A DNA stretch of 63,711 nucleotides, counting the filler, from Collodictyon triciliatum (Eukaryota), in the NCBI GenBank assembly GCA_043381765.1. It is 8 parts of 8 records of this genome, joined end to end, with 100 filler letters (N's around TTAATTAATTAA, not from the genome) between each part and the next. Parts side by side here need not be neighbours in the genome. Positions count along the whole stretch, not along the records: positions 43,549 to 52,865 come from JBHJMP010003072.1; 7 more parts are not named here. One strand, written 5' to 3'. The notes beneath the pieces are model-generated. The model saw only the letters and a list, made by a program, of their open reading frames with translations, did no database searches and was not told the DNA's origin. The position numbers and the translations under genes are program-made. Within the stretch, counting starts at the first letter, position 1. Each line of letters begins with the position of its first letter. This document shows positions 1-63,711 of this stretch, one piece after another.

Positions 1-34
1 TATTCTCTCTGTCATCCTTTCCACTCTTTTTTCT

Positions 35-107
<73 letters not shown>

Positions 108-150
108 GTAAGCAGGTTGCTGTGAGTCAATAATCCTTCCTATTGACTAG

Positions 151-739
151 ATTATACCTCCTACTCTTGCGACTTCTGCAGTAAAAGGTATTGCCGAACG
201 CACAGGGGCCAGAGGATGCATATATGCCGAAGTGTTGGCGACTGCAGCACAGATTTTGCTTCGTCTTTGGCTGAAAGTCAGCCTAGCTTGTCGGGTGAGC
301 GTAATAGCCCGAATATAAATACAGCAGAGCACCCGAGTTCAGGCCGAAAAAAGAAACCTTTTCGAAATGCAAGTGGTAATCTGTTGAAACATAGCTGCTC
401 TCATTCGGGTTGTAAACAAAGAGAATTCGTTCAAATTATGTGCAATTCCTGCCAGAAAAACTTTTGCGCGAGGTAGTGAATTTATCGATAATGTTGAAAG
501 TGTTTGATAAAATTATGAGACTTTGTACCAAGATTTTAGGACATCGTGGTATTGCATCATTCCTCTATTATTCAAATGTCCTCCTCTTGCCATAACCTCC
601 ATCACTCACCAGGCATCGACTCCAAAGCGAGCACCAGTGTCCCTCTCTAGAGTCCGCATACAATCCGTTAGAAAGAGCATATCTATCTTCATCTGGGCCG
701 TCAACTTCTGACCTTCTTCGATTGCGCAGTAAAAAATAA
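151..739 (+). CDS. AN1-type zinc finger protein (ZFAND1/2-like), 3' part, two AN1 fingers
   Basis: Exon 151-472 reads YSCDFCSKRYCRTHRGQRMHIC ... CSHSGCKQREFVQIMCNSCQKNFCA. A GT-AG intron to 613 continues RHRLQSEHQC...KK, stop 737-739. 5' exons lie upstream of the poly-T. Confidence 0.8.
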
Positions 740-1652
740 CTGCATTATCTGTTCCTTTGGAAAAAAACATTAAAATTAAAGTCAGACTTTCACCACCTTT
801 GAAGGATAATTGTGTATAGACAAAGATAAAAATACTGCCACAAAAGCAGACATCTTTTTGCATCCTCATGTCTACTTTATATAATATGGCATTATATTTG
901 GAATAAAATTTACCTTTTGAAAGATACATAACCCAGGATGGGACTGTCAAATCGTAATGAATATATTTTCCGCAAATGTATTATTCCGTTTTCCCTTTTT
1001 TGGGTTCATCACATCAGTCAAACTTCATCAGAATCAGCTCATCTCCTCTCGCTGTTCGCACGCACTTTGTTTCTGAGCAGTTGGGTCATACTTTTTGTTC
1101 AGATCAGTTCCCACTCTCTCATCCCAGCCATCGTGTAACTTTTCTCATGATCTTTTATCCAACTGACAAAACATGAACCAAAAGAAAGTTTAGGAAAAAA
1201 AAAAAAGTAGATCGTCAGTCCATTTAAACCATACTTCGACTGCGCTTCTCTTTTTTTTTTTATCCTTCTTTTAGGAAACAAGCTAAATCGAAGCGTCGTC
1301 TCCTTTGTTGTTTGCCATATAACCAACAAGCTTGGGAGCCTTTTCAGCAGAATCCACTTCCCAAAAAAAAAAAGGAAAAAGAAAAAGAAAAGGACAAACA
1401 CAAACTCTGTCTCAGCCTCGCAGCCCTACTTCCCGATCAACCCTCGCTTTGATATTCCAATCAAAGACAGTATCTTCCGCTGCGCAAACATACGCACATA
1501 CACCAACGGCAAAGTCACCAAAACATTCTACTTGACCGCATCCATGAGATTCCCGTTTTTTCTCGGCTTTTGCTGACTGGATTCATCCTCCACCAGCGAA
1601 CATCACAAACTCATCCTCTGATATTCCACACCATTCCCAAGTTAATCCTCCG

Positions 1653-4058
<2,406 letters not shown>

Positions 4059-4163
4059 GGTAATAACTCTTTCTTGGAATTGAGAGCAACTATGCCTCAA
4101 CTATTCGTCACAATAATTCATCTACTGTCTTTGTTTCGATCTAACATGAATATAGAGCAAAAG

Positions 4164-4521
4164 NNNNNNNNNNNNNNNNNNNNNNNNNNNNNNNNNNNNN
4201 NNNNNNNNNNNNNNNNNNNNNNNNNNNNNNNNNNNNNNNNNNNNNNNNNNNNNNNNNNNNNNNNNNNNNNNNNNNNNNNNNNNNNNNNNNNNNNNNNNNN
4301 NNNNNNNNNNNNNNNNNNNNNNNNNNNNNNNNNNNNNNNNNNNNNNNNNNNNNNNNNNNNNNNNNNNNNNNNNNNNNNNNNNNNNNNNNNNNNNNNNNNN
4401 NNNNNNNNNNNNNNNNNNNNNNNNNNNNNNNNNNNNNNNNNNNNNNNNNNNNNNNNNNNNNNNNNNNNNNNNNNNNNNNNNNNNNNNNNNNNNNNNNNNN
4501 NNNNNNNNNNNNNNNNNNNNN
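4164..4521. other. Scaffold gap (N run without linker)
   Basis: About 358 N with no TTAATTAATTAA spacer. Confidence 0.95.
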
Positions 4522-4697
4522 TTATTATTGTTATTATTGTTATTATTGTTATTATTGTTATTATTATTTGTTGGATGATATTTTCATTTGTATTTTCCTC
4601 TTCAATTCAAAACTAGTTAACTCCGACCAAATGAAACCTATATAAAAAAACAATCATCACACCTAACGTCACATTTGCACACCAATGATGAGCAACA

Positions 4698-9320
<4,623 letters not shown>

Positions 9321-9420
9321 NNNNNNNNNNNNNNNNNNNNNNNNNNNNNNNNNNNNNNNNNNNNTTAATTAATTAANNNNNNNNNNNNNNNNNNNNNNNN
9401 NNNNNNNNNNNNNNNNNNNN
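9321..9420. other. Artificial contig spacer N44-TTAATTAATTAA-N44
   Basis: An identical 100-nt construct with stops in all six frames recurs seven times in the window. Confidence 0.97.
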
Positions 9421-9489
9421 TTTTTTTGTTTTATTTATTATTTTTTTTTTTTTTTATTTAATAAATTTTTTTTTTTTTTTTTTTTTTAG

Positions 9490-12400
9490 CAATCACAAAT
9501 ACATCAGTAGACACAATGGAGCGTGTTAAAATAGACCTTGAAGACATGCGCCTGGCACTTTGTTATAGCCGAAGCCTTCCTGACAACAAACGACAGCAAT
9601 TCTTTGAGGAATTTGCACAATATTTCAACTTCTCAAACAAGGTATACCAATACTCCTCGGTCATCAATTACATGGCTCATTCTTTTTCTAATGAATTCTT
9701 TAAATTAGTCTTTAAAAAGAATCTACGTTTTTAATTCTTCATCAATAGTCGTGTTTATTTTTTTGTTTTAATTATTTTTTTTAAAGACTCTATCCGAAGA
9801 GCCAAAAAACCAAGCTCATTTTTCTAATTTATTAAACACTTTTAGTCAAATGAAGACGAATCCGATATTCCAACAGGAGGCTCAACTCATGAGGTCAATC
9901 GACTTAAATTGCAAATGGATGACTCTTCATCAGTTGCTGCAGCGTCTGTGAGCATCATGGAAGGTATTTCTGGTCTAGTCTCTTTCATTCAAATATTTAA
10001 CAAATACAATCTGGTGAACTATAACCATAATTTTCTTAATTTTTTTTGATTTACCAGAATCAGCGAGTGTGCAAGAAAGCACGGATTACTCGACAACCAC
10101 TATTCCCAGCGCTATGGACGTAAAGAAGGTATGTTTAGGGTTGGTTATGTTCATATATAAGTTTTGGCGTGTGATTGTAAGTCATAATCATTTTTTTCTT
10201 ATTAACTATATGCTTTCTAAGATGATTGAGGGAAATGCTTCGGATGAACAAAGACTACTCGCTGTAATCGAGAATCTCAAGAGGTTCCTTATTTCCCAAT
10301 GATGATAGTATAGATTGCAGATTTTTTTACATCATTTTTTTTTTTTTTTTTGTGATGTGAAAAGTGAGGGGTGAACTATTTTTTTCTATTATCTCAGAAT
10401 TGAAACCGGGCAGCTCAGAAAGTTGGCCGAAAAACTTCTTATCGAATGCCGTTCTCCTCAAAAGTAACTCATTACTTGCATATTCCATGTTCAAATTACT
10501 GTAGAAATGTTAGAAGATGTATTGTCCTTCGCTCATAAGCTTTGCACCGTAATTCCTCAAGCTACTCGCTTTGTGAGAAACATTGAGAACACCTTTATTA
10601 TATAACAGACCGCCTCTTGCTTATTCGTCACACATACGTGGCAGCCCTCAAAACTCGGCCTCTGAATCTTCAGCACCGAGAAAGTATATTATTTTACATT
10701 TTCATACAGAAATGTCATTGAGTTTACCTCATTTGTTGTAAATAATACCCTTACAACCCGTTTTTGATTCATTTATAGGGCAAGCACAGTTTTCGCAATC
10801 ATGTTTTATGTTGTAATGAATCCCTACTTACGCCTCATGTGTTCGTTTAATAATCTAGATTGCCTCCAAGAATTGTGTCTGAAAACTTTTTTGTCAAAAA
10901 TTTAGAGTTGAGTTCTCCAAATACAATTAAGGTAGAAACAACTGTTCATGAAGCTCATATATTTTTTTAAATATATTCTATTCGATCTTTACATACCGTG
11001 CCGCTGCATTTTGTACGAGAGCAATTTTAAATCACCCATTCCTGATTTTTGTAAAGTACCTTTTTTTTTTCTTTAATTTCATATCTTATTATTGCTGCCA
11101 ACATCTCTAATCTTGCACAAAATTGAAAGGAGGATTAAAAAAATTTCATTATTGGTGAAAAAAATACAACTTAATGTGCTCAAAATTGATATAACTCAGA
11201 CGCCTATCAACAAATCCCATTCAACTCTCTCTGAAGAGTCGAGTTCACGGAAGAGCACTGACGACCATGATACTATTGTTCTTGACGTTTTTGATACAAA
11301 TGAGAGTTATGAAGCAGAGTCTGTCGATGAGTCCCAAAGGCGCATGCTTAAGGAGGCTGGTAGTGGTCCTGTCTACCACATTTTGATTGAATACATTATT
11401 ACCCCCATCGAAGGATTTCAATAATTATTTCCCCATTATAGCAAAACAATATGATTATTCGGAAACTGCAGACACGCTGAGCACAAAATCGTCTATAATA
11501 CCCGATGGATTGCCAGACGCTGTAAGTTTTAGTTTAGCTCCACTTATTCCGAGACAGTTTACTCTCATTCTACATGCAATACTGTCTGTTAAAATCATTT
11601 TGGTATCGATGAACAATCAATTAGATTTCCGAAAACTCATTTTCCATGACGTCTGTCGAGTTACCAACGCCGACTACTGATGCATTCGAAGATGTATCTA
11701 TTTTATTTTTAATGTATAAAAGCATCACATTTATACTTGAGGCTTGTTGCTTAAAGTGTAATTTTTTTTTTTAAAAAACACATGATTTAATCAGGAATAT
11801 AGTAAGGAGATAGAAGAAAATGAGGTTCCTCTCTTTAAGCAATTATTTCAATTCGAAGCACATCATTTCCTTCAAGCTAAATTGATATGTCTGCATCATT
11901 GAATCTCTTGATTGAATATCCAGGTCATCATTCAAAAAGTAAAAAAGGCCATCGACTTTATGGTTGACAAGGTGAGATTCAACATAACTTTCTATTTTTT
12001 TTTAACAAAGCCAGTTTACGCTTCTTCTAATACCTGTACAGAATATACACACATTCTCAAAGGACACTTTGTTGAGACTCTATCAGATGGTGTCTGGTTT
12101 GACTTCCTTCCCATTACCAATAATAACACGAATCTCTGTATGACTTTGTTCACTCAATCCTTCATGAAGTTGCTACTCTAACATGTTGATATATCACTCT
12201 AGAGGAGATATCAAAGAGGATTATAGCCAGCCCCGCGTCAGACTATGATTTAGACTCATTATTGAAACTGCTTTTCTTGAAATATACTAATCGTTCAATC
12301 AAACAAGTAAATTTTGAAACAATGTTCAATAATTTCCTTCTTATATTCTTGAATACCATATGAAATCATCTCAGCAAACGAATAAGCTAGTTTCTATACA

Positions 12401-14371
12401 AACATCTTTTATGTAGGTCAGGGCTGAATTAACTCAGAAAGTGTTTGATTTGCTATATGACGAAATGATATACAGCAAGGTTACTCAACAAGTAGACAAA
12501 AGCTACCAGAAAGAAATCCAGGGTAAATGATTGTTAACACGATTTTTCATCTGATTATTTACCTTTTTTTTTTTTTTTTTTTTTTTTTTTTCCATGGTCT
12601 TTTCCACAATGGATTTTGGTCCTAGATGCGAAGGTGGTTTCCTCGGCTTCGTTTTCTCTCAATCAACTGTTGAAATAAAAAAAAATACAGCCTTTTCTTT
12701 AAAAGCATCTTGGAGCACCTCATAATGTCTCATTTATCCTTCCGCCTACAGAGCTCTATTCTACACAGATTGAGCTCGCCAGCGAGGTTACATCCCTTGT
12801 GAAGCAAAAGGAAAAGGACTTAAAAAGACTTCATGTATTCAGCTATTTTTTTTTCTTCCCTGAGAAATATGAATCGCCAAAACACACCATATGTCTACTT
12901 TTTACAACTCATATGAAAGTCTACGATGGACCTGGCATACTATTTTATTTTTATTTATTAAAAAAAATTGTTTTTCCCTTTCCAAACATATCCATAAAGT
13001 CGGAGAGGAAAAAGCGTCTACGAGAGATTGATGAGCCAGATTCACCAGGAGCAACAGTTATTATGCCTTCATTCGCTTCTCATGTCCTCATTTAAGACCC
13101 TTTTTTTTTTTTTATCACATTGTTCTCAAAATTCCATTCAACTCTTACCATTCAAGGGGATGATAAATCGGTTTCGCGAAGCTCTTTTGAAATCGTCGTA
13201 TGTTTCCCTTTGATTTATAACCTATTCACATGCGAAAATCGAATAATATGGCCCAATTTTTTTTTAATTTTTCGTTTGCATGAAACCCAAAAAAGTGATG
13301 ATATTAGCGGATACACAACAGATGAGTCGAATAATCTTTCAGGTTGTCTGCATTTTTATGACACAACGTTTCGTCAATTCATTTTTTCATCCTCTGTCCC
13401 AATAAAAAGTGTTCAACAGCATGCCTATCTTAAACACGTGTTCTACTGTCGATACATATAATCAGAAATGATCTCATGATTACATATTTCTTTTCTTTGT
13501 TGTTGTTATTTTATCTGTCTGCATCATCAATTTTCTATTGAATTCAATTTTTTTTCTTCGTATCTACCGGGTTAGTCACAGAAGATGAAGGAGAAGATGA
13601 AGGAGAAGATGAAGGAGAAGATGAAGGAGAAGATGAAGGAGAGGATATTAAAATTGATGATTTGCCTAACCAGCCACTGTTAGGACTTCAGCAGCTACAC
13701 AAATTTAAGGTGGGTATCTCTTTACAAGAACTAATCCCGACAGTTACCATAAGTTCATAATCTACTATAGGACCAGCTCAGAAAAGAAAAGGAAAAGGAG
13801 GAATCCGATTTCATCGGCTCGTTGCCCAGGCCAAAAGAGGGTGACGGATTGGTTGGAGATGATGCAGACATTTTAGATCCCCATCAATATGAGACCCACG
13901 TATCAATCACAGATTAAGATATTTCAAAACCCACTTTGTGCTTCTTTTGATCGAAAAATATTGTCATTTTTCATGTAAAAAATTTAAAGCATCACCCTTT
14001 CTAGAGCAACAAGACTGAGTCATGGGATGTTGTAAATCGGTCTCTTCTTATTTCTCTTCTCGGCCAATTTCAAGCCGGAAACATAAATGGTGCGTTAATC
14101 TCGACGACTTTTTTTCATATGGCAACAAATGCATCTATTGATTCAATTTTGTCAAAAACTGATACTCTGGTTACCCACTTGAGTAGCATATTCACCTATT
14201 CACCTCTATTTTTCTATTTATATTTTTTTTTTATCTTTACCATCAACAAAACCCGTTGGTAGTATTATGCTTGTGCTTAAACGTTGACTGGTGACAAATG
14301 ACATAGAATCTGATGGCGATTCGGAAGTCAAGGAAGATGAAGAGGGTTCGGCAAGTGCTAGTATCGAATAG
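9490..14371 (+). CDS. Multi-exon hypothetical protein, 3' part (helical/coiled-coil with acidic tail); possibly the continuation of the Sec7 gene
   Basis: A chain of short GT-AG flanked exons (e.g. MERVKIDLEDMRLALCYS, VIIQKVKKAIDFMVDK, EDEG repeats, final exon ESDGDSEVKEDEEGSASASIE*, stop 14369-14371). No recognised domain. Confidence 0.6.
11096..11143 (+). mobile_element. Tiny intronic 3'-end relic of L1/Tx1-like family 1
   Basis: gccaacatctctaatcttgcacaaaattgaaaggaggattaaaaaaa resembles the reverse complement of 16849-16898 and 23919-23965. Confidence 0.6.
13581..13643 (+). repeat. Coding 12-nt tandem repeat (GAAGATGAAGGA)x5 encoding (EDEG)n
   Basis: Seen directly in an exon. Confidence 0.9.
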
Positions 14372-14621
14372 GCCGACTTCTGGACTGAATCTGTGTGATT
14401 CTTGGTGGCTGTTGATTTCCGCTTTCAATGTCCTGAAGTATCTGCGGCGGATATATCACAGTTTGGACCAAAGAGCAGATGAAATCGGGACACAGCGAAT
14501 GGAAAAATAATAAAATAAAAAATTTGACTCAATTCATGAAATATGTGATTTTTGTATCGCAATCGAATCGTCAGACTTTTATATATCTCGGAACTCTATT
14601 AAGATGTTCAGGTGATGTATA

Positions 14622-15113
14622 TTGCCCTTATTCGATTCAAAGTGCAGCAAGGTTATGCCATACAAGAGACAAGATGGGAGCGCATGGGAGAGAGCAAAGG
14701 CGGGTAGGGGAAGACACTACCGCGGAGAGGGTAGCACTGGAAAGAAATCGATGATAGCGAGCTGGTCAGGTGGGCGTCCCAACTGGTTGATTGGCTGCGT
14801 GGGTAGCAGGGGTTGGATATGTTGTGGGAGATATCGCACGATACATTCCCACATCTCTCTTCGCTTGCGGTCAGAGTAGCGAAGAATGCGGGCATGTTTC
14901 AGCAGACTGTTCAGGAAGCTGTATTGCACGAGGCTCTCAAGCCTGGCTACATTGATTTCTCGTTCGGGTGAATCATTAAAGCGAGAGAATGCACGCACAC
15001 TCCATAAGGACCACAGCATATGTCCCCTTGTGACTGTCCAGAGTATTCTAGAGTCGTGGGTCATTTGGTATTGTGGGCCAAACAGGATGTCTGACGCGCT
15101 GAGACGACTGGGA
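14622..15113 (-). mobile_element. L1/Tx1-like non-LTR retrotransposon, ORF2 C-terminus and 3' UTR (family 2), cut by contig end
   Basis: ORF 14717-15064 (RGHMLWSLWSVRAFSRF...QYSFLNSLLKH...YSDRKRREMWE) is homologous to the ORF2 tail at 24141-24579. The 3' end CTTTGAATCGAATAAGGG is shared with 39883-40097. Confidence 0.75.
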
Positions 15114-15213
15114 NNNNNNNNNNNNNNNNNNNNNNNNNNNNNNNNNNNNNNNNNNNNTTAATTAATTAANNNNNNNNNNNNNNNNNNNNNNNNNNNNNNN
15201 NNNNNNNNNNNNN
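15114..15213. other. Artificial contig spacer
   Basis: N44-TTAATTAATTAA-N44. Confidence 0.97.
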
Positions 15214-15377
15214 GGCCTGTGCAGTTTGTCACTCCGATTGGAATGTTATTCGTTAAAATGGATGGCTAGATGACTGAAAATGTACCCTTGGATATTTGGA
15301 CTGTCAAAACGTAGGGTTTTCTGCCCGTAGTATTTTAAAATCCCCTAGTTGGTGTTGTTCCTTTGTTCGAGTCAAAG

Positions 15378-16560
15378 TCAAATTTCATTCGGGTGAGTAG
15401 CACAAGGGTCAAAAAGTGCGCATGGTAGAGAGCGAACGCGAGGATGATACATTACTGTGAAGGAGCCAGAACAGGAAATTAACAGAGATAACGATTGCTT
15501 CAGGTGGGAGCCTAACTGGTTGATTAACTCCGTGGGTAGGGGAGGTTGAGCAGGTTGTGGGAGATACAGCACGACACACTCCCACATCGCGCTTCGCTTG
15601 AAGTCCGATTACCGAGGAACGACCGGTTGTTTTAGCTGAATTTTTCTGATATAGATTGATAACTAGCCCATAATTGCATCTTTATGGATACAGATTTCGA
15701 GGAGTGTTTCAGAATACATGATCATATAACAGACATCACTTGCTTTCGGTTTACATCCCTCCCAAATGTTTGCCTCAAAATACATCGCGCTTTACCACGT
15801 CCAAGATAAATTGCCATCCGTTTAATATTGAATTATAGGATAGTATATAAAAAATACATTCACATGTACAAAGAAAATTGCATTCTCACTCTTCAGATTT
15901 GGCTTGTGTGCACGAAATAGAAGGTTTTCCAACTGCAAAAGGCGGAAAAAAAATATCACTAGTTGATTTAATTTTTTGAAGTTGAGTTGGGCCTTCAGAA
16001 TAAGGTGCCGAAGAAAATTCCTATGTTACAAATATCTCCATATATCGGTCTTCCTCCTTACACGACCAATTTTAATCAAATTATAAAATAAGCAAAAAAA
16101 AAAAATACAGGGGTTTTACGATGCTGAATAAAAGATCGCCCAAATTCTTGGCGCATGATTTTAAGGAGTCTGAGTGAACGATTCCTGCAGTTTAAGTGGG
16201 TAGAGTTTATTCTAAAACCTGCTCCGCAATTGAAGCTAGAATAGGCTGTCCTCACAAGGCGCAGATATCTCGCCCTATTGTTGCAAAATAAATGAAGCAG
16301 CAGACTTGTTCTTTAAAAATTTGGAGTCCAGCCTATGCGTATAATAAGAAATCGAAGAGTAGGCAGACAACTATCTCCATGCAGGGCTTAACTTAATCAT
16401 ACCATCATCTCAGACTCCTATTTACCATGGGTACACAGAGTCCAGTGAATATTTGCAGAATATGCTTTTAGTCATATTGTACATGTGCGGTGATTGTACG
16501 AAGTCAATATGCAGCGGCGCAATCAATTCAGAGACACAAAATAAGTATGGGTGATGCTAT
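15378..16560 (-). mobile_element. Degenerate L1-like element (family 2 relative): 3' end plus decayed RT remnants
   Basis: 15378-15600 encodes MWECVVLYLPQPAQPPLPTELINQLG, like 14717-14850. Upstream minus-strand remnants such as SFNCGAGFRINST resemble the RT motif 'F..aSGL.IN'. Many stops and frameshifts. Confidence 0.5.
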
Positions 16561-16624
16561 CTTTCAGTATGTTTTATGCTTCAATTCCTATTTTAGCAAA
16601 AAATAATAATTCTTTTTAGAAATA

Positions 16625-16665
16625 CCCTCGGTCCTGCACAAAAGTTGAAAGGAAGAATAAAAAAA
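16625..16665 (+). mobile_element. 41-bp 5'-truncated L1-like insertion (family 1 3' tip plus A-tail) with 17-bp TSD
   Basis: AATTCTTTTTAGAAATA is repeated at 16608-16624 and 16666-16682. The insert matches the reverse complement of 16849-16889. Confidence 0.88.
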
Positions 16666-16848
16666 AATTCTTTTTAGAAATAAAAAATTCTTATTTGGGA
16701 TAATATACACGGATGGACCACTTTGTATGTTGAGATTGGCAGGCTAATTTTTGTCTACTGAAAGCTATTGCAATTCCATCTCTTACCCACCCAACTATTA
16801 CTTGTTAACTCTAGGCTATTAAGCTGAAAAAGAAATCGAAAATGCACA

Positions 16849-18300
16849 TTTTTTTTATTCTTCCTTTCAACTTTGTGCAGGACCGTGGGGATGTTGGCTT
16901 TGGTTCGCTAGCCATCGTTTTTATGGGCGCTGCTTGTCGGCCGGGTGGCGGAGATGAAGTCGGTAATCAGGAATTGCATCCTGCGGTTTGGCCTGTAGCC
17001 TGGTCTTGTGCTTGCATGAGGGATACAAGGTGAGGTTTAATCTCTTTCTTAACTTCTTTCCACATATCTCTTCTCACGGCGTCTGATTAGTAGAGAACGT
17101 GCAGGTGGCGAAGAAAGCTATTGAGGAAAGAGATTTGTACGATGTCATCCAGTCTGTTATCAGGAATGGATGGCTGGTTGTTGAGTCTTGCTTTGCGTGA
17201 GTATATGCGAGCTATCCACATAGCCTTATCAAATGGCCTCGCGTCACTGCCCAGATTTTTTTTTGCATCTGGACGCAGCTGTTGCAGAGGCCCAAATATC
17301 GCCTGGATTGGGCCAATAGTTGCAGTCATCTTGAGTGTCAGTCTAAGAATCTCACCGCCCGTTTCGTGCTGATGCTTCCTATGTTAACCACATTCACGTC
17401 AGTCTGAATGGGTAGTTTAAGTGGGTATTTCTTTCGGGGTTTGGAGATGCGCTGCTCTTGGGTCTTGCGATGTGCGGGCTTGTCCGGTGTTGGAGGTGGA
17501 GGGCTCGAGTGCGAGGATTCTGAAGAGGAACCGAGATTTCCTTCCATGTCGTCGTCGCTGTCGCTGTATGCGCGTATCTGCTGTGAGTCTTGTGGGCTCA
17601 GTTGTTGCCTGGCCTTGGCTTCCTTGACCCCGTTGCTGCTTGTCTGCTTGGCAGGTGTATTCTTTTGCGGGGCTTTTACTTGTCGTTCGTTGTTCGCGGC
17701 TGGCGGACGCTCTTTGAGGATGCGCTTTGGACACTTTTTACCCATGACTGTAAACTTTGCAGGGAGCTGGTTCTTGTGACAAAGAAGCTTCACCACCGCC
17801 GTGTCTGTGAAGAAGCCTTTGTCCTTTTTGATCTCCACGTGGGTCGGTCTGAACGGCTTCAGCTCCTCACGAAGGAGTTGCGGCCACACGTCCAGCGGTA
17901 GTTGGTAGACATCACCGAGGTCTCTGTTGGTTTACTTCTAGCGAAGCTGATCGTAATATCGCTCAAACTTACCTGCTTCAGCTCCAGAAGCTTTCGGGCG
18001 TTTTCTGCAGTGCGGAAGGCAATCAAGCAAAGGCCTTCGCTGTCCGGTAAGCGCAATTGGGTGGACTCTTCTCAAAGTTTGTTCGCTTTCAAGAAGCGAG
18101 CACATCTGTGAGTCTGCGGCCTTGTTCTTGTTGTAAACGACTTACTCGACCCCGTGCAAAAATACTGTCCGCTCAGACAGACTTGCAGATGGCTTCCTTG
18201 CACGGGTCTTTCTAGACTTGCGCGCAACCCAGACCTTTTACACTCGTCGCGGTTGGCAATCAAGAAGCAGAGCTACAGGTTGCGAAGCTATTTTATATTC
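16849..18300 (-). mobile_element. Internally deleted L1/Tx1-like element (ORF1 joined to ORF2 C-terminus and 3' UTR), frameshifted
   Basis: ORF1-like RRM region (LIAFRTAENARKLL ... LPLDVWPQLLREELKPF ... LPAKFTVMG) and a S/P-rich tail. At about 17370 it switches to sequence matching the ORF2 tail at 23915-24430, and it ends in an A-tail at 16849. Confidence 0.8.
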
Positions 18301-18598
18301 CGCGATCGCTACTGATTTCCTGGGTTGGACTTTTTTTTCAGAATTGGGGCATATTGATATTGAATTTTTAAACACATTTTAAAATTATTAGCTTAAATTT
18401 TTCTATGGAATATCATGATATGTTGAAATGGTAAAAGAGTCGTTCTTAATGTCTGTAATAATTTCTTGGACATCGAAACACTGTACTATTTATTCTTTTA
18501 TCACTTCTTCCTTCGAAATATTTTATTTTTGGTGATTAAAGCTAATAGTTTGTGTATTGTATGAGCCTGGGCAGCAACAATTACTATAAAACGATTAA

Positions 18599-19768
18599 TC
18601 AAGCGGAACAAAACTCATGGACTTTGCGAGGTTGCCCATTCACCCAGAACATCTCAACATCAGAAGTAATTATTGGGGTTTTCGTAAGCATGGTGTCCCC
18701 AACATATTTTTTTATCAAGTGTTCTTTTGACGGACCTCCAGGAAAATGGACTAACATGGGCCTGGTCTGTGTCGGTCGATATTCTAAGTATTCAACATGG
18801 GTCCTTACCCATGGACAATGCCTCTTACAATATTTTTCTATATGACCCATTACCAACGTGAATTGAACACAGTGATCGAGATAAAATTTAGTTGATGCTT
18901 GAAGGTATGCTTCATGGAAATACATTTGGTCGTCTGTTCCGTTCAATTTTAGTTTTTTTATCTTATTGCATATTGGACCAAGAAAATCCTTTAATGCTCC
19001 AGCATAACCGATGTATGATCCAGAATTCACATAACGTGGCCTACGTTAAGAATATATTAATCAGTTTAATTTAAGTATTATTGTCCCTCAATTGTTCGAG
19101 GGTTTTTTACTGGTTAAGAGAATGAGTCTTCCTCTTCAATAAATACCATCTATGCCATGCAATTGAATTTCTGGTGTTTAATAATAGTTAAATTAAAAAT
19201 ACCCTTCTGTAAAGCATTTGTTCTGGGAATTTATTTTGTCATAGGCACGAAAGCAATTAATTTTTCGAATTTTTCCATCAGAATCATATTGGGAATTAAT
19301 TTCTTTTGGATAACAATTATGTTCAACGGACAGTAGGATGTTTGTTTTCTTTTCCTTAAAAAGTTTAATCATCAATTCAAATTCGTTGTTAAAAATGACG
19401 TCGAGGCAATCAGCAAAAACGATAATCGTATCATTCGAGTATCTCTGAATTGCTTCGTTCATGATAAATAATTTATCCCTGTAATATACTCTGCTTGCTC
19501 CAAATTTCAATACGTGCAAAAGTGCCCCATATGACTGAGAAGACTTGATGAAATCGCAAAAGTGGTAGCGGTTGGTGTTACAAACAGATAGAACAACAGC
19601 GTTGTATTTTTGAACAGCTTTGTCATATGCGATGGTGTAATTTTCAGATATGTCTAACGGAGGGTCAAAAAATTCTTCAACAGTGTTCTCACTTCTTTCA
19701 GGCCACATTGAGAGTATCAGTGCAGCTATTGAAATTAAAAAAATGCAGAAAAGCTTCCTAGACTCCAT
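18599..19768 (-). CDS. Stand-alone PLOD-type (lysyl hydroxylase N-terminal) glycosyltransferase domain protein, type II membrane; copy 1
   Basis: Two exons with an N-terminal hydrophobic anchor. Motifs VLSVCNTN..FCDFIKSS, IVFADCLDVIF (DxD-like), SVEHNCYP, PRYVNSGSYIGYA, DDQMYF, LDH and PMLVHFPG parallel the PLOD GT motifs. Confidence 0.72.
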
Positions 19769-34027: not shown

Positions 34028-34127
34028 NNNNNNNNNNNNNNNNNNNNNNNNNNNNNNNNNNNNNNNNNNNNTTAATTAATTAANNNNNNNNNNNNNNNNN
34101 NNNNNNNNNNNNNNNNNNNNNNNNNNN
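34028..34127. other. Artificial contig spacer
   Basis: N44-TTAATTAATTAA-N44. Confidence 0.97.
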
Positions 34128-34225
<98 letters not shown>

Positions 34226-34420
34226 GGCTGATTTCAGGTTTACCGAGCACGAAATAAAATAGACGGGAGAGAATATGCAATTAAGCAAATACCACTCTCA
34301 CATGGACAGACGCAGATGGTGTTTTCAGGTTTTAAGATAACTCTATTTAACGTTTTTTTTATTTACCTGATTGTACATTTGTGTATGCGTTCACTTAATA
34401 TTTCTTTTAATGTACTGCAG

Positions 34421-37036
34421 AGGTTTCGTTCCTTAGTCGACTGTCCCACAAAAACGTAGTCCGATACCACCATTCGTGGATGGAAGAGCTGACTCCATGT
34501 TACTGCGACAGAGACTCAGGAGATCCCTCTGACAAAATACTGGCGGCACCTGAAATCCCCGCAACAGACGGACTTCTTGATGGGGACGACTTCTCAGACG
34601 AAGCTGGCGATTCTGATGAGAACCAATTTACAAACGGTGTTGGTTCTGGAGGCCACGCAAGAAATGATACGTTTATCTTCGAGAAGAAATATAAGCCCTG
34701 CGTCCACTTGGTTTGTACATGAGTTTTACTCGCTTTTTTTTGAAAGACTTTTAGTCTTCTAAATCATTATTCAACTAGTTTTCCCAAAAAAAAGAAGCCA
34801 ACAATAGAAAAAGATTGTATATCCATTTACCTTTTTTTGACGCGCACTTACATTAGAATGGGAAAAAGTCTAGTGCATTGGCATCAACATCAACAAAAAA
34901 GGTACAGAAAGAAAAGCAGAAGCAGAGCCCCGGAAATCTGCAGGCTGTTTTTATACAGGTTTGTATTAAGTGACCCAAAAACGCTATTCGGTGGTCATTT
35001 TGCTTCGCTGACACCATTTTTTTACACGAATTAAAATATATTGAAAAAAGAACAATAATAGAAGTGATGTGTGCACAGAGCTATGTCTAAAAGGCTTTTC
35101 TTTCCTCAGATGGAGTATTGCCCAAAGACGCTACGACAGTGTCTTGACAAGAACCTTCTATTGTCTTTTAAGATTATCAGAAGCATTAATGATGTATGGG
35201 GAATATTCATGCAAATCGTATCTGGAATCGAATATATACACAGTCAAGGAATAATTCACCGGGACCTCAAGCCTCGGTCTGTTTTTTATGAGACCTTCGT
35301 GCTGGTGCAAGATATATAAATATGGATGAAATCACACGTCTTTATAGACTCTCTCACGAAACACCCAGAGGTCATGAATGGTTATACACATGCTTACTTC
35401 AATATTTATTTCTCTCATAGCAACATTTTCCTCGATTCGAACAACGAAATCAAAATCGGTGACTTTGGCCTCGCTACGACAAACAAACCGAAATTCTGTA
35501 GAAATGTAGAGCCACTTCAGTTGAGCGCTCAGGTTTCTTTTTCTTCTCTCTTTGCATTTATTGTGCCATAATTATACGATTATGAACGAAATTCGAAATC
35601 TTTTTCCTAATTGATTTTTTCGTATAGAATGCACCCGATGGAAATGACTCGGAGGAGCCAACCCCAAGCTTCTTTGGAGATTCCGGCGCTGATTTTCATA
35701 AAATATATGATATGAGCCATCTTAATGCCGATGTGGGAACATTCCTATACCGCGCACCAGAAATGAAGGGTCGTAATCGCTACACAGAAAAGGTGAGAGT
35801 GACAGCCAAATAAAAATTAATAAACAATATTGTAGTGGGGGGCCAGCTATAAGTAAATTTATACTATTGAACGAAAAAAGTCGAGTTGCGTCTGAAATAA
35901 AATAAACATTATGATTGAAATATGAATAAAAGATAAACTTATTTTATCCATGTTGATTTCATTCTGTAACTCAATGTATGTAATGAAAATATTTAATCTA
36001 ATTTTTATAATAGAAAAGTTCAAGAAATAAAGAAGCAAAAGTAACTAAAACATTTACTAATCTGCCCAGGTCGACATTTACTCCCTCGGAATCATCCTAT
36101 TTGAGTTGTGGTATACATTCAGCACATCCATGGAGCGCTGCGTAGTCCTGGAGGATTTGCGTCACAAAGGCGTTTTCCCAGCAGATTTCCAACAGAAGGC
36201 ATGATTTCACCAGTTCGTTTGTTTGTTTGTTTGTTTGTTTGTTTGTTTGTTTGTTTGTTTGTTTGTTTGTTTGTTTGTTTGTTTGTTTGTTTGTTTGTTT
36301 GTTTGTTTGCGTTTGTTTAAAAGAGAAATTACAATGCGCAAACACGAAAAGAGAAAGAGAAAGGCTTACTTATAAATCAGCTACGAAAGTAACTCATATT
36401 ATCTGTTGAATGTCATCAGGTCAGCGCCCTGCATCCTGGTGGAGTTGTTCGGAATCCCCCAAGCGAACTAATATCCCGGATGGTTTCAATGGAGCCCGAG
36501 AATCGTCCGTCAGCTTTGGAGTTGAAGACTGAAGCACCGCGCTACATTCGTGGTGGCCGCGGAAGTCGCAGTAGCTTCAACAGCGCAAGTAGCATCCCGG
36601 AAAACGCTTTGGTTTCCCTTTCCTCTTCGTCGTCCTCCCTTGTGGCATCTGCCTCGCCCGATGACCTCCAAGCCCAAGTGCGAGAGTTACAGTCGCAGGT
36701 GAAGAAAAAAAATGAAAAAATAAGAAGAAAAAAGCAAGCAGTAATTACATAAAAGAAAAAGGAACGCAGAATTTCGTATTTAGAACATGTCTAATCAACT
36801 TATAAAAACATAATTGCCATAAAAATAAAAATAAATGAGCTACAATTATGAAAATGATGGCGAACTGACACGACAGTAAAAATAGTTCCACAAGTCGCTC
36901 TGAGCAAAAGGAAAAATTCAATATAGTACTTTGATTAATGATATCAAATGAATAATAGTTGGCCTCGAAAGAAGCAGAGATTGCAATGCTGAAAGAGCAG
37001 GTTGCAAGATTTTCCTGTAAGCAGACTTCCGAGTGA
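34421..37036 (+). CDS. eIF2-alpha kinase (HRI/GCN2-type kinase domain with insert and C-terminal coiled coil), 5' truncated
   Basis: [15 protein letters not shown], acidic insert, [85 protein letters not shown]. Tail [15 protein letters not shown]...SE*. Confidence 0.9.
36217..36308 (+). repeat. (TTTG)n microsatellite, intronic
   Basis: Perfect tetranucleotide run. Confidence 0.95.
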
Positions 37037-37812
37037 CTTTCATTGCAGTAATTTTTCTCAAACAAAGTCATATTTCTTGCGCACCGTTTCTATTTGCTCC
37101 TCAGCCATAACCCATTCGTCAGTTCCGTCTCTTTTTTCTTTTTTCTTTTTTTTTCTTAATCAATTATAACTTTGATAATCTTCATGGGAATGTTGAAAGG
37201 GTGAATGTGCAAGGGTAAATGCTTTCTTTGCTATTGGGTTTTGTGTTTTTATTCCCTGCATTTCCGAAATGACAAGCAAATTACCTCAGAGTATTCTAGA
37301 AAAAAAAGAGAAAGGAATTTCATCCAAGAAAGCATTGTTTCCCTACAATATCATTTTTCTTCTTTTTATCCTTTCGACAGTCCCACTGAGATCTGGATTT
37401 TGGTATATAAATAAAGCAAAGACCTCCCCTCATATGATTATGTTATTTTTAACTTTAAACGGATGCAAACAAACGAAAATGGTTGGGCGGTGCGGTATCT
37501 GATTTATTTTTAGCTTGATTTTTTTATTTGCTAATTCATGATGTATTTTGAAATGAAAATTTGTTCGAGGCACTTCAAAAGAATAGCATACTGACAAAGT
37601 GAATTAAAAGACCCTTTTTTTTTTGTTTTTGTTTTTTAAAGAAAAAAAGCCATTTGGAAATCTTAAACCAAGTGCAAGATTATTTTTCAGAGTTGAAACT
37701 CGCGTTTCTGGGCTTCTTGTCAAGATAAGGGCTTATCATCCAAAGGCTTGAAAGTCCTGCGATGCATGCATATTCTCTTTTCATCACTTTTGATTTTTTT
37801 TCTTCTATTTTT

Positions 37813-39251
<1,439 letters not shown>

Positions 39252-39882
39252 TGCTTGGAATACCAGTCAATTGCCTGTTTGCGAAATCGATTCAGTTTCA
39301 ACAAAAAAAAAAAAGGAAAAAAAAAGGAAAAAAAAAGGAAAGAAGAGTGCCAGTTGTCCTTCAAATTGTGAAAGATATACATAAGGGAAAAAGAAAAAGA
39401 AAAGATCAACGAATAAATTGAGACAAAAATGCCTTCAAATATCACAGGGAAAAAATGGTGCCTCGAAGAAAAGAATATAGAGGTGCGGCCATACAGAAGA
39501 GAAAGACAAACAAAAACAGCGATCTTCAAGCACTGGGATAGATTTTTGCAAGACTCAATGAGCAAGAAAGGGATATTCCAGATTTGTTACATTAATGCGG
39601 AAAATAATATATAATCTAATATAATCATAATTTTGATCAGCATCTCTATTGCATTCCTAGATGAATGGAATATTTCAAAAGATTCACAATCTCTTGCATC
39701 ATCGAAAGCATAAAATGCGATGTAGAAAGTGGCACACTGAACGAACATAGTGCATAAGGTTTGGATGAGGAGAACTGAGGTTTATCATGACTTCTTTCCA
39801 TAATCTATCCAAAAGTGTCCTTTATTTTAACGCTCCCAGGGACTATACTCAAAACCTTTCTATATATCTCTCAAGCATACTT

Positions 39883-40097
39883 CTCCCACATCATATCCAA
39901 CCACTGCTGCCCACACAGCCAATCAACCAGTTGGGTAGCCCACCTGACCGACTCACTATCACTGATTTCTTTCCAGTGCTACCCTCTCCGCGGGAGTTTC
40001 TTCTCCTACTCGCGTTTGCTCTCTGCCATGCGCTCCCACCCCGCCCCTTTGTATGGCATAACCTCGCTACACTTTGAATCGAATAAAGGGGAAAAAA
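39883..40097 (+). mobile_element. 5'-truncated L1-like family 2 insertion with degenerate TSD
   Basis: Close to the reverse complement of 14622-14830. Flanks are ctcaagcatactt (39870-39882) and ctcgagcagactt (40103-40115). Confidence 0.8.
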
Positions 40098-40159
40098 ATA
40101 TTCTCGAGCAGACTTTTCAAGAATTTCTGATAAAAAAAATAAAAAAAAATAAAAAACAA

Positions 40160-41760
40160 GGCCGAGGAAACCGCATTCCCCTCTAGGACAAAAATGAGCC
40201 GTGGATAAGACAGTGGAAAACCTCGGATTGTGTGGTTGGAGGTTTTGTGTTTTGGGTGAAAAGAAAAAGAAAAAGAGAGAAAGTGTTCTCAAACGCAGAC
40301 TATTCTACTCGAGGTGAATCAGCTCCAACGCGATTTCTGGTTGTATTCGAGACTGACAGAAGAGCAGATAAAGTTGTCGGGTCGATGAAAGTACGCACAT
40401 GGCAGTTACTTCTCAAATCGATTCCGACGAGTCCTTTTAACCGTCTATTTCAGACAAGGTTTACATCCTATTTCACTCCACAGGATGAGTCTTTTGAGGG
40501 GACAACGAGTCACTTTCCTTGCGTTTCTTGCTGGGCGACTCAAACAAAAAGAGAAACATAGTTGTTTGTCTGGTATTATCGGAAGTGGCGCTTGACCGTC
40601 CCCTGGCATCGGGACCATGCGTAGCCGGCAGTGGACTTTGCTTAACCGGAGTATGGATACGCGTTTGTGGTTTTAGAAACATACGCTTCTGCTTGCTTGG
40701 TCTGTCCTTAGTGTGAGAAGTTCCAAGCTTGGATTCGACTGGTGGCATTTACACTTGCTCCTTGGTTCTTGGTGCGATGAGCTGGGGCAGGGTAAACGGA
40801 CTATCTTTGGTGGCCGCTGGTTCTTGTGTTGCCTTCGCTTTGGAGTATCCTTTCGGATAAGTAACGAATACTGCCTTGAAGCCTACTGTATTAACCATAT
40901 TCACGCCATTCTGGATGGGTAGTTTAAGGGGGATTTCTTTCAGGGTTTGGTGATAGGCTGCTCTTGGGTCTTGCGATGCGCGGGCTTGTCCGGTGTCGGC
41001 GGTGAAGGGCTCGAGTGCGGGGATTCTGAAGAGGAACCGAGATTTCCTTCCATGTCATCGTCGCTGTATGTGCGTATCTACTATCGCTTTGGATTCAATT
41101 AGGAGTGTGCGTTTATTTGATTTTCCAGCCAGACAAGAGAGGTAAGAGATTTTTTTCTAGACAGCGCAAGAGGCGAAAGGCAAGCAGAAAGCATATTTGA
41201 ACCCAGGCGATGATTGGCAAGCTCAGGCCATCTTTGGAGCCAGACAATAAAATATCAGGTTTTATTGAATAGATGCGCACTAGAGTTTCAAAGTGAGCGA
41301 TATTGATGAGAAGAAGCAAAGACCGCTGCAGCTAACGATTCTCCATATGGGCTCTGTCTCTAGCATGGCCTCGTCTATCTGCTTCAAGAGAAAAGCTTAG
41401 ACGATCTGAGAATAACAAAAGCATTGGAAGTCACAGGAGGAATGACTGCAGAAGGATACATATGGGAGCTAGAAAGGTCACAAGCATTGGGCTCAAGACT
41501 TTGACAGCAAGTTTTCGACGCGATTGTAAAGACCAGCCTTGTGTGCTGTTTGTGTTTGTTGCTTTATTGAAAGGGAATATCGAAAATAGAGGATATATCT
41601 GCGCAGAGAAGGACAAAATAGGACGCTTGAGACGTTGTTGAGCATTCTGCATAGTGGAAGAGATATGAAGCAGAAAGGACAGATGTTCTTCCGTGGCAGA
41701 AGAGAAGGAAGAGAAAATCGTAGAGACCGAAATCCTCATTGCGGCGCAAGGAGAGAATAA
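40160..41760 (-). mobile_element. Rearranged L1-like relic: ORF1 C-terminal half (40160-41080) abutting a decayed ORF2 post-RT fragment (41100-41760)
   Basis: 40895-41080 matches 17380-17580 and continues into basic S/P-rich ORF1 sequence that is missing from the deleted copies. 41100-41560 has WSLQSRRKLAVKVL and KDGLSLP, resembling the post-RT motifs LSLxGR and GGLGLP. Confidence 0.6.
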
Positions 41761-41788
41761 GCAAGAGGGCAGCTGCGGTGCTCGTTGT

Positions 41789-42613
41789 TTATCTGTGTTG
41801 TAGAAGCAGGTGGTCAGACCCGTAGGAATGTAGCAAGGTATAACATAAATGATCTAATATTTTTTTTCACAGTTTGAACCACTCAAATCTAAAAGTTTCA
41901 GGAGGTGAAGCAAAGGAGGCTACAAATAGAGAAATGAAAGAAAAACGAAAGAAAAACGAAAGAAAAACGAAAGAAAAACGAAAGAAAAACGAAAAAAATG
42001 AAAGAAAACGAAAGCAAAATGAAAGCAAAATGAAAGAAAAGAAGAAATACTTGAAGTAGGCACGGATGGCAATGGCTGCGCCGACAACAATCAGGGTGAC
42101 GAGAATGTTCATGACGAGGCCGGAGCCGCTGGAAGTGTCGGGAATGGCAGGCCCTGTGGGGACAGGAGCGTCGGCCTTCGCAGGTTTCTTTGGGGTTTCG
42201 GCCTCCTCAGCAGCGCCCTCGATGGTTCCGATCACGTACTTGTTGAGCATGTCGTACGCCTCTTTGGAGTGGCCGATGTCGTCAAACTCTTGCGTGGAGT
42301 CCTTTCCTGCTCGCAGAGAGAAAAGCAAGACAGTGTCGTTTGTTTGTGAACGTGATTTTTGGGTTGTTTTGTTGGGGCATTGTTGTGTTATGTCAGCAAG
42401 TGTCTTGTGTTTTGTTTCTTTGTTTCAATAAAGGGAGTGGTCTTCGGGCTGGAAGGCTTTGTGAGTACCGCCGCGCTCAATGATGACTTCGTCGCCACCC
42501 GGGTGCTCGTCCAGGAAGCTGGTCACGTCGAGGACTTTGCCTTTGTGGACAAACCAGCAGCTGCTGCGGGTGTTGTGGGCACGAACCTCTTCCCAGGTGT
42601 AGACTTTGCTCAT
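41789..42613 (-). CDS. CYB5: Cytochrome b5 (tail-anchored)
   Basis: MSKVYTWEEVRAHNTRSSCWFVHKGKVLDVTSFLDEHPGGDEVII / GKDSTQEFDDIGHSKEAYDMLNKYVIG, with C-terminal TM LVMNILVTLIVVGAAIAI. The stop probably follows a final intron (41789-41791). Confidence 0.95.
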
Positions 42614-43448
42614 CTTGCAGGTGGTTCTGTCTGGTGGCAGGTCTGTTAGTTTGCTGGTATGGATCTGCGCTGGCTCTGTTTGTTTTGTGCCTGCGTGCGA
42701 TTCTTCGGTTCTTGTCTTTTGCCTTGAACATTTTGAGTAACTTCAAGATTTTTTTGCCATATTACACTAACTGAAGGCCTAAACTGTTTTTTGTTTGTTT
42801 TGTTATGTTATGCTTCGTTTTTGTGTTTTTGTTTTGTTTTGTTTTGTTTTGTTTTGTTTTGCTTTGCTTTGCTTTGCTTTGCTTTGTTTTGTTTTTGTTT
42901 AGTCTGCCTTCTATTCTCACAGAAGGGAGCCAAAGGTAGCTGAGTGGATGGCTTCGTTCTGATTCATTTCATCAATCGCAGCGCGGTGTGGGTGATTGTG
43001 GTTGGAAAGGTGTTGTGGTTCATGAGGGCGTGTGGCTTATGACGCAATTGTGGTTTGTTCGGACTTTGGCTAATGTTTCGTCTAAAAATGTATAAATACA
43101 GATGTAGTGATTGTATATTCATTCATAAATGACTATTTTGGATTTTTGTTGGGGCTTTTACACGTCATGGTATTAAATCAATTTTGGAATTTATTTTATT
43201 TTCGGTAAAATCAATTAATTGGTCTCGGAATGGCCATATATATCCAAGACCTGTACTATAAATTAAATATGTGTCTATATATAGAATACTTATTCATTAA
43301 ACGCATTTAGTTGTCACGGAACTAGCATCGATCAGCGCAGATTCAATGTCTATGAACCTGTTTGCAACTCTGTGTTGTGCGGAAAGGGTTTATCAGGATA
43401 AAGAAGCACGCCCAAACAAAAAACAAAAAACAAAAAAACAAAAAAACA

Positions 43449-43548
43449 NNNNNNNNNNNNNNNNNNNNNNNNNNNNNNNNNNNNNNNNNNNNTTAATTAA
43501 TTAANNNNNNNNNNNNNNNNNNNNNNNNNNNNNNNNNNNNNNNNNNNN
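43449..43548. other. Artificial contig spacer
   Basis: N44-TTAATTAATTAA-N44. Confidence 0.97.
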
Positions 43549-44026
43549 CATATCAAAGAGGAGGTCCAATTGAAGGATGTTGATTTTAAAATCAGTATTG
43601 TGTTCTCATTTCGGTAATATATGTGGTATTATGCGAGAACATATTTAATGACCACATTTTTATCCAATTCCTATACCGGTATTCAATTAGTATTAAAAGA
43701 AATGTATTAACACCGACCAGAAATAAACTGATTCATCTCGTCGGGTTTCTCTACATACTATTTCCTATATATACGAATTATGTGTGACCTATCTAGCATC
43801 AATAGATTGATTATTTTGGTTGTATGGTGCATGAGACATATATCAATAGTGATAACAATAAAAAGGATTGAATAAATCAAATATCCAATCAAAGAAATGT
43901 CGATGGAATTCATCACACATTGGGGGATATATTCCAGTAGTTTAAAGATGTTTTTCTGAGCAAACAGCGTGCCCCTTGTATAGTATTCTATTCAAAATAC
44001 TAATTAAGCAAAGGAATCTTGAAAGC

Positions 44027-47000
44027 ATGTCCACAACCGAAGCAAGCACCGAGGCCAACGCCAGCCTTGTCACCGTTGACGAGGTTTGTTTATGCACACA
44101 TTTTTGTAATGATAATTATTTGATGTTTTAGAATTTATCTGATTACTTGCATCAAAAACTGAGCACAGGCGGTTCTCGAATGGGTGAACCATCAGCTGGA
44201 GAAAATCGAGCTCAAGGCGAAGAACATACATGACGACTTCGTGGATGGCTTCTTTTTGGCCATGCTGATTGAGATGATCACCGGAAAGCCTCCGGGAAGC
44301 TACCATTCCCGCTTGTTTGCGTATGATTTCCATTTCCATTTATATGATCCTCAATCAATCTATTCTTCATGATTTGATACTTAATCGCTCCTTTTCAGTG
44401 ACAAAGCGATTGAGGAGGAGGTGCTTGTTGACGAGAATCAAAGACTCATCCTTGATTGGTTTCTTAAATTGAATGTGCCTGACGAGGCTTCTGCTGTTCA
44501 TGGTCGATACAAAGGTTTGCTTGAATTTCCATTTTTTGTTTTGTTTTGTCATCAACCACTAAAAATTTTTATGCACGGATGAAAATTCATTTGTATTACA
44601 GATATCGTTAGTCCCACCATACATCATCTTATTGGAAAAAGTGTTGGTCATTTGGGGAGCCTAGGCGTAACAATATCTTTTTTTATTCCTTTCAATAAGT
44701 TTTTGATTTGATAGCTTGTCTTGGAATTTAAGGCTGGTCATTTAAAAAAATGTAGAAAAAATGTCGTGAGAGGTACGATATTGCCAAGAAGCTCTACGAA
44801 AGAGCGAAGGCTCCGTTTCCGTTTCATGGTTGGAATAAGATCTACTTATATCATCATTTAAATTTTATGCAAATTATTTTGGATTTATCTGTAAAATATG
44901 ATTATAATGATTTATAAAGGCTTCGGTTTGGAAGAAAAAGGCTCTGTCGTGCTCATCCGCACTTGCATTCTTCTTGACAAGGCAATCAATTAATATCAAA
45001 AATGAAAAAAAAATCAAATTCATTCATCTTCTTTTTTGTGAGATATAATCTCAAATCCAAACCAGATGAAGCTTGCTCGTGAAGACCTGAAGGAGAGGCA
45101 ATACAAGAAGTGGAATCCGGCCCCACAAAGATATGTGACCGCGACACCATTGCCATCCATAGTCTTTGATGAGCGTGTCATCCGCGTATTCCTTTCCTCG
45201 ACTTTTCGTGACATGCAGCATGAAAGAGACGAGTTCTTCAAGAATGGAGCCCCTGAGTAAGTCATCCTACTATTTTATTGAATGGATTAAATAAATCAAT
45301 CATTAAAGGTCATTATTCAATCTACTCACAATTTTATTATATACATATCAGGTTGAAAAGACTTGCAAAATCGAAGGGATTGGACCTTGTTTTTATCGAT
45401 TTGCGCTGGGGACTGACTTCTGAGGACAGTAGTGAGGGATGGGTAATCAAATAATAATTACAACCTTCCATATTTTGTGTAATTTTAATGGCATTTGAGT
45501 TCTAAAAAATGGAGAACCCAAATTTCTTCATTTTTCATAGGTTGTGATTCGCTGCCTGGATTCAATTGGAAAATGCCCATACTTTGTGTGCTCTCTTGGT
45601 GCGCGTTATGGCTGGATTCCTGACCAAAGTAAGACTGATTTGAACAAACAAGCCCGCCTTGAGGAGCTGCTGAATACCAAACCTGATGCCACCATGAAGG
45701 ATATTTGGGTGGAATGGCGCAGTGAAACCAATAGCCGCTTCCCTTTTATCAATGGAATGCCTGGGTTGAGTGTGACTGAATACGAGGTGAAATTAATATA
45801 AATGTTTTATTAGGTATTTTTCATCATGGTGAATATTACAGAGAAATTAAAAAAGTCGTTTTCTTGATTAAATTCTGTTCAGATTCAACATGCCTGTCTG
45901 ATTGACAAACCAGCATGCAGCCGCGCATTCTTCTACCTCCGTGATGAACACTATGCTATCCAACATGCCAAGAGCGAGGAAGAAAGGAGGCTGTTCCATG
46001 CTGAAAGCGAAGAGGCTGTAAAGAAATTGGCAGAATTATTTTTATATTTTTCCAGCTATATTAATATTTCTATGAAATGAAATGATTTGATATTGATGTA
46101 TATATGATTCCAGCGTAAAAGACAGGAGGAGCTGAAAGGGAAAGTCATGGCCAAGTTCGGGCATGTTGTTTACAAAGGAGCGTATCAGTATTCGTTCTTG
46201 GTGACCCACCACCTCACCTATGCCATCGAGCGTGACTTTGGAAATCAAATCGTATCTTTTGTTTTGATCAGCAAGGAGACTTCGATATTTATTGGACATA
46301 GAATATATTGTTTATATTTTGTTCAAATCATACCATATACCAGGTGAGAGACCCTGAAGACCAAGCGCAGCACCAGTTCAAGATGCACCGACTGGCTGGG
46401 TTTAGTGGAAGAAAGGAGCTCCTCAAGACAATAACAGAGAAAGTAAGCTGAAAAATAATGGAATTAAAATGACAACATATTTTTTCCCTTTCGTTTGGCT
46501 TTTCTTATAGTTTAAATTTTGTCAGGCTATGAATCAACTCAGCGTAGAGAAGTCCAAAATCATCGTTCTTGCTGCTGAGTCTGGAATTGGTAAGTCGTCG
46601 CTCATGGCTGCTACAGCGAGAGACCTGGAAGGCCTGAAGCATCCTGGACTGAACATCTTTTTCCATTTTGTCGGATGCACTAATCTCAGCAACTACGTGG
46701 AAAGGTTTGTTCTTTTCATTTCTTTCTGATTTAAAGATAAGCTTTATATTAATTTTGCGGCTTTTTATACAAATATACATTTTTGAAGTGTTTCGATTCG
46801 CTTCTGGAATCTGGTCACAAACACAAAAGACTTTACGGTGCTAAAGAACCACGAAACTGGTATTTTATTTCTGAATATTGTCTTATTTTCATCTTTCATT
46901 TGAAATTTCATGAAAATATTGAAAACTTTTTTATTTTTCTCCCAGAATACATAAAAGAGGGACTACATGGCTTGCTGAAAATGATTCAAGAGAAAAACAA

Positions 47001-50000
47001 GTAACATTTGCGTCCATTCCAAGTATTCAAATTTTATTGGTTCGCTGTTGAAATAGCAATTTATTTAATTATTATCATTTTTAGAGACGAAAAGTTTGTC
47101 TTCATCATCGACGCCATCAATCAAATCTATCAATCGCAAGGAACTCCAGCCCCGCATCTACTGAGCTGGTTGCCAAAAGAAACACCAGCAAATGTAGCCA
47201 TGGTTGTTTCTACCATTGATACTCATGAATCTTGCACGGTATTTATTGCAAAAATTCTATTTGTTCATCCTGTAATTGTGAATGATTTAGGCGGGATTCA
47301 ATAAAAAAAAATTTTTTTATCAATTACAAGTCTGCCGAAAAAAGTGGGTTGCAGCTGATTCCTGTCGCCAAGTTGACCAAGGATGAAGTTAAGGATAGTG
47401 TCAAAACATTTCTCAAACGCTATGACAAGACTCTGAACGAAAAGCAAGTTGGAATGATTTTGGCTGACTTGAAAGATACTGGTGAGACATTATTTTCAAA
47501 CATCATATATTTAGATGAATATTTTCATGGAATGGTTTAGTTTCTAATTATCTGAATTTATTATAGGCCATCCACTCTATCTTCGCATCATCTTGGATGA
47601 AGTCAGAGTCTTTGGTGTCTATGAGAAGCTTGATGATGAATTATTGTCGCTGCTTTCGACAAATGGTGTCATTGAGCTTTACACTCTCATTATCCAACGC
47701 TGGCAACTGAAGTTTGACAAGGAATGTGTGTATTGGTTTCATATTGCAAACAATAAAAAGAATCACATTTTCGACTTTTTATAAATAGCTCTTTGTTTAC
47801 GTTGCAGTTTCCTTGTCTGATGGAAAAGGGACAGATAAGGTCGACTATGTCTCCCTTTCGATGAAGGTTCTTTTTGTTTCTCGCATCGGTATGAGTGAAA
47901 GCGATTTGGACAAGTATATCAAAGATGCTGTCGGTACAGGATTTAGGCTTTCTGAATGGTTTGCTTATTTCCAAATTTATTATGCAGTTTCCCTCTTTTT
48001 TTTTCAGATATTTATCCAATTGTTTATTCAAACAGGAAATCGTTCTTTTTTACCCTCATCGAGTCGCTTTTCGTCCGCAATGGAAGGTTGATGTTATTTC
48101 TCATTTCTTATTATGTATATTTGCGCGAGCTCCATTATTTTGTTTGATAAAATTTGGATATTTTTTTTATTGTTATAGATACATGTACTTCCACCAGCTG
48201 CTTTTGGAGACCACCGAAAAAGTCTACTTCACTGAAAACCAAGAGATGGAAAATACACATAAAAAATATGGAAAATGGTTGTTTGGGCAACACTCTGAGA
48301 CAGTCGATGCGGATGAGGAACTTGTTGCTGAGATTTGCTACCAGCTTCTGAAAGGAAATTCGTTTGACTTGCTTGTCGAATACATGAAGCAAAACCATGT
48401 AATCAAAATTTATTCGCTATATCTTATTTTGAAATTTTATTGAATTATTTTTAGTCATTATTCAATGATTTTCACTCTTTTCTATACCCACAGGTAATCA
48501 TTATCATGCTCAGTGGTCGTTATCGCTATGAGTTCTTTACATGCTGGAGAGCAATCAACACTAGTGGAGCAGCAAACTACAAAGATGTCTATGGAAGTCT
48601 TGCTAAGGTAAAATAGATATGGTTTAATATTTGAAGGTTATCAGTACATTACAGCTCAAAATTGTTGCTTATAGTCATTGATAATATTTTAGTTATTTAT
48701 TCCATATTTTCCAGTCTTTGGACAAAGTAGGAGACTTGCTTGTTGAGTTTTTCTTGGAGTCTTTTGAGAATTCGTTTCTGTTGTCTGTTCTGAATGTACG
48801 TCTTGGAAAGCACCAATCAGAAGGTTTGCAAATCCCTGTATTCGGATAATTTATACCATGAAGAGAAATTTTATGTAGACATTGAGTCTAACTTTATATC
48901 AAGATTCAAAGACTGCTGATTACCTGAGTCTCGGTCGTGTCTTCAAGAACCTACAAAAGTGAAGAAACTTACATAACCAATCATATTTACCTTACCAATA
49001 CATCAATAAATGATTCTGAATCTGCAGAAGAATTATTTTCTAATATTAAAATAAAACAGCTGGGCTGAATCCATGGTGCACTATAAGAAATGCCTTGATT
49101 CAATTGAGAAAAATGAGCGAAATTCTCTGCGCATTGCCTCAATCCACGAGGAGATGGGAATCGTATATCAGCAACAAGATAGGTGAATCTTGTCGTCCAC
49201 TTCAAAATTAGATAAAGTTTACGAAAATATTTATTCTAAGTTACTATTTGCATAGAATTCATGAAGCCCTTGAGGAATACAAGATTTCACTGGACTTTAG
49301 AATCGAAAAGCTGGGCGAGAATAACTTGCAAGTCGCCCAGTCATATGACCGCTTCGGTGACATGTATATGAAACAGTCAAAGTAATACTCCAAAGATTTT
49401 AAATTTTTGACATTTATTAGGGTGTGATTAAAATGCACATTCGCAACAATGTGTAAATGCTGAATAATTTTTGTAATAGGATAGAGCAAGCTATGACTGA
49501 ATACAGAAAGGCCATGGAAATTCGCCGAAATAAACTTGGCAACGACCATCCTCTTGTCGCTATATCGTACCAGAACCAAGGTCATGTCTCTCTGGCTGAG
49601 AAAAAGTAACATATAATATGATTCAAGCTGATTTTCAATATCACCACGCATTTATTTTATGAAAAATCATCTGATTGAATCACTAAGGTTTGGAGAATCT
49701 ATTGAAAATTACGAAAAAGCCATATCAATTTTTGAAAAATCGCTGGGAGTAAACCATGCTTCTGTTGCCTCGACAATTCAGTTTATTGCGATAGTTCATC
49801 TTGCTAGTGGAAGGTTATAAAATTCATCTACAGTTTCTTTCATAAATTCTCCAGACTCAAAATTTTTTTTTAGGGAAACAGAAGCCTTGAGCTCATTAAA
49901 GCAATCGCTGGATGTTTTCATCTCTGCTCTTGGAGAAAATCATCCAAACGTTGTTTCCTGCTACGAAATGATTGGAGACACCAGCCACAATTTGAATGAG

Positions 50001-52520
50001 TAACTCTAATAATTACTCTTTTTCATCATGGTGAGTTGTCTTTTGAAAAAAAAATAATTATCTATCTATTCTATCTTAGTTTTAAGGGCGCTCTGGAGGT
50101 CTATACAAAGACACTGGATATTCGCATGAGAACACTGGGCGAAAATAATGCTGATTATGCGACTTCCCTTGAAAATGTTGGTAGAACAAACTTTGAGCTT
50201 CAAAGGTAACTTCATTTCTTTAAATGGTATTTCTGACTGAATCATTTTAAAAATCACTAATTTGAATGAATATAGATTGGACCAAGTTCTTGAATACTTC
50301 CAGAAGGCAGCTGCTATCAGGAAGAAGTCAAGAACTGTTTTGTCGCTGAAGAACACTCGTCAAATCGACAAAATTATCCGATTCATCAAGGACAAGAAAG
50401 AGTATGGAATAGCTCTTTTGCTTTACAAAACAGCAGCTGTTAGACACGGAGAGAAGTCATCTTATGAAAACTGGAGCAGTTGGGCATTATGTGAGACTGT
50501 ACACAAACACTGCAAAGAAAATAAGCAGCATAACGAAGCAGTGGCATTCTGGGCTGATATGAAAGACAGATTTGCTGATAAACTCGGATGGATTCATCCC
50601 AGAGCATTGAACTCGTGCGAATACTTGTCCTTCCATTCAAAAGAAATCGGAATCAACAAAGAGCCTGTCGAGTTTACAAGAGTCAAGGAATTCATCGATG
50701 AAACACTTGATGATTCAAAACTGGATGACAATTGGAATCATGAGCAAATAATTGTATCATTATTCAAGATTGTCTACATGTCAAAGACTGATGAAAGCAA
50801 ATCAAAGGCTGCGTCTAATGCAATCACAATTTTGAATTTCATGAATGTTTCGTTCAGTGGAATGGATTTATCAAACATCAAAATTCCACATGCAAATCTC
50901 AGTAGCTCAATCGTTGATAGTGCAAATTTTACTGGTGCCAACTTGGATGGTGTTGACCTCACGAATTCGATGCTTGGTGATTGTATTTTTGATAATTCAA
51001 ATATGAATAATATGAAATTCGGGATTCCTCATGATAAGTTAGAAGGCCATACGTGGGGTGTCAAAAGTGTTTGCAGCGTTCAAGGGCCGAATGGTGAAAA
51101 GTGGTTGGCTTCTGGAAGTAGTGATAAAACCATACGTATTTGGGATGTAATCACAGGGAACCGAATCAAAACATTAGAAGGCCATACGTGGGATGTCGAG
51201 AGTGTCTGCAGCATTCAAGGACCAAAAGGTGAAAGTTGGCTGGCTTCTGGAAGTAGTGATAAAACCATACGTATTTGGGATGTAGCCACAGGAGACCAAA
51301 TCAAAACATTAGAAGGGCACACAAGTGGTGTCAACAGTGTCTGCAGCATTCAAGGACCAAAAGGTGAAAGTTGGTTGGTTTCTGGAAGTAGTCGTGATAA
51401 AAAAACATGGATTTGGGATGTATCCACAGGAGAACAAATCAAAATATTAGAAGGGCACACAAGCAGTGTCAACAGTGTCTGTGCTATTTCAGGACCAAAT
51501 GGTGAAAATTGGCTGGCTTCTGGAAATAATGATAAAACAATATGTATTTGGGATTTAGCCTCAGAATTACAGATCCAAACATTACGAGGGCATGAATCGG
51601 TTGTTTTGAGTATTTGCAGCATCCAAGGACCGAATGGTGAAAGGTGGTTGGCTTCTGGAAGTTATGATAAAACAATATGTATTTGGGATGTAGCAACAGG
51701 GACTCAAATCCAAATTATAAAAGGTCATTATGGGGTTGTTTTGAGTGTTTGCAGCATCCAAGGACCGAATGGTGAAAGGTGGTTGGCTTCTGGAAGTAAT
51801 GATTTGATGGTGCATATTTGGGATGTAGTTACAGGAGACCAAATTCAGACATTAAAAGGGCATAAATATAACATCACTAGTACATGCAGTATCCAAGGAC
51901 CGAATGGCGAAAGCTGGTTGGTTTCTGGAAGTGGTGATACAAAAATATGCATTTGGAATGTAGCTACAGGAAACCAACTCAAAGCATTAAGAGGACACAC
52001 AAGAGAGTCCAAGGTTGTTCGAAATATTCAAGGACCGAATGGTGAAAACTGGCTGGCCTCTGAAAGTGATGATACAACTATACGTATTTGGGATGCAGCC
52101 TCAGGAAACCAAATGCATAGTCTGCAAAAGTCAGAAGTGACCTACACCCAAGGAAAATACCTTGTCAAGAAAGATAAATCAGAAGAAATCATCGCAGTAT
52201 TTAATAGAGCATGTGATGTGATGACCTTGATTGATACCAAGAGAATCCAAGACGCGAAGGCAGTCCAGATTATCGGCCCAAGAAAGTTGGAGGGTGGGAG
52301 TATTCAAATCAGAAACGTTGCAGGATTGAGTCGATTCAACAAATATCTTCTTCTTTCAATCGGTGCTGCCTCCTTTGATGCAGACTTTGTTGCATATTGT
52401 GAGCTGGGTAAGATTTCCAAGTTCCAGTCTCAAATGATTGCTGAGTGCTATGAAAATGGATGGGGTGTTGAGAAGGATGCTGAGAAAGCAGCTAAGTTGA
52501 GATGGAAAACTAAATCCTAA
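44027..52520 (+). CDS. NLR-like STAND protein: CH-like domain - DUF4062 - NACHT/NPHP3-type P-loop NTPase - TPR array - pentapeptide repeats - 8 WD40 - Sel1 repeat
   Basis: About 30 exons. CH-like: VLEWVNHQL..DDFVDGFFLAMLIEMITG..ENQRLILDWF. DUF4062: IRVFLSSTFRDMQHERD..FIDLRWG..CPYFVCSLGARYGWIP..SVTEYEI. Walker A AESGIGKSSL, Walker B FVFIIDAINQ, GHPLYLRIILDEVRVFG. Then 42-aa TPRs, NAITILN plus pentapeptides, GH...WD repeats and CYENGWGVEKD. Confidence 0.85.
51039..52121 (+). repeat. Eight tandem coding WD40 repeats of about 135 nt with high mutual similarity
   Basis: The unit LxGHxxxVxSVCSIQGPxGExWLASGSxDKTIxIWDVxTGxQIxT is repeated eight times, and the similarity is visible at DNA level. Confidence 0.95.
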
Positions 52521-52704
52521 TATGGTAGGTAATGCTAATAAATGCATATGGAGCTATATCTTTAACTTTTACTATTATTGACTAAAAGATAATACAGGTT
52601 CTTTCCATCAGACCTTACCGCCTTTTTCATGACTCTCATGAAAAAAAGAATAAACTATAAAGATGAAATCGCGTCTGCTTGATGTCTACTTTATCCTTGA
52701 GCTT

Positions 52705-52865
52705 TTTTTACTTTTTTTTTACTTTTTTTACTTTCTTTACTTTTTTTTTACTTTTACTTTTTTTACTTTTTTTACTTTTTTTACTTTTTTTACTTTTTTT
52801 ACTTTTTTTACTTTTTTTTACTTTTTTTACTTTTTTTACTTTTTTTACTTTTTTTACTTTTTTTA
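52705..52865 (+). repeat. Low-complexity (T6-7AC)n repeat at contig end
   Basis: Seen directly. Confidence 0.9.
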
Positions 52866-52965
52866 NNNNNNNNNNNNNNNNNNNNNNNNNNNNNNNNNNN
52901 NNNNNNNNNTTAATTAATTAANNNNNNNNNNNNNNNNNNNNNNNNNNNNNNNNNNNNNNNNNNNN
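52866..52965. other. Artificial contig spacer
   Basis: N44-TTAATTAATTAA-N44. Confidence 0.97.
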
Positions 52966-53382
52966 TTGTTTTTTGTTTTTTTGTTTTTTGTTTTTTGTTT
53001 TTTGTTTTTTGTTTTTTGTTTTTTGTTTTTTGTTTTTTGTTTATGTTGTTTTTGATTGTGATCAGGTCAGACGCATATCAACGAAACGGAGAACAATTCA
53101 TAACGTAAATCGTAAAACATTTAGAAGAAATCCTGAAGCATTCAGACACACAATCAGCGATATTTGATTTACAATCAAATTCAGAAAATACTACAAAAAC
53201 AGCATATATAACCACAATTTCGTTGATTTTGATAATATGCATTTATATTCCACATATTGACCAACGTTGGCCCAATGCGGATTTTTTCAGAGGCAAAGAG
53301 CTCCATCAGAACCAACCACAGATCGGCGTGTGCACAGGAAGCCAGCACAAAACCAAAGTAGGCGACGAGACGCAGCGGGAGA

Positions 53383-54371
53383 ATGCTCATATCAGTAAAG
53401 TACGGCGACAGCAAAGTCAAGTCGTTCAACGCAAACTGCCCGTCAATAGTCTTGATGGACTACATCAAGAAGGCTTGTGGATACCCAGAAGTAAGAAACA
53501 ACAAAACTACTCAAAAGAAAATAAAAGACGACGGCCGCCACGTTCTCAAAAGTAGCTTCGTTGCCTTGTCAAATCCAGTCCTTCAGAGATATTTATATAT
53601 TTACCAATATTCTTTTATTTATTCATTTAAAGCACGAATCCATTTGTGACGGAAGGTATGATAGGTTGATATTGTTGATCTCGCAGACGACGAAGGTGTG
53701 CCCAGAAGATTGTTTGAGAAACCAGAGGACTATGCAAACAACACCTTGACGGCCCATGTGGAGCACACACTTTTGAAAGTGACATGTGAGTCATTAGATT
53801 AATGGCGATAGACACAGGACACTCGGCATTTTCTTTTATGTATATATTTGTTAAGCTTTAAGTCATCATCCATCGATATAGCCTACTTTCGTTTCGTTCT
53901 TCAACATAACTTTTGTATGTTATTAATGTTATTATTATTATTATTGTTGTTGTTGATGTTGTTGTTGTGATAAAGTTTTACCTGAATATTTTAGAAAAGT
54001 TATGAATGAAAAGAAACGAAAATAAAGTAAATATATTACTCCTATACACCTTCGCTTCGCAACTACCTATGAAACCTATGTTCTCCAGACCCAGATGGCA
54101 ACATAACGCGGCCCGCTTTTCATGCGCTCTTGGAACCACCCGAACTGGCCGAGAAGTTTGTCAGTAAGTGTTCTATTCACCAACTGCATCGCCGTCAATA
54201 ACACTTCGCACTCCACTCCGCCCAAGAGGAAACATACTTATCGACAAACCATGATATCATACACACCACACGAATACTTCAACGCACGCCATAATAGTTA
54301 AGGAGAAGTCCGACCGAAAGAAGGACGCAAAGAAAGAAGTTGTACCACAAAAGCCACCTCCAAAGAAATGA
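53383..54371 (+). CDS. CXorf65/C22orf15-like small protein (Pfam Il2rg-like family)
   Basis: MLISVKYGDSKVKSFNANCPSIVLMDYIKKACGYPE / VDIVDLADDEGVPRRLFEKPEDYANNTLTAHVEHTLLKV, like the CXorf65 pattern MFIxIKHGD..N.NC....L.YI....IDL....G...YA...L. Basic tail KKDAKKEVVPQKPPPKK*. Confidence 0.7.
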
Positions 54372-54467
54372 ACTCTCCACTTTAACACTGTTGGAAATAA
54401 CACCCAACCTTTTCTTTTTTTTTTCCTCATCATCCTCACTGCTTCCTCCCTCACTCCCATATGTTTT

Positions 54468-54498
<31 letters not shown>

Positions 54499-54691
54499 CC
54501 TTTTTTTTTTTTTTTTTTTTCGTTTTTTTTTTTTTCCCTTTCTTCTTCTTTCCTACCTCGCAGTAAAACGAACCAAAAGAGAAAAAAGAAAAAGACATAT
54601 CTCCCACCTGATAAAGACACCTTTTGAACGTTAAACCACCCAGCCCGCTGATCCCACACCAAGCAGGACGCAAGCACAATCTTCCGCGCAC

Positions 54692-55989
54692 ATGGACAAG
54701 AAGCTGGAGCCGAGCCTGATCACCCAAGGCAGACTCATTGGAAGCGGGCGACGAAGCTGCGCGTTCGAAGGGCTTTTTGGGGCCCAAAAGATATGCGTCA
54801 AGCGCTTCCTTGTGAGCTGGCTCAGCGCAAGGTCGCTGGAAGTTCTGGAGCCAGTCTTTGTGGCGGTGGAGTCACTCCGCTCGAAGCATATCCTCCGGTG
54901 GCACGGCTGGTTTGAGCATGAAGGCCAGGTCCACTTTGCGGTGGAGTTTGCGCCATGCGGCAGCGTAGAAAGGAGGATTCAAGAGGAGGGCGCGTTGAGT
55001 GAGGCAATGGCAATCAGATATGCGCTCCACGGGGCGCGTGCGATGAAAGCACTCTACTCGATGAGGCCGGGCATCTGCTATCGCCACTTTAACCCGGCGC
55101 AGATGATGGTGATGGAAGACGGCTCTGTCAAGATGGATGTGTGCGGGACAGAAGTCTTTGCCAGCACAGGAGACGGCCTCGATGATGAATGTGATGCTGG
55201 AGACGGCGTCTTTAGTGGGAAGATTCAGTTCTTTGCCCCGGAACTTGTGGAGGGCGAATCAGCGCACAATGAAAAGACGGATGTCTATGCGTTTGCTGTA
55301 TCGCTGCTCTACATGCTGACTGGAGCCCTTCCGTTTCTTGAAAAGAACGTTGCGCAGTATGGCTTGGCTGTTGTGGGTGGCCAAAGGCCTCCTATCCCGC
55401 AACATATTCCGCCGCCAATCCAGACACTTCTGCAGCGTTGCTGGGGTGCAAATCCCGCCGAGAGGCCGCGTTTTGCAGACATTGTATCGATGTTGGAATC
55501 AATAGCAACGCCGCTGCCTGGTCTGTATTTATTTCATCTCGGTTCGATGACTGTGGACGTATTTCTCGTTATATATATCTTTTCCTGTTTGTGTTGATGC
55601 TGAATTATCATTGTAAATATGTTGGTGTATATTATTTAGCTGAATCCGAGACAGCAGCAACTCTCAATAGCCTTGGTCAACCATCCTTGCATTCACCAGA
55701 GCCTGCTGCATCCGAGCGTTCGGCTCCGAAGCAAATCAAGGATATGGACACCACGCAGTTGGTTGCGTGGCTTGGTCAGTGGAAAGTGGATATGTTTACG
55801 AAGCAGGTTGAGAGGCTTGGTCTGCATGGGGCAGACTTTCTTTCCTTAACAGAGGCCGATATCGACGACCTTCCTGTCAAACTGCGAATCGTCCAGCGCA
55901 AAACGGTCCTTATGCTGATACAATCTGCAAAGAACGGTGCGCAGATAGGAATAGATGACTTTGCTTCTGAAGTGAGCAAAGTGCTTTAA
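54692..55989 (+). CDS. TKL-like pseudokinase with C-terminal SAM domain
   Basis: IGSG, ICVK, VEFAPCGS, FFAPE, KTDVYAF, TGALPF, RPPIP and CW..NPAERPRF. HRD is replaced by YRH and DFG by DVCG. One intron (55521-55639), then SAM-like MDTTQLVAWL..LHGADFLSLTEADIDDL. Confidence 0.8.
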
Positions 55990-56465
55990 GTCCTACCAGA
56001 CAAATAAAAAAAAAACGAATATACAATCTTCTGAGGATAAAAAGAAAAGCATTAAAAAGAAAAAGTCGAAAAGGGCTCTTCAGATAGTTGCATGGCAAGC
56101 AGGGAAATACGACAGAGGCACTTTTGTTTTATCTACATGCTCGGGAGATTCTCTTTTTCCTGTTATCTCCCAAATCTCTTTATAGTTAGGTAGCGGAGCG
56201 AGAGATGGTATTTCATATATGTCTTTTTTTTTTAAAAAAAAAAAGATAATGATAATGATAATGATCGCCTAGTCTAGTTGAGCCGGTGATACAATTTTCA
56301 AAGGTCCCTTTCGTGTAATGTACAGCTCAAAGTCCTATAAAAAAGTTTACATGACCCAAACGTTCTTTAGAGTATGAAAGTTTCACAGCGAGTGTGATTA
56401 TCCTTCGATTGTGGTAACATGACAAATAAAAAAAAAAAGTGGTATTAAGCTCCTTTTGTTTCTTC

Positions 56466-57732
56466 TTAGGAACCAACCTCGATGCCAACATTTTGGCCCT
56501 CTGCTGTGCCGTACATCTTCAAGAAGGCATCCACATCTTGGTCCGAGTAATCAGAACCCTTATACAGCTTTGCTAATAGTCGAACAGACGGTGGCGTGAC
56601 GAGCTCTGTAAACACAGGTTTTGTGGTACTGTTTTACATAACTAACGATAGCATACCAACAAATAGCATTTGACTGGCATTGGCTTAATTAAGTACAGTG
56701 TAGACATTAGAAATTTTAAGGAAGTAATAAAAAAAATAAGCAAATATGCATTCACACCTCTTCTTGTTGGGGCCATCATAAATTGGAGGTCCCATTTCAA
56801 GCTAATTAATTCCAAAAGTTACCGTTGCATTCACCACTTTATGTTTTTTATGTAAGGTACGAATGTGAAATATGTATGGCTGTATTCATATATATTATGA
56901 ATGATAAAAAAACTAGATGTGTTTGTATGGCTCACTAGAAGAATATCTGCACTGTGACATCATTTTATGATATTGTAACGTCTTTAAATAGTAAAATTAT
57001 GTTTGGAGAAATATAGATGAGATTTAACACCATACTCCTTAAGGATGATGCTCCTTCTTTTCAACTCAATGACAAGAGCAACAAATTCGTCCTTACTCAC
57101 GGCAAGTGGCTCCTTTGTCTTGCACACTTCTTCCATTGATGCTTCTACTTGCGACTTCCACAACCCCAAACTCAGGTCTAACCCGATGGGAAGATGTAGA
57201 TATATTTGAAGAAGATAAATTAATCAAGTTAACTCAGCCAACTTTTTTTTTCGGTTTGAAATTATATTAAACTATCAAAACAAACAAACAAACAAACAAA
57301 CAAACAAACAAACAAACAAACAAACAAACAAACAAACAAACAAACAAACAAACAAACAAACAAACAAACAAATAAACAAATAAATAAATAAACAATAAAT
57401 AAATAAACAAATAAATAAATTTCAAATAGGGGCGTCACTTCGGCCAAAGGGAGGTGTTTTGAGATTCGTTGTTAAAACCTTGCTACTGCTGGAAGAGAGG
57501 AAGTGGGGCGCAATGCAATTATATGCCACTTTGATCATTGCAGCAGCAGTTTGTGAGAGCAAAGACACAAACCTTCAGCGATCTTGATGACCAACGGCAA
57601 GTGCAATACACCGTCTCCTGTCTGATCGTAGTGATCAAAGAGCGCAGCCACTCCGCGGCGTTGTTCCTCGGTCAAAGAGGCGCTGTTGGCCTCAGCCTTC
57701 CCTGCTTTTGCTGCTGCCGTTGTCGGGTTCAT
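56466..57732 (-). CDS. Small EF-hand (calmodulin/centrin-like, degenerate) protein
   Basis: LTEEQRRGVAALFDHYDQTGDGVL, VSKDEFVALV and a last exon ending VGIEVGS*; three exons. Confidence 0.65.
57278..57420 (+). repeat. (CAAA)n/(TAAA)n microsatellite, intronic
   Basis: Seen directly. Confidence 0.95.
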
Positions 57733-58055
57733 CGATCGGACTCCTACAGAAAAGAAAACAGAACAAAACAGAAGAAAGAGGGAGGTGAATACTGCGCTAC
57801 GATGACTTCCCTTTTTCACTGGAAGACCTTTTTTTTCTCTTCTTCCTTAGATACTTTGTTCCTTTCTATTATTTCTTGTTTTTGTATTTCCTTTGAAATC
57901 GCAACAGTGACTTTCGTAACGGAATAGCAGAGTCTGGGGAGACAATAGGAAAGGGATAGGCAGGCGATACACATGGGATGCAAGAGGGGCTGCGTGTGAG
58001 AGCGAGTTTTGAGAATAAAAGGAGAGCTCATAGGAACAAGAGTGCATCAGTGGAG

Positions 58056-59537
58056 TCAAGAACACGCAGCTTCGATGGAAGAGGAAGCAAATGCCAGCTT
58101 CTTCTTGATTTTCAGAATGTAGATGTCTTGTTCATGCGCATCGCTGGCTTCAAAAGGAATAATGGCAGCACTCAGACCCCAATAATCGAGGTGAGAATCA
58201 ATCGTCCAGTTTTCGCTGATGAGTTTTTAACAAACCCCTCGTAAATGAATGATACTCCAACATGGCAGATGGATTGAATAAATAAATTATAATCGCTATT
58301 GGCTTGTGCTGGTAGTCAAGTCTGAGAAGAATATCTGGTCTCTGTGTTTTGTGTGGCACTCACTTGCGCTGCTGGTAAGAGGTCCAGAACTCTGCCGATG
58401 CTGATTTATCCAGTAGATATGCGACTGTCTCCATCAAGTCTGCAAATACTGACACGACAAGATATAACGAATCAATAAAAAAAAAATTCATCGCATCTTC
58501 TTTTTGTTTTATAAATAATTATGTGTGAGATTTCTTTTTATTGATACAGATTTGCTATTTTACCTGACTCATCGAAGAGTACATCTGCCCCAATGATGAA
58601 ATCAAAAGCTGGTAGGGTGACAATCTATGATAGTTTTTTTTTATAGTTAGTATTTCCTCTTAATTTCTTCTTTTTGAAATGAGAACGTCGTGAACATCAA
58701 AAGTTTCTTGTTAATCTATGCTTGCACTCCGTAATTTTATAATTGAAGTTTTTTTTTTCTTTGTCTCGATTCATCTCTTGATGATTTATTAACTGCCACT
58801 AATAGCGCGATAATCATAACCGATAAACAACTCACCTCTGCGTTATAGCTACCCCATTCCAAAGCTTGTATGCGACAGATGTCCTCAACATCATTGATGC
58901 GCACGTTTCTCTGTTTGTGTATCGGTTTAGCTCTCTATTTCCCCACCAAACAGACCATACAACCGACAAAGAAAAAGAAAAATAAACCCTGTTGCATATT
59001 TACCTTCATTCTATGCAACAAATCCTTTGGTTCCTTCTTATCCGTCAAAACTACAAGACCGCATCCAATCTTTGCAGCAACTATCCCAACCAACCCTGTT
59101 CCAGCGCCCAACTCACACACTTTCTTACCAATTAGATGTCTTTTCATCCAGACACAGTATTCTGCAAGAACTTTTGCGCCAGCCCACGTGTGGCCCCCGT
59201 ACTCAACCGAACCCTCCTAACAAAGCACAGACGAGTTTATCGCGGGTCAGACTCCTCGGTGCCAAGTGACGATGGTTAGAAAGATAGAGTTGGTTGACTC
59301 ATTTGTCTCTCACAAGTCTGCTGTTCGGTCCGCTCTCAAACATGTTTTCCTGTCTAAATGGACTCAAGTTCCAGCGGGAGGAGCGTAGTTTGTACAGTCG
59401 CGAGATTAGGAGTGACATACCTCAAAGAGAACAACGCTGATTTCCTCAGCTCCTGTCCTTGAGTCGAGCTTTGCTGCCAAGCGTCTTTTTTGTCTTGGAG
59501 GTGCAAAAGTGTATATCTTTTGAAAGCTGCTGGCCAT
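58056..59537 (-). CDS. Family-16 protein methyltransferase, METTL23-like
   Basis: YGGHTWAGAKVLAEY, GKKVCELGAGTG, VVLTD, RNVRIN, ALEWG, FDFIIGADVLFD and FWTSYQQRSENWTIDSHLDYWGL (METTL23-type YQxRSxxW). Confidence 0.85.
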
Positions 59538-59761
59538 CTCTGCTGCGTTCTGGTAAGTCGGACTATGCACAGGCGTTTTTAGAAAAAGAAGAAACTACTT
59601 GCTTTGTCATATGGGTGGCATCACTGAACGCGTTATGACGTGCGCGCCCGTTAAACTTGAAGCTGCTCGAGTGGCGTCCGTCACCCAAACAGCCGGAGAG
59701 CTTTGGAAAAAAGCAGTGGGGAGACTCCGAAAAAAACAAAAACAAAAAACAAAACCAAAAC

Positions 59762-59798
<37 letters not shown>

Positions 59799-59899
59799 AA
59801 AAAAAAAAAAAAAAAAAAAAAACAAAACAAAAAAAAAAAAAAAAAAAGAGAAAAAAAACAGAGAGGCTAGAGGAAACGCGTTTAGAGGTGACGAAAGCC

Positions 59900-62150
59900 C
59901 TGCCTGACTTGAAGTAAACTGACACTACCTGAGACAAGTCTCATTCATAAAGAGGCGAACAATTACACAACCACATGTAACGGGAGCCACGAATAGAGCG
60001 ACAGAAGGATGTGGGGAATCATCCAAATGGTATTTTACAAGAAACACTTACCTCTTCTAAAAAGAGTGAGTATATGACCCACGGCAATCCAGCCAATAGC
60101 ACGCATGGGTAACATCTGCTAACGACTGACAGATATCCTGACCGCATAACCTCGAAGACTGTTGGGGATAGATAGAATAATATCATTAGTCGGATGGGAA
60201 TTAGGAAAGTAACATAGCAAGCCAGGGAGCAAACCTCTTTCATCAGAGCAATCATCGACACAATAGCTGGCTCTTTGCACCACAGCCTGATATACATGTA
60301 GTTTTGACTCAATAGGTCGTGAATATCTTCCAAACAAATCGATTAACTTCTAAGCACATTCCCAGAGATTAGATTTATGAAGATCGCGTTAATAAGTGGA
60401 AGCTGAATAAAATCATCAAGGAAAAATGCCAGAAAAAGCTTAAGCGAGACAAGGCACGTTACAAGGCGACAGCTCATCATATCTACTTTTTCATCCTGAT
60501 TATGGAGCCCATCACAAGAAAACTAAAATCACAAGAGGTACCCCAAATCATCATCAACTGTGAACACAACGAAAAGAAACGAAATCTCCTGTTAGTCAAG
60601 GACAGGCGTTATATGCAGCATGCAAAGGGCTGCTAGGGACAATACTAGAAATAATAGTAAGTGAACTAAAGAGAATATTGCTGATAAAAAAGGAAAACAG
60701 CAACCTCCTACCAGAAAGACTCGTCATGTCCCAGAGATTGGAAAAGATGGGTCCTATAGAACCAAGGGATACAGGAAGACCAAGAAAAGCAAGTGTGAAA
60801 GACAATAAAGACATAAAGGTAAAAGTGTGTATAAAAAGTAAGACACTAGCATCACACCTGTCCCGAGCGCCAAACACATCAATCAAGCAATCTACGCAGT
60901 TTCTTTCAAGTATTATGTCAATTTATTCGGCTTGTCAGCATTATTATAGATTTTTCGGTGAGATGGGCTTCAAAATAAGACATTTCGCGGAAAGCGAGAA
61001 AGTACACTTGAAAGCTGCAAGCATATAAATATTCTACCACCCAGAAATGAAAAATAAATAAGATTTGCCGGCGTTAATCACGGAGCTGTAAAAACTGCCC
61101 ATAAAACTTTACCGCTACTTGAGTGACATACCAACGAACCCTAGGAAAACTATTGTCCTCGTAATGAAGAAAAGATATTCCCGACTTCCCCAATTGAGGA
61201 AATATCTTCAGCTAAATGCATTATGCTACACTTTGAGGAAATTAGTAACAAAAGGTTACAAAATGCTCAAATACAACACCTTAAGAATAAACAAGAAAAC
61301 ACTTTATTCAATCTTTCGCAAACTGAAAGGATGATATAATTATTCACAAGAAATAATCATATAAATGGCTGACCGAAGGAGCCAGTTCCTTGATTTAAGA
61401 AACTACACACCTCGTCTCACAATACTGCTATATTTTCTTAAAATAATGTACACCTCATCGTAATATTTTGAAGTCACAAAGGAACATTATTCATCTAGCC
61501 GGAGCATGCACTCTCAACCTAAGACACTACACGAGATATGACAACAAAGTCACATAGCGTACTCACAAATCCCTCCCCTCAAACGCAACTTCTCGAAAAG
61601 AAAAGAAAAAAAAGGCTCAAGAGACGTTGAATTAGATAAAAATTGCAAATCAATACACCATGATGCGCTCTGGCTCTATCTTTAACCTGAAGCTCATACC
61701 TCGGCTAAAAGGCCTAACTCAGTCTATCATGATACAATGGGCGAACCTGTGCGCATAATCGATGTAGCGGTGGTGATGCTAAGAAACTATGCCAAAGAGG
61801 AAAAGAGAAAGGTTGAAGCGAGAGACCCCAGGTTTATAACTAACCAAAAAGAAAACACCACGCGAGAGCAGGGATACTCTTACGCGGTGTCTCTTTTGAC
61901 AGGGATGCCACGAAGAAGAACGCAGATGTCGGATGCACGTGAGGCATATCTGATAAACTAGATATGTTTATTCAAAGAGCAGTGAAAAAACTGAATTTGT
62001 ATTCATAATAACCAACAGCGAAAAGAAACAGACAAATGGGAAAAGTGAGGCATAATCGTCAACGAAGCACCCACACAAGAAACCAAAGCCGTAAGCGAAG
62101 AACTTCCCCGGCTCCCAGAAGATTATTTCTGGCCTGTACATTATTAATAA
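59900..62150 (+). mobile_element. Highly decayed RLE-type (R2/R4/CRE-like) non-LTR retrotransposon relic; boundaries approximate
   Basis: Intronless, A-rich plus strand with many stops. About 61447-61550 reads C....NIIHLAGACTLNLRHYTRYDNKV (CCHC plus RHN-like), followed at about 61705-61830 by KRPN..IIDVAVV...AKEEKRK (RPD..D..K restriction-like endonuclease pattern). Confidence 0.55.
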
Positions 62151-62278
62151 TTAAAAGATACAGTCCCACAAGAACAGAATACAATAATAACACCTTTTTT
62201 TTTTTTTTTTTTTAATGCAAAAAAAAAAAAAAAATATCCGAATATTAAAACAAACGGAAAGGAAGGAGGGAAGGGGCG

Positions 62279-62378
62279 NNNNNNNNNNNNNNNNNNNNNN
62301 NNNNNNNNNNNNNNNNNNNNNNTTAATTAATTAANNNNNNNNNNNNNNNNNNNNNNNNNNNNNNNNNNNNNNNNNNNN
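62279..62378. other. Artificial contig spacer
   Basis: N44-TTAATTAATTAA-N44. Confidence 0.97.
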
Positions 62379-62404
62379 AAAAAAAAAAAAAAAAAAAAAA
62401 AAAA

Positions 62405-62452
<48 letters not shown>

Positions 62453-62495
62453 TTCAAAAGGTGACATAAATTAAACTAACCAACAAGATTTTCAG

Positions 62496-63202
62496 GCTCT
62501 TTCTGGAGGACTGTTTCCAGTTTCAGCAGCCTTAGCTCGAGACGAAATCATGCTATGCATTCGCCCAGGAGAGCATGGCTCCACCTATGGCGGAAACCCT
62601 CTTGGCTGTACCGTGGCGATGGCAGCTTTGGATGTACTTCGAGATGTAGGCACATATATATCCTTTTTTACTTGCCTCTCTTTAACAAGATAATATAAGG
62701 TATCATTACGATAAATTTCTTCCATTTTCTCCGTTGTGCTAGTTGACTTCATATTAATATAAACATTTGATCATTTTTTTATTTTATAATTCACAATCAC
62801 CATGAATAAGGAAAAACTTGCCGAAAATGCTGAGAGACTTGGGCAAGTCTTCAGGGATGAAATGAACAAAATCCAACACCCGATGTTCCAGCTTGTTCGC
62901 GGACGAGGATTGTTGAATGCTGTGATCATTAACGAATATAAGGTTCGGTTCATTATGCTTGCATGGCAACGATGCCCATCCAAACCCAAAACGTGCTTCA
63001 TGCTTTTCATATCGTAACCTTCGTTTTCTACAAACACCAGGGCCAAACAGCCTGGGAAGTTTGTCTCAAATTAGCAGAGAATGGATTGTTAGCTAAACCC
63101 ACACATGGAGATATCATTCGTTTTGCGCCCCCTCTTGTCATTACTGAGCCACAGCTGCACGAGTGCATCGACATAATCAAAAAGACAATCACTTCATTCT
63201 AG
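62496..63202 (+). CDS. OAT: Ornithine aminotransferase, 3' three exons
   Basis: [76 protein letters not shown]. Confidence 0.95.
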
Positions 63203-63358
63203 ATTATTTTTTTTTGAAGTTGCTTTTCATATTTCACCATCGGGTTGCTGCCGATCTTATCTGCGACAACTCATGTGAGTCAATACAACTGGTGAAATAA
63301 ACGTTTTAAAGATGATGAATATGTACAGATGAGTGGGTATGAATTATGTGCTCACATA

Positions 63359-63695
63359 CTATAGTATAATCTGGGATGCAATAATTTCTCTGTGGGTATG
63401 GCTTGTTTTGTGATGTGCAAGAGAATCAAACGCCTCTGCAGGCCAAGTTACACAGAGAAGAGCAGGATTTTTGAAGTTGAGTGGGGCAATCGAACAGTAG
63501 GCTATAGAATCTCCAAATTCATGAAAACCAGAGAATCTCGGCATCCTATCTTACGATGATGAACAAATAATAATATAACGGCAGTCTTGTGGAACTTTGG
63601 CAAATTACCCCCTCAACCTTGCTTCATTATACTTTTCAGCCCTTTCTATCGGATATTTATTGGATGTGAATCTGCTTTGATATGACCTTTCAATT
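63359..63695 (-). CDS. 3' end of unidentified gene convergent with OAT
   Basis: Two in-frame exons (..ERAEKYNEARLRG / MPRFSGFHEFGDSIAYCS...IIL*) joined by a GT-AG intron. Confidence 0.45.
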
Positions 63696-63711
63696 CTGGG
63701 TTTTCACCGGC

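Follow-up and report, generated by a model that had tools for sequence, protein, structure and literature searches.

The gene at positions 44027-52520 on the + strand of the DNA that we analysed (a 63,711-nt stretch from Collodictyon triciliatum, here called the window) is one real protist gene. We put at roughly 60% the probability that it encodes a 1,962-aa STAND (NLR-like) NTPase of the DUF4062-NACHT-like family acting as an NAD-hydrolysing switch that probably senses non-self. Its domains follow one another in the order CH, NIR, P-loop NOD, winged-helix and helical domains, seven TPR units, a linker, pentapeptide repeats, eight WD40 units and a Sel1-like tail.

The nearest relatives of the window gene all come from Diphylleia rotans, a protist. 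Three of them, P0007, P0029 and P0030, are uncharacterised ORFs from the Trinity transcriptome of that species (EukProt EP00002), with identities to the gene model of 46%, 37% and 40%, respectively. The whole domain order is present in P0007 and P0029; P0030 is 5′-truncated, begins inside the NTPase and matches the architecture from there on. A 22-aa insertion in the NIR domain is common to P0007 and the window gene. P0007 is longer at its N-terminus by ~165 residues and much richer in WD40 units (a crude regular expression gave at least 19 strand-C motif matches, versus 8 units in the window gene); P0030 differs in an extra MIB/HERC2-type C-terminal extension. None of the three is identical to the window gene, and therefore the window either comes from a relative or holds a further paralog.

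The predicted NADase domain and the STAND core

The DUF4062 domain, also termed NIR or TeTIR, spans four exons and about residues 213-396 (45177..46017, +). Pfam scores for the window gene come from scans of individual exons, in which DUF4062 was matched as two halves with 20.7 and 24.1 bits (cut-off 24.7); P0007 scored 42 bits. The paralog P0012 matched a TEP1 chain in the PDB (11gz_A) with E=3e-18, and the first DUF4062-domain exon in the window matched the same chain with E=0.038. The placement of the gene by the sequence-only reading in the DUF4062 plus NACHT-like group (TEP1/NWD/TTC41/NPHP3) is supported. In three 2026 preprints, DUF4062 (NIR/TeTIR) is described as a TIR-like NADase at the N-terminus of NLR-like proteins. 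Two of these texts report that the catalytic Glu is needed for activity, that higher concentration or oligomerisation increases it, and that eukaryotic NIR proteins are mostly NLR-like with the NIR domain N-terminal (10.64898/2026.05.01.722283; 10.64898/2026.09.04.749371). The identity of DUF4062 as a TIR-like NADase effector is the most informative point of the analysis and was absent from the earlier reading.

Motif alignment located the R223 codon at 45207-45209, the RWG loop at 45404-45412, the R291 codon at 45604-45606 and a putative catalytic glutamate, E351 of 'SVTEYE', as the last codon of exon 9 (45784..45786; all +). E351 aligned with the E of 'SITELE' in the TEP1-like P0044, and its column (E157 of P0021) was invariant in alignment A1; across the 15 aligned sequences, none of the columns for Arg, RWG and the catalytic Glu varied. 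The equation of E351 with TEP1 E1008 was made from the numbering offset of the P0012/11gz_A match and the motif SVTEME, HMMER's own columns being displaced over this low-confidence part. Judged by these motifs, the predicted catalytic E351, the RWG loop and the two activity-linked arginines (R223 and R291) are conserved in the window gene, and the protein likely carries an NAD-destroying enzyme head. A conserved Glu does not guarantee NADase activity, because full-length human NWD1, NWD2 and NPHP3 are described as inactive in vitro, their authors proposing other functions.

The NACHT-like P-loop core of the STAND NTPase lies downstream (46526..47725, +), with Walker A 'GIGKS' at 46583-46597, Walker B 'FIIDA' at 47101-47115 and 'GHPLYLR' at 47566-47586 (all +). 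All Pfam matches here were sub-threshold, both for the window exons (NACHT profile positions 3-47 with 15 bits and 81-129 with 14 bits; NPHP3_N with 17 bits) and for P0007 residues 618-845, where nSTAND1 (26.1), NACHT (24.4) and NPHP3_N (22.3) each fell slightly under the cut-off. 'NACHT' is accordingly a sub-threshold label for what the motifs indicate is a divergent NACHT-like P-loop. The acidic position at Walker B +3 is Asn in the clade of the window gene, which may slow or abolish ATP hydrolysis. Winged-helix and helical domains after the NTPase (about residues 732-937; 47808..48795, +) were assigned from paralog matches and from the predicted structure of P0021 (pLDDT 85), which is helical and confident over this region and whose best Foldseek match was 6mfv_A, a solved STAND+TPR protein (9e-12).

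The CH domain and linker

Exons 2-4 encode a calponin-homology (CH) domain at about residues 20-130 (44169..44666, +). Exon 2 matched Pfam CH with E=1e-4 and 22.9 bits, under the cut-off of 26; the homologous stretch of P0007 (191-277) scored 42.8 bits, and tblastn of P0007 189-288 matched the window at 44169-44477 with E=1.5e-11. The CH domain would probably tether or localise the protein on the cytoskeleton. Exons 5-6 (44756..44981, +) form a linker from the CH to the NADase domain, assigned by homology and with phases that close. Exon 6 (44920-44981) was detected through homology only; 'PFPFHGFGLEEKGSVVLIRTCILLDK' of the linker is paralleled by 'PFFFDGLNLKGKGVAVLLAASILQDK' of P0007.

Repeat arrays and the proposed sensor

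Seven 42-aa TPR units of KLC/NPHP3 type occupy residues 938-1233 (48879..50330, +), as defined by TPR_12 matches and the repeat register. Exons 25-30 (123-126 nt) hold one TPR repeat each, with flanking introns all in phase 2, and the last unit runs on into the large final exon. TPR_12 matched three exons of the window gene with 19-30 bits and P0007 with 142 bits, and Foldseek matched the paralog P0021 to the KLC1/2 TPRs at 26-33% identity. The linker of ~160 residues that follows (50331..50816, +) gave nothing under E=0.06 in a Pfam scan; helices were predicted there in an AF2 single-sequence model at pLDDT <50.

A pentapeptide-repeat segment at 50817..51029 (+), matched by Pfam on 50853-51065 (E=2.4e-11, 43.4 bits, over the cut-off of 20.2), leads into eight WD40 units of 45-46 residues (51039..52121, +; E=5.7e-61, 200.8 bits, 8 stretches). 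The AF2 model of the latter had pLDDT 76-93 in seven blades and lower in the eighth. Identity between WD40 units was 47-82% (aa) and 64-88% (nt) when unit 3 was left out; ungapped values for unit 3 were lower (36-53% aa, 52-66% nt) because of a 1-aa indel. Fungal high-internal-conservation repeats are reportedly more alike than these nucleotide values. Variation among the units is concentrated at top-face positions, where positive selection was not detected (dN/dS 0.93, not >1; relaxed). The C-terminal tail (52122..52517, +) ends in one Sel1-like repeat (52434-52517) with E=9.7e-4 and 20.1 bits, under the cut-off of 30.7, so that the 'Sel1 cap' proposed earlier reduces to a single sub-threshold repeat. 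The tail is common to the TPR+WD40 paralogs, its motif 'CYENGWGVEKD' recurring in P0030, and an Atlas search with it gave no usable match. Apart from the cap, the domain order given by the sequence-only reading stands, with DUF4062 second, a NACHT-like P-loop third and a weak Sel1-like end, and P0007 and P0029 have the same order.

A less likely reading is that only one of the two repeat arrays is the real sensor. Either the WD40 propeller, collared by the pentapeptide segment, would sense, the TPR array being an inherited helical arm (autoinhibition, spacing, oligomer contacts) that would make 'double sensor' a misnomer, or the TPRs would sense and the WD40 propeller recruit a partner. The TPR units recur regularly, each in its own exon, and are conserved between the window gene and P0007; a helical region between NOD and WD40 is described for NWD/TEP1/APAF-1-type proteins, and Linnemannia relatives have an ARM-like repeat (residues 289-668) besides NACHT, pentapeptide and WD40. 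Against this, the TPR-only paralogs P0014, P0021, P0023 and P0026 have TPRs alone in the usual sensor position, and the source on bacterial NIR-Avs2 draws that protein with a TPR repeat region (Fig. 1A) and credits terminase sensing to the C-terminal domain. The TPR array of the window protein may be a structural arm rather than a second sensor.

Comparison with known systems and possible function

Like TEP1, NWD1, NWD2, TTC41 and NPHP3, the window gene has its TIR-like NADase domain immediately upstream of the NACHT-type P-loop, after which come helical domains and then repeats at the C-terminus. The family motifs SSTFRDM, RWG, RYG and SxTExE are present, and its distant matches include NWD2 and a TEP1-like protein. 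It differs from the family in its sub-threshold NACHT match and Walker B +3 Asn, from TEP1 in having CH rather than TROVE+VWA as its N-terminal extension, and from published members in carrying TPR, pentapeptide and WD40 in series.

Bacterial PsAvs2 (NIR-STAND-TPR) is reported to sense phage terminase and defend through NAD+ depletion. The likeness to the window gene lies in the tripartite NIR-STAND-TPR logic, C-terminal sensing, STAND oligomerisation and an NAD+ depletion that requires the catalytic Glu; PsAvs2 differs in being prokaryotic, with a single repeat type and without CH or WD40, and its function is demonstrated, whereas that of the window gene is inferred. Fungal HET-E/HET-D/NWD NLRs and APAF-1 share with the window gene a STAND NTPase and closely similar C-terminal WD40 units. 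The window gene has a lower repeat identity (64-88% nt) than the fungal proteins and no dN/dS >1, and its predicted effector is a NADase, as against HET or CARD. The TEP1 authors cite autoinhibition by WD40 units as it operates in APAF-1.

By analogy with the family, we propose that the C-terminal repeats would keep the NTPase closed in the resting state, and that a ligand bound by the WD40 propeller, by the TPR array or by both would lead to nucleotide exchange and oligomerisation. Oligomerisation would cluster the N-terminal NIR domains, which would then hydrolyse NAD+ into ADP-ribose plus nicotinamide, the outcome being metabolic arrest, cell death or an NAD-derived signal. The likeliest role would be to sense non-self of viral, bacterial or prey origin inside the cell, the weakest step of the proposal; an immune role is plausible, and the immune or allorecognition receptor of the sequence-only reading is a candidate.

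Characterised animal members of the family have non-immune roles, as NPHP3 has at the cilium. Such roles are also given for NWD1 (purinosome) and TEP1 (vault). It is conceivable, although unlikely, that the window protein is a housekeeping scaffold or regulator associated with the cytoskeleton or flagellum, like NPHP3, TTC41 and NWD1, its CH domain and KLC-type TPRs binding cytoskeletal partners and its NIR domain being inactive, used for protein contact or for local NAD(P) turnover, and not for defence. The NOD lies on the TPR-type branch, with the Pfam names NPHP3_N and TPR_NPHP3, the TPRs resemble kinesin light chain most closely, the protein has a CH domain, and the human relatives mentioned above are inactive as NADases; there is no signal of positive selection, and the neighbouring genes are ordinary (PLOD-type glycosyltransferases, cytochrome b5 and a kinase). 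However, the catalytic Glu is kept in the window gene and lost in NPHP3, one species has several diverged paralogs with differing repeat numbers and there is no single conserved ortholog across protists, and an exhaustive search with one exon of the window gene returned only 13 proteins at E<=1e-3.

The gene model

The earlier claim of one frame from ATG 44027 to TAA held: after splicing, the + strand gives a single frame of 1,962 codons closed by TAA at 52518-52520. The final model (model B; 44027..52520, +) has 31 exons and no internal stop, and is collinear with P0007 over residues 1-1883. Exons 1-8 are at 44027-44083, 44169-44320, 44399-44514, 44602-44666, 44756-44828, 44920-44981, 45066-45256 and 45352-45442; exons 9-16 at 45541-45786, 45883-46017, 46114-46251, 46344-46442, 46526-46704, 46789-46859, 46946-47000 and 47085-47238; exons 17-24 at 47331-47481, 47567-47725, 47808-47958, 48036-48086, 48179-48398, 48494-48607, 48715-48795 and 48879-48958; and exons 25-31 at 49060-49182, 49256-49381, 49480-49605, 49688-49813, 49874-49999, 50080-50205 and 50276-52520 (all +). 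Unspliced, the same strand offers, stop to stop, short pieces and one frame of 759 codons.

Intron length ranges over 60-107 nt (median 85.5) among the 30 introns, of which 29 are GT-AG and one is GC-AG; all junctions are in phase, and GC content is 25.1% in the introns versus 42.8% in the exons. Junctions were read by hand from the DNA, three weak ones being adjusted to the sequence of a relative, and the end of exon 2 is ambiguous (44314 or 44320). The sole GC-AG intron (44982..45065, +; 84 nt, donor GCAATC) was inferred from sequence: exon 6 reaches 'ILLDK' via the GC donor, no GT donor permits it, and the resulting spacing to 'KKW' is 16 residues, the same as in P0007. The acceptor at 48036 was fixed by 'W|KSFFFTLIESLFVRNGRYMYFHQLLLE', a motif matching all paralogs.

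Searches of the window by tblastn with P0007, P0029 and P0014 gave 62 HSPs at E<=0.01, every one within 44027-52520, with linked E-values down to 1e-111 and 1e-162. The P0007 HSPs upstream of 50300 kept residue order from 189 up, save two overlapping TPR-repeat matches out of register, and an additional HSP continued to residue 1989 at window position 52127. In blastp, model B and P0007 aligned in a single HSP (model 1-1883, P0007 166-2139; 46% identity, 1787 bits) that spans every disputed junction, including CH to DUF4062 and TPR to WD40. That neighbouring genes, two or three in number (a small CH gene, NIR-NOD-TPR and pentapeptide-WD40), were joined in frame by chance is very improbable and already largely refuted: no RNA run contains the stretch, one junction does rely on a GC donor, an alternative ATG lies at 45066 just upstream of the NIR domain and the CH exon scores under the Pfam cut-off, but 30/30 junctions are in phase with introns of 60-107 nt, the final exon begins mid-TPR unit in phase 2 like the five repeat exons before it and has no ATG in its first ~100 codons, the model matches P0007 as one HSP, and both junctions are crossed by the transcripts P0007 and P0029 of D. 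rotans. In this relative, an assembled transcript thus joins TPR and WD40 within one ORF.

Origin of the architecture

The published description of the DUF4062-NACHT family gives a C-terminus of 'either WD40 or TPR', matching the statement of the sequence-only reading that members end in one or the other. The same reading did not recognise the architecture; TPR and WD40 together are indeed unusual for the family, but the combination is not unique, being that of a small conserved paralog group. It was found only in the three D. rotans paralogs and the window, not as a conserved single-copy protein across protists.

Among other proteins, the NACHT proteins of Hexamita inflata (P0003) and Linnemannia hyalina (P0004 and P0005) have pentapeptide repeats directly before a WD40 propeller, as in the window gene, and align with the model from residues 1343/1378 to about 1840 (identity about 28%). 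Blastp at 1e-3 detected no similarity between their N-terminal and NOD parts and the window gene, and DUF4062 and TPR are absent among the Pfam matches listed for them. A metagenome protein of the same superfamily, P0053 (NIR-like-NACHT-WD40-TPR), also has two repeat types, its TPR_12 tail scoring 41.6 bits in a scan of the C-terminal 285 residues. It differs from the window gene in the reversed order, WD40 before TPR, and lies on the NWD2-type branch, with no CH or pentapeptide among the Pfam matches listed or in the sequence as read.

In the tree, the window gene and P0007 were sisters (100/100), P0029 joined them (100/99), and this group was nested in a D. rotans clade of TPR-only paralogs (100/100). 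D. rotans has at least eight distinct clusters of the DUF4062-NACHT-like family, which are a lineage-specific expansion. The novelty of the window gene is the occurrence of TPR and WD40 together within a family described in 2026, and not a new kind of system. Based on the nesting of the TPR+WD40 clade within the TPR-only clade, the pentapeptide-WD40 module seems to have been acquired in one event; the pentapeptide-WD40-Sel1-like module, which resembles the pentapeptide-WD40 seen after NACHT in other eukaryotes, would have joined a TPR-type ancestor a single time within the diphyllatean lineage.

Gene Model and Evidence for a Single Gene

The DNA of the window has a eukaryotic character, being AT-rich with fragmented frames, and at 44027–52520 (+) it presented numerous short open pieces together with a single 759-codon frame. 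Our earlier hand-read splice model (model A), in which the junctions were read base by base, gave a closed ORF of 1,963 codons from 30 exons, running from the ATG at 44027 to the TAA at 52518–52520, with two outlier introns of 214 nt and 29 nt. Comparison with P0007, a protein from the relative Diphylleia rotans, resulted in three junction corrections: a missed exon at 44920–44981, an acceptor at 48036 ('W|KSFFFTL...') and an exon start at 45066 reached via a GC-AG intron. After that comparison the 29-nt intron (47959–47987), the 214-nt intron (44829–45042) and the exon start at 45043 were dropped. For exon 4, a reading in frame 0 ('ISLVPPYIILLEKVL') was also ruled out, because P0007 aligned with the frame-2 reading and the frame-2 donors were stronger. 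The final model (model B) has 31 exons encoding 1,962 aa and 30 introns of 60–107 nt (median 85.5), 29 of them GT-AG and one GC-AG, and its GC content is 42.8% in exons versus 25.1% in introns.

The 82-aa exon at 45541–45786 served as query in an exhaustive HMMER search of 1.84 billion representatives, of which only 13 proteins matched at E<=1e-3. The best match was P0007 (2,619 aa, 73% identity over the exon), which a first word-index search had failed to return though it was present in that collection. Like P0029 and P0030, two further relatives, P0007 is an ORF from the Trinity transcriptome of D. rotans in EukProt; all three represent assembled mRNAs rather than DNA-based gene predictions. 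Blastp of model B against P0007 produced one HSP (model 1–1883, P0007 166–2139, 46% identity, 1787 bits), and tblastn of P0007, P0029 and the TPR-only paralog P0014 against the window produced 62 HSPs, every one within the gene. Upstream of 50300, the P0007 HSPs kept the residue order from 189 up, with two overlapping TPR-repeat matches out of register, and one more HSP extended to residue 1989.

The sequence-only reading had held that the domains splice into one frame from the ATG at 44027 to the TAA ending at 52520, and this was borne out by model B, which closes and is collinear with P0007. It had also noted that a WD40 exon on a separate transcript would count against it; in the relative, the P0007 mRNA is continuous across both the CH-to-DUF4062 and the TPR-to-WD40 junctions. 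Together, a relative's mRNA and the exon phases in the window confirmed a single gene, with a splice model that is predicted for the source organism. Among sequencing runs sharing words with the stretch, those listed were all DNA runs, from freshwater and one subsurface metagenome, and the shares were small.

The exon structure also bears on the TPR array at 48879–50330. Exons 25–30 are 123–126 nt long and each corresponds to one 42-aa TPR unit, with flanking introns that all interrupt the repeat at one position and in phase 2, and the large last exon starts mid-TPR-unit in the same phase 2. This one-unit-per-exon structure suggests that the array grew by exon duplication.

Domain Composition

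The window domains were scanned exon by exon, and P0007 was used as a proxy for the spliced protein. The order of domains proposed from the sequence alone (CH, DUF4062, NACHT, TPR, pentapeptide, WD40, Sel1) was correct, while "NACHT" proved to be NACHT-like only and the "Sel1 cap" a weak label. Since the CH domain is spread across three exons, the window CH exon alone reached 22.9 bits, short of the Pfam cut-off of 26; the corresponding region of P0007 (191–277) scored 42.8 bits. DUF4062 was likewise divided, with two exons at 20.7 and 24.1 bits, each half below the cut-off of 24.7, and 42 bits in P0007. In the NTPase region the window had colinear, sub-threshold NACHT matches (profile 3–47 and 81–129, 14–15 bits per exon). 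For P0007, nSTAND1 (26.1), NACHT (24.4, cut-off 26.7) and NPHP3_N (22.3) were each just under their cut-offs, and some paralogs exceeded the cut-off for NPHP3_N, AAA_16 or nSTAND1. The window gene has GIGKS as its Walker A and FIIDA as its Walker B motif.

TPR_12 was found in three window exons at 19–30 bits and in P0007 at 142 bits. The pentapeptide repeats were above their cut-off of 20.2 in both proteins (43.4 bits in the window, 34.1 in P0007), and WD40 scored 200.8 bits over eight stretches of the window. Membership among Sel1-repeat proteins calls for repeats that pass the gathering score, as a rule several in a row; the window gene had one Sel1 stretch of 20.1 bits (cut-off 30.7) covering profile positions 7–27 of 36, and does not qualify. 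Despite this weak label, the C-terminal tail is kept among paralogs. A search of the ESM Atlas with the tail gave no usable match, and Pfam scans of whole WD40-rich proteins were swamped by propeller families and added no information. No LRR family was above threshold in any scanned piece, the sole trace being LRR_5 (E=0.048) overlapping the pentapeptide segment, and the gene is not an NLR in the strict sense of NACHT/NB-ARC plus LRR.

In the Walker B region (47101–47121), FIIDAINQ, the +3 position relative to the Walker B Asp is Asn, where an acidic residue is usual. The same Asn was present in the Diphylleia paralogs that were read, while the TEP1-like P0044, P0040 (NWD2) and the Dictyostelium protein P0037 have D. 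The replacement of the acidic residue by Asn hints that ATP hydrolysis may be slow or absent.

A Putative TIR-like NADase Domain with Conserved Catalytic Residues

Three preprints of 2026 recast this domain. DUF4062 has been shown to be a TIR-like NADase, at work both in human TEP1 and in a defence system of bacteria; catalysis needs E1008, R908A and R976A lower activity, and activity climbs with concentration (Osinski et al., 10.64898/2026.05.01.722283). The same domain has been renamed NIR, with NIR-Avs2 depleting NAD+ upon phage sensing (Le Mouellic et al., 10.64898/2026.09.04.749371), and TeTIR, with an RWG loop noted (Hornebeck et al., 10.64898/2026.09.21.753143).

Against the crystal chain of TEP1, 11gz_A, the family paralog P0012 gave E=3e-18 and the first DUF4062 exon of the window E=0.038; the single NIR exon 45541–45786 had no match in a search of PDB. 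Based on the P0012 alignment, TEP1 numbering equals the 11gz_A chain index plus 893, and with this offset R908, R954 and R976 each line up with R, and E1008 with E. When model B was aligned locally with eleven relatives, R223 ('SSTFRDM'), R257-W-G, R291 ('GARYGW') and E351 ('SVTEYE') proved conserved, and the Arg, RWG and Glu columns were invariant in a 15-sequence alignment. Model B carries the putative catalytic Glu, the RWG loop and the Arg equivalents of TEP1 R908 and R976, in a domain directly upstream of the NTPase. The codon of the putative catalytic E351 is the last of exon 9 (45784–45786). Between the RYGW motif and this Glu, model B and P0007 have in common an insertion of ~22 aa ('...LNKQARLEELLNTKPDATMKDIWV...'; 45630–45700, aa ~298–322) that was absent from other paralogs and outgroups.

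Family Position and Related Architectures

A maximum likelihood tree of the NIR and NTPase core (NOD) region was built from 18 rows, leaving out the 5'-truncated P0030 and 17 of the 29 relatives from one search. The window gene and P0007 were sisters (100/100) with P0029 next (100/99), and this double-sensor clade fell inside a larger clade (100/100) formed with TPR-only paralogs from D. rotans. A Cyanophora protein shared the TPR-type branch with this larger clade, and NWD2, the TEP1-like protein and the Dictyostelium protein lay on a separate, WD40-type branch. Since the double-sensor clade lies among TPR-only paralogs on the TPR-type branch, its origin is most simply explained if the pentapeptide-WD40-tail module was added once to a TPR-type ancestor. 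For one TPR-only paralog (P0021), AF2 gave a confident model (pLDDT 85), and among its Foldseek matches a solved STAND+TPR protein ranked first, with kinesin-light-chain TPRs next.

The C-terminus of the family has been described as either WD40 or TPR (Hornebeck et al., 10.64898/2026.09.21.753143); the window gene has both and exceeds this either/or description. It also differs at the N-terminus, where TEP1 has a TROVE/VWA extension and the window gene has CH. Hexamita and Linnemannia have NACHT-containing proteins with pentapeptide-WD40 modules similar to that of the window gene, and the metagenome relative P0053 has WD40 followed by TPR, the reverse of the window gene order. Mixed repeat types are rare, though not unique. 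The double-repeat architecture, initially regarded as unrecognized, is a new combination for the family that is conserved as a small diphyllatean clade and, given P0053, not without parallel. Literature searches found nothing on NACHT proteins of D. rotans and, in the portions of the literature covered, no description of the window-gene architecture under NACHT, pentapeptide, WD40 and TPR. The main text of the three DUF4062 preprints, where searched, had no mention of calponin, pentapeptide, Diphylleia or CRuMs; mixed-architecture proteins may be listed in their supplementary tables, such as the EukProt list.

Several other relatives had unusual features. P0030 has, beyond the Sel1-like tail, a MIB/HERC2-type domain (PF06701) and two further repeated modules, and thus the C-terminus of the double-sensor clade is also undergoing extension. 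A distant metagenome relative (P0031, 1,823 aa) has an apparent BRCT-TIG-NIR-STAND-TPR arrangement ending in a complete actin-like sequence; this would be a striking fusion unless the gene call was joined wrongly. Two short NCBI ORFs matched exon 45541–45786: P0008 (856-nt contig) with 87% identity over residues 16–82 and P0009 (334-nt contig) with 60% identity, its best stretch being residues 1–32. They may represent public DNA of a relative closer than D. rotans.

WD40 Repeats

Pairwise identity among the eight WD40 units was 47–82% for protein and 64–88% for DNA, excluding unit 3, whose ungapped identities are depressed by a 1-aa indel. At top-face sites chosen beforehand dN/dS was 0.93, versus 0.38 for the remaining scaffold, which represents relaxed constraint and not positive selection. 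Fungal-type HET-E/NWD NLRs are characterized by very high unit identity and positively selected top-face sites, a pattern that the window gene, whose unit identity lies below that of such fungal repeats, does not fit. P0007 has at least 19 WD40 units by a crude motif count, versus eight in the window gene. An AlphaFold model had been proposed as a check on the architecture; AF2 of the last exon, run without an alignment, was confident for the propeller only, and the linker, pentapeptide and tail were uninterpretable.

Neighboring DNA

The genes flanking the STAND gene are ordinary. Upstream, a cytochrome-b5-like piece that has a hydrophobic tail occupies 41867–42421 (−). Downstream, 54635–55594 (+) encodes a kinase domain (Pkinase, E=1.9e-23), and a search of proteins 176–560 aa long returned nothing related to its ORF at 1e-10. 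Further away, at 19193–21991 (−), two adjacent paralogous genes match a PLOD-type glycosyltransferase domain (GT_PLOD, E=4e-10, 2e-7 and 8e-10). Intergenic DNA is rich in microsatellites (52650–53060, 33990–34080 and 54400–54560), with (AG)n-like runs and A/G-rich tracts, and (TTCTT)n/(TTTTC)n microsatellites lie directly 3' of the stop codon of the gene.

Runs of N occur at 4164–4521 and as paired 44-nt blocks, 12 nt apart, at 9321, 15114, 24588, 34028, 43449, 52866 and 62279. Their spacing of ~9.4 kb raised the idea of a tandem gene array, which was rejected as self-blastn found internal WD40 repeats only. With no 9.4-kb repeat, the recurring runs are regular masks without biological meaning.

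Proposed Mechanism and Significance

The activation sequence that we consider most likely is drawn from proposals for APAF-1, Avs and TEP1. The C-terminal repeats would keep the NTPase closed until a ligand opened it, the protein would then oligomerize, and the resulting clustering of NIR domains would switch on NAD+ hydrolysis. The structural parts of this scheme are present in the protein; its activation, activity and trigger we infer.

An immune role is favored by the effector type, the lineage-specific expansion of paralogs and the varying repeat numbers. Animal members of the family have non-immune roles, which we counted as against, or neutral to, such a role. The same applies to the lack of a selection signal, the ordinary neighboring genes, and the inactivity in vitro of human NWD1, NWD2 and NPHP3 as NADases, as reported in the DUF4062 preprints. 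Overall, the interpretation of the gene as a candidate innate-immune or allorecognition receptor was partly supported. On present sequence evidence, the gene is a CH, NIR, NOD, TPR, pentapeptide and WD40 form of an already known family, not a system of a new kind, and belongs to a small diphyllatean clade. Its immune role is a plausible candidate only.

We speculate, at a probability of roughly 0.15, that in this predatory, free-living CRuMs/diphyllatean protist the protein could be a cytoskeleton-anchored, two-input NLR-like receptor in which TPR and pentapeptide-WD40 sense different cues and jointly control a TIR-like NADase whose action would arrest the cell or kill it. It would then be a eukaryotic counterpart of bacterial NIR-Avs abortive infection, with sensor modules fused from two branches of the TEP1/NWD/TTC41 group that are separate elsewhere.

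The DUF4062/NIR/TeTIR-NACHT family has been known as NADase-armed and NLR-like only since 2026, and its known N-terminal extensions now reach beyond the TROVE/VWA of TEP1. With the double-repeat clade, nature supplies a construct in which the gating of the NADase could be traced to one array or the other. In addition, a clade that joins TPR and WD40 sensor modules, keeps the catalytic residues and adds CH indicates that module shuffling in this family is ongoing in deep-branching protists.

Follow-up and report, generated by a model that had tools for sequence, protein, structure and literature searches.

Six symmetric TPR exons in a predicted TIR-like/NACHT-type STAND gene of Collodictyon triciliatum: a probable ancient tandem exon duplication, since fixed in number and order

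Gene architecture

In the window, the 63.7-kb stretch of Collodictyon triciliatum DNA that we analysed (63,711 nucleotides, filler included), six TPR exons are predicted to belong to one large + strand gene covering at least 44169-52520. Its architecture resembles that of an NLR: a calponin-homology (CH)-like domain, a DUF4062 (TIR-like) domain and a predicted NACHT-type STAND ATPase are followed by TPRs, pentapeptide repeats and eight WD40 repeats. The spliced 25-exon model runs through 1793 codons with no stop and is colinear with the transcript-derived Diphylleia rotans protein P0001, at 47.5% identity over 1809 columns. Domain calls were made exon by exon, or on homologues.

The CH-like domain is encoded by upstream exon(s) at 44169-44477 (+), located by tblastn of P0001 residues 189-288 and of residues 272-321 of a second D. 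rotans homologue, P0043. The Pfam CH match at this position (E 1e-4) lies below the family cut-off; the corresponding region of P0043 is similar to the CH domains of plectin and alpha-actinin (E about 1e-5). Three + strand exons (45066-45256, 45352-45442 and 45541-45786) carry the DUF4062/TIR-like domain, as judged from Pfam DUF4062 and from the alignment to P0001, to which this region is ~60% identical. Two of these exons match DUF4062 at E 4.8e-4 and 4.7e-5, each alone below the cut-off, and for the DUF4062 region of P0043 there is a match to a solved chain of TEP1 (11gz_A, E 3.4e-15). A sequence search of the PDB with exon 45541-45786 alone gave no match at E <= 1. The ATG at 45066 is not the initiation codon, since the first DUF4062 exon continues 5' of it to about 45058.

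The predicted NACHT-type STAND NTPase and the adjoining helical region occupy 46511-48823 (+) in ~11 exons that are colinear with P0001. The Walker A motif GIGKSS lies in the exon ending at 46704, whose acceptor places its start at 46511 or 46526. On its own, this P-loop exon gave weak Pfam matches to NPHP3_N (E 0.0052), NACHT (E 0.028), nSTAND3 and nSTAND1, and none to NB-ARC; the homologue P0043 carries precomputed PF05729 (NACHT) and PF20703 assignments. Exons 13-15 (47808-47958, 48036-48086, of 51 nt, and 48179-48398; all +) were placed by alignment to P0001.

The last exon (50276-52520, +) lies in one open frame of 759 aa and includes the stop codon. Helix B of the seventh TPR comes first, followed by a helical linker, by pentapeptide repeats (about 50830-51030, +; Pfam Pentapeptide E 3.7e-8), by the WD40 array and by a C-terminal tail. 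The eight WD40 repeats of 135 nt each (51039-52114, +) are matched by Pfam WD40 in 8 stretches (E 4.9e-61). At the DNA level the array comprises 7.9 copies of 135 nt with 77% matches and up to 88% between neighbours, all within a single exon and uninterrupted by introns. With dN/dS between repeats of 0.31-0.89, there is no overall excess of replacements. The number of WD40 repeats varies among homologues; this intron-less array is the copy-number-variable part of the gene family.

TPR exon borders and phases

The six TPR exons lie on the + strand at 49060-49182 (123 nt), 49256-49381, 49480-49605, 49688-49813, 49874-49999 and 50080-50205 (126 nt each), exactly where a sequence-only reading had placed them. 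Each is preceded by AG (acag, atag, atag, taag, ttag and ttag, for exons 1-6) and followed by GT (gtgaat, gtaata, gtaaca, gttata, gtaact and gtaact). When joined, they form a single open frame, the other two frames being full of stops. Every exon is phase 2 at both ends, since its first base completes a codon and its last two begin the next; the same reading had proposed this symmetry, and no other phase assignment gives an open frame. The introns on either side of the array (48959-49059 before, 50206-50275 after) are phase 2 as well, so that seven phase-2 introns follow one another across the array, all spliced into one open frame and all 60-101 nt long. The remaining 17 introns of the 25-exon model are of phases 0, 1 and 2 in 8, 4 and 5 cases, which puts the chance of seven phase-2 introns out of seven at ~(5/17)^7 = 2e-4, with the equal exon lengths left uncounted.

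Two lines of comparative evidence support these borders indirectly. P0001 aligns gap-free over all seven array junctions, and metagenome DNA contigs of relatives keep the exons and skip six predicted introns, including 50207>50297. A metagenome contig spanning 49678-49862, and with it TPR exon 4, is identical to the window.

Repeat type and register

Five of the six exon peptides match Pfam TPR_12, all at profile positions 20-22 to 54-59: exon 2 at E 0.013, exon 3 at 2.4e-5, exon 4 at 1.1e-5, exon 5 at 7.9e-5 and exon 6 at 2.8e-5. These single-exon matches stay under the family cut-off because an exon corresponds to about half of the 77-residue model. TPR_10 is matched by four of the six (E 4.9e-5 to 0.081, the best being exon 3), and exon 3, which encodes the previously noted peptide KAMEIRRNKLGNDHPLVAISYQNQG, also matches TPR_NPHP3 (E 1e-4). 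The peptide of exon 1, which spans helix B1, a loop and helix A2, gave no Pfam match at E <= 0.1; in its divergent loop the G-x-x-H-P motif is missing.

P0001 matches TPR_12 at E 3.5e-40 and TPR_10 at E 1.9e-24. We modelled its array with AlphaFold using a 44-row alignment (pLDDT 97.2, pTM 0.89); a single-sequence model (pLDDT 39) was discarded. The model contains 14 helices, and its top Foldseek matches are the TPR domains of KLC1 and KLC2 (E 1.2e-10), in agreement with the kinesin-light-chain type assigned earlier from the sequence. The helix register was taken from this homologue and carried over to the C. triciliatum protein via the gap-free alignment. At all seven junctions, the interrupted residue is the third of a 3-residue turn that precedes helix B in the model, and the places in the TPR_10 and TPR_12 profiles at which the exons begin give the same register. 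The exon immediately upstream of the array (48904-48958, +; 55 nt, 3' end in phase 2) contributes helix A of the first TPR, corresponding to helix H2-16 of the model.

On this modelled register, each exon covers a single 42-residue period of the kinesin-light-chain-type TPR solenoid, shifted against the repeat: helix B of a TPR comes first, helix A of the following TPR second, and the introns all fall in A-B turns. The earlier description of one TPR per exon fits the period but not the register.

Age of the duplication and conservation in homologues

The TPR exons diverged from one another long ago. Aligned in register, the five exons of 126 nt share 36-49% of their bases (mean 44%), where random coding stretches of this gene reach 26 +/- 4%. 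Synonymous sites are saturated, the proportion of synonymous differences between exons being 0.63-0.89. Neither Tandem Repeats Finder nor a repeat finder detected the exons as repeats. No dead exons were found in the array introns, which at 60-101 nt are too short to accommodate one of 126 nt: tblastn with the six peptides found nothing outside the exons below E 0.1. The same search found no further TPR exon in the 63.7-kb window, the best match beyond the array having E 0.12.

Full-length relatives were found only in D. rotans, where they form a multigene family of at least six members (P0001, P0025, P0026, P0042, P0043 and P0137). The comparison of unit number and order is therefore one with proteins of a single related species, and the lineage sample is narrow because all full-length homologues come from one transcriptome. 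All five complete arrays (the C. triciliatum gene, P0001, P0025, P0026 and P0042) have exactly six units, of 41/42, 42, 42, 42, 42 and 42 residues, and the sole indel among them is a single residue in unit 1. P0137, which is 5'-truncated within the array, was left out of the unit counts. At the first junction, P0043 gives a hint that the intron structure is older than the gene family. The best match of a unit lies at the same position in another protein for 21 of 24 units and at a different position for three. In a tree of the 30 units, the position label changes five times, the minimum possible (mean of 19.9 for shuffled labels, with none of 200 shuffles reaching 5); T1, T4, T5 and T6 each form a single group, while T2 and T3 do not and require two changes each. 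P0001 and P0039, two Trinity isoforms of one D. rotans gene, align gap-free over 2619 residues.

Metagenome contigs yielded no related loci in scans with an alignment of three D. rotans proteins and with window positions 50277-51050. Among the 15 of 27 joints listed for metagenome DNA (four runs, 43600-52600), none removes a whole TPR exon, a result that is uninformative, cover of the TPR exons being thin.

Discussion

One repeat period per symmetric exon is a classic trace of exon duplication. We conclude, with a probability of roughly three in four, that the six exons stem from an ancient tandem duplication of one exon-plus-intron unit and have since been fixed in number and order. The founding unit would have run from helix B of a TPR through the loop between repeats to helix A of the following TPR, with phase-2 introns flanking it in the A-B turn. 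Its repeated copying would have produced a seven-hairpin kinesin-light-chain-type solenoid spread over eight exons, and the number and order of the units would have stayed constant since. In the TIR-like (DUF4062) STAND protein this solenoid follows the predicted NACHT-type ATPase and precedes the pentapeptide and WD40 repeats. The array is most likely spliced constitutively, and the solenoid probably serves as a rigid arm or binding surface of defined length.

That the exon model itself is an artefact, with GT/AG pairs read into a non-coding or decayed region, is highly improbable. The splice sites of the gene model are predictions, but the spliced model stays open over its whole length, is colinear with the transcript-derived P0001 without gaps at the TPR junctions, and agrees with the relatives' contigs, in which exons are conserved and introns skipped. 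Given real exons, the repeats could alternatively have arisen within one exon that then gained introns independently at the same protosplice site in each repeat. The junction flanks (AG|A, AA|G, AA|G, AG|G, GA|T and AG|A) mostly resemble a protosplice site, and the adjoining WD40 array shows that repeats have expanded without introns in the same gene. The seven introns also differ in length and were not reported as repeats of one another; this dissimilarity does not discriminate, because introns this old lose similarity under either model. Seven independent gains at the same codon position and in the same phase are, however, less parsimonious than copying of a unit, and we infer from the sequences that the array arose by duplication and not by parallel intron gain, which we consider unlikely.

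A different view treats the symmetric exons as cassette modules that would diversify the sensor, either through skipping or because paralogues shuffle and duplicate them, as has been proposed for the brown-algal NB-ARC-TPR genes. With phase 2 at both ends of all six exons and a common length in five of them, loss, gain or swapping of exons stays in frame; the sequence-only reading was correct that any of the six can, arithmetically, be skipped or duplicated without a frameshift. The NLR-like architecture, the D. rotans multigene family, the Ectocarpus precedent with its identical 126-nt exon size, and alternative splicing of NB-TPR genes, for which PMC11378527 cites Teng et al. 2023, would all fit. 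The combinatorial diversification proposed on this basis is nevertheless not supported by the data: the unit number is six in every complete array, units group by position, the exons are saturated at synonymous sites, and no spare exons were found in the window and no dead ones in the short array introns. The gap-free isoforms P0001 and P0039 likewise speak against it. Exon number and paralogues, which had been suggested as a check on shuffling, point to the static side as far as the five complete arrays from C. triciliatum and D. rotans go, and we regard diversification through cassettes as rather improbable. A narrower variant holds that these are regulated cassette exons: each skipped exon would take a full period off the TPR arm and thereby alter how far the WD40 sensor stands from the NACHT ring and how it is twisted against it. 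The offset register would permit this structurally, because a helix A would still be followed by a helix B once an exon was left out. We think it more doubtful still. If cassette use were real, a single gene would provide a small isoform repertoire in a protist far from the brown algae, and the exon-per-repeat design of STAND receptors would be either convergent or very old.

The precedent invoked for this gene is genuine: according to the available text of Zambounis et al. 2012 (PMC3341825), 13 NB-ARC loci of Ectocarpus contain 124 TPR exons, each 126 nt (42 aa) long. As far as that text goes, both systems place a TPR array behind a STAND NTPase, devote one 126-nt exon to each 42-residue period and use symmetric exons, such that changes in number stay in frame. 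They differ in that the C. triciliatum NTPase appears to be NACHT-type and not NB-ARC, is preceded by a DUF4062/TIR-like domain, and is followed, after the TPRs, by WD40 and pentapeptide repeats. The register differs as well: an Ectocarpus exon is described as one 34-residue TPR plus linker (PMC3341825), whereas the C. triciliatum exon is offset by half a repeat. The signs of shuffling described in the available text for Ectocarpus, namely dead intronic exons and variable arrays that obscure paralogy, were sought in the C. triciliatum gene and its homologues and were not found.

The domain order is also close to that of the TeTIR-NACHT STAND proteins TEP1, NWD1, NWD2, TTC41 and NPHP3 (bioRxiv 10.64898/2026.09.21.753143), which, in the portion of the preprint available, have a TIR-like domain directly upstream of a NACHT-type ATPase and C-terminal WD40 or TPR repeats. 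The C. triciliatum gene has both repeat types, and the TEP1 match of P0043 together with the Pfam hints of TPR_NPHP3 and NPHP3_N points in the same direction. From the same partial text, the differences are the co-occurrence of TPR and WD40 repeats, the pentapeptides between them and the CH-like domain in front. The Pfam name DUF4062 has 0 occurrences in the available text of that preprint.

The likeness to kinesin light chain concerns the TPR array: fold and 42-residue period agree (KLC1 7ai4_A, E 1.2e-10, target-normalised TM 0.77, 23% identity), and TPR_10 and TPR_12 are the matching Pfam families. The C. triciliatum protein differs from kinesin light chain in lacking a heptad-repeat region and in carrying its TPRs as part of a STAND protein. 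For the DUF4062 domain, we assume that it is the one called TeTIR. Fungal NLRs, of which Dyrka and colleagues reportedly described in 2014 forms with internally conserved WD40/TPR repeats, resemble the C. triciliatum gene in combining a NACHT domain, predicted in the latter, with mutually similar WD40 repeats; the likeness concerns the WD40 array and not the TPR exons, and repeat similarity in the fungal proteins is said to be higher than in the C. triciliatum WD40 array.

In brown algae, TPR exons of 126 nt have been linked to receptor diversification in the available text of PMC3341825. Here a STAND gene unrelated to those of the algae, in a freshwater protist, has exons of the same size and symmetry without sign of shuffling. 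Exon symmetry alone is thus a poor predictor of diversification. The gene is also an example of a predicted TIR-like/NACHT receptor in which TPR, pentapeptide and WD40 repeats occur together.

Exon borders and phases of the TPR array

At about 35% G+C and with short GT–AG introns, the window is eukaryotic DNA. Six TPR exons on the + strand, one of 123 nt (49060–49182) followed by five of 126 nt (49256–49381, 49480–49605, 49688–49813, 49874–49999 and 50080–50205), are each flanked by AG upstream and GT downstream and, when joined, yield a single open frame. The first base of each exon closes a codon and the last two open one, giving phase 2 at both ends in all six. The flanks and the sole open frame confirm the coordinates, lengths and phase 2-2 borders proposed in the sequence-only reading. 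The introns before (48959–49059) and after (50206–50275) the array are also in phase 2, making seven consecutive phase-2 introns. Because the 17 remaining introns of the 25-exon gene model split 8/4/5 between phases 0, 1 and 2, this run is not due to chance (about 2e-4 by arithmetic, with the equal lengths not yet counted).

Full-length relatives were found solely among EukProt transcripts of Diphylleia rotans (P0001, P0025, P0026, P0042, P0043 and P0137). P0001 is 47.5% identical to the gene model over 1809 columns, and its alignment runs without a gap from 18 residues before unit 1, across the six units and on into the last exon, which supports the exact predicted splice sites. In P0043 the reading frame closes one residue past unit 1, and reading through the matching junction of the window (49177–49188) gives AGG TGA. 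The P0043 stop is exactly what a retained phase-2 intron starting with GTRA would produce and, because it fits such read-through, hints at an intron position common to the window gene and D. rotans. Two short metagenome proteins, P0138 and P0143, are nearer than the D. rotans sequences (76% and 65% identity), so the organism that carries the window gene is related to, yet distinct from, the one that yielded the transcripts. Freshwater metagenome runs contain DNA pieces identical or 85–99% similar to the window. Several metagenome contigs retain exons and omit six predicted introns (45262>45345, 45449>45532, 45791>45881, 47242>47328, 48403>48492 and 50207>50297), as diverged introns between conserved exons would appear.

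Gene model and domain composition

The array is part of one large + strand gene, modelled with the aid of a transcript-derived homologue as 25 exons from 45066 to a stop at 52520 and open across 1793 codons. A calponin-homology-like exon on the same strand (44169–44477) extends the gene upstream of the modelled start. Domains were assigned on single exons or on homologues, not on the spliced window protein. All on the + strand, they comprise DUF4062, which we take to be the same domain as 'TeTIR' (profile matches in two exons), a P-loop exon with weak NPHP3_N, nSTAND and NACHT matches, the TPRs of the six array exons, pentapeptide repeats (E 3.7e-8) and eight WD40 repeats (E 4.9e-61). P0043 matches the TEP1 TIR-like domain of a solved structure (chain 11gz_A, E 3.4e-15), and also plectin and alpha-actinin through their CH domains; window exon 45541–45786, searched alone against the PDB, gave no match. 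Exon 48036–48086 (51 nt, phase-2 introns on both sides) was detected only via P0001.

A recent preprint (bioRxiv 10.64898/2026.09.21.753143) describes TEP1, NWD1/2, TTC41 and NPHP3 as a TIR-like domain and a NACHT-type ATPase followed by WD40 or TPR repeats. The window gene appears to share this domain order, and carries TPR and WD40 repeats together.

Elsewhere in the window, a protein kinase gene (54635–55989, + strand, Pkinase E 1.9e-23, G+C-richer at 48%) lies just past the STAND gene, and a cytochrome b5 domain exon lies at 42425–42742 on the − strand. A local duplication on the − strand (16854–19819 and 20816–24290) holds two PLOD-type glycosyltransferase gene copies with 73–76% identical DNA; their flanking segments are 85–93% identical (16854–18096 versus 22744–24290), and one duplicated segment has a third copy (69%) at 40968–41136. 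The arms of a 168-nt inverted repeat (14664–14831 and 39882–40049), 87% complementary and 25 kb apart in the window, lie in G+C-richer stretches close to N runs. Paired 44-N runs with 12 bases between them (9321–9420, 15114–15213, 24588–24687, 34028–34127, 43449–43548, 52866–52965 and 62279–62378; these intervals are filler between the joined parts) follow one another, after the first pair, at spacings of about 9.4 kb, often next to simple repeats, and a 358-N run occupies 4164–4521. The N runs look like a masking or assembly feature, not biology.

Register of the exons relative to the TPR fold

Of the six exon peptides, five have a Pfam TPR_12 match, always from profile positions 20–22 to 54–59, and four match TPR_10, starting at position 18–20 of 42; exon 1 has no Pfam match at E ≤ 0.1. 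The P0001 array, modelled with AlphaFold (44-row alignment, pLDDT 97.2, pTM 0.89), contains 14 helices in seven pairs, and the TPR domains of KLC1 and KLC2 (kinesin light chains; E 1.2e-10) are its top matches among solved structures. All seven junction residues come last in the three-residue turn that leads from helix A to helix B. Because every junction falls in this turn, each exon is predicted to encode helix B of one repeat, then the G-x-x-H-P loop, then helix A of the following repeat; exon 48904–48958 encodes the first helix A and the final exon the last helix B. The earlier description of one TPR per exon therefore holds for the period and fails for the structural unit, which is offset by half a repeat in the P0001 model.

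The Ectocarpus precedent that had been cited is correct: Zambounis et al. describe exons that each encode one 34-residue TPR plus linker. Those exons, as described there, hold a whole TPR, whereas the window exons are offset by half a repeat. If that description is literal, the introns would occupy another point of the repeat, and each arrangement would have arisen on its own.

Age and stability of the array

In register, the five 126-nt exons share 36–49% of bases (mean 44%), compared with 26 ± 4% for random coding pieces of the gene, and 20–39% of residues. Synonymous differences among the TPR exons are saturated (proportion 0.63–0.89), and two repeat finders did not pick these exons up as repeats. 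Since the seven array introns measure only 101, 73, 98, 82, 60, 80 and 70 nt, none could conceal a dead 126-nt exon. A tblastn search of the whole window with the six exon peptides gave no match beyond the array below E 0.1.

Six units, the first of 41/42 residues and the other five of 42, make up each of the five complete arrays (one in the window gene, four in D. rotans paralogues). For 21 of 24 units the best match in another protein holds the same position, and identity is 0.40 between same positions versus 0.24 between different ones. On a tree of 30 units the position label changes five times, the minimum possible; shuffled labels average 19.9 changes, and none of 200 shuffles reached 5. 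T1, T4, T5 and T6 each form one group (support 98/99, 91/83, 92/86 and 96/95), while T2 and T3 are not separated as single groups. By sequence, the units are positional counterparts across proteins. A pair of Trinity isoforms from a single D. rotans gene aligns without a gap over 2619 residues. All tests run thus answer that the array is not dynamic.

We consider it most likely, with a probability of about 0.75, that an exon-plus-intron unit was copied in tandem long ago and that the array then became fixed at six internal exons. Parallel gain of introns at equivalent sites is improbable, and real use of the exons as cassettes slightly more so. The combinatorial diversification that the sequence-only reading had envisaged is unsupported, and is contradicted as far as its own proposed test ran, by six fixed units that group by position.

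Repeat number in the WD40 array

The eight WD40 repeats (51039–52114) occupy one exon as 135-nt tandem units (7.9 copies, 77% matches). Repeat 1 is 88% identical to repeat 2, and synonymous distances between repeats are 0.25–1.09, with dN/dS of 0.31–0.89. An HMM built from the window's own repeats counted 8 in the window gene, 19 in P0001, 12 in P0025, 11 in P0026 and 6 in P0012. Metagenome contig joints inside the array step back by 258–267 bases or jump ahead by 141 or 683; at roughly one or two repeat lengths, they may reflect repeat-number differences or assembly slips. In P0137 the helical linker that follows the TPR array occurs twice (two stretches match window 50277–51080), which would be the duplication of a module lying beyond the TPRs. 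Gain and loss of repeats in this receptor family, if it occurs at all, concerns the intron-less WD40 array and not the TPR exons.
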